64,000 bases of DNA. It comes from Microcoleus sp. (lineage in GTDB: Bacteria; Cyanobacteriota; Cyanobacteriia; Cyanobacteriales; Microcoleaceae). Below the pieces are notes generated by a model. The model did not search any database, had not been told where the DNA came from, and was given only the letters and a program-made list of their open reading frames with translations. The stretch covers positions 224,001-288,000 of the forward strand of contig JAYFMW010000003.1 in NCBI GenBank assembly GCA_042408215.1. Direction: 5' to 3'. The translations under genes were made by a program, and so were the position numbers. This document shows positions 1 to 64,000 of the stretch, in pieces (positions within the stretch are counted from its first letter, which is position 1; every line of letters begins with the position of its first letter).

Positions 1-216
1 TTTGGCATCCTCACCAGATTGTCTGAAGAAACCCGGTTTCTGACTCCCCACGCGCCTAATCCAAGAAACCGGGTTTCTGCGAGAATTTTGGCATCCTCAC
101 CAGATTGTCTGAAGAAACCCGGTTTCTGACTCCCCACGCACCTAATCCAAGAAACCGGGTTTCTGCGATAATTTTCACATCCTCACCAGATTGTCTGAAT
201 AAACCCGGTTTCTGAC
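1..216. repeat. Tandem 86-bp repeat (about 2.5 visible copies) of the AGAAACCGGGTTT/AAACCCGGTTTCT palindromic family
   Basis: Unit starts at 1, 87 and 173; units are nearly identical and each carries the inverted motif pair. Confidence 0.9.
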
Positions 217-1191
217 TCAAGTTTTAGGTTTCTTTTGGGGAACTTGGGGAAGTTTTAAGATTTTGTCGGCGGCCATTTTGTCAACGATTAAATCGCCGAT
301 AATTTTAGCACCGTGGGAAGTAAAGTGCACGCCGTCATTAACTTTTACATATCCTCGCTTCCCCGATTTGTCAGCAACTACAGGAGTAAATTGGCCACCT
401 TCAGCAAAAGTATCCCAAGTTGAAATAAATTCGATTTTTCTTGAAACTTTACTCGCATTTTTATAGATATCGTTCATAATTGGAAAAGCCTTGATGTACG
501 AAGATCTGTTAGAGTTCGATTGACCCACCCAGTACACTTTACGCACGGAGGAATAATTCAATAATTTGGCATATTTTTCGACTCTTTCTTGATAGGCTTT
601 TTGCCATTCTTTAGTCAGGATTACCCGGGATTTTCCTCGATCATCAGTGATGTCTTGAGTGTCATTTCCTCCAAATAAAACTATCACTACATCCGGCTGA
701 TAATCATTGATAATTTCTTTGGTTCTGGCATACCAGTCATAATAATCTATGCGATTTAAGCCACTGGATACTTTGTAGTCAATTTTCGTATCAGCGATCT
801 TATATGTTTCCTTCATACTGTACTGGAGTTGAATTCCTAAATCGAACATTACTGAATCTCCAATAAACAAAAATCTGCGATAAGGTTTGGTGAGTTTCGG
901 TTTGACTGCGGTTGGCTTTTTAGTTGAGTTTTTCGGTGGTAATGGCGTTTTTTCGAGGTTAGCAGTTGCGTTTTTTGGGGGGATGCGGTCGAAGTCAATA
1001 TCTTTAATTTTGCTCCAAAAATCTTGTTCTGCTTTCCGAAAACCTTCGATATTTACCTGTCGTGCTGCTTGTTTGATTTCGGGAGTTGCGAAAGGAGTTG
1101 AGGATAAACTCTTGAGAAATAAAGATAAGTTGGAAAGGATCAAAGTGAGAATTACAGAAGTAAAAATTAGTAAAAATTCTCGATCTCTCAT
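217..1191 (-). CDS. SGNH/GDSL-family (DUF459-like) protein, probable O-acetyltransferase partner of the MBOAT
   Basis: N-terminal TM, GDS motif (FIGDSV), GGND block, DGVH motif; directly downstream of the MBOAT gene. Confidence 0.8.
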   Translation of the reverse strand: MRDREFLLIFTSVILTLILSNLSLFLKSLSSTPFATPEIKQAARQVNIEGFRKAEQDFWSKIKDIDFDRIPPKNATANLEKTPLPPKNSTKKPTAVKPKLTKPYRRFLFIGDSVMFDLGIQLQYSMKETYKIADTKIDYKVSSGLNRIDYYDWYARTKEIINDYQPDVVIVLFGGNDTQDITDDRGKSRVILTKEWQKAYQERVEKYAKLLNYSSVRKVYWVGQSNSNRSSYIKAFPIMNDIYKNASKVSRKIEFISTWDTFAEGGQFTPVVADKSGKRGYVKVNDGVHFTSHGAKIIGDLIVDKMAADKILKLPQVPQKKPKT

Positions 1192-1196
1192 ATTTG

Positions 1197-2612
1197 TTAA
1201 AAATTAAAGTATATAAAAGGCGGGACGGTGCTCGGCCCTAGCATCAAAATAGTATACACGAACAGCGAAACTAAGACAACCCGAAAAAATATGTTTTTTA
1301 AGGAGAGCATGACTTGCAATAGTTGGGAAATGCGATCGCCCCAGAAGTTAATAGCGCCAATTACTGCAATTACTAAGTACAATTGCCAAAAGTTAAATTG
1401 AAAGGTTGGGACACCGGAATGTATAATGCCTTGGAAAAACTGCACCGCAGTTTCCCAGTTGGGAGTGCCAAAAAATACCCAGCTACAAGTGACAAAACTA
1501 AAGGTTAACAACCAATTCATAACTTTAGCTAACCTGGGAAAGGAATAGTCTAATTTGAAGTGGATAGCTTGGGGGATATCTCTGCATAAATGGGTGACAA
1601 TTAATCCTAAACCGTGAAGGGTTCCCCACACAATAAAGTTTAAACCGGCACCGTGCCAAAATCCGCCGATCGCCATTGTTAAAAATAAATTCAGGTACTT
1701 TCTCAATTTGCCGTGTTTGTTGCCTCCTAATGGAATGTAAAGGTAGTCTCTCAACCACTCGGAAAGACTGATGTGCCACCTTTTCCAAAACTCTTGGAGG
1801 CTTAAGGATTGGTAAGGCATATTAAAGTTGGGAATGGGTTTGAAACCTAGCAAGCAGGAGATACCGTTGGCTAAATCTGAGTAGCCGCTGAAATCTACAT
1901 AAATTAAACAGGAATAGGAGATGGCTGCGAGGATTAAATCGATGCTGCTGTACTGTTGGGGAACTTTGAATGGCAATTGTGTGAAGTTAAATAAAAAGCT
2001 TGACAAAGTATACTTTTTGAACAGTCCCGACAAAATCAAAACTATAACTTCTTCGATTTGATAGTCGTATTTTTGGGGTGAATTTAGCTGGGAGTAAAAT
2101 TCGCGAGATCGGGAGATTGGCCCGGAGGCAATTTGGGGAAAGTAGGTGATGTAGGTGGCGTAGTCTATAAATTTAGGACAGGGAATTTTTTCCTGGTAGC
2201 AGTCGATTAAATGGGAAATCATTCTAAAAGTGTAGAATGACACGCCGACGGGGGCGAGCATTTGCACAACTTGAAAACTGGCGGGGATTTGTAGCTGGTT
2301 CAGTACCTCAAATAAAGAAGTTACAAAAAAGTTGCAATATTTAAAGATGCCGAGGTTGGCAATGTTGAAAATTAGGCCGGATATGAAAGCAAATTTTTGA
2401 TATTTTCCGTTGCAAACAGCTCGGAGAATGATATAATTGTAGGCAGTAGCTAAAACTAGGAGGAGGAGAAAGTCGAAACTCCAGAAGGAATAAAATAATA
2501 AGCTGGAAAGTAGTAAAACAATTTTATACAAATCGACTTTTTGTTTCAAAGGGAAGAGGGCGCTAAAAACAATTAGGAAAAAAACTAAAAATTGGTAAGT
2601 GGGAAATAGCAT
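1197..2612 (-). CDS. MBOAT O-acyltransferase (AlgI/PatA-like)
   Basis: GVSFYTF, DFSGYSD, FWKRWHISLS and GFWHGA motifs; ATG at 2612 chosen as start. Confidence 0.92.
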   Translation of the reverse strand: MLFPTYQFLVFFLIVFSALFPLKQKVDLYKIVLLLSSLLFYSFWSFDFLLLLVLATAYNYIILRAVCNGKYQKFAFISGLIFNIANLGIFKYCNFFVTSLFEVLNQLQIPASFQVVQMLAPVGVSFYTFRMISHLIDCYQEKIPCPKFIDYATYITYFPQIASGPISRSREFYSQLNSPQKYDYQIEEVIVLILSGLFKKYTLSSFLFNFTQLPFKVPQQYSSIDLILAAISYSCLIYVDFSGYSDLANGISCLLGFKPIPNFNMPYQSLSLQEFWKRWHISLSEWLRDYLYIPLGGNKHGKLRKYLNLFLTMAIGGFWHGAGLNFIVWGTLHGLGLIVTHLCRDIPQAIHFKLDYSFPRLAKVMNWLLTFSFVTCSWVFFGTPNWETAVQFFQGIIHSGVPTFQFNFWQLYLVIAVIGAINFWGDRISQLLQVMLSLKNIFFRVVLVSLFVYTILMLGPSTVPPFIYFNF

Positions 2613-2658
2613 GAATTTCAGGAGATAAAAAATTGGCAACTGTCAATATAGATATTTT

Positions 2659-2913
2659 GTAGGAACACTGCATTGCCGATTAGTGTCAACTTAAGCTCAA
2701 ACCCATTCATAGACTGCTGTTTAACTATTAAATCTAGCTCCCCCCTAGCCCCCCTTCTTAAGGGGGGACAAGAGTCTTTTCTTTCGTCACCCCCTACTCA
2801 CACCCTACTCCCTTCTTAAGGGGGATTTAGGGGGTTCTGGACTCGGATATAAACGAGATTTCTCAAGGGTTTTAGGCGATTGTTGACACGAATGGGGAAT
2901 GCCGTGTCCCTAC
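2659..2913. repeat. Nested palindromic element: TGTCAACTTAAG...GTTGACA MITE-like unit (2684-2888) inside a GTAGG(G)ACAC...GTGTCCCTAC palindrome
   Basis: Terminal inverted repeats, internal C-run/G-run hairpins around a TTAAG core; homologous copies at 38188 and 44529. Confidence 0.8.
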
Positions 2914-3062
2914 TTGAGGTTTTGGCAAAAAGTCAATTATGTAACAAGTTCAGTGGCTTAACCGCACTCAGAAGTTCACAATCCCGTTTAAAGATTAAGA
3001 TGGTTGTGAGAGTATATATTATTCAGGGATAAAAGCAGAATTCCCTGTGATTGCGAGGAACC

Positions 3063-5993
3063 ATGCAGCCAACAGACCCTAGCAAATTTACCGATCAAGC
3101 CTGGGAAGCCATTGTCAAATCCCAGGATGTAGCCCGCCGCTTTGCGAATCAGCAGCTAGAGGTTGAACATTTAGCGATCGCCCTGATCGAACAGCAAGGC
3201 CAGGCCAACACCATTCTCAGCTTGGCTGGGATCGATGTCACCCGCTTAGCCCAGCAGTTAGAAACTTTTGCCAGACGCCAGCCTAGAGTGGCCAACCCTG
3301 ACCAACTATACCTCGGTCGCGGCTTAGAAGTGATGTTAGATGCTGCCGAGTCTGCCAGACAGACTTGGCAAGATAATTTTATCGCCGTTGAACATTTATT
3401 AATAGGCTTACTAGAAGACGAACGAGTTGGTCGGCGTTTGCTGACTAGGGGCGATGGGCCGCCGGGCCGCCCTGGTTACGATCGCAAACCCCCCTCGGGC
3501 ACAATCGATCGCCCAAAACTGGAAGAAGCAATCAAATCCTTCCGCAGCAGCGCCAAAGTTCAAGACCAAAATCCCCAAGCTAGCAAGACTCGTAATCCTA
3601 GCAAAACTCAAGACCAAAATGCCGAAGCTAACAGCGACGCGCTAGCTAAATACGGCCGCGATTTGACAGAAGCAGCCAAAGCAGGCAAACTTGACCCCGT
3701 AATCGGCCGCGACGAGGAAATTCGCCGGGTAGTGCAAGTTCTGTCCCGCCGCCAGAAAAATAATCCGGTGTTAATTGGCGATCCCGGAGTCGGAAAAACT
3801 GCGATCGCCGAAGGTTTAGCCCAACGCATTGTCAACGGCGATGTCCCCGAATCTTTGAAAAATCGCCAACTATTTAGCCTCGACATGGGTAGTTTAATTG
3901 CAGGGGCAAAATTCCGGGGCGAATTTGAAGAACGATTGCGATCTGTACTGCGAGAAGTCATCGATTCCGACGGGCAAATTGTCCTATTTATTGACGAATT
4001 GCACACCGTTGTTGGAACTGGTGGCGGTGGTAGTTCCGGTTCGGGAATGGATGCGGGAAATTTGTTAAAACCGATGTTGGCCAGAGGTGAATTGCGCTGC
4101 ATCGGCGCCACAACTCTCGACGAATTCCGCAAGAATATTGAAAAAGATCCGGCCTTAGAACGCCGGTTTCAACAAGTATTTGTCGGCGAGCCCAGCGTTG
4201 AAGATACTATTTCCATTTTGCGCGGATTGAAAGACCGGTATGAACGCCACCACGGGGTAAAAATTACCGATTCGGCCCTGGTAGCTGCTGCAACTCTTTC
4301 TTTTCGCTATATTTCCGATCGATTTTTGCCGGACAAGGCGATCGACCTTGTAGATGAAGCGGCCGCCCACTTGAAAATGGAGATTACTTCTAAACCCGTG
4401 GAATTAGAAGTAATCGACCGCCGGGTGATGCAGTTGGAAATGGAAAAATTGTCGATCGAAGGCGAGGGAAAAGGTGCTCAATCGCCTGGGATCGGCCCCC
4501 GCATTGAACGCATCACATCTGAGATTGACATTTTAAAAGTCAAGCAGGAAAAATTGTCCTCTCAGTGGTTGGGCGAAAAGCAGTTGTTGGATGCAATCAA
4601 TAAATTGAAAGCAGAAGAAGACCAATTGCGAGTCCAAATCGAACAGGCAGAAAGGGCTTACGATTTGAATAAAGCTGCACAGTTAAAGTACGGCAAGTTG
4701 GAAACTGCGGTGCGCGATCGGGAAGCGAAAGAAGCGGATCTTTTGAAACAACAATCTCAAGGTTCTTCCCTACTGCGCGAAAAAGTTACTGAGGGTGACA
4801 TTGCCCAAATCGTGGCAAGCTGGACGGGAATTCCTGTCAATCGGCTGTTAGAATCTGAGCGCCAAAAATTGCTGCAATTGGAGAAGCATTTGCACCACCG
4901 GGTCATCGGTCAACAGGAGGCTGTGACAGCCGTTGCTGCGGCAATTCGGCGGGCTCGCGCGGGGATGAAAGACCCCGGAAGACCGATCGGTTCTTTCTTG
5001 TTTATGGGCCCCACAGGCGTCGGAAAAACTGAGTTAGCGCGGGCTTTAGCAGAGTTTTTATTTGACAGCGACGATGCAATTGTTCGCATTGATATGTCCG
5101 AATATATGGAGAAGCACAGCGTCTCCCGGTTAGTAGGAGCTCCTCCCGGATATGTCGGTTACGATGAAGGGGGACAACTTTCGGAAGCAGTGCGGAGACA
5201 TCCTTATTCGGTAGTGTTATTTGACGAAGTGGAAAAGGCTCACCCGGACGTATTTAACATTTTGCTGCAAGTGTTGGATGACGGCAGAATTACGGATTCT
5301 CAAGGCAGAGTTGTTGACTTTAGAAATACCGTAATTGTGATGACTAGCAATATCGGCAGCGACCACATTTTAGAAGTGTTTGCTAAGAAGGGAAAAACTG
5401 CGAAAAAGCCTGCTAGTCGGAAGCATGAAGTGCCTGATTTGTCAAGTCAAAAGACAAATTATAAAGTTGATGATGATGGCACGGTTGAGGTGTCAGCTTC
5501 GCGAGTTTCTGATGCTGTAAGTTCTCCAATTTCTCAGGAACCTGAAAGTGTATTGAGTCAAGAACGGGAGACTGATGAAGAGTATGAACAGATGTTGAAA
5601 CGGGTGATGACTGCGTTGCGATCGCACTTCCGGCCGGAATTTCTTCAGCGGGTGGACGAGACAATTTTGTTCCACACTTTGAGCAAGATCGAACTGCGGC
5701 AAATAGTCAGCATTCAAGTCAAGCGGCTCGAGCGTTTGTTGGCCGAGCAAAAAATCACTTTGGAACTGTCGGATGCGGCGAAAAACCATATCACAGATGT
5801 CGGTTACGACCCGGTTTACGGCGCTCGTCCCTTGAAACGCGCTATCCAGCGGGAGTTGGAAAACCCGCTGGCTAACAAGATTCTGGAAAATGCGTTTGTG
5901 GAGGGTGATACAATTGCGATCGACTGTGAAAATAATACTTTGCAATTTCGCAAAAAAGAGTCTCGCCCAGCGCTGACAGGTAACAGTTTGTAG
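3063..5993 (+). CDS. clpB: ATP-dependent chaperone ClpB
   Basis: Clp N domain, two Walker A motifs ([16 protein letters not shown]), coiled-coil M domain, GARPLKR. Confidence 0.96.
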
Positions 5994-6246
5994 TGGCGTT
6001 AGGAACAAGCAAGATGCCTGTTCGACAAATTAGATCAAATCCGTTGGTATCGGAATTATTCATCTCTCTCTTCTCGGTCTCTGCGGACTCTGCGGACTCT
6101 GCGGTGAAATCATTCCGAAACAACCGTAAACGATATAATCAATCTTCCTGAAGAACAGCGAAGATGCCTGTTCCACAAATCATTAATCTTCTTGTGGAAC
6201 AGGCATCTTGCCAGTTATTCAAAATGGTTCAATCTGTTACTTGATA

Positions 6247-6477
6247 TCAAGAATTAAACATGGTGCGGCTACCGTAAGCATCCAAGCTGTAGGCGGGAAC
6301 GCGAACGCTGTAATCAATCTCTGTTGCTGTCACTGCTACAGCCAATTTTTCAAAAGCTTCTGAGTCCCAATTGCGATCGTGGATGGGCTTTGACTGTTCG
6401 CCCAGGAAGTATGCTTGAGTGCCAATCACTGATGCTGCTACCCAACCGACGATTAAAAGGGAGATTACGATAGTCAT
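6247..6477 (-). CDS. Small single-TM cyanobacterial protein (possibly Psb35-like)
   Basis: TM followed by GTQAYF.GEQSKPIH.RNW; family assignment from memory only. Confidence 0.6.
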   Translation of the reverse strand: MTIVISLLIVGWVAASVIGTQAYFLGEQSKPIHDRNWDSEAFEKLAVAVTATEIDYSVRVPAYSLDAYGSRTMFNS

Positions 6478-6656
6478 AACTGCTTTTTCCTTAAGTTTTG
6501 TTGCCTTATGTAAACTAATGTAACAATAACTAGCAATGAGCGTCAAGGTGGTGTAAGGTCGTGGCAACCGTCGGACTGGTAGGGAAAACCGCACCTAACC
6601 TCAAGTTGTTACCTACAAAGCGATCGTATGTAGGGTGTGCACCGCGCACCAAGGCG

Positions 6657-6770
6657 TGTCAACTTAAGACCCAAACCATAAAAAATGTCGCTTGTAGGCG
6701 ACTGTGCGATCCCCCTAGCCCCCACCCCCCTGTCCCCCCAAGGGGAGAAAAGAGCAGTCTTAAGTTGACA
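6657..6770. repeat. Short copy of the TGTCAACTTAAG...CTTAAGTTGACA MITE-like element
   Basis: Perfect 12-bp terminal inverted repeat with internal CCCCCTAGCCCC motif. Confidence 0.75.
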
Positions 6771-7060
6771 TGAATGCCCCGTACCCGCCTCCGAGTGTCC
6801 GAGGGAGAGAATACTTATTCAACTTCTGCTTTCTCGCTGTATCCGCGATCGCAAAACCTATGAGATAGTTTGAGTTTTTAGTTAAAAAAATATAAATTTT
6901 GCGTTCATAAATTATGCTCAAAACTCCGCCGCTGGCATGAGGAATTAGCGCCAAATTATAAGGTATGATTTATAAGTTTTGATTTTCAGTAACTATTCCC
7001 CATTCCCGATTATCAATTCCCCATTACCAATTACCCATTACCAATTACCGATTACCAATT

Positions 7061-10000
7061 ATGCAAAACTCAATTTTAAATAACGATCCTTTGTGGTTCA
7101 AAGACGCGATCATTTACGAAGTGCCAATTCGCGCTTTTGCAGACAGCAATGCTGACGGGATCGGCGACTTTCGGGGGCTGACAGAAAAACTGGATTACCT
7201 ACAAAACTTGGGAGTAACAGCAATTTGGGTGCTGCCGTTTTTTCCCTCCCCACTCCGAGACGACGGCTACGATACTTCGCACTATACCACAGTCAACCCG
7301 ATTTACGGCACTTTAGAAGACTTTAAACATCTTTTAGAACAAGCGCACCTGCGGGGAATTAGAGTCATTATTGAGTTAATTGTTAACCACACTTCCGACC
7401 AGCACGCTTGGTTTCAGAAAGCGCGCAGATCCCCTAAAGGCAGTAAAGAAAGAGATTTTTATGTATGGAGCGACACCCCAGAAAAATATCAAGATGCTCG
7501 GATTATTTTCCAAGATTTTGAAACTTCTAATTGGGCTTGGGATGGCGTAGCAAAAGCTTACTACTGGCATCGTTTCTATTCCCATCAACCAGACTTGAAT
7601 TACGATAATCCTGCTGTGATCCAAGCCATATTAGATGTGGTGGATTTTTGGTTGGAACTGGGAGTTGATGGACTGCGAATGGATGCCGTGCCTTACCTGT
7701 ATGAGCGCGAGGGTACTAACTGCGAAAACTTGCCAGAAACTCACGTATTCCTCAAACATTTGCGGAAGCACGTAGATGAGAAATTCCCCAACCGAATGCT
7801 GCTAGCTGAGGCGAATCAGTGGCCGGAGGATGCGGTTGAATATTACGCCGATGGGGATGAATGTCACATGAACTTTCATTTTCCCCTAATGCCTCGCTTA
7901 TTTATGGCTTTGCACATGGAAGATAGCTTCCCAATTAGTGACATTCTCCAGCAAACTCCTCAGATTCCTAATAACTGTCAGTGGGCATTATTTTTGCGAA
8001 ATCATGACGAATTGACGCTGGAAATGGTGAGCGATGAAGACCGAGATTATATGTATCGAGTTTATGCTCAAGACACGCAGGCGAGGATTAATTTGGGTAT
8101 CCGCCGCCGCTTGGCTCCGCTGATGGGAAATAATCGCCGCCGGATTGAGTTGATGAATGCTTTGTTGCTTTCTCTTCCGGGTACGCCTGTGCTGTACTAT
8201 GGGGATGAAATTGGTATGGGGGACAATATCTATTTGGGCGATCGCAACGGGGTGAGAACTCCGATGCAGTGGAGTGGCGATCGCAATGCCGGTTTCAGCC
8301 GCGCCAATCCGCAAAGGCTGTACGCGCCGCCAATTGTTGACCCTGAATATCACTACGAATCTGTTAACGTGGAGGCGCAACGAGCTAATCCGAGTTCTCT
8401 TTGGTGGTGGATGAAACGCCTAATTGCAATTCGTCAACGCTTCCAAGCATTCGGCCGCGGGACTTGCGAATTTCTTTACCCGGAAAACCGCAAAGTTTTA
8501 GCTTTTGTGCGTACTTATCAAGACGAACACATTTTAGTAGTGGCGAATTTGTCGCGCTTCGTGCAGACGGCAGAATTAGATCTTTCGCCATTCAAAGGTG
8601 CTGTTCCGGTGGAGATTTTTGGCCGTACAGAGTTTCCGGCTGTTGGCGATTCTGCTTACTTTTTGAGCTTGAGTCCTCACTCGTTTTACTGGTTTACTCT
8701 CACTGTCAAACAAGAAGATTTTTCGCTACATTTACCTCAAGCCGAACTGCCGAATTTTGCGGTCATCGGCAACTGGAAAACAGCTTTTACTACAAGTAAA
8801 TTGAGTGATAATCTGCTTACTATTTTGCCTAATTACTTGCGAAATAGCAACTGGTTCACCGGTACGGACAGGACAATTCAATCTTTGCAAATAGGTGAAG
8901 TTGTGCCAGTTGAATGTAAAAACTCTACGGGGTTAGAATCAACAATTTACATTTTGCTGTTGCAGTTAAATTATACTGAAGGGATGGCCGAAACTTACGT
9001 TTTGCCTGTAGGTTGGGAAGAGATTCAAGGCGATGCGGACGAACGGGCGATCGCCCGCATTCACTTCCCAGAAACCAACGAAGTCGGCGTACTATTTGAT
9101 GCTACCACTGCTCAAGGTTTTCTCAGTGCTCTGCTAGAGGCGATCGCGAATTCTCGCAGTTACACAGGTGCGGCAGGTAAACTGCTAGGAATTCCCGACA
9201 AGGCACTCACATCAGAACAAGATTTGTCGCAGCTAGAACCTCACGTATTCAAAAAAGAACACAGCAATACATCCGCAGGTTATAGCGATCGCTTCGTCCT
9301 AAAACTCTTGCGAAAAGTTGAAGAAGGTATCAACCCAGAATTAGAAATCGGGCGCTTTTTAACCGATCGCAACTTGATTCAACACTTTGCTCCAATTGCC
9401 GGCTCTTTGGAATATCAGGCCTCTGGAAAACCAGTAATGACGCTCGGCATCCTGCAAAAATTAATCCCCGATAGCAGGGATGCTTGGTCTTATACCTTAG
9501 ACACATTGCGCGACTATTTCGAGCAAGTAATGGCAGTAGAAGCAAAGTATGCCACGGAGAATTTATCTACTGCCCCGGAAAATTATTTGCCGAACGCAAC
9601 CCCCCCACAAATGCAGCGACAGTCAAACTCGCTACAATCCGATTTATCCCTAGAAATTCCCGAATTAGCTCGCGAACTAATCGGTTCCTATTTAGCCTCC
9701 GCCGAACTTTTAGGAAAGCGGACAGCCGAACTTCACCTAGCTTTAGGTTCAGACGCACAAAATCCCGATTTTGCCCCAGAAAGCTTTACTTCATTTTACC
9801 AGCGTTCCATCTATCAACAGATGAGAAATCTAGCAGGAAGGACTTTGCTGCTACTGAAAAAACGGCTGTCCCAAATGCCACCGGAAACCCAAAAATTGGG
9901 ACAAAATCTGCTCAACTGCGAAGACTTGCTGATGGAACGTTTCAAGTCTATTTTGAACTTGAGAATCACGGCCGATCGCATTCGTTGTCACGGGGACTTT

Positions 10001-10441
10001 CATTTCGGAAAAGTTCTTTATACAGGCAAAGACTTCGTGATTATTAATTTTGGAGGAGAACGAAATCGACCATTAAGCGAGAGGCGGATGAAGCGCTCGC
10101 CCCTGCGAGATGTTGCGGGAATGATGCAATCTTTCAATTACGCTGTTACTTTGGGACTCCGCAATGAAGTAGAAAGCGGGATGATTCTTCCTAAAAATTT
10201 ATCTGAGATGCAGCAGTGGGCAAATGTTTGGGATCGCTGGGTTAGCCTGACTTTTCTCAAGAGTTATTTGGTGACAGCAGCCGATGCAAAATTCTTGCCA
10301 AAATCTATCCCGGAAATACAAGTTTTGCTGGATGCTTACATCTTAGAAAAAACGGTTTCTGAGCTGGTATACGAACTTAATTACCGCTTGGATTGGGTAG
10401 AAATTCCCCTTCAGCGGATGCTACAATTGCTGCAACGTTGA
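7061..10441 (+). CDS. treS: Trehalose synthase (maltose alpha-D-glucosyltransferase) fused to a maltokinase-like domain
   Basis: GH13 motifs (NHTSDQH, GLRMDAVPY, EANQ, LRNHDELTLE); C-terminal Pep2/Mak-like domain. Confidence 0.93.
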   Translation: MQNSILNNDPLWFKDAIIYEVPIRAFADSNADGIGDFRGLTEKLDYLQNLGVTAIWVLPFFPSPLRDDGYDTSHYTTVNPIYGTLEDFKHLLEQAHLRGIRVIIELIVNHTSDQHAWFQKARRSPKGSKERDFYVWSDTPEKYQDARIIFQDFETSNWAWDGVAKAYYWHRFYSHQPDLNYDNPAVIQAILDVVDFWLELGVDGLRMDAVPYLYEREGTNCENLPETHVFLKHLRKHVDEKFPNRMLLAEANQWPEDAVEYYADGDECHMNFHFPLMPRLFMALHMEDSFPISDILQQTPQIPNNCQWALFLRNHDELTLEMVSDEDRDYMYRVYAQDTQARINLGIRRRLAPLMGNNRRRIELMNALLLSLPGTPVLYYGDEIGMGDNIYLGDRNGVRTPMQWSGDRNAGFSRANPQRLYAPPIVDPEYHYESVNVEAQRANPSSLWWWMKRLIAIRQRFQAFGRGTCEFLYPENRKVLAFVRTYQDEHILVVANLSRFVQTAELDLSPFKGAVPVEIFGRTEFPAVGDSAYFLSLSPHSFYWFTLTVKQEDFSLHLPQAELPNFAVIGNWKTAFTTSKLSDNLLTILPNYLRNSNWFTGTDRTIQSLQIGEVVPVECKNSTGLESTIYILLLQLNYTEGMAETYVLPVGWEEIQGDADERAIARIHFPETNEVGVLFDATTAQGFLSALLEAIANSRSYTGAAGKLLGIPDKALTSEQDLSQLEPHVFKKEHSNTSAGYSDRFVLKLLRKVEEGINPELEIGRFLTDRNLIQHFAPIAGSLEYQASGKPVMTLGILQKLIPDSRDAWSYTLDTLRDYFEQVMAVEAKYATENLSTAPENYLPNATPPQMQRQSNSLQSDLSLEIPELARELIGSYLASAELLGKRTAELHLALGSDAQNPDFAPESFTSFYQRSIYQQMRNLAGRTLLLLKKRLSQMPPETQKLGQNLLNCEDLLMERFKSILNLRITADRIRCHGDFHFGKVLYTGKDFVIINFGGERNRPLSERRMKRSPLRDVAGMMQSFNYAVTLGLRNEVESGMILPKNLSEMQQWANVWDRWVSLTFLKSYLVTAADAKFLPKSIPEIQVLLDAYILEKTVSELVYELNYRLDWVEIPLQRMLQLLQR

Positions 10442-10767
10442 GTTGATAAGTAGTAGGATTTACGCATGGAGACCTAGAAACCGGGTTTTTACGAAAAGAC
10501 GCGTTGCAGCCCGCAGATTCGGTAAAAAACCCGGTTTCTGACCACCCGTGTGTAAGTTCTGTCTGGAATGAGGAGATTTCTTCACGACTATCTTTAAATC
10601 GCTCCATACTTACCCTGTTTGGACATTTGAACAATACCTATGCAACCGGAAATGATCTGATCTCATTTACGGTTGTTTTGGAATGATTTAACCGCAGAGA
10701 CCGCAGAGACCGCAGAGAAAGAGAAGAGAGAGATAATTCTGGTATAACCGGAATTGATACCACACAT

Positions 10768-10826
10768 TCTTCCTTCTTCCTTCTTCCTTCTTCCTTCTTC
10801 CTTCTTCCTTCTTCCTTCTTCCTTCT
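10768..10826. repeat. Heptamer STRR (TTCTTCC)n
   Basis: About 8 perfect tandem copies. Confidence 0.9.
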
Positions 10827-10828
10827 AC

Positions 10829-11149
10829 TTACTTCAAATAAAGAGATGTTTGATATAAAACTTGTTCTTGATGGGTTAACAAAGTGCAGTCAGAAAGCGG
10901 GTAAGCCACGCAAGTAACAGCGTAGCCAGCTTGCAATTCTAAGGGCTTCAAAAACTTTTGTTCGCTTTGGTCGATTTCGCCGCTAAGCAGCTTGACAACG
11001 CAGGCAGAACACTCTCCTTGCTTGCATCCATTCGGCAAGCGGATGCCGGCATCTTCTGCCATATCTAAGATATACTGGTCGTCTGGTACTGCGATCGTGC
11101 GATCGAGAGCGAGCTCCTGATTCACCAACCGAACTTGATAAACTGCCAT
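10829..11149 (-). CDS. Plant-type 2Fe-2S ferredoxin
   Basis: CKQGECSAC...TC cysteine pattern. Confidence 0.9.
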   Translation of the reverse strand: MAVYQVRLVNQELALDRTIAVPDDQYILDMAEDAGIRLPNGCKQGECSACVVKLLSGEIDQSEQKFLKPLELQAGYAVTCVAYPLSDCTLLTHQEQVLYQTSLYLK

Positions 11150-11377
11150 TTTTTCCTCTGGACTAAAGTCAAGTGTCACACTTCTATCGAGTTGTATGGT
11201 GCGTCAGACGCAGTTCTAGGGTGATGATTCAAGGTCTTGGATCTGACGCACCCTACTAATTATGCCAGTTGCGTAAGTCATTTTCCTCTTGAATCTGGAT
11301 TGCTTGTATTTAATGAATAGCTCCCCGACTTCGCCGAAGTTGTCGGGGAGCTAACTCTGATTTTACATTGATTATAT

Positions 11378-12025
11378 CTAAACAAGTGCTTCTTGATAAT
11401 CGAGATTTTCATCGAGATAAATAGCTCGAATATCCTCCGGCAAATTTGCTTCGAGAGTTTGATATCCTTTTTGCAGCAAAGCCCTTACCTGAGCCGGCGA
11501 AATAGCTTCACCTTCTGCTTGTAAATAAGCTGCAATTCTGGTTTCGCTCCAGCGGAAAGTCTGAGCCATCAACACAACTAAACGCGGTAGCGGTGCTAAC
11601 AATTCTAAAGCTTGTTTGACGTAACACCACAGAGGAGGCGGAGCCGATTGCAAAGAATAATGAATCCTCTCAACAGGAGGCAATTCGGCTTGATTAATGC
11701 AGATAGCGGTGACATTAATTAACCAGTTTTGGAGACTGAGATTTCCGCCATCAGACTCTTGGATTTCGCGGCGCAAATCGAGGCCTCGGAGTTCGTGATA
11801 GATGTGCAGCCAAGTGTGGGCGAATAGGTAATCTCCTTGTACGGGCGATCGCACAGAATGGCGGATCAGCGAGTGAACTATTTGAGCGTAGCGGCAAAAA
11901 ATTGCAGTGAAGTATCTACCCTGGTCGGGATAATTTTGAAACAGGGTTAATAATTCCTGGTCGCTGTGATGGAACAGAGATTTGACAACAGGATGGTTAA
12001 TCTCGGAAAAATTAGGTGTTTGCAC
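11378..12025 (-). CDS. Cyanobacterial sigma-70/ECF-like protein
   Basis: Region 2-like and region 4-like segments (FRWSETRIAAYL); GTG start at 12025 is inferred. Confidence 0.6.
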   Translation of the reverse strand: MQTPNFSEINHPVVKSLFHHSDQELLTLFQNYPDQGRYFTAIFCRYAQIVHSLIRHSVRSPVQGDYLFAHTWLHIYHELRGLDLRREIQESDGGNLSLQNWLINVTAICINQAELPPVERIHYSLQSAPPPLWCYVKQALELLAPLPRLVVLMAQTFRWSETRIAAYLQAEGEAISPAQVRALLQKGYQTLEANLPEDIRAIYLDENLDYQEALV

Positions 12026-12133
12026 AATTGTTCTGGAATGGTTTGGTAATAAATATTGAAATAGTACCATATCCTCCGCCGCCCGGTGTTTAGATCGCAA
12101 ACACATCTCCAGGCTGCGATCGCACTTGCTCCG

Positions 12134-13417
12134 CTAAGGTTTTTGATCTGGCTGCGGCTGCTTTTCCGCAGGTTTTATTGCTCCAAATCGCTGCAATGTG
12201 TGGGTGTACCAGTCGATATCCCGCCAAGTTGTAAATTTGGCGCTGTTTTGATCGCATTTTTGCTTTACGGTTGTCAAACTTGCTGTGTCGCTTTTAGTTG
12301 CTTCCAGCACCTGGAATAAGATGCAGTGAGCTAGCCCTTCTTGGTTCTCAAGCGGCTTTTTTTCGTCAAGATAGATCGCTTTTTTGAGGTTCTCAGTAGC
12401 TGCGGTGTAGTCTTTTTTTTGTAATAGCGTCCATCCCAAATTTTTGTATAATTTGTATTTCACTTCCTCGGTTTGACTGGTCTCCAAACCGAGACGAAAC
12501 ATGGTCTCAGCTTCGGTGTAGTCTTGTTTGAGAAAAGCTAACCGCCCCAAATTGTTAAAAGCTTTGTGTTGGTTTCCGGATAAGGCAGTTTGATACGCTG
12601 TTTTAGCCTCGTCAAATTTGAGCATGGCTTCGTAAACTTCGCCCCGATACAGGTAAAAATCAGCATTCTGCGGGTCGAGGGCGATCGCTTGGTCGAAGTT
12701 ATTTCGTGCTTGGTCTAACTGACCTTGAGCCAGATGTTTTTGCCCGTTTTTACTGTAATATTTAGCAAGACTTGGCAGGGAAGCGTTGAGAGCGATCGCG
12801 CTCAGCAGCATGATTGCTGACAAGCCACAAGTAAATTCAGACTGGTATTTGAGAGGAATTTTCCAATTCTTGAGCAAGCGCTCAACAAATTGCTGCCCCC
12901 CTTTCGTCAACGAGCCCCCTGCTACCAGCAGCGTCAGCCCGCTTTGGCTGAGCATCCCAAATGCTTCGGCGATCCCGACGCCGCCTGCTGCAAACCGTGG
13001 TTGAATGCTGCCAATAAAGCTGGTAGTCGTTACTAAGCAAGCAATGCTCAGCAATTGCCACAGCCAGTCCCACTGTTTTGACGGCGGCTGGAGTTGGTCG
13101 ATGTACCACCACCATGCGATTTGGGGGGGATTGAAACTGCGCCGCCACTTATCGAACTCGACTGCTTCGTTAATTGACTCAGCCTGTTCTTTTAAGCGAT
13201 CGTCTAACCGAAGTACAGCAACTAAACTTTCAGCAGGAGGCTGAGTTGTTTTGGAGAGGGCGGAACTCGCGTTATCCCGGGCTGCGAGAACTTCTAGGAC
13301 TTTTTCTGGCTGTGGATTTGATGCCTTCTCGATCGCGCTCAGGGCTGCCTCATAGCGAGCGATTGCACAATCTAAATCCGAAGTAACTTGTGCCTCTGAA
13401 TTTGCATCAATAGCCAT
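12134..13417 (-). CDS. Membrane-anchored TPR protein
   Basis: Central TM helices followed by several TPR-like repeats (AFNNLG, YKNLG). Confidence 0.8.
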   Translation of the reverse strand: MAIDANSEAQVTSDLDCAIARYEAALSAIEKASNPQPEKVLEVLAARDNASSALSKTTQPPAESLVAVLRLDDRLKEQAESINEAVEFDKWRRSFNPPQIAWWWYIDQLQPPSKQWDWLWQLLSIACLVTTTSFIGSIQPRFAAGGVGIAEAFGMLSQSGLTLLVAGGSLTKGGQQFVERLLKNWKIPLKYQSEFTCGLSAIMLLSAIALNASLPSLAKYYSKNGQKHLAQGQLDQARNNFDQAIALDPQNADFYLYRGEVYEAMLKFDEAKTAYQTALSGNQHKAFNNLGRLAFLKQDYTEAETMFRLGLETSQTEEVKYKLYKNLGWTLLQKKDYTAATENLKKAIYLDEKKPLENQEGLAHCILFQVLEATKSDTASLTTVKQKCDQNSAKFTTWRDIDWYTHTLQRFGAIKPAEKQPQPDQKP

Positions 13418-13546
13418 CGCACCTTAACTCATAAATTGTGAAACCGTCAACTATCTTAGGACAGTCTATACTATCTCGCAAGCCTTTAACTGTAAATTGG
13501 CGTTAAAAATGTGCGATCGCATCCTAAGTTTGTTCTGAATTACTAT

Positions 13547-16500
13547 TTAGATACAACCACCATATCCTCCACCCCCCGGAGTCTCGATCGCAAACACATC
13601 CCCAGCCTGCATTTCCACAGTCGCCGTACTCCCCAACTCCTCAACTTTTCCATCCAATCTTTCAACATAATTCCGCCCCAAAACACCGTTTCCCCCACCA
13701 TTCAAACCGCAAGGATAAATCACCCGCCTCCCCGATAAAATCCCCGCCGTCATCGCCTCCCGAAACCGCACTCGCCGCACAACTCCATTACCCCCGCGAT
13801 GACATCCATTCCCCCCGCTATTAGCCCGAATTGCAAAACTTTCCAACAACACCGGAAAGCGCCATTCTAATACTTCAGGATCGGTTAAACGCGAATTAGT
13901 CATGTGAGTTTGCACCGCATCCGTACCATCAAAATTTACACCCGCACCCGCACCGCCACAAATAGTTTCATAATATTGATAACGCTCATTTCCAAAAGTA
14001 AAATTATTCATAGTTCCCTGAGAAGCCGCCATCACTCCCAAAGCACAATACAAAGCATCGGTAATATTCTGCGAAGTTTCCACATTACCTGCAACTACCG
14101 CCGCCGGATAGCGAGGATTCAGCATACAGCCTTCGGGATTGATGATTTCGAGAGGTTTCAAACAGCCCGCATTCAGAGGGATATCGTCATCTACTAATGT
14201 ACGGAAAACATACAAAACCGCAGCTTTGCAAACCGCTGCGGGAGCATTAAAATTGTTGGTTTGTTGAGGAGAAGTGCCAGTAAAATCTATTTTCGCACTG
14301 CGGGCAGATTTGTCAATAGTAATAGCTACTTTAATCTGTCCGCCACTATCCATCGGATAAGTAAACTCGCCATTTTTCAAAACATCAATTACCCGTCGCA
14401 CCGACTCCTCAGCATTGTCTTGTACGAAGCCCATATAAGCTTGTACTGTTTCTAATCCGTAATGTTCTACCATCTTGATAAGTTCTTCTGCACCGCGCTT
14501 GTTAGCAGCAATTTGTGCTTGCAAATCGGCGATATTTTGAGCGGAATTGCGAACAGGCAAATTCCCAGTTTTCAGAAGTTCTAGTAATTGTTGTTCTTGG
14601 AATTTTCCCTCCCTTACTAGCTGAAAATTGTCAAGCAATACGCCTTCCTGAGTTACTGTTGTGCTGTTAGGAGGCATGGAACCGGGAGTAATGCCGCCGA
14701 TGTCGGCGTGATGTCCCCGCGAGGCTACATAGAAGAGAGGAAGGGAATTAGTATTATCAAAAACTGGGGTAATAACGGTGATATCTGGCAGGTGCGTGCC
14801 GCCGTTATAGGGATTATTAGACACATAAACGTCCCCAGATTTAATAGTAGATTGTTTTGCTACAATTAAAGCTGAAACGCTTTCGCTCATCGAACCTAGA
14901 TGCACGGGAATATGCGGCGCATTGGCTACTAATTGCCCGTTTTGGTCGAAGATTGCACAGGAAAAATCGAGGCGTTCTTTAATGTTTACAGAAGAACTTG
15001 TGTTTTGTAAAGTGATGCCCATTTGTTCGGCGATGGCGCGAAACAAGTTATTAAATATTTCCAGCAAAACCGGGTCTGATTTTACCGCAGATAAACGCGA
15101 ATCAACGCGGATATTATCTGCGTTAATCTGCGTTAATCTGCGGTTCAAAATTAAATCATTTCTCTCTGTTAATTCCGCTTCCCATCCAGGCTCGATCGCA
15201 TTCGTTCCCGTGGCTTCAACAATCAGGGCTGGGCCAGTAATGCAGTCGTGCGATCGCAAATTTTCTCTCTGATAAACAGGCGTTTTCTGCCACCCGCCAG
15301 CAACATACATTTGCACCGTTGAAATTGGCTGCACAGGCAAGATGCCTGTGCCACAAGAAGAGGCAATTATTGGTTCATTTTGTACATCCATTGTTTCTAC
15401 AACTTCCACCGAAACTGCTTCGACAATTAGCGCTTTTTCTGGCATAATAAAACTGTAACGCTGTCGGTGTGCCGCTTCAAATTCAGCCTGCATCGCCTCA
15501 AAACTTGCAGCAAAATTTACCGCCAAAACCGAATCACTTCCCTGATATTTTAAATGCAGCTTCCTAACAACTAAAACTTCCTCCTCTTCCTCTGTGCCCT
15601 CTGCGCCTCTGCGGTTCAATTCCCTCTTTCCCTCAGCCTCCAATTCGGCTAAAATATGATGCAAATCAGTAATTAATTCGAGACTTAATTGTTGCTCGAT
15701 CGCCCTTTCGCGAATTGCCCGCACATCAGCCAAACCCATACCGTAAGCCGACAACACCCCTGCATAAGGGTGAATAAATACCCGTTTCATGCCCAAAGCA
15801 TCGGCGATCGCACAAGCGTGTTGGCCACCCGCACCCCCGAAACAGCACAATGTATATTCCGAAACATCATAACCGCGCTGAAGTGAGATTTTTTTCACCG
15901 CATTAGCCATCTTTTCAACGGCGATCGCCAAAAAACCCTCCGCCACCTGTTCCGGTGTCTTCTCGCCCCCAATTTCCCCCGCTAATTGCACAAATTTTTG
16001 CTTGACTACATCAGAGGCGATCGGCAAATCTCCATGCAATCCAAAAACTTTCGGGAAAAAATCAGGCTGAATTTTCCCCAACATCACATTGCAATCAGTC
16101 ACCGTCAAAGGCCCACCTTTGCGATAGCAAGCAGGCCCAGGATTCGCCCCCGCAGAAGCGGGCCCGACGCGGTAGCGAGCACCGTCAAAAAATAGAATTG
16201 AACCGCCACCAGCGGCGACAGTGTGAATTGCCATCACGGGCGATCGTAATCTTACCCCAGCAATTTCTGTCTCAAATTCTCGTTCATATTCGCCGTTAAA
16301 ATGGGCAACATCTGTGGAAGTTCCGCCCATATCAAAGGTAATAATTTTCTCAAAACCTGCGATTTTACTGGTTTTAACTGCACCGACAATTCCCCCAGCC
16401 GGGCCGGATAAAATGCTATTTTTTCCTTGAAATTGTGCGGCATCAACTAAGCCGCCATTCGACTGCATAAACATTAATTTAGGGAATGGGGAATGGGGCA

Positions 16501-17290
16501 TTGGGAATTGGGCATTGGGCATAGGGGGCGGGCAGGAGGAGGGCGGGCACGGGGGCACCGCCCCTACAGATAATTGGCTGGTTATTTGTTCTACATAGCG
16601 ACGTAAAATCGGAGATAAATAAGCATCAACAACCGCAGTATCTCCCCGGAAAATTAGTTTCATCAGCGGGCTAACTTCGTGAGATACTGATATTTGGGTA
16701 AAGCCAATTTCCTGAGCTATTGCGGCAACTTGTTTTTCGTGTTCCGAGTAGCGGTAGCCGTGCATGAAGACGATCGCACAACTGCGAATTCCATCATCAT
16801 AGGCTTGCTGTAAAGACGGGATAAAATGGGGATTGACAGCAATTAACTCTTCACCTTGAGCACTGTAGCGTTCTTCTACTTCCATTACTTTTTCATAAAG
16901 CATTTCTGGTAAAACAATGTGACGGGCGAAGATATTGGGGCGATTTTGATAGCCAATTCTCAAAGCATCGCGAAAACCTTTAGTAATGATTAATAAAGTG
17001 CGATCGCCTTTTCTTTCTAATAAGGCATTTGTCGCCACCGTCGTCCCCATTTTAACCGCTTCAATTTGTGCCGCAGGTATAGGAACATCTCCAGCAATTC
17101 CCAAAATGTCGCGAATTCCTTGAACTGCCGCATCAATGTAGCGATCGGGATTTTCAGATAGCAATTTGTGAATGACTAATTTACCATCAGGGCCTTTAGC
17201 AACAATATCAGTAAAAGTGCCACCGCGATCGATCCAAAATTGCCAGCCAGTGCGATCGCCAAAAACAGCATTCATATCTTTATCACTCAT
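13547..17290 (-). CDS. 5-oxoprolinase (hydantoinase A/B fusion)
   Basis: [30 protein letters not shown] and TPGGGGYG motifs. Confidence 0.93.
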
Positions 17291-17347
17291 CTTCTCTTTT
17301 CTTCCTTCGCGCCCTTAGCGCCTTCGCGGTTCGTTCAAATAAAACTG

Positions 17348-18241
17348 CTATATATATCGAATAGCCCCAACCAGCCCCCGACAAACACCAGCCAAAAAAT
17401 CCAAATCCAAAGTCTCAATTTTATCGCTTGCTTGATGATAGTGAGGATTTCGCATATTAGCCGTATCCGTCACCATTATAGCCCGATAACCATTATCCCA
17501 GAAAGGAGCATGATCGCTGCGGCGAGTATCGGCGACAATTAAACCTCGATTCGGCACCGGCAGCCACTCGCAGCGCTGGCCAGATTTGCGAATTTTACCA
17601 CTTAAATTAATCAGATCTGGAACAGTCCGCAAATTGCCAATTAAAGCAATAAAATTGCCGCTATTTGGATAAAAATATTTCAAGCCAGCGGGATAGTTTT
17701 GAGAATTAGAATTATGATTGCAGTAACCTAACATTTCCAAGGAAATCATTAATCGCAGTGGCTGTTTTTGTGCTTGTAACTTAGCAGCATAATGCTTGCT
17801 ACCAAACAAGCCGTATTCTTCCATATCAAAGGCGACTAATTGCACTGGATATTTGAGAGGGCGAGCGACGAACTCTGCCGCCAACTCCAGCAAAACAGCA
17901 ACTCCCGTAGCATTATCATCCGCCCCCGGACTACCCGGTACTGTATCGTAATGAGCGCCTATTAAAATCGTCGGCAACCCCTTCTTAATCCGCTTTTCAA
18001 TCCCCGGATTGTCTTGCTTCCCCCCCTTAGCAAGGGGGGGACTGAGGGGGGGTAAATTCAAAATCAAATTGTGATGAATTCGGCCGCGCAACGAAAAATC
18101 GTCAATTTCTACAGTTCCCCACTGTGCTAACTGTTCGCGAATGTATTGCTGGACATAAAAATGTCCTGCTGATGCGAGATATGGGTTGCGATCGCGGACA
18201 ATTTGAATCAGATGATTGTGCAAGCGTTCCTTGAGATCCAT
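17348..18241 (-). CDS. M28 family peptidase
   Basis: GAHYD, GADDNATG, EE and SDH motifs. Confidence 0.9.
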   Translation of the reverse strand: MDLKERLHNHLIQIVRDRNPYLASAGHFYVQQYIREQLAQWGTVEIDDFSLRGRIHHNLILNLPPLSPPLAKGGKQDNPGIEKRIKKGLPTILIGAHYDTVPGSPGADDNATGVAVLLELAAEFVARPLKYPVQLVAFDMEEYGLFGSKHYAAKLQAQKQPLRLMISLEMLGYCNHNSNSQNYPAGLKYFYPNSGNFIALIGNLRTVPDLINLSGKIRKSGQRCEWLPVPNRGLIVADTRRSDHAPFWDNGYRAIMVTDTANMRNPHYHQASDKIETLDLDFLAGVCRGLVGAIRYI

Positions 18242-18314
18242 GCAGTCTGCTACACAACGAGTACAATAAAATTATATTCTGTTTAATCTGGGAAATTCTA
18301 GGAAGACAAGCAAA

Positions 18315-18929
18315 ATGCCCTACAGCGATTTTAGTTTAGAAAAAGTCAAGCGAACCTTTGAACTGACAACTTCAGAAACAGTCGATCTATTCGGAGATAT
18401 ACCTGAATTAGAATGCAGCGCCCTATTGACAGAGACTCTCCGCTACAATGTACCTTTAGCCGTTGCCAGCAACAGCGAAAAAGCGCGCTCTGAAATGATT
18501 ATTTCCCCAATTTTAATCGACCTCAGAAGACAGTTAAGGGAACGAATTAACTTGTTTTCTGGAATAGAGTTTGACGTGGATAGCGAAAGGGGATTAAATG
18601 GGATTTGCGACTTTATTATCAGCAATTCACCAGAAATACTATTTGTCAGCGCTCCCGTAATTACCCTAGTGGAAGCAAAAAAAGAAAATATCACTGCTGG
18701 TTTGGGACAATGCGTGGCGGAAATGTTAGCAGCAAGGATATTTAATGAACGTGCCGGCAATGAAATTTTCACAATTTACGGGGCAGTGACAACTGGGAGT
18801 ATTTGGAAATTTATGAAATTAGAAGGAAGTGTAATTAGGATCGATCTGACTGAATATTACCTCAAAGATGTGAATAAAATTTTGGGGATTTTAGCAATGG
18901 GGGCTGTCTCGCAACCAATTGACGTTTGA
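18315..18929 (+). CDS. Cyanobacterial hypothetical protein with a PD-(D/E)XK-like fold
   Basis: SEKARSE...GICDFII...VEAKK...GLGQC.AEM; YGAVTTG motif. Confidence 0.65.
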   Translation: MPYSDFSLEKVKRTFELTTSETVDLFGDIPELECSALLTETLRYNVPLAVASNSEKARSEMIISPILIDLRRQLRERINLFSGIEFDVDSERGLNGICDFIISNSPEILFVSAPVITLVEAKKENITAGLGQCVAEMLAARIFNERAGNEIFTIYGAVTTGSIWKFMKLEGSVIRIDLTEYYLKDVNKILGILAMGAVSQPIDV

Positions 18930-18989
18930 GTGCGATCGGCAGTAAAATTAAGTCAGGTTAAACAAACACAAGTATCAAGCTATAAAACC

Positions 18990-20141
18990 ATGCTAGAAAC
19001 AGTTAGAATAGAAAATTACAAATCAATTCAAAAGCTCAAACTGGAGTTAGGACGAGTAACTGTATTGATTGGTGAAAATGGTTGCGGCAAGAGCAATATT
19101 CTAGAGGCGATCGCCCTTGCTTCTGCTGCGGCTGATGACAAGCTGGATAACGAGTTTTTGGCATCTAGGGGTATTAGGGTGACAGAACCTCAATTTATGC
19201 GATCGGCTTTTGAAAAAGATAATTCTGCACGCGATATCCAACTCTCTTTATTAGGACAAGATAGCCAAGAATTTAGTTTTGTACTCCACAATGAAAATCA
19301 GCCCTATTCTCAGTGGCTAAATCAAGAAGCGGACAAGAGATTTATTCTCAAATTTAGAGAGTATTTTAATACATTTGACGGCAATAAAGAAGAATTAATA
19401 AAAAGTTTATTGGATGACGATCGAAAATTTATTAATATTTTTAAGGAACCAATTAGCAAACTAATTGATTCAGTAAAACTACACAACTTTTTGATTTATT
19501 CTCCAGAGAATTACTCTTTGCGGATATTTGAACGAGAAGATCAAATTCAACCGCTAGGGATTTACGGTGAAGGCTTATTTAAGCTATTACAAGTTTTGAG
19601 TTTAGAAGAAAATCAGGAAAAACTTACAGAAATTAAGGCTTTACTTCGGTTAATAGATTGGTTTAAAGATTTTGAGATTCCTCGCACCTATAGCGAATTT
19701 GAATACAGCCTTCAAATCGCAGACAGATACTTAGACCCGGATCTAACTTATTTCGACCAAAGGAGTTCTAATGAAGGGTTTTTGTTTTTGCTTTTTTACT
19801 TTACTTTATTTATTAGCGATATCACACCTAAATTTTTTGCAATTGACAATATAGATGCTTCTCTAAACCCTCGATTATGCCGCAGGTTAATGCAAGAATT
19901 AGTTGAATTAGCAAAAAAACACGACAAACAAGTTATATTTACAACTCACAACCCGGCAGTTTTGGACGGTTTAGATTTAGATGATGATGAACAGCGGCTG
20001 TTTGTCATTTACCGCAACCAATTAGGACATACTAAAGCCAGACGTATTCTCAAACCTGAACCTCTCGAAGGACAGGAACCTGTAAAACTCTCCGAGGCTT
20101 TTTTGAGGGGCTATATCGGAGGACTTCCTAAGAATTTTTAA
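18990..20141 (+). CDS. ABC-type ATPase (AAA_15/AAA_21-like)
   Basis: IENYKSI, Walker A GENGCGKS, Walker B-like FAIDNID, H-loop TTHNP. Confidence 0.85.
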   Translation: MLETVRIENYKSIQKLKLELGRVTVLIGENGCGKSNILEAIALASAAADDKLDNEFLASRGIRVTEPQFMRSAFEKDNSARDIQLSLLGQDSQEFSFVLHNENQPYSQWLNQEADKRFILKFREYFNTFDGNKEELIKSLLDDDRKFINIFKEPISKLIDSVKLHNFLIYSPENYSLRIFEREDQIQPLGIYGEGLFKLLQVLSLEENQEKLTEIKALLRLIDWFKDFEIPRTYSEFEYSLQIADRYLDPDLTYFDQRSSNEGFLFLLFYFTLFISDITPKFFAIDNIDASLNPRLCRRLMQELVELAKKHDKQVIFTTHNPAVLDGLDLDDDEQRLFVIYRNQLGHTKARRILKPEPLEGQEPVKLSEAFLRGYIGGLPKNF

Positions 20142-20142
20142 T

Positions 20143-20820
20143 ATGATTAGTTTTGGATTAATTACTGAGGGATTGACTGACCAGATTGTGATTGAAAATA
20201 TTTTAGCAGGATATTTCGATAATCCCGATCTAGATATTAGACCGCTTCAACCAGCAAGAGATAAAGATGATGAGAACAAATTTAAAGGTTATGGTAGTTG
20301 GAGTCAAGTTTTTGCTTATTGTCGTTCAAGAGATTTTCAAGAAGCGTTTCAATTTAATAAGTATATAATTATCCAAATAGATACTGATGTTTCAGAAGAT
20401 TATGAAGTCCGTCAGCGAGATGAAAATAATGAGTTTACTCCTGAAGAGTTAATCGCCAAAGTTATTGAAAAGTTTAAAGAGGTAATTGGCGAAGATTTCT
20501 ACAGTAAATGTCAAGATAAAATCATTTGGGCTATATCAGTACACTCTATTGAGTGTTGGTTGCTGCCGCTATATTGTACAGGCAAGAAAAAGTCTAAATT
20601 GAAAAATTGTTTAGGGACGTTAAATCAGGAGCTTGTAAAGAAACATAGTTTTACAATTGACGCTAATGCTAAAAATCCTGAATATTATCGGGAAATTTCA
20701 AAACAATATAGCAAGCATAAAGTTTTGATGGCTTGTTACCAATACAATCCCAGTTTGAAAAGTTTTGTAGTAGAGATTGAAAGCAAAAAAATTGTGATTG
20801 CTTTAGAAGATGACTGGTGA
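20143..20820 (+). CDS. TOPRIM-like (DUF4276/RloB-like) partner of the ATPase
   Basis: EGLTD, IDTD and IECWLL motifs; starts 1 nt after the ATPase stop. Confidence 0.6.
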   Translation: MISFGLITEGLTDQIVIENILAGYFDNPDLDIRPLQPARDKDDENKFKGYGSWSQVFAYCRSRDFQEAFQFNKYIIIQIDTDVSEDYEVRQRDENNEFTPEELIAKVIEKFKEVIGEDFYSKCQDKIIWAISVHSIECWLLPLYCTGKKKSKLKNCLGTLNQELVKKHSFTIDANAKNPEYYREISKQYSKHKVLMACYQYNPSLKSFVVEIESKKIVIALEDDW

Positions 20821-20850
20821 AATTTCACAATTCTCCCTAAAATCCACCTG

Positions 20851-21927
20851 CTAAACTTCCGATTCCAATTCGCCTACCCGCACCTGCACCGATAACTCTA
20901 CAGCATCCAACTCAGACGACTCTAATAATCCTGTGGCTTCTCCCTCAGCACTTGCTTTGTCCTGCGATCGCATTTTCTGCAATTTCTCAGTCAAAGTATC
21001 CCGCTGATTAATCAAATAAATACTCACCAAAGTCAGCCCAACCCCCAGAGATTGCAGCGGATTGAGCACTTCGCCCAAAAACAAATTGCCAAACAGTAAG
21101 GCAAAAACTGGGGTAAGAAAGGTAAGAGAACTTAAACTCGTTAGACTGCCACTTGAAGCAAAATAAAAGAATAAACCATAGGCGATCGCACTTCCGAATA
21201 TAGTAGAATAACCTAACGCCATCCAGCCCGAAACATCAATATTTACAAACTGATCGGACTCAGTTGCCGCCGAAATTGCCAACAGCGGCAAACCGCCCAA
21301 AATCATGTGCCAGCCCGTCGCCACCACCGGGTCAACATAACGGCAAACCCAGCGCACAAGTACAGTTCCCACAGCCATCGACAAAGCCGCCAACAGCATC
21401 AACCATTCTCCACCCTGAAATAACTGTTCGATACCCGCCGCAACCTGCACATTTTCAGGATGAAAAAGCCCCAAAATCCAGCCATCCGGCAACCCAATTA
21501 AACTGATACCAGCCAGGCCAATAACTAATCCCAACCAGCCCCAAAAACCGATTTTTTCTTGAAACAGCCACAAACACAAAATTGCCACAGCTAGCGGCTG
21601 AGAGTCAATCATCACCGAACCTAAACCCGCACCGGTTCTGGCCAAACCTTCTGCCAAAAAACCTTGAAACAAAGTACCATCAACTAAAGCAAACAGCGAA
21701 ATCCACAGCCAAGCTTTCCAACCCTGCGGCGATTGTTTTCCCATCAATGCCGCCGCTAGCAGCACCAACACGCCAGCCGGCACCAAACGCACGACAGCCA
21801 CAAACAGCGGAGTTGTGTGCGGCATCACCCCTTTCATCGCTACCATCGCGGTTCCCCACAGGAAAAACGGCGCAATTAGCAACAGCGGCGCGAAAGGCAA
21901 TTTTGAATCGGTAAGCTTTAGCTGCAT
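20851..21927 (-). CDS. EamA/DMT family transporter
   Basis: About 10 TM helices in two repeats; LWGT..VAMK start motif. Confidence 0.88.
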   Translation of the reverse strand: MQLKLTDSKLPFAPLLLIAPFFLWGTAMVAMKGVMPHTTPLFVAVVRLVPAGVLVLLAAALMGKQSPQGWKAWLWISLFALVDGTLFQGFLAEGLARTGAGLGSVMIDSQPLAVAILCLWLFQEKIGFWGWLGLVIGLAGISLIGLPDGWILGLFHPENVQVAAGIEQLFQGGEWLMLLAALSMAVGTVLVRWVCRYVDPVVATGWHMILGGLPLLAISAATESDQFVNIDVSGWMALGYSTIFGSAIAYGLFFYFASSGSLTSLSSLTFLTPVFALLFGNLFLGEVLNPLQSLGVGLTLVSIYLINQRDTLTEKLQKMRSQDKASAEGEATGLLESSELDAVELSVQVRVGELESEV

Positions 21928-22108
21928 GGGTCGGGCTCCAGATAATTGATGAGATTGATTCTCGTGGGGATGATGTAGTTTTGTTAAGCAATTTAGACAA
22001 TTATATAGTGGAACAGGCATCTTGCCTGTTGCGAACAATCTGGCACAACATCTACCCCGATGAATAAGGCAAACTAGAAGTTAGCTACACAAGTTCGTAA
22101 AACTGCCC

Positions 22109-22927
22109 ATGATTTGGCCATTCAAGCCCCGCTACCGTAAACAAATCGCTCGCATCGAAATCACCGGCGCTATTGCCGGAGATACCCGCAAACGAGTTCT
22201 AGAAGCCCTCAAAACCGTTGAAGAACGGAAATTTCCCGCCTTGCTGCTGCGGATAGACAGCCCCGGAGGTACTGTTGGCGATTCCCAGGAAATCTACAGC
22301 GCACTCAAGCGTCTGCGCGAAAAAATCAAAATTGTTGCCAGTTTTGGCAATATTTCAGCTTCCGGGGGAGTTTACATCGGTATGGGAGCTGAACATATCG
22401 TTGCTAATCCCGGTACAATTACCGGTAGCATTGGCGTGATTATCCGGGGTAATAATCTAGAACGGCTATTAGAAAAGGTAGGCGTTTCTTTTCAGGTGAT
22501 TAAATCGGGCCCGTACAAAGATATCTTGGCATTCGATCGCGAATTGACCTCACCAGAACAGCAAATTCTGCAAGATTTGATCGACATCAGCTACCAGCAG
22601 TTCGTAGAAACCGTCGCGGTCGCCCGGAAACTGGCAGTTGACAAAGTTAAAAGTTTTGCCGACGGCCGTGTTTTCACGGGCCAGCAAGCCTTAGAATTGG
22701 GTTTGGTCGATCGATTGGGGACTGAAGAGGATGCCCGTCGCTGGACAGCCGAACTCGCTGGCCTCGACCCGGAAAAAACCGAGTCTTGCACTTTGGAAAA
22801 ACCAAAACCTTTCCTAAATCGCGTCTTGGGGAGTAGTCTGGATATATCGGGACTTTCAGCTTACAAAAGTTGGCTGGAATTCGAGCTGTCTGCTAGCGGT
22901 TTGCCGCTGTGGATGTATCGCCCGTGA
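22109..22927 (+). CDS. sppA: Signal peptide peptidase SppA, 36K type
   Basis: IDSPGG, ASGGVY, TGSIGV motifs. Confidence 0.92.
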   Translation: MIWPFKPRYRKQIARIEITGAIAGDTRKRVLEALKTVEERKFPALLLRIDSPGGTVGDSQEIYSALKRLREKIKIVASFGNISASGGVYIGMGAEHIVANPGTITGSIGVIIRGNNLERLLEKVGVSFQVIKSGPYKDILAFDRELTSPEQQILQDLIDISYQQFVETVAVARKLAVDKVKSFADGRVFTGQQALELGLVDRLGTEEDARRWTAELAGLDPEKTESCTLEKPKPFLNRVLGSSLDISGLSAYKSWLEFELSASGLPLWMYRP

Positions 22928-22936
22928 TTAAATAAA

Positions 22937-23131
22937 TTAGTTATTAGTCCGCAGTCATTAGTCAGCAGTCATTAGTCATTAGTCAGCAGTCAGCAGTCAT
23001 TAGCTAACAAGTCAAGATTGCTGAGCGCAAATACCTAACAGCTAACCAATGACTAATGACTCATGACTAATCACTAATGACTCATGACTCATGACTAATC
23101 ACTAATGACTAATGACTAATGACTAATGACT
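22937..23131. repeat. Heptamer STRR tracts (TCATTAG / TGACTAA) in inverted arrangement
   Basis: A GTCATTA tract followed by the complementary TGACTAA tract; same layout at 42526-42638 and 52140-52325. Confidence 0.85.
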
Positions 23132-23158
23132 GATTACAAAAAAATGGAGAATATTTGC

Positions 23159-23551
23159 GTGGATTGGCAAGTGCGGGGGATTCGTGGGGCCACTACTGCT
23201 AGCGATAATTCGGTGGCCGCAATTCGAGAAGCGGTGAGAGAACTATTAGATGAATTAGAAGCCAGAAATGATTTAGATCCAGAATTAATTATTAGTGCTA
23301 CGTTTTCTGCTACTCGCGATTTAGATGCTGTCTTTCCGGCCGCGATCGCCCGGGAACGCCCCCACTGGTCTAATGTTCCTTTATTGGACGTGCAGCAAAT
23401 GTACGTCAAGGGTTCTTTGGAACGCTGCATCCGGTTTTTAATTCACGTTAACTGGCCCGCACATACTGAAATTTATCATCCTTATTTGCGGGGAGCTAAA
23501 AATTTGCGGCCGGATTGGAATTTAGCGGTTGCGGTTGCTGGGGAAAAATAA
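23159..23551 (+). CDS. aroH: Chorismate mutase, AroH type
   Basis: VRGIRGATT, FPA..AR, CIRFL and YLRGAKNLRPD motifs; GTG start inferred. Confidence 0.93.
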   Translation: MDWQVRGIRGATTASDNSVAAIREAVRELLDELEARNDLDPELIISATFSATRDLDAVFPAAIARERPHWSNVPLLDVQQMYVKGSLERCIRFLIHVNWPAHTEIYHPYLRGAKNLRPDWNLAVAVAGEK

Positions 23552-23709
23552 TAGATTCACTTTTGGCTTGATTTAAAAGTTAACTCACCATTACAGGTGG
23601 GTTTATTTTTTACGGGACTTGACACAGTAAAAAACCAGCCCTGCGTATCTCTGGTTAAAAGCTTTTATTTGATCGAAAAAACCGGCTTCTTAAAGAAACC
23701 GGGTTTTGG

Positions 23710-24600
23710 TCAATCAGACGTTTTATTGTGATGCAACCGAATCCCTAAAAAGATGTCATATATAAAACTCCAAAAGTCCTTTTTTCCTTCCAATATTCCC
23801 AAACTTTGAGGAGAACCTTTCTCATCCAATAGCGGCTTGACAGCTTCGTAGGCTGGCTTGTAGTTGTACCAAGGAATCGAAGGCCACAAGTGATGAATCA
23901 GGTGATAATTCTGCCCCAAAATCAAGATATTTAGAATTGGACTAGGATATACTCTGGCATTTTTCCAGCGATCGCGCTCGTGAAATGGACGGTGCGGCAA
24001 ATAATCAAAAAATAACCCCAAGGCTAACCCCACCACCAAAGCAGGAGAAAACCAAAAGTTCAGCACATAACCTAGTTGGTCGTATTGAATGGAGATATAC
24101 ACTACTGCTACGACAAATAAGCGGCTGAAAAACCATTCCCAAAGTTCGTATTTTCGCCACAGTTTGCGCTTAAAGAAGAAAATCTCGTGGTAAAAAAACC
24201 TCGCAGCAATCAACCACAGAGGCCCGCCAGTCGAAACATAATGGTCTGGATCGTTTTCTGGATCGTTAACGTGAGCGTGATGCTGCATATGTACCCGTGT
24301 AAACACCGGAAAAGCAAAACCCAACATCAGCGCGCTACCGTGTCCCAAGATAGCGTTAATTGTGCGATCGCGATGGGCTGCATTATGAGACGCATCGTGA
24401 ATCACCGTTCCGGCCATGTGCAAAGCCAACACGTTCAGCGAAAAACAGCACCACTGTGGCCATTCCCAACACCAGAAACCCAAGTATGAAATCACGATAA
24501 TCGCTACTGCACTCAAAAACAGCAGCAGCGTCGGATTGAAGTCACCGGGAGGACTCAGAAACTCTTTCGGCACTGTCAGTGGCCGTCCTGCCTCCGACAT
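23710..24600 (-). CDS. crtR: Beta-carotene hydroxylase
   Basis: His boxes HDASH, HMQHH, DYLPH, HLIHH of the cyanobacterial CrtR type. Confidence 0.92.
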   Translation of the reverse strand: MSEAGRPLTVPKEFLSPPGDFNPTLLLFLSAVAIIVISYLGFWCWEWPQWCCFSLNVLALHMAGTVIHDASHNAAHRDRTINAILGHGSALMLGFAFPVFTRVHMQHHAHVNDPENDPDHYVSTGGPLWLIAARFFYHEIFFFKRKLWRKYELWEWFFSRLFVVAVVYISIQYDQLGYVLNFWFSPALVVGLALGLFFDYLPHRPFHERDRWKNARVYPSPILNILILGQNYHLIHHLWPSIPWYNYKPAYEAVKPLLDEKGSPQSLGILEGKKDFWSFIYDIFLGIRLHHNKTSD

Positions 24601-25043
24601 CTTTGTTAACACTCCTTAATATTTCACACTTGCGTAGTATAAGATACAAGGCTCCCAATAGTAAAGTTTTGTGAAATAACTGGATCTAATCTCGATCGCC
24701 CGTCGTCTGCACAAAAATGAGAGTATTGTTGCTTTTCCAGGATCAGGTATAGCAACCAGAGCGGAGGTCAGGACGTTTTTAATCGCTGAAACCATTGCTA
24801 TGGTTGCATTTTCACATCGAATTCTGCCTTCAGCCTTCTTGCTTCTGCTATACATTCGCACAACGCTCTTGGGAAACAAACCCAAATAAATCGGTACATC
24901 TGTATATTTGTCAAGCCCTAGGGCAAAAGTTATTTTTCAGAACAGCCGATCGCCAAGAAAAAATTATCGATCGGTAAAAAGTCAGATATTCTAGAGAATG
25001 GTCAATGCCCGCTGTTTTGACGAACCAGAAATTTTTAACTTAC

Positions 25044-26437
25044 ACCGCCGGGAAGTCCCCCGCTCTACCTGTACCCAGGTGAGCGGTAGGATGAGAGGCC
25101 CGTCAACGTAGGAGGGCGAGTTGACCAAATCTTTCAGATTGTCTTTACTGTTTTCGGTAGTATGTAGTAAGATGTTGAGACAATGAGGTGATATTGAGTG
25201 CTCCATAAAGCTGTACAAGTCCGTCTGTATCCAACTGCATGGCAAGAAGCACTACTAACCCAAACATTTGGATGTTCGCGCTGGTGGTGGAATTATGCCT
25301 TAAATAAATCCATTGAGGTTTATAAAGATACGGGGAAAGGACTGGGACAGGTAGCACTCAACGCGCTATTGCCCAAGCTCAAAAAAGCCGAAGATACGCT
25401 GTGGCTGGCTAATTGTTACAGTCAGGTTTTACAAGCTACAACACTTAATTTAACCACGGCTTACAAAAACTTTTTTGCTCGACGTGCAGGCTTCCCTAAG
25501 TTTAAATCTAAACATGGCAAACAGTCAATTCAATACCCTCAAAATGTCAAGATTGTAGAGGGCAGTGTAAGGCTTCCCGGTAAGCTCGGGATAGTTAAAG
25601 CCAAAATACATCGACCAATTGAGGGAAAAGTCAAGACTGTCACCGTCAGTAAAATGCCGTCCGGGAAATATTTGGCATCTATCTTGACCGAAATTGAAGG
25701 GGAAAACCCTACTGTTTCAGAAGGTAAAATCTCTGGTATTGACTTAGGAATCAAACACTTTGCAGTTGTTACTGATGGCACAAAGGTTTCTAAATATGAC
25801 AATCCTAAGCACCAGGCGAAGCATGAAAAGAATCTAAAGCGCAAACAGAAAAAGTTAGCCCACAAGCAGAAAGGAAGTAAGTCAAGACAAAAGTATAGAA
25901 AAATTGTGGCCAAAGTGTACGAACGAGTTAGTAATTCACGGCAAGATTTTCTACATAAACTTAGTCATAAGTTGGTCAGCGATAGCCAAGCGGTCATAGT
26001 AGAAAATCTTTATGTCAAAGGCATGGTTCGTAATCACAATTTGGCTTCATCAATTTCTGATTGTGGATGGGGAACATTCACTAATTTCTTAGCTTACAAA
26101 CTAGAACGAAAAGGCGCGAAGTTAGTCGAGATAGATAGATGGTTCCCTAGTTCTAAACTCTGTTCTAATTGTTTTCATCATATCCGTGAAATGCCGTTGG
26201 ATGTTCGTGAATGGACTTGTCCCCATTGTGGCACTCGTCACGACAGAGATGGAAACGCAGCTATCAATATTAGAGCAGAGGGTATCAGAATGCTAAAGAC
26301 GGATGGTTCAGCCGTTTCTGCTGTAGGAGGGGAGGTAAGACCTTCATGGGGACGCAAGTCTGTCTTGAGGCACTCGCCTGTGAGTACAGAAGCTCCCGCT
26401 ATACCTGGAGTACCAGGTATAGCGGTGAGTAGTTCAC
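25044..26437 (+). mobile_element. IS200/IS605-family element carrying only tnpB (IS1341-like)
   Basis: TTAC at 25040-25043 before a left-end hairpin region; right-end hairpin ending TAGTTCAC at 26437; ends resemble those of the element at 48150-49529. Confidence 0.75.
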
Positions 26438-26493
26438 GACGTGCATCATTGCTTGTACTGAATAGCAAAAAGTTAGCCGAAATTAAACAATAA
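25198..26493 (+). CDS. tnpB: RNA-guided endonuclease TnpB
   Basis: HTH_OrfB N-terminus; RuvC motifs GIDLG, VENL, DRDGNAA; CSNC/CPHC zinc ribbon. Confidence 0.93.
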   Translation: MLHKAVQVRLYPTAWQEALLTQTFGCSRWWWNYALNKSIEVYKDTGKGLGQVALNALLPKLKKAEDTLWLANCYSQVLQATTLNLTTAYKNFFARRAGFPKFKSKHGKQSIQYPQNVKIVEGSVRLPGKLGIVKAKIHRPIEGKVKTVTVSKMPSGKYLASILTEIEGENPTVSEGKISGIDLGIKHFAVVTDGTKVSKYDNPKHQAKHEKNLKRKQKKLAHKQKGSKSRQKYRKIVAKVYERVSNSRQDFLHKLSHKLVSDSQAVIVENLYVKGMVRNHNLASSISDCGWGTFTNFLAYKLERKGAKLVEIDRWFPSSKLCSNCFHHIREMPLDVREWTCPHCGTRHDRDGNAAINIRAEGIRMLKTDGSAVSAVGGEVRPSWGRKSVLRHSPVSTEAPAIPGVPGIAVSSSRRASLLVLNSKKLAEIKQ

Positions 26494-26519
26494 ATCCTTT
26501 AGCTACCCCATCTCAATTC

Positions 26520-28310
26520 ATGCAACTCCCAAAAGCCCTACGCCGGACTAAAATCGTCGCCACCATTGGCCCAGCCACCTCTGATCCACAAGTGCTGCGC
26601 CAGCTCATAGAAGCCGGTGCGACAACTTTGCGACTCAACTTTTCCCACGGAACAGAAGAAGACCACCAACGCAGCATTCGCTTAATCCGGCAAACATCCT
26701 TTGAACTCAACCAGCCGGTCGCCATCCTCCAAGACCTCCAAGGCCCGAAAATTCGTTTAGGCCGCTTTGAAACAGGGTCGATTGTTGTCAAAAATGGCGA
26801 TCCTTTCATTTTGACCAGCCGCCCGGTTCCGGGCACCGAGCTAATTTCCTCAGTCACCTACGAACCTCTAGCAGACGAAGTTCCCGAGGGAGCCGTGATT
26901 CTGCTTGACGACGGGAAAGTGGAAATGCGCGTGGAAAAAGTAGACCGCAATTCGCGGGAATTGTACTGTCGCGTCGTCGTCGGCGGGCCACTTTCCAACA
27001 ACAAAGGCGTGAATTTTCCCGGAGTTTACCTGTCAATTAAAGCGCTGACAGATAAAGACCGCAAAGATTTAATGTTCGGCCTCGACCAAGGTGTCGATTG
27101 GGTAGCGCTGAGCTTCGTGCGGAATCCCCAGGATATGCTCGAAATTAAAGAGCTGATAGCCAGTGCGGGTAAGCAAGTACCTGTTATTGCAAAGATCGAA
27201 AAGCACGAGGCGATCGAACAAATGGAGGCAATCCTGGCCCTGTGTAACGGGGTGATGGTCGCTCGTGGCGACTTGGGAGTGGAACTGCCGGCCGAAGATG
27301 TGCCGATTTTGCAAAAGCGGCTGATTGCTACTTCTAACCGCATGGGCATTCCGGTGATTACCGCTACCCAGATGCTCGACAGCATGGTTCACAATCCTCG
27401 TCCCACCCGCGCGGAAATTTCCGACGTGGCTAACGCGATTCTCGACGGAACTGATGCGGTGATGCTCTCGAACGAAACAGCCGTGGGCGACTTCCCCGTA
27501 GAAGCGGTGGCGACGATGGCGAGAATTGCGGTGCGGATGGAGAGGGAAGGAATTAGGCGCAATATTCGGAATGTAGAAGATATTGGTCGATCGATCCCCA
27601 ACGGTATCAGTCAAGCAGTCAGCCAAATTTCCGAACAGTTGAACGCAGCGGCAATTATGACGCTGACGAAAACCGGCGCTACAGCCCGAAATGTCTCCAA
27701 GTTCCGGCCGACAACTCCGATTTTGGCAGTTACTCCCCACGTAGACGTGGCGAGACAACTGCAACTGGTATGGGGAGTAAAGCCCCTGTTGGTGCTGGAT
27801 TTGCCCTCCACCGGCCAGACGTTTCAGTCGGCAATTAGTGTGGCCCAGGAGAAACATTTAGTCTCCGACGGGGATTTGGTGGTGATGACCGCCGGTACTC
27901 TGCAAGGGGTGGCAGGCTCAACGGATTTGATTAAGGTTGAGATGGTGACAGCGGTTTTGGGTAAGGGAACCGGTGTTGGTTTGGGCTCGGTGAGCGGCCT
28001 GGCCAGGGTGGCTCACACTGCTGCGGATGTGATGAATTTCCACTCTGGAGATATTTTGGTAGTCAATCACACTAGCGCTGATTTTGTGGACATGATTCGC
28101 AGAGCAGCGGGGGTGGTGACGGAGGAGGATAGTTTGACTTCTCACGCCGCGATTATTGGTTTGCGTTTGGGCGTACCGGTGATGGTGGGTGTGGAGAAGG
28201 CCACGCGGGTAATTCGGGACGGAACTATGCTGACCCTTGATATGCAGCGGGGTTTGGTTTATTCCGGGGCCAGAGGGGGCGATCGAACTGACGCCGAACT
28301 GGCCGTTTGA
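26520..28310 (+). CDS. pyk: Pyruvate kinase with C-terminal PEP-utilising domain
   Basis: RTKIVATIGP, RLNFSHG, MVARGDLGVE, TSHAAI motifs. Confidence 0.97.
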   Translation: MQLPKALRRTKIVATIGPATSDPQVLRQLIEAGATTLRLNFSHGTEEDHQRSIRLIRQTSFELNQPVAILQDLQGPKIRLGRFETGSIVVKNGDPFILTSRPVPGTELISSVTYEPLADEVPEGAVILLDDGKVEMRVEKVDRNSRELYCRVVVGGPLSNNKGVNFPGVYLSIKALTDKDRKDLMFGLDQGVDWVALSFVRNPQDMLEIKELIASAGKQVPVIAKIEKHEAIEQMEAILALCNGVMVARGDLGVELPAEDVPILQKRLIATSNRMGIPVITATQMLDSMVHNPRPTRAEISDVANAILDGTDAVMLSNETAVGDFPVEAVATMARIAVRMEREGIRRNIRNVEDIGRSIPNGISQAVSQISEQLNAAAIMTLTKTGATARNVSKFRPTTPILAVTPHVDVARQLQLVWGVKPLLVLDLPSTGQTFQSAISVAQEKHLVSDGDLVVMTAGTLQGVAGSTDLIKVEMVTAVLGKGTGVGLGSVSGLARVAHTAADVMNFHSGDILVVNHTSADFVDMIRRAAGVVTEEDSLTSHAAIIGLRLGVPVMVGVEKATRVIRDGTMLTLDMQRGLVYSGARGGDRTDAELAV

Positions 28311-28377
28311 TCAAAGTTCTGAGTTGTGAGTTGTGGAGTTTGAATTCTACAACTCATTGCTTTTTTTCCGGCGGTTG

Positions 28378-28386
28378 TGCTATACT
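28378..28386 (+). promoter_or_regulatory. Extended -10 element (TGnTATACT) of the tRNA promoter
   Basis: TGCTATACT ends 14 nt before the tRNA 5' end. Confidence 0.55.
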
Positions 28387-28400
28387 TACTAATTGTCAGT

Positions 28401-28472
28401 GCCGATGTAGCTCAGGGGTAGAGTATTCGATTCGTAATCGAACGGTCGTGGGTTCAAATCCCACCATCGGCT
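28401..28472 (+). tRNA. trnT: tRNA-Thr(CGT)
   Basis: Acceptor stem GCCGATG/CATCGGC, anticodon arm TTCGA-TTCGTAA-TCGAA, T-loop GGTTCAAATCC; no encoded CCA. Confidence 0.93.
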
Positions 28473-28545
28473 TTCATAAAATTACCTGTTTTAAATGGTT
28501 TTACAGCTTATGAATGCTGTAGAACGTTTTGAGAATAATAAAGCT

Positions 28546-28795
28546 ATGCCTTACAGTAAATTCACTCTCAGCAAAGCTGTAGAAGATTTCCATCTCACAA
28601 TCATTGAAGGCTCGCGTTTTTTACCAGAAATTCCCCCAGTCACTCCTAGTCTTTTACGGAGCGGTGACTAGCGGTACTGTTTGGCGGTTTCTGAAACTAG
28701 AAGAGCAATGGGTGTCCATTGACTTTACAGATTATCCGCTCCCTCCAGTTGAGCAAATTTTGGGCTTTCTGATTTGGATGATGCAGGAAAGATGA
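28546..28795 (+). pseudogene. Internally deleted paralog of the 18315-18929 family
   Basis: MPYSKFTLSKAVEDF N-terminus joined out of frame to YGAVTSGTVWRFLKLE...ILGFL C-terminus; the middle of the gene is absent. Confidence 0.75.
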
Positions 28796-28802
28796 GCTGC
28801 TA

Positions 28803-29877
28803 TTAATTCGGTGGGCGAGTCAGACGAGTAGTTAGTGGGCTGAGGATTTGATTGAGGGCGCGCAGTTGTTCTGCGGTGCCCAAGCAAATCAACATATCTC
28901 CTCCTTCGATCGCAGTTTCTCCCGTGGGCCCGACAATCAAATTGCCGTCAGGGCGGCGAATTGCCAAAACTAAAGCCCCCGATTGCGATCGCAACTTCGC
29001 ATCTCTCAAAGTTTCTCCGACGTAGACACAACTGTCTGGATTGACCAGAAATTCTTCCATATAAAAAGAATTCTCGGTTCCCGTGAGAATCCCGTCCAAA
29101 AAATCCATAACTTGAGGGCGCAAAGCCGCCGCCGCCATGCGCTTTCCCCCGGTAATGTAGGGGGATACGACAGCATCGGCACCGCCCCGCTGCAACTTCT
29201 TTACGGCTTCTTCTGTTGTCGCCCGCGCGATCGCCCGCACGTTCGGATTCAGAGTTTTTGCAGATAAGACTGTGTAGAGATTTTCTGCATCTGATGGGAG
29301 TGCCGCCACTATACAAATTGCTTTTTCAATTCCCACATTCAGCAAAGTTTCATCCAAAGTAGCGTCGCCTTGAATGGCTGTATAACCGAATTGCAAAGCT
29401 GCTTGGATGGATTCGAGGTTGAAGTCTATAATCACAAAAGGAATATTTTCTGCCTGAAATTCTAAGGCAATTTGGCGACCGGTGCGCCCAAAACCGCAAA
29501 GGATATAATGCCCGACTAATGAATCTACCAAGCGCCGCTGTTGCCCTCACTCTTGCTCCTTCTTGAAAATATCCTTGAATGACGGCTTCTGTAAAGCGGT
29601 TGACGATATAACCAATGGTGATGACGCCCATCAAAATTAGGCAGATCGTAAATATTCGCCCGCGTTTTCCGAGGGGATGAATTTCACCATAACCGACAGT
29701 TGCTAGGGTAAATACTGTCATGTAAACCGCATCGAGTAAGGGCCATTTTTCTACTAGCCAATACCAAAGAGTACCGGTACACAAGACGCCACCGAGGGCG
29801 ACCATTCCGCCCATTAACTCTTTTTGCAGGCGCTGGTACTTTTGTTCGAGAGTAGAATACACCGATTTGGCTGACAT
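28803..29877 (-). pseudogene. Potassium channel (Ion_trans_2 + RCK/TrkA_N + TrkA_C) split by a 1-nt frameshift
   Basis: TVGYG filter in the 5' ORF, CGFGRTG RCK motif in the 3' ORF; removing one C at 29544-29546 fuses them. Confidence 0.8.
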
Positions 29878-29995
29878 ACGCTCTATTAGTCGCTACCAAA
29901 TTTAACCATATTTTGCCAACAAATTTGTAAAAGCTTGATGAGTGTCGCGTGGGTTAATTTGGGGTGATTGGCGATTCCCTACGGGATAGCTGCGC

Positions 29996-32872
29996 TTAAC
30001 GCACTTTTTCCCGATCGCTAATTCCGTCGCAGAGGTGGCGATCGCTTTGATTAACCTGAGACTTAACCTCAAGATAATTGCGAGTTAAATTGCAACCCTG
30101 CACCAGCAAATCATCAACATTCAAATTCCACAATATCACCGTACCATCATCACTAGCACTAGCGATCGTCTTGCCATCTGGACTAAAACTCGCACTCCAA
30201 ACAGCACTCTTATGTCCCTTTAAAGTTTTGAGCAATGTACCATCAATTTTCCACAATCTTACCATTTTGTCTGTGCTCGCCGATACCAGCATTAGGCGAT
30301 CGGGACTAAAGCTGACATTTGTGACTCGACTTGGATGTTTTAACATACTCAGCAGTTTGCCGTCTTTGCTCCAAATGCTTGCTGTTTGATCGGTATTTGC
30401 GATCGCAAACATTGTGCCATCAAAACTCAAACTTGTCTTCACAATTGTATCATTATCTACCTTAGTCACTTTGTCGTTATCCCCTGGATAAGTTTGAAGC
30501 AACTTGCCGTCAACTTGCCAAATTTTAACTATATTATCATCGCTAACTGAAACCAGCCTCTGACTATCGGCACTGAAATTTATACTTCTAATTTGAGCGC
30601 TATCACCTTTTAATACAGCTTTTAAACTGCCGTTAGCGTACCAAATTTTAATAGTACGATCGTCGCTATTTGTCGCCAGCATTTGACTATCTGGGCTGAA
30701 AGTAACAAAAGCTTGCTTAGTGGTTGAACAGGGAAAAATTAGGCGCTTATTAAAACTGTAAACTACTTGTTCCAGTGCCGTTAAAACCCGGATTTGGATA
30801 TCAGATGTCACTCCTAGCGATCGCCTCATTTCTTGGACAGCCCTAATGCTTTCTATTAAAGCTTCCGGTTTTTTGTCCGCTGCAAATAGCGTTTCCGAAA
30901 ACAAACTGAGAGTCAGGATTTTGTTGTTTCTTTCCTCAATAGAGGGTTGAACCCAGAAAGCAGCAATTAAGATGAATATCAGTAGTGTTGCACTTCCGGT
31001 AAAAATTTGCACTTTCAGTTGTTGTTCGCGCCAGAGTTTAACTTGAGTGGATTTTCTGAGTTTTTGCTCTGCGCTTAGTTGTTCTAATAACTGGTTTTCC
31101 CGACGCAATAGTTCTATTTCTGCTTGAGTTTGTTTTTCGCGATCGCACAATTCAGCAAATTCTGCCTCTTGGCTAGCAGCTAAAAATTGATAATCTTGAG
31201 TGCTCAAGCTTTTACCAGCAGCCCATTCTCGCGCATCTTGCAATGCTTGACCGCGCAATAATCGAGATTCATCTTGACAACTTGATACTATCCATGCTGT
31301 TAGGGATTCGGCATAGGGGCGTAAATCTTCTAGTGCTTTTTCTACCCAATTTTGGTTAAAAATAGAGGCATAAATGCGGTTAGATACCGTTAATTTTCCG
31401 CCTCGTTTTACTACTAATCCACTTAGCCGCAATTCAGTTTGTTCGTAGGTGTCATCAGCGCAGATCCCCCCTGCCCCCCTTAATAAGGGGGGTGATGAAA
31501 GTGGGTGATTTTCGCTCAGTTGCAATTCAGTTTGTTCGTAGGTGTCATCAGCGCAGATCCCCCCTGCCCCCCTTCTTAAGGGGGGTGATGAAAGTGGGTG
31601 ATTTCCACTCAGTCGTAATTCTGTTTGTTCGGGAGTATCATCAGATTCGATCCCCCCTGCCCCCCTTAATAAGGGGGGTGATGAAAGTGGGTGATTTTCG
31701 CTCAGTTGCAATTCAGTTTGTTCGTAGGTGTCATCAGCGCAGATCCCCCCTGCCCCCCTTAAGAATGGGGGTGATGAAAGTGGGTGATTTTCGCTCAGTT
31801 GCAATTCAGTTTGTTCGGGGGTATCATCAGATTTGATCCCCCCTGCCCCCCTTAAGAAGGGGGGTTCTGAGAGTGCTAATATTTTTTGATATAGTCCTAA
31901 TAACCTACTGGCGCGGTGCTGATTTCTCAAAAGGCGATCGCGAATTGTTTTCAAATGCGCTGGCTCATCAGAAGATTCCCAATTATCAATAATCTGAGAT
32001 TGCACTATCTCCTCGATCGACAATCGGTTCTTAGTAAGGATTTCAATCCTTTCTCCATCCGTTAAATCCGCTACAAAATCCGCTGCCGAACCTTCTTCCT
32101 TCCCTTGAACTATCAATTTACACAACTTTTGAGTCAGAAACGGCTGTCCTCCAGTCCACTCCAAAATCTCTTGTAAAACTGCTTGAGGATTATCAAATTT
32201 CCCCTCAAACCCCTTGACTAAAGGCAAACATTCGTGTAATTGAAAACCCTGAAGTTCAATAGCTCGACCAATATTAAATGGCGTGCGAGTCGCATCGCTA
32301 ATTAAATCCGATGGCGTAGCTACTCCCAGCAAAGCAAATGTTAACCGCTGATATTCTGATTTGTGAGCGCGTTTATTGTAGCAAGATCTAATCAGGGCAA
32401 AAAAGTCATCTAGCGATTCTTTGAAACTGAGAACACTATCAATTTCATCAATAAAAATGACAATGTTTTGAGAAATCTTGACCAGCAATAATTCTTCAAT
32501 TAACTCTCCTAAACGTTGGACTGGCGACATCAACTCTCTCTCCCGCCACCAAGTCATAAACTCCACTGGGTTAAACAGGTTGAAATTGCACAAAAGCTTG
32601 TAAGCGACGCCGCCGTACCACTTATCCAGAGAGACTTGCTGATTGCCAATATCCGAAAGGTCGATCGTAGCACAAGCAATGCCATCAGCGGAGAGTTTTT
32701 GTACAGTTCGCACCAGCAAACTAGATTTGCCCATTTGTCGGGAATTGAGCACGTAACAAAACTCTCCGGCTTTTAGGGCTTGATCAAGTTCAGAGTCAGC
32801 TTTTCGCACTACATAAGTAGGTGAATCTTGCGGGAGACTGCCGCCGATTTGATATTGGTAATCGACTGTCAT
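29996..32872 (-). CDS. AAA_35 (AAA-like) NTPase with TM and WD40 repeats, containing an internal 31-aa tandem repeat
   Basis: [31 protein letters not shown]-terminal FSPDG/GH...WN repeats. Confidence 0.88.
31430..31870 (-). repeat. In-frame 93-bp tandem repeat (about 5 copies) built on the CCCCCCTTAAGAAGGGGGG palindrome
   Basis: GTTCGTAGGT recurs at 31441 and 31534; peptide unit [10 protein letters not shown](F/L)LRGAGGI..DDT.EQTEL.L. Confidence 0.92.
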
Positions 32873-32891
32873 TATCTTGCCTATACTTAGA

Positions 32892-33416
32892 TTATTTTGT
32901 CACTTGTGTTGTGCCTTTACCGCAAACCACTTCACCATTTTCATAGGTGGGTTCTGCTGGTTTAATCGGACCGGGTTTGTCAGCTTCGCACAATATGGAT
33001 ATTGTTGTTATTATTTCATTTTGAGCAGCATTAGGAACAACTTCTTTAGCAGGAACTCGAAAGACACCGCCGACATAACTCTTAAGTTGTGGTTGCTTGG
33101 ATACTCCATAATTAAAGGCAGTTTGCTTTGTGGCGCGCAATGAATATTTGTAATTTGTTGTCTCGGTTTTAAGGCCAAGTCCTAAAGCATCAACAGAAGT
33201 GCCAAAAACACTTTTTTCTACATAATAGAATTGCTGACCTTTGTTTATTGAGCTAACATACTGTTTCGCTTCCGTTTGCTTTGCCTTCCTGGCCGTATCC
33301 CGAGATGATAGCGGATCGCCAATCACGACTCCTCCAATAATCCAGATTATAAACAATAAGCATCCGCAACCGGCATCACTTGAATTGCTAATACTTGATT
33401 CTTGATTTTTAGTCAT
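32892..33416 (-). CDS. Type IV pilin-like G/H family protein
   Basis: TM followed by [30 protein letters not shown] and a C-terminal Cys pair. Confidence 0.8.
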
Positions 33417-33494
33417 GGTTTTGTCTCCTTAAATGGTATATACAAGGCGATCGCATCTTTCCCATAACTCGATCGCCTCAACTTCAACTAATCC

Positions 33495-34055
33495 CTAAGT
33501 TCGCAGCTTTTGTCCCTCTTTACGGTCAATTGATGTTGGCTGAATCGCTTTACTGCCGATCGCAAAATCGCGCAATTCCACCCTCGTAAACTTCACACCC
33601 CAAGGATCGGTGATTGTATCCAACTCCTCCACTAAAGCATTATTGAGTAGATTGCGAGCCGTGTAAAGTTCCTCTACATTTAATTTAGCAATATGAGTCC
33701 GAATTGAAAGAATCAGCATATTGAACATCGCTTCTTTGAGATTCTGCACCTTGTAGGAAGCTTTTTCTAAGTCAATGATTCGCCAGTACACAATAAATTC
33801 AAGGGTGACGGAAACGCGATCGCCTGTTGTGCATTGTTGCGGTGCCAGGTTTAACATTTGCTCGCGCAGAGTTTGTTGATAGGCGACTGTTTCGACAAAG
33901 GGAATCAGAAATGTCAAACCAGGTTCGAGTTTTTTGCGATCGTACTTTCCGAAAATTTCAACTAAGGCTTCATCTCCTTGACGGACAATTTTAACACTGC
34001 TGACTAAGGATACACCGGTGATTGCAAACAACACCATCAAAAAATACTGATACAT
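33495..34055 (-). CDS. SPFH/band-7 (stomatin-like) protein, short form
   Basis: VKIVRQG, PGL.F.IPF.E and DPWGVKFTRVELRD motifs. Confidence 0.88.
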   Translation of the reverse strand: MYQYFLMVLFAITGVSLVSSVKIVRQGDEALVEIFGKYDRKKLEPGLTFLIPFVETVAYQQTLREQMLNLAPQQCTTGDRVSVTLEFIVYWRIIDLEKASYKVQNLKEAMFNMLILSIRTHIAKLNVEELYTARNLLNNALVEELDTITDPWGVKFTRVELRDFAIGSKAIQPTSIDRKEGQKLRT

Positions 34056-34097
34056 AGTGAATCTCCTGGTAATTTGAAGCTGTGAACTAAAGATGAT

Positions 34098-34293
34098 AGG
34101 ATTTGCACATCGGGGCCTAGAAACCGGGTTTTTTACGAAAATATTTCGTTATAGCCCGCAGATTCGGTAAAAAACCCGGTTTCTCAACACACCGTGCGTG
34201 GGCCTAGAAACCGGGTTTTTTACGAAAATATTTCGTTATAGCCCGCAGATTCGGTAAAAAACCCGGTTTCTCAACACACCGTGCGTAATTCCT
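34098..34293. repeat. Tandem duplication (87-bp period) of the AGAAACCGGGTTT...AAACCCGGTTTCT element
   Basis: GGCCTAGAAACC at 34114 and 34201; related single copies near 10454-10560 and 57050-57116. Confidence 0.88.
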
Positions 34294-34319
34294 GAATGAA
34301 TTGATTTTGTTACAAAGGT

Positions 34320-34865
34320 TTAGTTGTTGATGTGAATTAATTTGTCAGGTACAACAATCAGCGTGTTTCCTTCGCGGCGCAAAACGTAAACTTTTTGTCT
34401 GGGTGCGATCGCCTCTTGGCGATCTTCATTGCGGGCTTTCCACGAAGCACCTTCATAAATCACCATTCCGGTTTCTCCCGATAAAATTTCTGAGATAGTT
34501 GTCGCTTCGGTTGCTTCGGGAATCACAAACTTTTTGCGAACAATGAAAATCGGTCGAATCCAAATAATCAGGGCGAGAGATATTCCCATCCAGTAGAATA
34601 TCTGCCAGTCAAAATCTTCATACATTACCAGCGCCCAACTAAAATTAAATGCGATCGATCCTCTCCACAAAATAAAGGATTCAATTAGAGCAGAAGCTCC
34701 CATCATCAGCACGTAAAACCTGTATTTTTGGGGCTGGGTTTTTTGGATGAATAGATCGATCGCACTCAGCACAACTGCGATGAGCAACCACAACATCGGC
34801 GGCGTGAATGCGAAAGTTGGTTGATTAGTTGCTAATGCTAGTGGCCAACTTAGGATAGAGTACAT
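34320..34865 (-). CDS. NfeD family protein
   Basis: N-terminal TMs; C-terminal OB-like motif G.V.YEGASWKAR...VLRREGNTLIV; upstream of the SPFH gene. Confidence 0.85.
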   Translation of the reverse strand: MYSILSWPLALATNQPTFAFTPPMLWLLIAVVLSAIDLFIQKTQPQKYRFYVLMMGASALIESFILWRGSIAFNFSWALVMYEDFDWQIFYWMGISLALIIWIRPIFIVRKKFVIPEATEATTISEILSGETGMVIYEGASWKARNEDRQEAIAPRQKVYVLRREGNTLIVVPDKLIHINN

Positions 34866-34955
34866 AATTCTTCACCCCCTTGTGACAGTGCTCAACCTGG
34901 TTATTTCTAATCTAATCAGGTGGCTATTTGAGTTGGCGACTGAGTTATTTGAGAA

Positions 34956-34988
34956 TTCATCGACTTTTCATCGACTTTTCATCGACTT
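34956..34988. promoter_or_regulatory. Three tandem 11-bp direct repeats TTCATCGACTT in a divergent intergenic region (candidate operator)
   Basis: Perfect copies at 34956, 34967 and 34978; regulatory role is inferred. Confidence 0.55.
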
Positions 34989-35038
34989 TGGGACGCTTGG
35001 CATTTATGATGGTTTCAGTGTCTTAATTGTGATAAGCA

Positions 35039-36412
35039 ATGCCGCGATCGCTCAGGCTGCGTCTAAAGTGCATTCCCGCAGTTAAATCGTCTCTCCTAAG
35101 AAATGGCTTCCCCAGTCAGAAAATCTTGGCTGAGGATTTAGGGATAGCCCAATCTACTGTCAGCCATTTCCTGAATGGCAAACCTGTAGATTATGTTAAT
35201 TTCATCGAAATTTGTCGCGGATTGAATCAGGAATGGCGCGATATAGCCGATTTTGAGCTGGAATCTCTGCCCGATGAGGTGTTGCCAAGATCTGCAAAAA
35301 TTGCGATCGCCCAATCCAGTGCAGACCATGAATTAGCTGTCAATTTGAGCGAAATTACTAACACAAAACAGTCAATAATTCAACCCTTGCCAGCCGCAGA
35401 ATTGCCAGGAGGACAAGTAGATTTAGCTTCTCGTTTTTATATCGAGCGTTATCCCATCGAATCTCGCTGTTATGAAACGATTAGCCAACCGGGATCTCTC
35501 ATCCGTATTAAAGCTCCGAGACAGATGGGCAAAACTTCTTTAATGGCGAGGATTTTGCATCATGCAGAACAGCAAGGTTCTCGCACGGTGGCGCTGAGTT
35601 TTCAACTAGCAAATAGGAGAGTTTTCGCTAATTCAGATACATTTTTGCAGTGGTTTTGTGCTAGCGTCGGTCAAGAATTAGGAATGCTGGAACAGTTGCC
35701 TAAGTGTTGGGAATTAGCAGATTTGATTGGCAGTAATCAGTGCTGTAAGGCTTACTTTGAACAGTATTTGCTGTCTGAATCCTCAAGACCTCTGACCTTG
35801 GGTTTGGATGAGAGCGATCGCCTATTTGAATCCCCGGAAATTGCCGATGACTTTTTTGGGTTATTACGAGCTTTGCACGAAGAAGCAAAACGGCGAGATA
35901 TTTGGAAAAAGTTTCGCTTAATTGTGGTGCATTCTACGGAAGTTTATATCCCGCTGGATGTGAATAAATCGCCGTTTAATGTGGGATTGCCGATTGAATT
36001 ACCGGAATTTAATGAGCAGCAGGTGCAAGAATTGGCAAGGCGGCACGGATTGAATTGGATTGCGAATGAAGTTGCAGAATTGATGGCGTTAGTGGGAGGA
36101 CATCCCTATTTAGTGCGGCTGGGAATATATCACATTTCGCGTCAAGATGTGACTTTAAATCAATTGGTGAAATCCCCGGCCACAGAAGCGGAAATTTACA
36201 GCGATCATTTGCGGCGGCATTTGTGGAATTTAGAGAAATATTCGGAATTAATGGATGCGATGAGAGAGGTTGTGAGTGGTTCCCAGCCTGTTAGATTGAG
36301 GTCAGAATTAGGGTTTAAGTTAAATAGTATGGGGTTGGTGAAATTTAACGGAAATAATTGCATTCCGAGATGCCGATTGTATGAGGAATATTTTCGCGAT
36401 CGCGTAGGTTAA
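35039..36412 (+). CDS. XRE-type HTH fused to an AAA_35 NTPase
   Basis: SQKILAEDLGIAQSTVSHFLNG HTH; APRQMGKTSL, GLDESD, SPFNVG, VGGHPYL. Confidence 0.87.
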   Translation: MPRSLRLRLKCIPAVKSSLLRNGFPSQKILAEDLGIAQSTVSHFLNGKPVDYVNFIEICRGLNQEWRDIADFELESLPDEVLPRSAKIAIAQSSADHELAVNLSEITNTKQSIIQPLPAAELPGGQVDLASRFYIERYPIESRCYETISQPGSLIRIKAPRQMGKTSLMARILHHAEQQGSRTVALSFQLANRRVFANSDTFLQWFCASVGQELGMLEQLPKCWELADLIGSNQCCKAYFEQYLLSESSRPLTLGLDESDRLFESPEIADDFFGLLRALHEEAKRRDIWKKFRLIVVHSTEVYIPLDVNKSPFNVGLPIELPEFNEQQVQELARRHGLNWIANEVAELMALVGGHPYLVRLGIYHISRQDVTLNQLVKSPATEAEIYSDHLRRHLWNLEKYSELMDAMREVVSGSQPVRLRSELGFKLNSMGLVKFNGNNCIPRCRLYEEYFRDRVG

Positions 36413-36656
36413 TACCAATTTCTATAAACATCGCCCACGCAATTTAAGCAGCTTACAAATAGGAATCCGGCGATGAAGCCGCTGACCGCTTTTTGCAGCG
36501 CGTGCTTTACCGCATCAACAGGCTCAACTTATTTTGATCTGCTGTCGCGCATCTAAAAATTATCTAGGAAGCGCCCTGGCGGTTAAGAAACCCAGCGCAA
36601 AACTATTTCCCGTCTGTGCCCAAACCTCCAGGGCGGTTGGTATCACAAGAAATTAA

Positions 36657-37025
36657 TTAGTCCTCAGTGTCCACAAAAACTGTCACCGCAGCCACCGCAA
36701 TCAACATTTCATCATTTTTATCATTCAGAGATGCGATCGCCCTTCCTTCCACAACCATTCCCCCCTGCTCCACAATCAGAGTTTTGCTCCCGAAAGGGAG
36801 CACAGCCAATACCTCCTCCGATCGCACTTGTTCAGGATAAGGAACCGCCACCTTTACTTCCACAATCATTTGATTGGGATCGCTCAAACCCGCCACTTCC
36901 CAGACACCCAGCAAAGCATTATGGGCGATCGCATTCCGTACAGCCCTTGCCGCGGCTACAGTCGGTTCCTGTCCGTGCTGGTCTACACCCATGCCCATTT
37001 CAATGATTAAACGTTTCCGCACCAT
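36657..37025 (-). CDS. Lin0512 family protein
   Basis: IEMGMGVDQHGQ..T.AA.RAV.NAI and PFG...GG motifs. Confidence 0.85.
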   Translation of the reverse strand: MVRKRLIIEMGMGVDQHGQEPTVAAARAVRNAIAHNALLGVWEVAGLSDPNQMIVEVKVAVPYPEQVRSEEVLAVLPFGSKTLIVEQGGMVVEGRAIASLNDKNDEMLIAVAAVTVFVDTED

Positions 37026-37207
37026 AGCTACCTCTTTGTTACTTTTTGTTTTTAGTCGATCGCGCTCTTCCCAAAACAATTATCAACCAAAACGACTGCA
37101 TTTTTTAGACTTTAACAATTTTCTCAAACAACAAAATAATAACTTATGGTAATATAACCAAATTCACCTTTCCTCGCGGACTGCAAAATACATCGCCAGC
37201 TTGAATC

Positions 37208-38122
37208 ATGGATAGTTTTCTGCCAATTGCCTACTTTCAAAACCAATTTCTCCCATTTACCGAAGCCAAAGTTTCCATAGCCACCCACGCACTGCACTAC
37301 GGAACCGGAGTCTTAGGCGGCTTGCGGGGAATACCCGACCCCGAAAACCCCGATCGAATCTTGCTATTTAGATTAGACCGCCACTGTCAAAGACTAAGCC
37401 AAAGTGCCAGCTTCCTCAAATGCGATTTGCTCGCCGACAAAATCCAAGAAATAATCGTTGATTTTGTCAAGAAAAATCAGCCCACCAAATCTTTTTATAT
37501 CCGCCCATTTATCTACACCTCAAGTTTGGGAATAGCCCCCCGACTGCACAACGTAGAAACAGACTTTTTTGTCTACGGATTAGAACTCTCAGACTATTTA
37601 CCCAAAGAAGGAGTCAACTGTAGAATTAGCTCTTGGTACCGCCAAGAAGACCGCAGTTTACCCTTGAGAGGAAAAATTAGCGGCGCTTACATTACCTCAG
37701 CCTTAGCCAAAACAGAAGCAGTAGAATCCGGCTTCGATGAAGCTATTATGATGAATACTCAGGGAAAAGTCAGCGAAGCTTCAGGGATGAACATATTTGT
37801 CGCCAGAAACGGTAAATTAGTTACTCCCGGTTTCGATCAAGATATTCTCGAAGGAATTACCAGAGACAGTGCGATAACTATCGCCAGAGACTTAGGAATT
37901 GAAGTCATAGAAAGACCAGTTGACAAATCAGAACTCTTGATTGCTGACGAGATTTTTCTGTGCGGCACCGCAGCTAAAATCACCCCAATTAACCGAATCG
38001 AAAACTATCATTTACCAAAAGAGCGACCCATCACCAAAAAACTCTTGGAAAAACTCACTGGAATCATCGAAAATCGCGACAGCAAGTACAAAGACTGGGT
38101 ATTTCCGATCAGTCTAAATTGA
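37208..38122 (+). CDS. ilvE: Branched-chain amino acid aminotransferase
   Basis: HALHYGTG, KISGAY, EASGMN, ILEGITR, CGTAA motifs. Confidence 0.92.
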   Translation: MDSFLPIAYFQNQFLPFTEAKVSIATHALHYGTGVLGGLRGIPDPENPDRILLFRLDRHCQRLSQSASFLKCDLLADKIQEIIVDFVKKNQPTKSFYIRPFIYTSSLGIAPRLHNVETDFFVYGLELSDYLPKEGVNCRISSWYRQEDRSLPLRGKISGAYITSALAKTEAVESGFDEAIMMNTQGKVSEASGMNIFVARNGKLVTPGFDQDILEGITRDSAITIARDLGIEVIERPVDKSELLIADEIFLCGTAAKITPINRIENYHLPKERPITKKLLEKLTGIIENRDSKYKDWVFPISLN

Positions 38123-38129
38123 CCGTAAA

Positions 38130-38457
38130 TACAGCGTATCCCAGGTTTATGAAGTGCAGTAGGGACACTCAAGCGTGCTCTTCTTAGTGTCAACTTAACG
38201 TTAAACCCAGTCACAGATTGCTGTTTGACCATTAAGCCTAGATCCCCCCTAGCCCCCCTTAAGAAGGGGGGGACAGGAGTCTTTTCAAAGTCCCCCTTCT
38301 TAAGGGGGATTTAGGGGGTTCTAGACTTAGGTAAAAGCGAGAGATACCAAGGCTTTCAGGCGATTGTTGACACTCCTTGGGCGAAAGCCTTTGTCCCTAC
38401 GGGTATCTATCGATAAGCGGGTGTACTTCATAAACGCGGGTTCACCAATATCTGTGA
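38130..38457. repeat. Nested palindromic composite repeat with MITE-like core at 38188-38372
   Basis: Outer GTTTATGAAGTGCA/TGTACTTCATAAAC, middle GTAGGGACA/TGTCCCTAC, inner TGTCAAC/GTTGACA. Confidence 0.82.
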
Positions 38458-38492
38458 TTCACATCCAGGGTATTTATAAACCCGCCCCTACC

Positions 38493-39347
38493 TTAATCGC
38501 ACAAAACAGCCGCATGATGTTGAATATGATCTTCCATAAAACTCGCGACAAAATAATAACTATGATCGTAACCTTCCTGCATTCTTAAAGTTAGCGGCTG
38601 TCCCGCTTTTGCACAAGCCTCCGCGAACACTTCCGGCAACAACTGCCCATCAGCAAGATATGAATCTGCCCTGCCGCAATCAATCAGAATCGGACGGTTA
38701 TATGAGGCTTCAACTACCAAGTCGCTAGCATCCCAAGCCCGCCAATGCTCTCGATTGTCACCGAGGTAGTGACCGAAGATTTTTTGTCCCCAAGGGCAAC
38801 GCATGGGCGCGCAAATGGGCGCAAAAGCAGAAACAGAAAGATAGCGATCGCCATTTTTTAACGCACAAATTAAAGCCCCATGTCCCCCCATCGAATGACC
38901 GAAAATACCCTGTTTTTCCGGTATAACTGGAAAATTTTCTGCTATTAAATTAGGCAATTCATCAACAACATAACTGTACATTTGATAGTGAGAATTCCAA
39001 GGTGCAACTGCGGCATCAACATAAAAACCCGCACCACTTCCCAAATCCCAATCGTCATCTTCGCCAGCAATACCAGTATGGCGCGGGCTAGTATCGGGCG
39101 CAACCAGCATTAACCCATATTTTGATGCCAATTGCTGCGCTCCCGCTTTTGCCATAAAATTCTCTTCGGTGCTGGTTAATCCTGATAGGAAATACAGGAT
39201 TGGTACGGGTTGAGACTGGGCTTGTGGCGGCTGATATACAGCGAATTTCATCTCGCTATTGCAGGTGGAGGATTGATGGCTGTAAAAGCCGAGTTTACCG
39301 CCAAAAATTTTATGTTCTTTGTGCTGTTTTAGGGATGCGGATATCAT
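38493..39347 (-). CDS. fghA: S-formylglutathione hydrolase
   Basis: LSGLT, GHSMGGHGA and GYDHSYYF motifs; downstream of frmA. Confidence 0.95.
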   Translation of the reverse strand: MISASLKQHKEHKIFGGKLGFYSHQSSTCNSEMKFAVYQPPQAQSQPVPILYFLSGLTSTEENFMAKAGAQQLASKYGLMLVAPDTSPRHTGIAGEDDDWDLGSGAGFYVDAAVAPWNSHYQMYSYVVDELPNLIAENFPVIPEKQGIFGHSMGGHGALICALKNGDRYLSVSAFAPICAPMRCPWGQKIFGHYLGDNREHWRAWDASDLVVEASYNRPILIDCGRADSYLADGQLLPEVFAEACAKAGQPLTLRMQEGYDHSYYFVASFMEDHIQHHAAVLCD

Positions 39348-39436
39348 ATTAATTCTCTTTAATTTAGGAATGGGATTTTTTTACCGCAGAGGGCGCAGAG
39401 GGCGCAGAGGAAGAGAGAAGAGAGCAGAGTTTTTAT

Positions 39437-41308
<1,872 letters not shown>

Positions 41309-41457
41309 TACAGCAACCCTTGCAGCATTTGCGAACATCTCTCTTTTATTCTCCTCTGCGCCCTCTGCGCTCTCTGCGGTTCATTAAAAAAAATATCTCA
41401 AAAATGACATAAAATTGCTATATTCCCAACTCAAAACTCTTTCCCCAAATTGCCACT

Positions 41458-42519
41458 GTGAACTCCCCTGCGAACTCGCCACTAACCCCCCCCTCCCCAA
41501 TCGAAACCCGCAAAGCAGACCACCTACGGCTCTGCATCGAAGAAGATGTACAATTCCGCGAAACTACCAGCGGACTTGAACGCTATCGTTTTGCTCACTG
41601 CTGTTTGCCAGAACTCGATCGCAACGACATTGATTTAACCTCAACTTTTCTTGGCAAAAAACTAGCCGCGCCGCTGCTAATTTCCTCGATGACTGGCGGT
41701 ACAGAATTAGCCAAAACTATCAATTACCTGCTCGCCGATGTTGCTCAAAAATACAAAATTGCAATGGGAGTCGGTTCCCAACGAATAGTAGTAGAAAATC
41801 CTGAATTAGCTGCTACCTTTGCAGTCCGTCGTCGCGCTCCAGACATTCTGCTATTTGCTAACATCGGAGCAGTTCAATTAAACTACAATTACGGTTTGGA
41901 ACAGTGCCAAAAAATTGTGGATATTCTGGAAGCAGATGCCCTGATTTTGCACCTTAATCCCCTGCAAGAGTGCATTCAAACTGAAGGCGATACTAACTTT
42001 AAAGGACTCCTCGATCAAATTGCCAAATTGTGCGAAAAATTACCAGTACCAGTCATTGCTAAAGAGGTTGGTAACGGTATTTCAGGAGCGATGGCCAAGA
42101 AATTGCTCGCAGCAGGGGTAAGCGCGATCGATGTTGCCGGAGCTGGAGGCACTTCTTGGGCGAAAATAGAAGGAGAGCGAGCAAAAAATGCTCTTGGGCG
42201 CAGGTTGGGCGCGACATTTGCCGACTGGGGAATCCCGACAGCCGAGTGCGTTGTCGGTGCGAGGAAAGCAGCGCCGGATGTTCCTCTGATTGCTTCTGGA
42301 GGCTTGCAGAATGGGTTGGATGCAGCGAAGGCCCTCGCCCTTGGCGCGGATCTGGCGGGGCTGGCGAGGCCGTTTTTGCAAGCAGCAGCGGAATCGGAAT
42401 CAGCCTTAGAGCTCCTAGTTGAGGTTTTAATTGCAGAGATTGCCACAGTGATGTTTTGTACCGGCTGCGCTAACTTGTATGAGTTACAACATTCTGGGGT
42501 TTTGGAAAGGTTAAGATAG
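41458..42519 (+). CDS. fni: Type 2 isopentenyl-diphosphate delta-isomerase
   Basis: RKADH, SSMTGG, VGSQR, HLNPLQE, KEVGNG and GAGGTSW motifs. Confidence 0.95.
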
Positions 42520-42653
42520 AAGTAGGTCATTAGTCAGCAGTCATCGGTCATTAGTTAGTGGTGACTTATTATTTGTGAGTTATGTAATTAGGACTACGGA
42601 CTGCTAACTAATGACTAATGACTAATGACTAATGACTAATTACCAATTATCTA

Positions 42654-44471
42654 ATGAAAGATTTCCTAAAATATACGTTTGCAAGTTTGCTGGGAAGCCT
42701 CCTAGGATTGGTGTTGCTCGGTAGCCTAGGATTGGGGGGCATGGTACTGCTAATTGCTGTGGCTGCATCGTCTAAAGATTCGGGCCCGCAAGTTAAAGAT
42801 AAGTCTGTATTGGTGTTAGATCTTTCTCTGAATATCACTGACAGCAAACCTAGTCGCAACACCGGCGCGGCGATTGAAGAAGTGCTTTCTGATGAGGGTT
42901 CGGATACCGTGACGCTGCGTAGTGTTTTAGATGCGATCGCATCTGCTAAAAAAGATCCGAAAATAGTTGGTATTTATCTCGAAGGTAGCTCGGATTCTGG
43001 GAGCAGCGGGTGGGCTAACCTCAAAGAAGTTCGATCGGCATTGCAGGGTTTCCGAGATGCCAAAAAACCCATTTTTGCTTACCAGATGGGTTGGAATGAG
43101 CGAGATTATTACCTCGGTTCCGTTGCTAATACCATTGCAGTCAATCCTTTCGGCGCTTTGGAACTCAACGGTTTTAGTAGCCAATCCATGTTTTTTACTG
43201 GTGCTTTGGAGAAATACGGCGTGGGAGTGCAAGTCACTCGCGTTGGCAAATATAAGTCAGCCGTTGAACCGTTTTTGCTCACAAAAATGAGTCCCGAAAA
43301 TCGCCAGCAAACTCAAAAGTTGCTCGGAGATATGTGGGGAGAATACCTGCAAACTGTCGGGCCAAACCGCAAATTGACTGTTCCCCAACTGCAAGCGATC
43401 GCAGATAATGGCGGAACTTTGATGGCTGACGAAGCTCTCAAAAGCAAGTTAGTTGATCGAGTTGTGTACTTTGACGAAATTGCGACAGAACTTAAGAAAC
43501 TAACAGGAGCCGATGGAGAAAACAAATCTTTCAAACAAATTAGTTTGAAAAATTACGCGAGAATTGCTGAGAATAAAAACTCAAATCGCGGGGACAATAA
43601 AAAGCAGATTGCTGTGCTTTACGCCGAGGGAGAAATTGTAGACGGCGAAGGAGGTGCGAGTCAAGTAGGAGGCGATCGCATTGCTCAAGAATTGCGGAAA
43701 ATCCGAGAAGATAACGACGTAAAAGCCGTGGTTTTGCGCGTCAACAGTCCCGGAGGCAGCGTAACGGCATCTGAAGTAATTGGACGGGAAGTCGCGCTCA
43801 CTGCTAAGAAAAAACCAGTTATTGTTTCGATGGGCAATTTAGCGGCTTCCGGCGGCTATTGGATTTCGATGGGTTCTAGCAAAATTTTTGCTGAAGCGAA
43901 TACGATTACCGGTTCGATCGGCGTTTTTGGAATGCTCTTCAACGTCGAAAAGTTGGCGGCTAACAACGGGCTGAGTTGGGATATTGTGAAAACCGGCCTC
44001 TATGCCGATACTAACACGATTTCTCGCCCGAAAAATCCTCAAGAATTGGCTAATATTCAGAGGATAGTCGATCGCATTTACGATCGATTTATTACTAAAG
44101 TCGCAGACGGACGCAAACTGCCTAAAAACAAGGTACAAGAAATTGCTCAAGGCCGGGTTTGGTCTGGTACCGCCGCGAAACAGTTGGGTTTGGTCGATGA
44201 AATTGGCGGTTTTGAAGATGCTGTCAAAGAGGCGGCGAAGCAAGCTAAACTAGGCGATGATTGGCAATTAGAAGAATATCCGAAACGCCGCAGTTTGGAA
44301 GAGCGAATTTTGGAAAGAATTTCAGGTGTTCGCGTTTCTAAACCAGCCACCCAACTCGACCCGCTGACGGCAGAGGTTAAAAAAATACAGTCGGAATTGG
44401 CTGTTGTCAAGTCCATGAACGATCCCCAGGGAGTTTACGTTCGCTTACCTTTCAATTTACGGATTGATTAA
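42654..44471 (+). CDS. sppA: Signal peptide peptidase SppA, 67K type
   Basis: Two S49 domains; GKYKSAVEP, VNSPGG, AASGGY motifs. Confidence 0.94.
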   Translation: MKDFLKYTFASLLGSLLGLVLLGSLGLGGMVLLIAVAASSKDSGPQVKDKSVLVLDLSLNITDSKPSRNTGAAIEEVLSDEGSDTVTLRSVLDAIASAKKDPKIVGIYLEGSSDSGSSGWANLKEVRSALQGFRDAKKPIFAYQMGWNERDYYLGSVANTIAVNPFGALELNGFSSQSMFFTGALEKYGVGVQVTRVGKYKSAVEPFLLTKMSPENRQQTQKLLGDMWGEYLQTVGPNRKLTVPQLQAIADNGGTLMADEALKSKLVDRVVYFDEIATELKKLTGADGENKSFKQISLKNYARIAENKNSNRGDNKKQIAVLYAEGEIVDGEGGASQVGGDRIAQELRKIREDNDVKAVVLRVNSPGGSVTASEVIGREVALTAKKKPVIVSMGNLAASGGYWISMGSSKIFAEANTITGSIGVFGMLFNVEKLAANNGLSWDIVKTGLYADTNTISRPKNPQELANIQRIVDRIYDRFITKVADGRKLPKNKVQEIAQGRVWSGTAAKQLGLVDEIGGFEDAVKEAAKQAKLGDDWQLEEYPKRRSLEERILERISGVRVSKPATQLDPLTAEVKKIQSELAVVKSMNDPQGVYVRLPFNLRID

Positions 44472-44481
44472 TGTGGAGATC

Positions 44482-44791
44482 CCCAGGTTTATGAAATGCA
44501 GCTTTAGACACTCAAGCGTGCCCATTGGTGTCAACTTAAGGTAAAACCCAGTCATAGACTGGTGTTTGACTATTAAGGCCTGATCCCCCCTAGCCCCCCT
44601 TAAGAAGGGGGGGACAGGAGTATTCTTAAAGTCCCCCTTCTTAAGGGGGATTTAGGGGGATCTGGACTCAGGTAAAAACGAGATTTATCAAGGCTTTTAG
44701 GCTTAAGTTGACACCAATAGGCACGCGCTTAGTGTCCCTACGGGGATTGATCGATAGGCGGGTGTACTTCATAAACCTGCAATCTGCTGTA
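44482..44791. repeat. Nested palindromic composite repeat with MITE-like core at 44529-44713
   Basis: Same architecture as 38130-38457; perfect TGTCAACTTAAG/CTTAAGTTGACA inverted repeat. Confidence 0.85.
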
Positions 44792-45011
44792 TCGCTGTTA
44801 GCTCCCCGCAGCACTTAAAGCCTGCGGGGAGCTGGGTATTCTATTTCTTTAGCCGTTGCTCACTTAGTGGTAAATTCTTCTTCAAACAACAATCCTCCAG
44901 TATTATAAAACTTTATTAAGTTTGTAAGCAGTAGTAAGCAATGGTAGTATCATATAGTCAGAAGGCTCAACAGAGATAATTATTGCGCTTGTTGAAAAAT
45001 GGAGAGTCAGA

Positions 45012-46443
45012 ATGCAACTAGCAGAAAGACATATCATTAAATCCACCGAGAATCGTTTTGTTGAAATTGACGGATTAGCCTTTAAATCCAAAAATCTCTA
45101 CAACGTCGCTAACTACGTTATTCGTCAGAGTTTTGTCTATGGATGGGGTTATATCAATTACAACGAAATGAACCGTTTGATGAAGTCTCATCAAGCATAC
45201 AAGGACTTACCAGCCAAGGTAAGTCAACAAATATTGATGATATTGGACAAGAATTGGCAAGCTTTTTTTGAAGCCGTTAAAGCTTACAATATTGAGCCAA
45301 CAAAATTTACTGGTAGCCCAAAGTTGCCCAAGTACAAAGATCAAGTTAAGGGTCGGAATATTCTCGTCTATACGATTCAGGCGATTAGTAGCAAGCAACT
45401 AAAGAAAGGAATTATCCATCTGTCCGGGACTAACATCTTGATTAAGACCCTGGTAAAACCAGAGCAAATTTGTCAAGTTAGACTGGTGCCAAAATGTGAT
45501 TCTTATGTAATCGAGGTAATTTATAATGAGCCGGAGTCCACCATTGATGAAAATCAGAAAGAATTAGTAGCTAGTATTGATTTAGGATTGAATAATTTAG
45601 TGGCGCTAACTTCAAATCAGCCGGGATTTGTCCCTTTATTGATTAACGGGCGACCACTGAAATCAATTAATCAATTTTACAATAAGCGTGCAGCTACAAT
45701 CTCGATTGAAAGAGAGTCGCAAAACATCGCGTAGAATTCAGCGATTGACTCGTTGTAGAAACCAAAAAATCGATAATTACTTACACCAGGCCAGTCGTTC
45801 TATCATCAATATTTTAAGATCGGGAAAGATTGGGACTCTGGTAATAGGGAAAAATGTGCAATGGAAAAACGAGATTAATTTGGGGAAACAAACTAATCAG
45901 AACTTCGTAACTATTCCTCATGCTCGATTTATTGAGATGTTGGAGTATAAGGCTGCATTGGTTGGAATAAAAGTGATTGTACAGGAAGAGTCATATACCT
46001 CTCAATCCAGTTTCCTAAATCTAGACCCGATCCCTGTTTATGGGAATAGTGATACCCAAAAAAAGGTATTCAGTGGCCAACGAATTAAGAGAGGATTGTA
46101 CAAAACATCCTGCGGTCAATTAATTAATGCCGATGTTAATGGGTCTTACAATATTATGCGAAAAGCAATCCCAAATGCCTTGTGCAATGGGATAGAGAGC
46201 TGCGTAGTTCAGCCGAGGCGGTTGAATCCGCTCGAAGTGAAAGCGAAAGGGGAGGGATTCAACGCCTCCCATGGCACTGTAATAGATGACTATACTTTTA
46301 CCAGCTATTCTGCCTGGAGGATTGTTAAAATCATCGACTCAGAATTGGCAATATTTCTTATACGGCACGCTGAGTCAACAATCCCCAGACGAAAAGTACA
46401 ACGATCGCGCCGACAACAGCAAAAGCAATACTGGGTAGGGTAA
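45012..46443 (+). pseudogene. tnpB: TnpB (second clade) split by a frameshift near 45690
   Basis: SKNLYN..NY, SIDLGLNN in the first ORF; YLHQAS, QEESYTS, INADVNGSYNI in the second ORF. Confidence 0.82.
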
Positions 46444-46630
46444 TTGCTCCGAAAGAAGCTCCCCCGCTAGTTCCCAGCAAGACTTGACCTAGATAACCTC
46501 CCACGAGCGCGCCCAAAATTCCTAAACCTGTGGTTGCGAGGAAACCGCCGCCTTGAGTTCCCGGATAAATGGCTTTGGCGATCGCACCTGCAATGAGTCC
46601 TAAAACAATCCAAGCAATAATACCGCCCAT
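46358..46630 (-). CDS. GlsB/YeaQ/YmgE family stress-response membrane protein
   Basis: IIAWIVLGLIAGAIAKAI.PG...GILGA.VGG motif. Confidence 0.9.
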   Translation of the reverse strand: MGGIIAWIVLGLIAGAIAKAIYPGTQGGGFLATTGLGILGALVGGYLGQVLLGTSGGASFGAITLPSIAFAVVGAIVVLFVWGLLTQRAV

Positions 46631-46952
46631 GTCTCTTTCTCCTGACAACTTAACTTTTCTCGTTCCTTGTCTTATCTTTTAAGAATAACAACGGAGATCG
46701 ACCGATCGCCTCTATCATAGGGAGGAACCTAAAGTGGTAAAATCTTTAGGAAATCTTCAAAAGTATGAAGTTTTTTAATCTGTCAAAAGAGTTAATCAGA
46801 CCTTTGTACCGCAGAAAGGCACTGATGCTGAAAACACTGATGCAGAAGGTTCAAGGGAAAGCGGCAAAGGGAGAATTTTTTTCTGGGCTTTTTCTCTTTT
46901 ACTACTCAATCAAATTACAATAATTATTTGAAAATAGGAAAGTTTGCGCCCG

Positions 46953-48140
46953 ATGGATCTGACTTTGTGCATGATTGTGAAGAATGAAGCAGCAACACTA
47001 CCGCGGACTTTGGCTAGTGTTAAGGGTGTTGTTGATGAAATGGTGGTGCTGGATACCGGTTCGGGCGATCGCACTCGTGAAATTGCACAAGAATTTGGGG
47101 CGAGGGTTTATCGCTTTGAATGGTGCGATGACTTCGCAGCAGCGCGCAATGAGTGTCTGAAATACGCTACGGGTGACTGGATTTTGGTGTTGGATGCCGA
47201 TGAGGTGCTGGTACCGCAGATTGTACCTCAAATTAAGCAGGGAATTCAGAGCGATCGCCCGTTGCTAATCAATCTCATCCGTCAAGAAGTCGGCGCATCT
47301 CAATCTCCCTATTCCCTGGTGTCGCGCTTGTTTCGCAATCGCCCCGACATCCGCTTTTCGCGACCTTATCACGCAATGGTAGACGACAGCGTGGCTGAGA
47401 TTTTGCAGAGGGAACCTGAGTGGAAAATAGCTGCTATCCCAGATGTGGCGATTTGGCACTCTGGTTATCACAAAGATGCGATCGCCACTAAAAGTAAATT
47501 CCAAAAAGCTCAAGCTGCGATGGAACGATATATCGCTTACTACCCAAGCGATGCCTATGCTTGTAGCAAATTAGGCGCTTTATATGTAGAAAGCGGACAA
47601 GTTCAGCGGGGAATTAATTTATTAACTAAGGGCTTGACGGCTGTCCCCATTGATGATTCTATTGTTTACGAACTCAACTATCATTTGGGAATTGCTTACC
47701 GCCAACAGCAGCAATTTGTGAAAGCCAAGGAACACTATCAAGCGGCAATTAATACCAATGTTTTGCCAGCGCTCAAGTTGGGTGCTTACAATAATTTGGG
47801 AAATTTGCTCAAGGATGAAGGAGATTTGACAACTGCTGAAATGGCTTACAAAGCAGCTTTAAAAATTGACCCCAATTTTGCAATCGGTCACTACAATTTG
47901 GGACTGACGCTGAAAGCCGGGGGGAATTTGGCAGATGCGATCGCCTATTACCGACAAGCGATTAAAATCGCTCCCGAACACGCCGAAGCTCATCAAAATT
48001 TGGCAGTAGCACTGCTGAAAATTGGCAAAATGCCTGAGAGTTTAGCAGAATTCAAAAGGGCGATCGCCCTTCACGAACAGCGCCGTCCTTTTGAAGCAGA
48101 ACGCCTGCGCCGCGGCTTGCGAGAAATGGGCTTGATTTAA
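46953..48140 (+). CDS. Glycosyltransferase family 2 with C-terminal TPR repeats
   Basis: LCMIVKNE, DTGS.D, DF.AARN, LDADE motifs; TPR repeats. Confidence 0.92.
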   Translation: MDLTLCMIVKNEAATLPRTLASVKGVVDEMVVLDTGSGDRTREIAQEFGARVYRFEWCDDFAAARNECLKYATGDWILVLDADEVLVPQIVPQIKQGIQSDRPLLINLIRQEVGASQSPYSLVSRLFRNRPDIRFSRPYHAMVDDSVAEILQREPEWKIAAIPDVAIWHSGYHKDAIATKSKFQKAQAAMERYIAYYPSDAYACSKLGALYVESGQVQRGINLLTKGLTAVPIDDSIVYELNYHLGIAYRQQQQFVKAKEHYQAAINTNVLPALKLGAYNNLGNLLKDEGDLTTAEMAYKAALKIDPNFAIGHYNLGLTLKAGGNLADAIAYYRQAIKIAPEHAEAHQNLAVALLKIGKMPESLAEFKRAIALHEQRRPFEAERLRRGLREMGLI

Positions 48141-48271
48141 CTAATGCGAACGGGAAGTCCCGCGCTCTATCCGTTTACAAGGATGAGCGACGGGATGAAA
48201 GTGAGCCAGAAACAAATTGAGCGATAGCGAATCAATATGGCATTCCTCTATGCTATAACGATCTATCTTAT

Positions 48272-48570
48272 AAAGAATACCCTGAAAACCCTGTGACTTT
48301 AGTCCAGGGATGAAAGAGCGTTGCAGGATTTATCCAGCCAGCCCTCTTTATGCAAGACACAAACCACATTCTGTTACCAGAAAAATGTGGGATGGATACA
48401 CAGACGCAGGTCTATACCAGCAAAGGCCTACCACAAGTAGCCATAGACTCAGCAATGGGCGAGTGGGTAGTGGGTTATTGACAAACCCTTTAAGAATCAA
48501 GATTTGGGTGGATTCATCCCCCAAAGTTTGTCCTTAAGAATCCCCGTGTCTTTTGACCGGGGAGTGTCAA
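48272..48570 (+). mobile_element. 299-bp non-autonomous IS200/IS605-type element nested in the tnpB element
   Basis: Follows TTAT; left hairpin CCCTGTGACTTTAGTCCAGGG, right hairpin CCCCGTGTCTTTTGACCGGGG, ends GTGTCAA; no credible ORF. Confidence 0.65.
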
Positions 48571-49506
48571 AAGAACTTCTTTGACAAAAGGGCGATGCTG
48601 CCACGATTTAAGTCAAAGCACAGTAGGCAATCCATTGGCTATCCTCAAAACGTCAAGTTTGATGGCGACTAGATCAATTTACCTAAAATTGGATTAGTAC
48701 ATTGTCGGCTTCACCGAAGCTTTGAGGGTGATATCAAAACTGTCACTGTGTCTCGAAATCCTGATGGAAAATATTTTGTTTCCGTTCTAGTTGACGATGG
48801 CAAAGCTAATCTGGGGTCAGTAGCAGTAAACAAAGCTGTTGGCATTGATGTTGGGCTGACCCACTTTGCTATTACCAGTGATGGCTCAAAGTTTGACAAT
48901 CCTCGCTATTTTGTGAAGCGTCAGCGTAATCTAAAAAGGAAACAGCACAAGCTATCTCGTAAAAAGAAAGGTAGTCAAAATCGCAAAAAAGCAAGATTGG
49001 CGGTGGCGAAAGTTCACTCCAAAACTGCTAGGTGTCGTGAAGATTTTCTGCACAAGCTATCCCGCAAGATAGTAAACGAAAACCAAGTTATTGCCGTAGA
49101 AAATCTTAATGTCAAGGGTATGGTCAAAAATCATAATCTAGCTAATTGCTTTAGCGATGTTGGTTGGGGTATGTTCTACACCATGCTCAAATATAAGGCT
49201 GAAAACGAAGGGAAAACTTATATCGAGATCGATCGGTTTTTCCCTAGCTCGAAGACCTGCCATGTATGCCTAAATCGAGTCGATCATCTCACTCTTGATG
49301 TAAGGGCATGGACTTGTAAGCATTGCGGTACTCACCATGACCGCGATGTAAATGCAGCGATCAATATTAGAAATGAAGCCTTGCGGATTCTGGCGTTAGG
49401 AACTAGCGCTTCTGCCTGGGTCGGGGATGTAAGTCGATCTGGCAAAACTTCGGTTTTGTTGGACGCTATCCCCAATGAATCAGGAAGCCACCGCTGTACC
49501 GCCTAA
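48571..49506 (+). pseudogene. tnpB: 5'-truncated tnpB with an in-frame stop near 48670
   Basis: Reads KNFFDKRAMLPRFKSKH...QSIGYPQNVK..*...; GIDVG, VENL, DRDVNAA retained; about 88 N-terminal codons missing relative to the 25198 copy. Confidence 0.85.
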
Positions 49507-49538
49507 ACGGTCAGCGTCTGGTAGTTCACCAAATCAAA

Positions 49539-50249
49539 TCAAGCAATAACCTCGACTTCGCCGCTGTCTATATCGTAGCGCGCCCCAACAACTTTAAGTG
49601 TGCCCGCTTTGACTGCTTTAGCTAAAATAGGTGACAAAGCTTTTAACTTATTTACGCTCATTTTCACATGAGCTCTGACTGCGTTATCCCAGGCATCGCC
49701 CGGTTGACCTTTGGTGGCATAAACTGCCGGTTTAATCGCCGCCACCAAACTGCCAATGTGGCCCGGAACCGGTTTGCCATCCAAAGCTGCTTTGACAGCA
49801 CCGCAGCGTTCGTGACCCAGAACTACTAGCAGCGGAACGCCTAATTCTGCTGCGGCATATTCTATGCTGCCGAGCACCACATTGTCGAGGACGTTTCCAG
49901 CTACTCGGATCTCAAATAAATCCCCCAATCCTTGGTCGAAAAGAATTTCGGGAGCCACCCGGGAATCAGAACAGCCCAGGACGATCGCAAACGGATGTTG
50001 ACCCTTTGCTAATTCTAAAATGCGCGATCGGCTTTGGTCGGGAAATGTGCGTTTTTGCTGAATGTACCGCCGATTCCCGTCCATCAATTTCTTGAGTGCG
50101 GCATCGGGAGTGATGTTTGAGGTTTCTGAAGCATTTGCAGCTTCAACTTTTAAGAGTCCCGGTGCAATACTTGCCATCAGTGTCCCTGCACCTACCATCA
50201 AGATGGCATTCCGCCTAGACATCCAGCCTGTTTTTCTTTTGTCGGTCAT
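49539..50249 (-). CDS. Beta-class carbonic anhydrase with Tat signal
   Basis: SRRNAI twin-arginine motif; CSDSR and HERCGA zinc ligands. Confidence 0.92.
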   Translation of the reverse strand: MTDKRKTGWMSRRNAILMVGAGTLMASIAPGLLKVEAANASETSNITPDAALKKLMDGNRRYIQQKRTFPDQSRSRILELAKGQHPFAIVLGCSDSRVAPEILFDQGLGDLFEIRVAGNVLDNVVLGSIEYAAAELGVPLLVVLGHERCGAVKAALDGKPVPGHIGSLVAAIKPAVYATKGQPGDAWDNAVRAHVKMSVNKLKALSPILAKAVKAGTLKVVGARYDIDSGEVEVIA

Positions 50250-50447
50250 TGTTGAGAACTCTGTTTAAGCGTTAAATATTCTTAGCATAATATCTACAAT
50301 ATATTTTGACTGATTTTTTTATTTTTTCTTGACAAGCAGTCTCTCCCCAATTAAAAAGAATCATTAATAATTATAAAATATCGCCACCTAAAGATCAAAT
50401 AAAAGCTATAATTATTGTCTAACAATAATTTTTATTAATCTCTCAAA

Positions 50448-51281
50448 ATGCCTTACGTCGCCAGTATTCAGATCTATCCGGTCAAATCCCTTGACGGCAT
50501 AGCAGTCAGTCAAGCAGCTATTCTGAGCAGCGGTGCTTTAGAGGGCGATCGCTCCTTTGCTATCTGTGACGCGCAAGGTGAATTGGTTAACGGCAAGCGC
50601 CACAACGGAACCCATTTTCTGCGTTTCTCCTTTGATCTCACCAATCGCATCGTCGGTCTGAAAATTCAAGGTACAGAAGAAGAAATCTTTTTTCACATCG
50701 ATCGAGAACGCAGTAGAATAGAATCTTGGTTGAGCAGCTACTTCGGTTTTCCGGTCAAGTTAGTTGAGAACTTGCTAACTGGCTTTCCCGACGCTCCCGC
50801 AGCACCGGGGCCAACTATCATCAGTACCGAAACAATTGCAGAAGTTGCATCTTGGTTTCCGAGAGTTTGCGTTAACGAGATGCGGCAGCACCTGCGAGCT
50901 AATATTGAAATTGGAGATGTCCCGCCGTTTTGGGAAGACCAACTTTTTGCAGCAAGTGATGAGGTTGTTCGCTTTCAAATAGGGAAAGTAATATTTGAAG
51001 CTATTAATCCCAGCCAGCAGTGGATCGGATCGACGAGCAATTATTTTTCCAGAGAAGTTTATCCCAATTTTCAAAAGGTATGCACAGCCAAGCGGAATGA
51101 AAAAATGCCTGATTCCGCAAGACGATGGCCTTTAAATCACTTTTACCAACTCAACATTAACACGCGAGTTCCCGATCGATCATCAGGAAAAATAGTACAA
51201 ATAGGAGATGAAGTGAAAATCCTCAGCGTCAACAAAGCCGTATTCAATAGCATTTCTGATGAGTTGTATCCCACGAATTAG
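50448..51281 (+). CDS. MOSC domain protein
   Basis: IYPVKSLDG, GDR.FA, RANIE and G.IVQIGD motifs. Confidence 0.8.
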   Translation: MPYVASIQIYPVKSLDGIAVSQAAILSSGALEGDRSFAICDAQGELVNGKRHNGTHFLRFSFDLTNRIVGLKIQGTEEEIFFHIDRERSRIESWLSSYFGFPVKLVENLLTGFPDAPAAPGPTIISTETIAEVASWFPRVCVNEMRQHLRANIEIGDVPPFWEDQLFAASDEVVRFQIGKVIFEAINPSQQWIGSTSNYFSREVYPNFQKVCTAKRNEKMPDSARRWPLNHFYQLNINTRVPDRSSGKIVQIGDEVKILSVNKAVFNSISDELYPTN

Positions 51282-52138
51282 AAAAAAGTCGGTGGCAACT
51301 CCAGAGCAAGCTGACCCAACACACCAGTTCTAAAATCATTCAACATCTGCCGCGCCGTTCGTTCGACATCTCCTTGATACCTGTCTTTAGCTACCTCATG
51401 CAAATAATCCTCACCATTAGTAGATGCAGTATCTAATTTATACCTCGATTTGAATCCAGATACTGAGACCAAACTTTCATCATTAGCTTGCAGCCCTGTG
51501 AGCAAATCTACCATAGCCGCTGCTACTACCTGATTGTCGTAAGCTGCTTCGCCAATATCTTCACAAATAGCTAATTTTATGGCATTTTCGAGATTGCTAA
51601 TTCGGGTTGGGATCACTCCGGGGGCGTCTAACAACTCAATTTCTTCAGAAATACGAATCCATCTGAGCGATCGAGTCACTCCAGCTCTGCGGGCACTATC
51701 TACTACTCTGCGCCCTAACAACCGATTAATCAAAGCAGATTTTCCCACATTCGGAAAACCAATCACCACAGCCCTTACTGGACGAGGAAGCATACCTCGA
51801 TCGAACCTTCTTTGATTGAGTTGCACCCCAGCATTCTGCACAGCCGCCGCCACATCATCCACCCCTCGCCCGTGCTCGGCATTTGTAAAATAAGCAGTTT
51901 CCCCCTGTGACTCAAACGATTGTTCCCACAGAGCGCGCAATTGAGGCGGAATCATGTCCATGCGGTTAATCACTAATACTTTAGCCTTACTGCCCACCCA
52001 AATCGGCATTTGGGGATGGTAAGTAGCCAAAGGAATGCGAGCATCTCGGACTTCGAGCACCACATCTACCCGCTTTAGTTGTTCTTTTAAGGCCCGTTCA
52101 GCTTTGGCAATGTGACCGGGATACCATTGAATTTTCAT
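51278..52138 (-). CDS. ylqF: Ribosome biogenesis GTPase YlqF/RbgA
   Basis: IQWYPGH, DARIP, GFPNVGKS, GVTR and DAPG motifs. Confidence 0.95.
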   Translation of the reverse strand: MKIQWYPGHIAKAERALKEQLKRVDVVLEVRDARIPLATYHPQMPIWVGSKAKVLVINRMDMIPPQLRALWEQSFESQGETAYFTNAEHGRGVDDVAAAVQNAGVQLNQRRFDRGMLPRPVRAVVIGFPNVGKSALINRLLGRRVVDSARRAGVTRSLRWIRISEEIELLDAPGVIPTRISNLENAIKLAICEDIGEAAYDNQVVAAAMVDLLTGLQANDESLVSVSGFKSRYKLDTASTNGEDYLHEVAKDRYQGDVERTARQMLNDFRTGVLGQLALELPPTFF

Positions 52139-52324
52139 GAGTTATTAGTTATTAGTTATTAGTCATTAGTCAGTAGTCATTAGTCAGTAGTCAGTAGTCA
52201 TTAGTCAGTAGTCAGTAGTCAGTAGTCAGTAGTCAGCGATCGTTCAATCAATAACTAATAACTCATAACCAATGACCAATGACCAATGACTACTGACCAA
52301 TGACCAATGACTAATGACTAATAA

Positions 52325-52738
52325 CTAAGGCACTATCAAAACTGCACAAGGAGATAGGTTGATCACCCGACTGGTAACGCTGTCAGACGCCCCATCATCA
52401 GTTAAACCCATCCCCCGACAGCCCATCACAATCAAATCAGCCCCAATTTCGTCAGCCACATCACAAATCGTGAAAGCAGGCTTGCCTTCCCGTTCAATGA
52501 TTTCAGCTTCAATTCCCTGCTGGGAAAACATCGCATGAGCCTCAGACAGCAATTTGGCGACTGCTTCCGGGGAAGCCATCACTTCTCGCGGCGGGGATTC
52601 GCCCTCCTCGGCTGGGGGTTCGACTACCGACAGAATCACTAAACGAGAACCGTAGGTTTTCACAATATTGACAACCTTTTCGGCAGCTTCGCGGGCTTCT
52701 CGGCTTTGATCTACAGGAAATAAGACAGTCTTGAACAT
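52325..52738 (-). CDS. Universal stress protein
   Basis: FKTVLFPVD...ADLIVMGCRG...SVT..VI...PC.VLIVP. Confidence 0.9.
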   Translation of the reverse strand: MFKTVLFPVDQSREAREAAEKVVNIVKTYGSRLVILSVVEPPAEEGESPPREVMASPEAVAKLLSEAHAMFSQQGIEAEIIEREGKPAFTICDVADEIGADLIVMGCRGMGLTDDGASDSVTSRVINLSPCAVLIVP

Positions 52739-52920
52739 AGCGCACATCTCCCGGGCACGGACTCCGATAAAATGTTTACATTGAACCAATCAGTGCAGCT
52801 TGTTTCATCTTCCGTTTTTTGTACGGGCGCGGTTAAATGCGTCCGAGGCCGGGTGCAAGTGACCTGTGCCGCCATTTCCACGGAATTAGACAAAAACACA
52901 CATATTAGGAGGTTGATCCT

Positions 52921-54120
52921 GTGACCAAAAAAACTGTAGCAAATTTATCGGCATCGGACTTATCGGGAAAACGGGTACTGGTGCGGGCGGACTTTAACGT
53001 GCCGCTCGACAACGGCAATATCACCGATGATACTCGCATCCGGGCTGCTCTGCCGACAATTCAAGATTTAGCCTCCAAGGGTGCTAAGGTGATTTTGTGC
53101 AGCCACTTCGGGCGTCCCAATGGCGTGACAGAGAAGTTGCGCTTGACGCCTGTTGCTAAGCGGCTGTCGGAATTGTTGGGTAAAGAAGTCAAAAAAACTG
53201 ATGACTGCATCGGCGAGGAAGTTGCTGCTACAGTCGCGGCGATGCAAGATGGCGATGTGATTTTGCTGGAAAATGTCCGCTTTCACCCAGAAGAGGAAGC
53301 AAACGACCCGGAATTTGCTAAGCAGTTAGCTTCTGTGGCCGATTTGTATGTCAATGATGCTTTTGGTACTGCTCACCGGGCTCACGCTTCTACTGAGGGT
53401 GTGACTAAGTATCTGAGTCCTTCTGTGGCTGGGTTTTTGATGGAGAAGGAATTGCAGTATCTTGGTAGTGCGATCGACAATCCTCAGCGTCCTTTAGCTG
53501 CGATTATCGGCGGTTCTAAGGTTTCTAGCAAGATTGGAGTCATTGAAAAACTGCTGGAGAAGTGCGACAAATTGCTCTTGGGCGGTGGCATGGTTTTCAC
53601 ATTCTACAAGGCTCGCGGCTTGAACGTTGGCAAGTCTTTGGTCGAAGATGACAAGCTGGAATTGGCTAAGTCTTTGGAAGCTAAGGCGAAGGAACGGGGA
53701 GTTGCTTTTCTGTTACCTACTGATGTGATAGTTGCTGACAAGTTTGCTGCTGATGCTAATACTCAAACTGTCTCCGTTGAGAACATTCCCGACGGTTGGA
53801 TGGGTTTGGATATTGGCCCGGATTCAGTGAAAACTTTTCAAGCTGCTTTGGCTGATTGCAAAACAGTAATCTGGAACGGCCCGATGGGTGTGTTTGAGAT
53901 GGAGAAGTTTGCTGCGGGTACTGAAGGTATCGCTCATTCTTTGGCTGGACTTACTAAAACTGGTACTACCACAATTATCGGTGGTGGTGACTCGGTGGCG
54001 GCTGTGGAACAGTTGAATTTAGGCGCAGAAATGAGCCACATTTCTACTGGTGGCGGTGCTAGTTTGGAGCTGCTGGAAGGTAAGGAATTGCCTGGTGTTG
54101 CTGCTTTAGATGAGGCTTAA
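52921..54120 (+). CDS. pgk: Phosphoglycerate kinase
   Basis: [23 protein letters not shown] and STGGGASLE motifs; GGAGG RBS. Confidence 0.98.
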
Positions 54121-54126
54121 TTAAAA

Positions 54127-54238
54127 GTAGGGACACGGCATTGCCGTGTCCTTAATTAAGTAGGGACACGGCATTGCCGTGTCCCTACGGGGATTTATAG
54201 ATCGCGCGGTGTACTTCACAAACATGGAATCTGCTGTA
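54127..54238. repeat. Two GTAGGGACACGGCATTGCCGTGTCC palindromes plus the right arm of the composite repeat
   Basis: Uninterrupted form of the palindrome that hosts the MITE-like unit at 2659, 38159 and about 44505. Confidence 0.8.
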
Positions 54239-54371
54239 AGCGAATAGGTTTTTTGGGGATTTACCGCAGAGGGCGCAGAGAACGCAGAGCAAGAGAAAAG
54301 AGGGGAGGAAATGGGTTTAAAGTCTAGAGTTTGTTAGTATAATTTATTTGAAGTGGCTGTGAGGTTTGTTT

Positions 54372-55088
54372 GTGAAATTTAAAATCTTGGCAACTGTAAC
54401 GGCAAGTTTAGCTTTGTTTTGGTATTCGGCTCCTGTTCTCGCTCAAAATGCTGCTCATGTTAGGCAGTTGCTGGAAACTAAGGAGTGTGAGGGTTGTGAT
54501 TTGAGAAATGCTGATTTGTTTAAGGCTAGCTTGTATAGAGCTAAGTTGAAAGGGGCTGATTTAAGCGGAGCCAATCTTTATGAAGCTAATTTGATAGAAG
54601 CGGATTTAACTGATGCTAATTTGTCGAATGCTAATTTAGTCAATGCTGATTTGTATGGTGCTGATTTGGATAGTGCTAATCTGCGAAGTGCGAATTTGTC
54701 TAATGCTTTTTTGAGTAGAGCAAATATGACGATGGCTGACCTGCGTGGTGCTAAACTTTTTTCGGCTAATTTGGGTGAATCTTATTTGCTGAATGCTAAT
54801 TTGTCGAAGGCGGATTTGAGGCGATCGCTTTTGTTTAGAGTGAATTTAAGTCGAGCGAATTTAACTGGGGCGGATTTGTCTTTTGCGGATGTGCGCGATA
54901 CGAATTTGCAGAATGCTATTTTGTCTAATACTAGGCTACCAAAAGCTCAATTGAGTGGGACAAATATAGAGGCGGTGAGGGATTTCCGTCAGGCTGATTT
55001 GGAACGTGCCAATTTGCGGGGTACGAATTTGGGGCCGGTGGTTTGTGTGACGACTCATTATCCTTATTGTGTTTTGAATTTGGAGTGA
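54372..55088 (+). CDS. Secreted pentapeptide repeat protein
   Basis: Signal peptide, QLLETKEC..CDL, A(D/N)Lxx repeats; GTG start inferred. Confidence 0.92.
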   Translation: MKFKILATVTASLALFWYSAPVLAQNAAHVRQLLETKECEGCDLRNADLFKASLYRAKLKGADLSGANLYEANLIEADLTDANLSNANLVNADLYGADLDSANLRSANLSNAFLSRANMTMADLRGAKLFSANLGESYLLNANLSKADLRRSLLFRVNLSRANLTGADLSFADVRDTNLQNAILSNTRLPKAQLSGTNIEAVRDFRQADLERANLRGTNLGPVVCVTTHYPYCVLNLE

Positions 55089-55352
55089 TCGCTTGTAGGG
55101 TGCGTCAGTCGCCATAATTTGGGCTGGTAAGGGAGATTTTGAGGGGCTGACGCACCTGACGTTTAGGTATGAAGTTCGATCGCACTGGCAATTCTGTAGG
55201 GGAAGTGCGATCGCTCTTTGATGCACTATTCGTGTGGTTGTGGTAAAATATAAGTACCCCAGCCAAATTAGTGCAAGTCAGATAAATTTTGATGGCGGTC
55301 TAATTTTTATAGATCTATTAACTAATAAAATATTGGATATTTAGGTAAAAAA

Positions 55353-56555
55353 ATGGTTCAAAAAATTGGCATTCAAGGATTGTATTATATTGTTCATTTT
55401 AACAATATCCTTTCTATTTTAGAAAAGGGTATTATGTGTCACGAGTCGATCGAAAGTGAGGGATTGAATAACACGCCTATATACAATAGTCAAATAGTTG
55501 ATAGTCGTTCTAGAAGAATAGTTTATGACAATAAATCTTTGTGGAGTTTTGCTAATCTTTACTTTCAACCACGCAATGCAATGCTTTACTCAGTTATCAA
55601 TAAAACAGCCGTTCATCAAGTGGCTATTATCTGCATCAAAAAGAAAATATTAGATAGAAAAAAGATTTTTATTACTACAGGTAATGCTGCCAGTTCCGAT
55701 TCCCAAATCATTCCCATTGAGGAAAGTGAAAAGTTTTTACCTCAAATCAGGAAGGAAATAGATAAAACATGGTGGAATAATGAAGATGGGTCAAAAAGAA
55801 AAATGATGGCTGAATGCTTGGTTCCAGAACGGATTGCGCCAAGTTATATTCAAATGATTTATGTTGCTTGCGATCGCGCCAGAGAAGATTTAGGAAAACT
55901 GCTGCTTGCTTGTGACAAGCCTAGTATTTCTGAGATCCCTATTACTGTTGAACCTGAAAGATTTTTTCAACCAGTCTGGAGTGCTAGGCTTACTTCCAAG
56001 GTTTCTCTGATTCGTGGAGATATGTTTTTTTCAAGAATGCAAACTCTTACTGTTAGCGTTAATTGTGTGGGTGTCATGGGCAAAGGATTGGCATCAACAG
56101 CAAAAGATCGTTTTCCTGATGTATATGTCAGGTATGAAAAAGTGTGCAAAGATAAGAGTTTGCAGATAGGAAAACCATACTTATACAAACGTGAGTCATC
56201 GGTCACAGAACAATTAGCAGATCATACATTATTGCCTTCAGACAATGTTAACGACAACTATCAAACATGGTTTTTCTTGTTTCCTACAAAGAATCACTGG
56301 AGAAATAATTCAACTATTCTTGATATTGAGAATGGCTTGCAGTGGCTTGCTGAAAACTACAAAAATGAAGGGATAAAGTCCTTAGCAATCCCGGCACTTG
56401 GATGCGGACTTGGTGGTTTAGATTGGCGAGACGTTGGTCCTCTGATGTGTAAGTATTTGACTTCTATGGATATTCCTGTAGCCATATATTTACCATCCGA
56501 AGGAAAAATTTCAGATGAGTTAGTGTCACGCGATTTTTTGCTGTCTCAAGTATAG
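55353..56555 (+). CDS. DarT (DUF4433) DNA ADP-ribosyltransferase fused to a DarG-type macrodomain
   Basis: N-terminal YIVH..NI.SIL..G, LYFQPRNAMLY, GNAAS, MAECLVP; C-terminal GDMF, VNCVGVMGKGLA, FPTK.HWR, IPALGCGLGGLDW. Confidence 0.88.
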   Translation: MVQKIGIQGLYYIVHFNNILSILEKGIMCHESIESEGLNNTPIYNSQIVDSRSRRIVYDNKSLWSFANLYFQPRNAMLYSVINKTAVHQVAIICIKKKILDRKKIFITTGNAASSDSQIIPIEESEKFLPQIRKEIDKTWWNNEDGSKRKMMAECLVPERIAPSYIQMIYVACDRAREDLGKLLLACDKPSISEIPITVEPERFFQPVWSARLTSKVSLIRGDMFFSRMQTLTVSVNCVGVMGKGLASTAKDRFPDVYVRYEKVCKDKSLQIGKPYLYKRESSVTEQLADHTLLPSDNVNDNYQTWFFLFPTKNHWRNNSTILDIENGLQWLAENYKNEGIKSLAIPALGCGLGGLDWRDVGPLMCKYLTSMDIPVAIYLPSEGKISDELVSRDFLLSQV

Positions 56556-56681
56556 TTTTGAATTTTCATTCTTCAGGCTTAGGAATATGAATATGTTCAT
56601 GCTTCCTTTCAGTGAATTTACATAAAAATTGCCGCCAACAACATCAGTCTATTGCTAGTGGCAAAAAACTGATTAACAGTC

Positions 56682-56951
56682 TTATTTCACAGGCTTAGTT
56701 GAATTAGCACAAAACTTTTCATCTACAATAGCTGAACTGATATTAACAGCCTGCATGGGCGATGAGGGAATAACTAAGTCTTGGGGAGCGACTACCATTT
56801 TTTTACACACAAGTTCGCTGCTGCCTACAGAGGCAAAGTTCCAAGCGTAAAATTGGGGATTGCTGACTGTCGCAGCGGCTGGGTGTATACCTAGTGCTGT
56901 CAGCAATACTAATTCTAATGTCACTAAAGCTACGATCGCGAATCTCAGCAT
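56682..56951 (-). CDS. Small secreted hypothetical protein
   Basis: Signal-peptide-like N-terminus ending PAAA; two cysteines. Confidence 0.6.
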   Translation of the reverse strand: MLRFAIVALVTLELVLLTALGIHPAAATVSNPQFYAWNFASVGSSELVCKKMVVAPQDLVIPSSPMQAVNISSAIVDEKFCANSTKPVK

Positions 56952-57135
56952 ATTCTTTTTTGAACCTGAAAACTCACATGATTACTATTATCTATTATTA
57001 CCTGGGTTTTCCTCAACGTCAATAGCACAGTCTTGGACGCATGGGGGGCTAAAAACCCGGTTTCTGTGTCAATATTTATCGCAAAAGTGATGATTTTTGG
57101 AAGAAACCGGGTTTTTGGCGTCAGCCCTATAGCAG

Positions 57136-59052
57136 TTATTCCGCCACTAGATTCAACTCATAGGAAATAGGCTCAGATGCCTGAGAAACTACTACAAATT
57201 CATAATAACCGGAATCATCTAGCAATCCTGACCAACTAAGTCCTTCTGCATCTTGCAGCAAAGCTCGCGCGGCCTTTGTCCGCCCCGGAGTATAAATTGA
57301 GAGGAGAGTAGATTTACCGGGAGCTTGCAAATTTACCCGCAGAGTTTGATTTTGAGCGAGTCTGGCTATGTAAGCTTTCCCTTCTCCGGGTTTGAGATTG
57401 CCTTTGAGGGTTTTGCTAGAAGCTCGGTTTTCAAATTCAATGCTTTCGATAGTTGCTCCTGCTTGCAAGGCTTCTAGGGCGTCGGCTGTAATTGCTTGCC
57501 AAATTTGTCCGATCGCCAAACCAATGATATTACGATCGCGTGGCTGTGTTGGAAACAGATCAAAAAACTTAGCATCAGCCAAATCGTACAGCGCCCGACT
57601 GCTCAAATTTATCTTGTTAACCTCAGTTTTCCAGCGATTGATATCAGTGATGTCGTAACTTCCCAACTTCTTTCTAGCGTTACTGCTGATTTTTTCCAAT
57701 TTGTCAAGTAACTCGTCACCGATTTTTTGCCACCTTTCCCGCCATTCGCGATCGCTATCTCCTTCTTTTAACAGCCTTCCTCCCAATTCCGGGTATTTGG
57801 CATAGAAAGTCTCGTCTACAAGGCTGATGTAACCATTATAAAATCGATCGTCAATTCCTAGTCGTTGAAAGCGATCGCGCAAAGCATCTTCTTGCTGCTG
57901 TTTCGGGCCCGTAGACTGGGGAGTTTTCTGCACCTGAGACTGAAGATTTAACAAAAAATTACCCGCAAACCAGCCAACTCCCCCCATACTTGACAACACC
58001 GCCACCACCAGCAAAACCATTTTCCAAGCCGGCAACTTTTCCTGACTGCGAATATTAGCCATTGACACCGGAATTCCAGGCAGTTTCGGGGCGGGCACAG
58101 TCATCGGCTGCAACTCTGGCGGCGGCTGCGTGGCTGGAAATTCCGGTGTTGAAGCAGAAAAAGATGGCTGCGGGTGAGGCACTAAACGCGGATTGCCAGA
58201 GAGAGCGAGCAAAACCTCGCGGGCTGAGGAAAAGCGATCGCTCGGCCCGTGAGCGAGCATTTTATCCAACACCAGGGCCAAATTTGGAGACACTGAACAT
58301 TGCGATCGCCAATTCCAATTCAGGGTATGGCTGTCGATCAACTGATGGGGTTCCTTCCCCGTCAGCAGCACTAAAACCGTTGCCGCCAGAGCGTACAAAT
58401 CGCTGTGGGGATACACAATCCCCATCTGCATCTGTTCGGCGGGGGCGTAGCCGAGTTTACCGATGCGAGTCGCGGGGGCGGGAGTGCTGTTAGTCTCAAC
58501 GAAAAGAGACTCTACGGTGGCGGCAACTTGTTTTACCCCGCCGAAGTCGATTAGTACCGGCATCCCGTCTGACGATCGCAGAATCAGGTTATCTGGGGAG
58601 ATGTCGCGGTGAATCACTCCCAAAGAGTGTGTGTATTCCAGCACTGGTAAAAGCTGGATCAGCAGTTGATTGATTTCTGCTTCTATGAAGTGCAAACCCT
58701 GACGCTTGCGGGCGTCCAGCAGAAAGCGGTATGTTTGGCCCGGTATGTAGTCTTGGACGAGAAATAGGTAGCCTCGATCGTTAATATTCACCCGAAACAG
58801 TTCGCGGAAGTTCGGGATTTGGTTGTGTTTCAGCTTGTAGAGCACTCCCGCTTCTCGCTCGAACAAGTCCTCGGATTTTTGCAATGCGTAACTCCCCTGT
58901 ACTTGGGGCGCAAATTCTTTTAAAACGCAGGGTTCGTTAAATCGGTGAGCATCTTCAGCGAGGTAGGTGCGCCCGAAGCCGCCTTGTCCCAATTCGCGGA
59001 CAATACGGTAGTGGTTGCTGAGAGTAATGCCGGGGTAGATAGGATTGGTCAT
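57136..59052 (-). CDS. Hanks-type Ser/Thr protein kinase with TM and extracytoplasmic domain
   Basis: LGQGGFG, VLKEF, HRDISPDN, IDFG, GYAP.EQ; Pro-rich linker and TM. Confidence 0.94.
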   Translation of the reverse strand: MTNPIYPGITLSNHYRIVRELGQGGFGRTYLAEDAHRFNEPCVLKEFAPQVQGSYALQKSEDLFEREAGVLYKLKHNQIPNFRELFRVNINDRGYLFLVQDYIPGQTYRFLLDARKRQGLHFIEAEINQLLIQLLPVLEYTHSLGVIHRDISPDNLILRSSDGMPVLIDFGGVKQVAATVESLFVETNSTPAPATRIGKLGYAPAEQMQMGIVYPHSDLYALAATVLVLLTGKEPHQLIDSHTLNWNWRSQCSVSPNLALVLDKMLAHGPSDRFSSAREVLLALSGNPRLVPHPQPSFSASTPEFPATQPPPELQPMTVPAPKLPGIPVSMANIRSQEKLPAWKMVLLVVAVLSSMGGVGWFAGNFLLNLQSQVQKTPQSTGPKQQQEDALRDRFQRLGIDDRFYNGYISLVDETFYAKYPELGGRLLKEGDSDREWRERWQKIGDELLDKLEKISSNARKKLGSYDITDINRWKTEVNKINLSSRALYDLADAKFFDLFPTQPRDRNIIGLAIGQIWQAITADALEALQAGATIESIEFENRASSKTLKGNLKPGEGKAYIARLAQNQTLRVNLQAPGKSTLLSIYTPGRTKAARALLQDAEGLSWSGLLDDSGYYEFVVVSQASEPISYELNLVAE

Positions 59053-59181
59053 CTCGATCGGTAGATTTTTGGTAAACTGTCACGACTCCTGTTTGCTCGG
59101 ACTATATCAAAAATACTATCCTTAATTGGTATTGAAATGCGATCGATCCCGGTGCAAAAGGTGTATTTTCAGGAGCAAATT

Positions 59182-60720
59182 ATGCAGGAAGAACAGCGTC
59201 AGCGAGCATTTACAGCATTTCAAGAGTTTTTGAACACAGCCCTTGAGGAACGATTGCAACAGCAGCAGGAGCCATCTCCCGAAACAGTTGCGATAGCACT
59301 TTTTCAAAACGTCGCTGCAACGGTTCCCGCTTACCAGACTTTTCTATCTGAACATAACATTAATCCTGCTGGGATTCAAACCTTTGAAGACTTCCAAAAA
59401 TTGCCGCTAATTACCAAAGACAATTATTTGCGCTGTTACCGACTAGCTGAATTGTGTCGCGGTGGTAAATTAGCAACTTGCGATTTCATGGCCGCTTCCT
59501 CTGGTTCCACAGGAAAACCCACATTTTGGCCGCGTTTCCTCAGCGATGAGTTGCAAATTGCTACTCGCTTTGAACAAATATTTTACGACAGTTTTTACGC
59601 CGATACTCGCTCAACTTTAGCTGTGATTTGCTTTGCGTTGGGGACTTGGGTTGGGGGAATGTACACGGCTAATTGTTGTCGCCATTTAGCGAGTAAAGGT
59701 TATCCCGTGACGGTGGTGACACCGGGAAATAATAAAACAGAAATATTTCGAGTTGTGCAGGAACTTGGAGCAGATTTTGAGCAAGTGGTATTGTTAGGAT
59801 ATCCACCGTTTGTTAAGGATGTTATTGATAGCGGCATTGCTGCGGGTGTGGAGTGGGAAAAATATCGCATTAAGATGGTGTTTGCGGGGGAAGTGTTTAG
59901 CGAAGAATGGCGGAGTTTGGTTAGCGATCGCACTAATTCTGACAATCTATATTACAACTCTGCCAGCCTTTACGGTACGGCCGATGCAGGGGTTTTAGGC
60001 AACGAGACACCCCTGAGTATTTGCATCCGCCGCTTTTTAGCAAATAATCCTGAAGCTGCACGCAATTTATTCGGAGAATCGCGGTTGCCAAGCCTGATGC
60101 AGTACGATCCAAACAGTCGCTTTTTTGAAGTGAATGATGACGGCACATTGCTATTTTCTGGGGACAATGGCATCCCATTAATACGTTATCACATTTCCGA
60201 CAATGGTGGCTTAATTTCTTATGAAGCAATGCTCGATTTTTTAGCAGCATGGGGATTTAACCCTGGGGAAGATTTGCAACAAGCAGCAGCTTTAAATTTA
60301 TTGCCAAATTCAGATTTTCCTAGAGGAATTCGGCGACTACCATTTGTCTATGTATTCGGGCGATCGCACTTTACGGTTTCCTACTTCGGTGCTAACATTT
60401 ACCCAGAAAATGTCACCGTGGGTTTAGAGGTTCCCAAGATTCGGGAATGGGTGACGGGAAAGTTTGTCCTGCAAGTTAGGGAGGATTCGGATCGAAATCG
60501 GTTTTTATCTGTGGTTGTGGAATTAGCACCGGGGGTGGAGGGCGATGAGGAGAAGAAAAGGGCGATCGCATCTTCTATTCTCTCGCAATTGCGGCGGCTA
60601 AACAGCGAATTTGCCAACTATGTACCGCCAGAATATCAGTTACCTATTGTGACGCTAACTGCGACGGGGGATGCGGAGTATTTTCCTGTGGGTGTGAAGC
60701 ATCGATATACGCGGCAGTAA
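59182..60720 (+). CDS. Phenylacetate-CoA ligase family (ANL adenylate-forming) protein
   Basis: SSGSTGKP, YGTAD, RYHISD.G, GR and NIYP motifs; start could be 59137. Confidence 0.85.
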   Translation: MQEEQRQRAFTAFQEFLNTALEERLQQQQEPSPETVAIALFQNVAATVPAYQTFLSEHNINPAGIQTFEDFQKLPLITKDNYLRCYRLAELCRGGKLATCDFMAASSGSTGKPTFWPRFLSDELQIATRFEQIFYDSFYADTRSTLAVICFALGTWVGGMYTANCCRHLASKGYPVTVVTPGNNKTEIFRVVQELGADFEQVVLLGYPPFVKDVIDSGIAAGVEWEKYRIKMVFAGEVFSEEWRSLVSDRTNSDNLYYNSASLYGTADAGVLGNETPLSICIRRFLANNPEAARNLFGESRLPSLMQYDPNSRFFEVNDDGTLLFSGDNGIPLIRYHISDNGGLISYEAMLDFLAAWGFNPGEDLQQAAALNLLPNSDFPRGIRRLPFVYVFGRSHFTVSYFGANIYPENVTVGLEVPKIREWVTGKFVLQVREDSDRNRFLSVVVELAPGVEGDEEKKRAIASSILSQLRRLNSEFANYVPPEYQLPIVTLTATGDAEYFPVGVKHRYTRQ

Positions 60721-60746
60721 ACCGTAGTTTTTGGAGGAGGCGATCG

Positions 60747-61553
60747 CTAAATTGTATCAGGATCGATGTTTAATTCTCGCAATTTAGCGGCCAGGCGATC
60801 GGCTCGTTGTTGAGCCAATTCTTTCTGCTGACGTTCTGAATCAGCTCGTTGTTGAGCCAATTCTTTCTGCTGACGTTCTGAATCAGCTCGTTGCATTTCC
60901 CTTTCCGTTCGTTGTTGAGCAAATTCTTTTTGCTGACGTTCTGAATCAGCCACCTCTTCAGGAGTAGGAACTAGCTCTCCATAATCGGTAAAAAATCGCA
61001 GTTTATTCTGATGAATTCCCAAATACAACTCCAGCTCGTCACTCCACAAATATCCTTGAGAATTCGGTGCTAGTGCTTGGTATTTACCATTCACCAAATG
61101 AAATCCCGCAAACTCTAACGTATAGGGATCGAACCAAAAATAGTCTGGGGTACGAAATGTGTCTTGATAGAGTTTTTTCTTAAATTCGCGATCGGTATTA
61201 GCTGTTGTCGGTGACAGCATTTCTACAATCACATTAGGGTATTTTCCATCTTCTTCCCAGACTACCCAGCTTTTCCGAGGTTTGCGTTCGGTTCCCAGTA
61301 CCACAAAAAAGTCTGGGCCTCGAAAGTCTTGCGATTTACGTTGATTCTGACTGTAATAAATCGTGAGATTGCCGGCAACATAAAAGTCGTTTCTATCTCG
61401 CCACAGCCAATCTAGACATTGGAGGAGTAAAATTATTTGTCGCAGATGCAGTTCAGTTTCCAAGGGAGGTTCGTCACTGTATAAATCGCCTTTCGGAAAG
61501 ATAACACGTTCTGGGATGTCTTGGGAAGTCGCTAATTCTGGGATGACGGACAT
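60747..61553 (-). CDS. Uma2 family endonuclease (copy 1)
   Basis: GPDFFVV, PNVIVEMLS..T...D...KK.LY, YFWFDP; C-terminal coiled-coil repeats. Confidence 0.92.
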   Translation of the reverse strand: MSVIPELATSQDIPERVIFPKGDLYSDEPPLETELHLRQIILLLQCLDWLWRDRNDFYVAGNLTIYYSQNQRKSQDFRGPDFFVVLGTERKPRKSWVVWEEDGKYPNVIVEMLSPTTANTDREFKKKLYQDTFRTPDYFWFDPYTLEFAGFHLVNGKYQALAPNSQGYLWSDELELYLGIHQNKLRFFTDYGELVPTPEEVADSERQQKEFAQQRTEREMQRADSERQQKELAQQRADSERQQKELAQQRADRLAAKLRELNIDPDTI

Positions 61554-61649
61554 GGCGGCTTAGTTTGGTGTCAGAGGTTGTGCTTCTATTTTAGCTTTTA
61601 ATTTTGAAACCAGGTCAAATCAAGGTAGTTTGGAGCAAAAGGGCGATCG

Positions 61650-62456
61650 CTAAATTGTATCAGGATCGATGTTTAATTCTCGCAATTTAGCGGCCAGGCG
61701 ATCGGCTCGTTGTTGAGCCAATTCTTTCTGCTGACGTTCTGAATCAGCTCGTTGTTGAGCTAATTCTTTTTGCTGACGTTCTGAATCAGCTCGTTGCATT
61801 TCCCTTTCCGCTCGTTGTTGAGCAAATTCTTTTTGCTGACGTTCTGAATCAGCCACCTCTTCAGGAGTAGGAACTAGCTCTCCATAATCGGTAAAAAATC
61901 GCAGTTTATTCTGATGAATTCCCAAATACAACTCCAGCTCGTCACTCCACAAATATCCTTGAGAATTCGGTGCTAGTGCTTGGTATTTACCATTCACCAA
62001 ATGAAATCCCGCAAACTCTAACGTATAGGGATCGAACCAAAAATAGTCTGGGGTACGAAATGTGTCTTGATAGAGTTTTTTCTTAAATTCGCGATCGGTA
62101 TTAGCCGTTGTCGGTGACAGCATTTCTACAATCACATTAGGGTATTTTCCATCTTCTTCCCAGACTACCCAGCTTTTCCGAGGTTTGCGTTCGGTTCCCA
62201 GTACCACAAAAAAGTCTGGGCCTCGAAAGTCTTGCGATTTACGTTGATTCTGACTGTAATAAATCGTGAGATTGCCGGCAACATAAAAGTCGTTTCTATC
62301 TCGCCACAGCCAATCTAGACATTGGAGGAGTAAAATTATTTGTCGCAGATGCAGTTCAGTTTCCAAGGGAGGTTCGTCACTGTATAAATCGCCTTTCGGA
62401 AAGATAACACGTTCTGGGATGTCTTGGGAAGTCGCTAATTCTGGGATGACGGACAT
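61650..62456 (-). CDS. Uma2 family endonuclease (copy 2)
   Basis: Identical to copy 1 except one residue (T/A in RTERE/RAERE). Confidence 0.92.
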   Translation of the reverse strand: MSVIPELATSQDIPERVIFPKGDLYSDEPPLETELHLRQIILLLQCLDWLWRDRNDFYVAGNLTIYYSQNQRKSQDFRGPDFFVVLGTERKPRKSWVVWEEDGKYPNVIVEMLSPTTANTDREFKKKLYQDTFRTPDYFWFDPYTLEFAGFHLVNGKYQALAPNSQGYLWSDELELYLGIHQNKLRFFTDYGELVPTPEEVADSERQQKEFAQQRAEREMQRADSERQQKELAQQRADSERQQKELAQQRADRLAAKLRELNIDPDTI

Positions 62457-62568
62457 GGCGGCTTAGTTTGGTGTCAGAGGTTGTGCTTCTATTTTAGCAA
62501 TGTTTTAATATCGGTGTTAGATACCCGACTTCGCAGAAGTTGTCGGGTATCTGGGTATTTTGCTAACT

Positions 62569-63657
62569 TTATTTACCGTCAGTTGATTTGAGAGCAGCCA
62601 GAATTTCCGGTCGTTTCATCCGTGCGTAGCCGCGCAATTTCCGCTCTTTCCCGATCGCCTTCAAGCGTCTCAGCGACAGACTGTCGTAGTCTTCCAGCGG
62701 GGATTCAAACTGGAACTCCAACTGCAACTGCGGTAGCTGAGGTTTCGCCTGCGCCTTCGACTGCTTCTTAGGCTGGGTTTTTGACAGGGTTTTCGCCTTG
62801 ATCTCTGGCTGTATTCCTGAGTTATTGGCCACGGCTCCTAGTTGGCTGCGGACTGTTGCAATTTGATTTTTCAGGTCGAATTCTACGTCTTTGATTGTGT
62901 CCGCAACGAACTGATTAATTATTGCGACTGTGCGTTCTAATTTGATTGACAGCAATTTCTCCAATTCATCCAACTGTGTTAACGCACCTTCAAGATTCAT
63001 CTCATAAATAACCGCAGAGCTCGGAGGGATATCGCTGCCAGATTGCTCAATTTTTTTAGCCAATTTATCTACCTTTTCGTTAAATGTTTGTTCAACTTTT
63101 TCTATCGAACCCTTAATCTGTTCTATTTTGTCACCCTCGAACTTCTGCTCAGTTAGAGATTTTACTTGTTTTTTGAGCAGGTCTTCATTTTTTTTAACAG
63201 ATTGTTCTATTTGTTTTGTTAGACTCTCTATCTTTTTTTGAAATGAGCGCTCAAATTGTTGCAGTAGAGTCTCAATTTGTGCATTTTTTTGAGTCGGTTG
63301 CGGAGCTAAAAGTTCCATTTCTGCTTGAGCAGCAACTACTTCCTCGTCGCTCATTTCAAAAACCCAAGCCCACATTTGTTCAAGGCCGAGTTCTTTAGCA
63401 ACGATACACCAATCAGCGCCGCAGACAACTTCGTATTCTTCTTCGTTGCTGTAAGCTTCAGTCCGGCGTACAATTAAAGGAATCAAGTTGCTCCCTTGTT
63501 CGATTAGACTTCTCCTGAGAGCTTCGCGGCGATCGCGAGGAATTTCCCCCCGCTGAGGATATGGTATCGCAATTTGGGAAGTGTAAATTTGACTGTGACT
63601 AATTGGCTTAATCCGCAAATATTCAATTATTCGGTTTTGATCTTGCGATCGATCCAT
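62569..63657 (-). CDS. ParB/Srx-like N-terminal domain + coiled coil + Rho_N-like C-terminal domain protein
   Basis: IPLIVRR...YEVVCG in the N-terminus; LSLRRLKAIGKERKLRGYARMKRPEIL at the C-terminus. Confidence 0.7.
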   Translation of the reverse strand: MDRSQDQNRIIEYLRIKPISHSQIYTSQIAIPYPQRGEIPRDRREALRRSLIEQGSNLIPLIVRRTEAYSNEEEYEVVCGADWCIVAKELGLEQMWAWVFEMSDEEVVAAQAEMELLAPQPTQKNAQIETLLQQFERSFQKKIESLTKQIEQSVKKNEDLLKKQVKSLTEQKFEGDKIEQIKGSIEKVEQTFNEKVDKLAKKIEQSGSDIPPSSAVIYEMNLEGALTQLDELEKLLSIKLERTVAIINQFVADTIKDVEFDLKNQIATVRSQLGAVANNSGIQPEIKAKTLSKTQPKKQSKAQAKPQLPQLQLEFQFESPLEDYDSLSLRRLKAIGKERKLRGYARMKRPEILAALKSTDGK

Positions 63658-63907
63658 CTTCTTACAAGTCCCCTTTTGTCATTGAAATCAGGTGTTTTAG
63701 GTATTTATGTATATCTACGCGGTTTTTGTGGGGCGACATCCCTGGCGATCGACAAAGTTACTGCAATTCCTAAAACAAGCGACTGCGATCAGTTTAACTG
63801 GCTGGGGGACACCAATGATACATCGCTTAACTCATCTTTACTTTTTTTAGCGTAGAGACTCACTCGGCTAACGTTCCCAGTGGGCACAGGGCCTGTTTTA
63901 TTGACCC

Positions 63908-64000
63908 GGAGATCCCCCCTAGCCCCCCTTAACAAGGGGGGGACAAGAGCATTCAAAGTCCCCCTTATTAAGGCGGGATTTAGGGGGATCTGAACCTGAT
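63908..64000. repeat. Partial copy of the CCCCCCTTAAnAAGGGGGG element
   Basis: GATCCCCCCTAGCCCCCCTTAACAAGGGGGG...GATTTAGGGGGATCT. Confidence 0.8.

Follow-up and report, generated by a model that had tools for sequence, protein, structure and literature searches.

An intact one-gene fusion of DarT and a DarG-type macrodomain in Microcoleus has a crystallised Thermosipho relative and belongs to a widespread family

In a Microcoleus sp. genome, one gene at positions 55353..56555 (+) of the window (the whole stretch of 64,000 nucleotides analysed here) encodes a 400-aa protein in which a DarT ADP-ribosyltransferase domain is followed by a DarG/TARG1-type macrodomain. Sequence comparisons indicate that this fusion is real, intact and probably active. 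Its architecture is not new, as a relative at 53% identity has been crystallised. We give about even chances to the reading that it is a one-gene DarTG2 whose balance between writing and erasing would tip during infection without antitoxin loss, and which would act as an accessory defence against phage or invading DNA.

The ORF contains no internal stop, and the closest in-frame stop on its 5' side, at 55326, rules out an N-terminal extension. Pfam profiles place DarT (PF14487) at residues 11-205 (55383..55967, +; E 1e-38), in agreement with the alignment to Thermus DarT, and Macro (PF01661) at residues 236-362 (E 9e-10), both above cut-off, which bears out the earlier note's reading of two domains in one ORF. 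The full macrodomain spans residues 214-382 (55992..56498, +), as judged from residues aligned with Taq DarG and from a structure match, and the motifs named in that note are in place (MAECLVP at 152-158, VNCVGVMGKG at 236-245, FPTK at 310-313). PADLOC profiles also recognise both halves (DarT, E 2e-29; DarG, E 7e-50). The PADLOC DarG match is limited to profile positions 3-149 of 329, so the DarG C-terminal domain is absent from the fusion, as had been proposed. Both NCBIfam equivalogs score below cut-off (DarT 76.7 of 150 bits; DarG 161.5 of 250), the DarG match being restricted to the first ~150 profile positions. Relative to solved two-gene DarG macrodomains, there is an insertion at about residues 279-304 (56187..56264, +), of which the first helix is conserved and followed by a variable loop of low model confidence. 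The C-terminal tail (residues 383-400; 56499..56552, +) is conserved, with F395 and L396 kept and covarying pairs at low alignment depth. The AlphaFold2 model of this single-copy gene has a pLDDT of 91 and a pTM of 0.87.

The claim that neither stop nor frameshift separates the domains is confirmed by contigs from all four independent runs (four studies), which cross the boundary open, with 0 indels and 0 stops. These open junctions, together with full-length homologs, rule out a sequencing artefact merging two genes. One contig (X9) spans the whole gene stretch and differs from the window by six substitutions in the gene (at 55447, 55655, 55752, 55837, 56260 and 56316), all residue-changing and none creating a stop, a number too small to separate relaxed from diversifying selection. 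An internal start yielding a free macrodomain was rejected, as Met224 lies just 2 nt after GGAG and the product would be missing the first strand as well as the Gly-Asp motif. A promoter scan was uninformative, its 2 sites being fewer than the 5.7 that chance alone would give. No partner gene was detected, as the earlier note had stated: the fusion gene is the only DarT match in the genome, the other of two Macro matches is an unlinked 176-aa ORF on a different contig, and searches gave no canonical DarG C-terminal domain, either in this genome or among 99 fusion loci. Neither a trans-encoded DarG C-terminal domain nor a second darT was found in the genome with the queries used.

The best match among solved structures is PDB 7OMU, 'Thermosipho africanus DarTG in complex with ADP-ribose', released on 2021-06-23 (E 1e-127 over residues 9-398, 53-55% identity). 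This entry is also the top fold match of the AlphaFold model (Z 49.2, TM 0.88/0.94, rmsd 1.8 A over 375 residues from 6 to 398), a fit that may partly derive from 7OMU itself, the sequence match being independent of the model. Domain order, length, macrodomain insertion and C-terminal tail are shared, and we found no architectural difference, although the host here is a cyanobacterium. The crystallised protein carries Ala at the position of Glu154, the ART catalytic glutamate (codon 55812..55814, +), whereas a Thermosipho locus (L024), identical over the compared stretch, has Glu152, which identifies the construct from its sequence as a catalytic mutant. As such a replacement is practice for active DarT enzymes, we count it toward an active writer in the fusion. 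The novelty implied by the earlier note is thus lost, since a natural full-length homolog is already characterised at the structural level and a large family surrounds it; prior characterisation of the fusion was one of the refuting outcomes that the note itself had named. We take 7OMU to belong to Schuller et al. 2021 (Nature 596:597), and this article or its supplements may already report the activity of the Thermosipho fusion. Our literature search, with most subscription papers beyond its reach, found no functional study of a natural DarT-DarG fusion, and none is described in the available parts of PMC9411070, PMC11481870, PMC8883491, PMC9967889, PMC11543638, PMC7003065, PMC11825919, PMC12945103, PMC5179494, PMC11125620, PMC9503650 and PMC13309987.

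Residues H15, R52, Y70, M77, N111 and E154 align with H13, R51, Y71, M78, H119 and E160 of Thermus DarT (7OMV), whose roles are described in PMC9967889 and PMC11543638. The catalytic Glu, Arg, His, Tyr and Met of DarT2 are all present (E154, R52, H15, Y70 and M77), the Arg52 codon (55506..55508, +) being aligned with the catalytic Arg51. In the macrodomain, N237, K244, K313, H315, W316 and G352 correspond to N22, K29, K80, H82, W83 and G119 of Taq DarG, residues tested in PMC5179494; the pocket is complete, including the catalytic Lys (Lys313, codon 56289..56291, +, aligned with Lys80). Among the best 120 homologs, E154 and N237 are found in 120 and R52, K313 and W316 in 119 each, the R52 and K313 misses being gaps in fragments. 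Both the Glu and the Lys are kept in the 88 intact loci (of 99), four of which are missing Arg at the R52 column, a point that we count against the one-gene DarTG2 reading. In the nine unsaturated of 10 computed pairs of relatives (an eleventh, L169/L170, being left out), DarT has a dN/dS of 0.12-0.31 and the macrodomain one of 0.00-0.20, which places both halves, by this comparison, under purifying selection. Degeneration of one half is ruled out by residue conservation and by dN/dS below 1 in both.

Asn111 occupies the position of the thymine-binding His119 of Thermus DarT. Asn at this position is given as a mark of guanine-specific DarT1 in PMC11543638. Guanine specificity was nevertheless dropped, since the mycobacterial DarT2 7YK3, which is of the thymidine type, also carries Asn. 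Given this precedent, Tyr70 and the absence of the DarT1 Asp (the latter two being DarT2 traits), thymidine is the likelier target base. More broadly, the fusion resembles two-gene DarTG2 (Thermus aquaticus, EPEC, M. tuberculosis, V. cholerae) in its DarT fold with the H-Y-E plus Arg set (7OMY, Z 22.6) and in its DarG macrodomain with the catalytic Lys (5M3E, Z 23.8). It differs in being a single polypeptide from one ORF instead of a two-gene operon, in lacking the DarT-binding DarG C-terminal domain, in falling under the NCBIfam equivalog cut-offs on its own branch of the DarT tree, and in having Asn for Thermus His119, as has 7YK3. DarTG1 (DarT1 plus NADAR, guanine-specific) shares the DarT fold and the Asn in the base-binding position, but there the partner is NADAR instead of a macrodomain, and the fusion keeps Tyr70 (DarT1 has Ser for Tyr71) with no Asp two residues past the Arg (R52-S-R54).

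The earlier note had raised the question of how widespread the fusion is, and among the best matches the answer is that it is widespread. In a homolog search in which 3828 of 6359 candidates were scored, 118 of the best 120 homologs align over 92% or more of the query, and 56 of the best 150 clusters (50% identity) contain both domains. Ninety-seven genome loci (best matches only) fall in 20 named phyla and comprise 90 bacterial, 5 archaeal and 2 unassigned loci, with 39 in Chloroflexota and 19 in Cyanobacteriota. In a FastTree phylogeny of 97 DarT domains (a subsample made up of 25 fused loci drawn at random and of further, chosen rows), 59 core fusions cluster with 7 solo representatives (support 82), and 17 two-gene DarT fall outside this group. 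The gene studied here clusters with Microcoleaceae and Okeania copies (support 99), and the next step out adds Thermosipho in a set of 11 that includes L024 (support 98). Another fourteen representatives depart from this layout through longer linkers or a different arrangement, the macrodomain coming first in two, which suggests that DarT and macrodomain may have been fused more than once. The literature searched contained no account of this breadth over bacteria and archaea in several apparently separate layouts. The reversed order is found in P0171 and P0202, and long linkers without Pfam domain in P0159, P0162, P0163, P0165, P0166, P0176 and P0177. GNAT acetyltransferase domains are joined to macrodomains of the fusion's type in P0199 and P0213.

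Thirty-one of the best 120 homologs (for example P0002, P0013 and P0016) carry an N-terminal extension of 66-122 aa. It contains a basic, Gly-rich motif, and we take its strand-helix pattern to be like that of a CopG/ribbon-helix-helix regulator; 18 extended proteins scanned gave no Pfam match for it. Met is retained at the short-form start site in 29 of the 31, which hints at two start sites. The extension was not found in the genome of the fusion gene studied here, and the N-extended form had no locus in the genomes searched and only Atlas leads below 0.9. Metagenomes gave stand-alone extension homologs only; those at L222:1584-1904 and L223:4001-4309 adjoin plasmid-replication-like genes. 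As for mobile elements, no fusion was seen among the 15 of 22 plasmid records listed, which all matched at 33% identity or less and in two pieces, and a close fusion was absent among the phage matches listed. One full-length fusion was found in 80 viral-contig loci. It lies in L083:1-5173, where a methyltransferase and what is probably a restriction subunit come after it.

In the window, the fusion gene stands between a pentapeptide-repeat gene, itself located after pgk, and an 89-aa ORF preceding a Ser/Thr kinase gene. The segment that varies among relatives extends approximately over 55117..56621, its left edge falling at 55090-55117 and its right edge at 56621-56647 depending on the relative. 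Gene GC is 36.6% (GC3 31%), lower than in the contigs (44-46%) and in seven neighbouring genes (41-50%), and the earlier note was thus right to call the ORF AT-rich. An 86-bp upstream element (55196..55281, +), which holds the GCGATCGC palindrome at 55207, also precedes unrelated cargo genes in relatives and is the probable promoter region of the slot. The copy is an AT-rich accessory gene that stands alone in a slot of changing content; it lies outside any defence island, which counts against the defence reading.

This slot is cassette-like, with pieces at 55027-55089, 55196-55281 and 56622-56652 of the window and counterparts in relatives at L072:955-2780, L224:2810-4678, L225:177-379 and L226:105-518. 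In G009 and G021, the same upstream element and right edge surround an unrelated AT-rich gene pair (~332-345 aa and 171 aa), which had no Pfam or PADLOC match in G009 and is a candidate for a defence module of a new type; in G012 they surround an 87-aa ORF. G021 and G013 carry a 63-bp copy of the 3' end of the pentapeptide gene together with the element at another site, near toxin-antitoxin-like genes. Elsewhere in the window, two tandem, near-identical 268-aa ORFs with a repeated coiled-coil tail (60747-61553 and 61650-62456) are presumably of the Uma2-like endonuclease family, and transposase-associated ORFs at 45012-46443 (seemingly split over two frames) and 48748-49506 are presumably TnpB-like.

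Occupation of the slot is irregular. In 12 relatives, it is empty in 3, holds another AT-rich gene pair in 1 and two response regulators in 8. With a threshold of E 1e-40, matches are found in 2 of 79 congeners, namely the genome itself and G069, whose copy consists of residues 138-400 only, so that just one of the 79 has the gene intact. Nine of 36 congeners give weaker matches, of the two-gene type, one being confirmed as DarT plus full DarG. The Microcoleus record L166 has, in the same slot, a copy lacking window positions 55282-55767, with the first 138 codons gone and the macrodomain left. The gene is found near pgk in three other cyanobacterial loci, with a dS about that of pgk; among them are two more distant ones with the fusion, where dS is near saturation. 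Old residence with many losses is thus as possible as recent insertion, a point that we count against the defence reading.

Beyond the window, fusion GC is more than 2 points under that of the flanks in 67 of 82 loci, and no conserved partner emerged among 118 neighbours of 39 loci, the majority being housekeeping genes. Neighbours of fusion loci include HigB, HEPN/nucleotidyltransferase, PIN and Fic genes. Genes resembling type III restriction-modification (R-M) systems occur in 10 of 99 fusion loci and adjoin the fusion in eight (L002, L018, L020, L021, L027, L036, L083 and L209). The background is 3 places in the 7.4-Mb genome of the fusion gene only, and six of the ten R-M loci supplied queries; the enrichment is thus suggestive only. 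This adjacency, for which we found no mention in the literature searched, echoes the two-gene darTG reported within type I R-M operons (PMC5179494). That some 90% of the loci have no type III R-M neighbour counts against defence.

These distributions also bear on a reading without any role against phage, in which low-level writing and erasing at host ssDNA, for example at origins, would slow growth under stress. Mycobacterial DarTG marks oriC and tunes growth, according to the review PMC8883491; a fixed 1:1 stoichiometry would suit such a cycle, and the position near pgk is common to four cyanobacterial loci. We nonetheless regard host marking as rather unlikely, because the gene is absent from 77 of 79 congeners, patchy across 20 phyla with no conserved context, and AT-rich relative to its hosts.

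The earlier note had also proposed activation by proteolysis, a host or phage protease cutting between the domains or destroying the macrodomain and thus freeing DarT. An exposed, variable, low-confidence loop at 297-302 in the macrodomain insertion would offer a site, and antitoxin loss is a proposed trigger of two-gene systems in PMC11481870. The linker does not look cleavable: it is short, varies little in length, equals the DarT domain in conservation and has high model confidence, and 190 of 233 sequences share an identical spacing there. The top covarying pairs connect the C-terminal tail with DarT (I197-I386, I7-D394, Q89-K385) and tie the insertion to helix 125-136 of DarT (S125-K266, K134-V284). 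Although the covariation is noisy at a depth of ~147 effective sequences, the tail seems to pack back on the DarT domain, so that a single cut would leave the halves together. A freed macrodomain would moreover still be able to reverse the mark in trans, on the evidence of PMC5179494. Fixed spacing and covariation favour a rigid unit over a cleavable one, and we hold proteolytic release to be quite improbable.

A further possibility is that the writer is weak or dormant, the useful part being the eraser, a macrodomain that would serve immunity or repair by countering thymidine ADP-ribosylation of foreign origin. The macrodomain is indeed the better conserved half (mean column conservation of 0.71, against 0.54 for DarT), and has the lower dN/dS. 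Broken copies point both ways. Among the 11 non-intact copies in 99 loci, 3 are cut by contig ends, 1 is ambiguous and 7 are interpretable. DarT is lost in five of these seven, a count that we place on the side of the one-gene DarTG2 reading; of the five, L036 and L166 persist as macrodomain-only remnants, and L169, L170 and L172 have early stops removing both halves. In the two copies with damaged macrodomains, L014 has a stop at residue 358 and L034 a transposase gene after residue 290, and DarT motifs are intact in both, which argues against a strictly lethal writer unless these copies are silent or assembly errors. On the other hand, Glu154 is invariant and R52, Y70, M77 and N111 nearly so over 43-91% identity, and DarT dN/dS is well below 1. 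A dormant writer is thus, in our view, a poor prospect, no better placed than proteolytic release. Finally, that the gene is a selfish or stabilising module, persisting by addiction or by guarding adjacent R-M genes, as proposed for two-gene darTG in R-M operons (PMC5179494), finds an echo in the toxin-antitoxin-type neighbours but is very unlikely, as a fused toxin and antidote decay jointly (early stops remove both) and the fusion is scarce in the plasmid and viral records.

The one-gene DarTG2 reading would work as follows. The N-terminal domain would use NAD+ to ADP-ribosylate thymidine in ssDNA, and the tethered macrodomain would hydrolyse the mark; the residues for both activities are present, and the activities themselves are those expected from the family. 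As the fusion has the macrodomain only, the host cell would be protected mainly by enzymatic reversal, and not by the sequestration that a DarG C-terminal domain provides. In two-gene systems, DarG blocks DarT both by reversing the mark and through its C-terminal binding domain, as reported in PMC7003065. The Taq DarG macrodomain on its own rescues DarT toxicity and requires K80 (PMC5179494), and that of EPEC likewise rescues (PMC7003065). A catalytically dead Taq macrodomain gave no DarT inhibition in PMC5179494; dead macrodomain proteins inhibit in vitro according to PMC9411070. The model and the weak covariation suggest that the two halves form a rigid unit, clamped by the C-terminal tail and the macrodomain insertion and not meant to part. 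During infection, a surge of phage ssDNA might shift the balance to writing or, alternatively, a phage product might block the macrodomain or shift the interface, and accumulating marks would stall replication of the phage.

Fused toxin-antitoxin phage sensors, of which we take CapRel to be the type, also carry toxin and antitoxin on a single chain, so that activation by differential decay is excluded; they differ in that the antidote here is a predicted product-reversing enzyme, and in the fusion we found neither a sensing surface nor a phage trigger. The concept of such sensors is presented in PMC11481870. The same 2024 paper attributes phage restriction by two-gene DarTG to DarT catalysis and states that the trigger during infection is undetermined, even for two-gene systems. 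A more specific proposal, which we advance tentatively and at somewhat under even chances, is that a phage product or ssDNA acting at the interface between the insertion and the DarT 125-136 helix, and at the C-terminal clamp, would turn the protein into a net writer. The family would then be a distinct one-gene anti-phage class, with a cyanobacterial sub-branch in which a DNA-binding regulator has been fused at the N-terminus and the old start Met kept, giving a self-regulating toxin-antidote-repressor with possibly two starts.

The inference of the earlier note that a 1:1 chain cannot be triggered by differential antitoxin loss is sound: a one-chain DarTG excludes this trigger by design. If the fusion still stops phage, it would thus provide direct support for activation by substrate or ligand, which makes it well suited to showing, free of that confounder, what activates DarTG.
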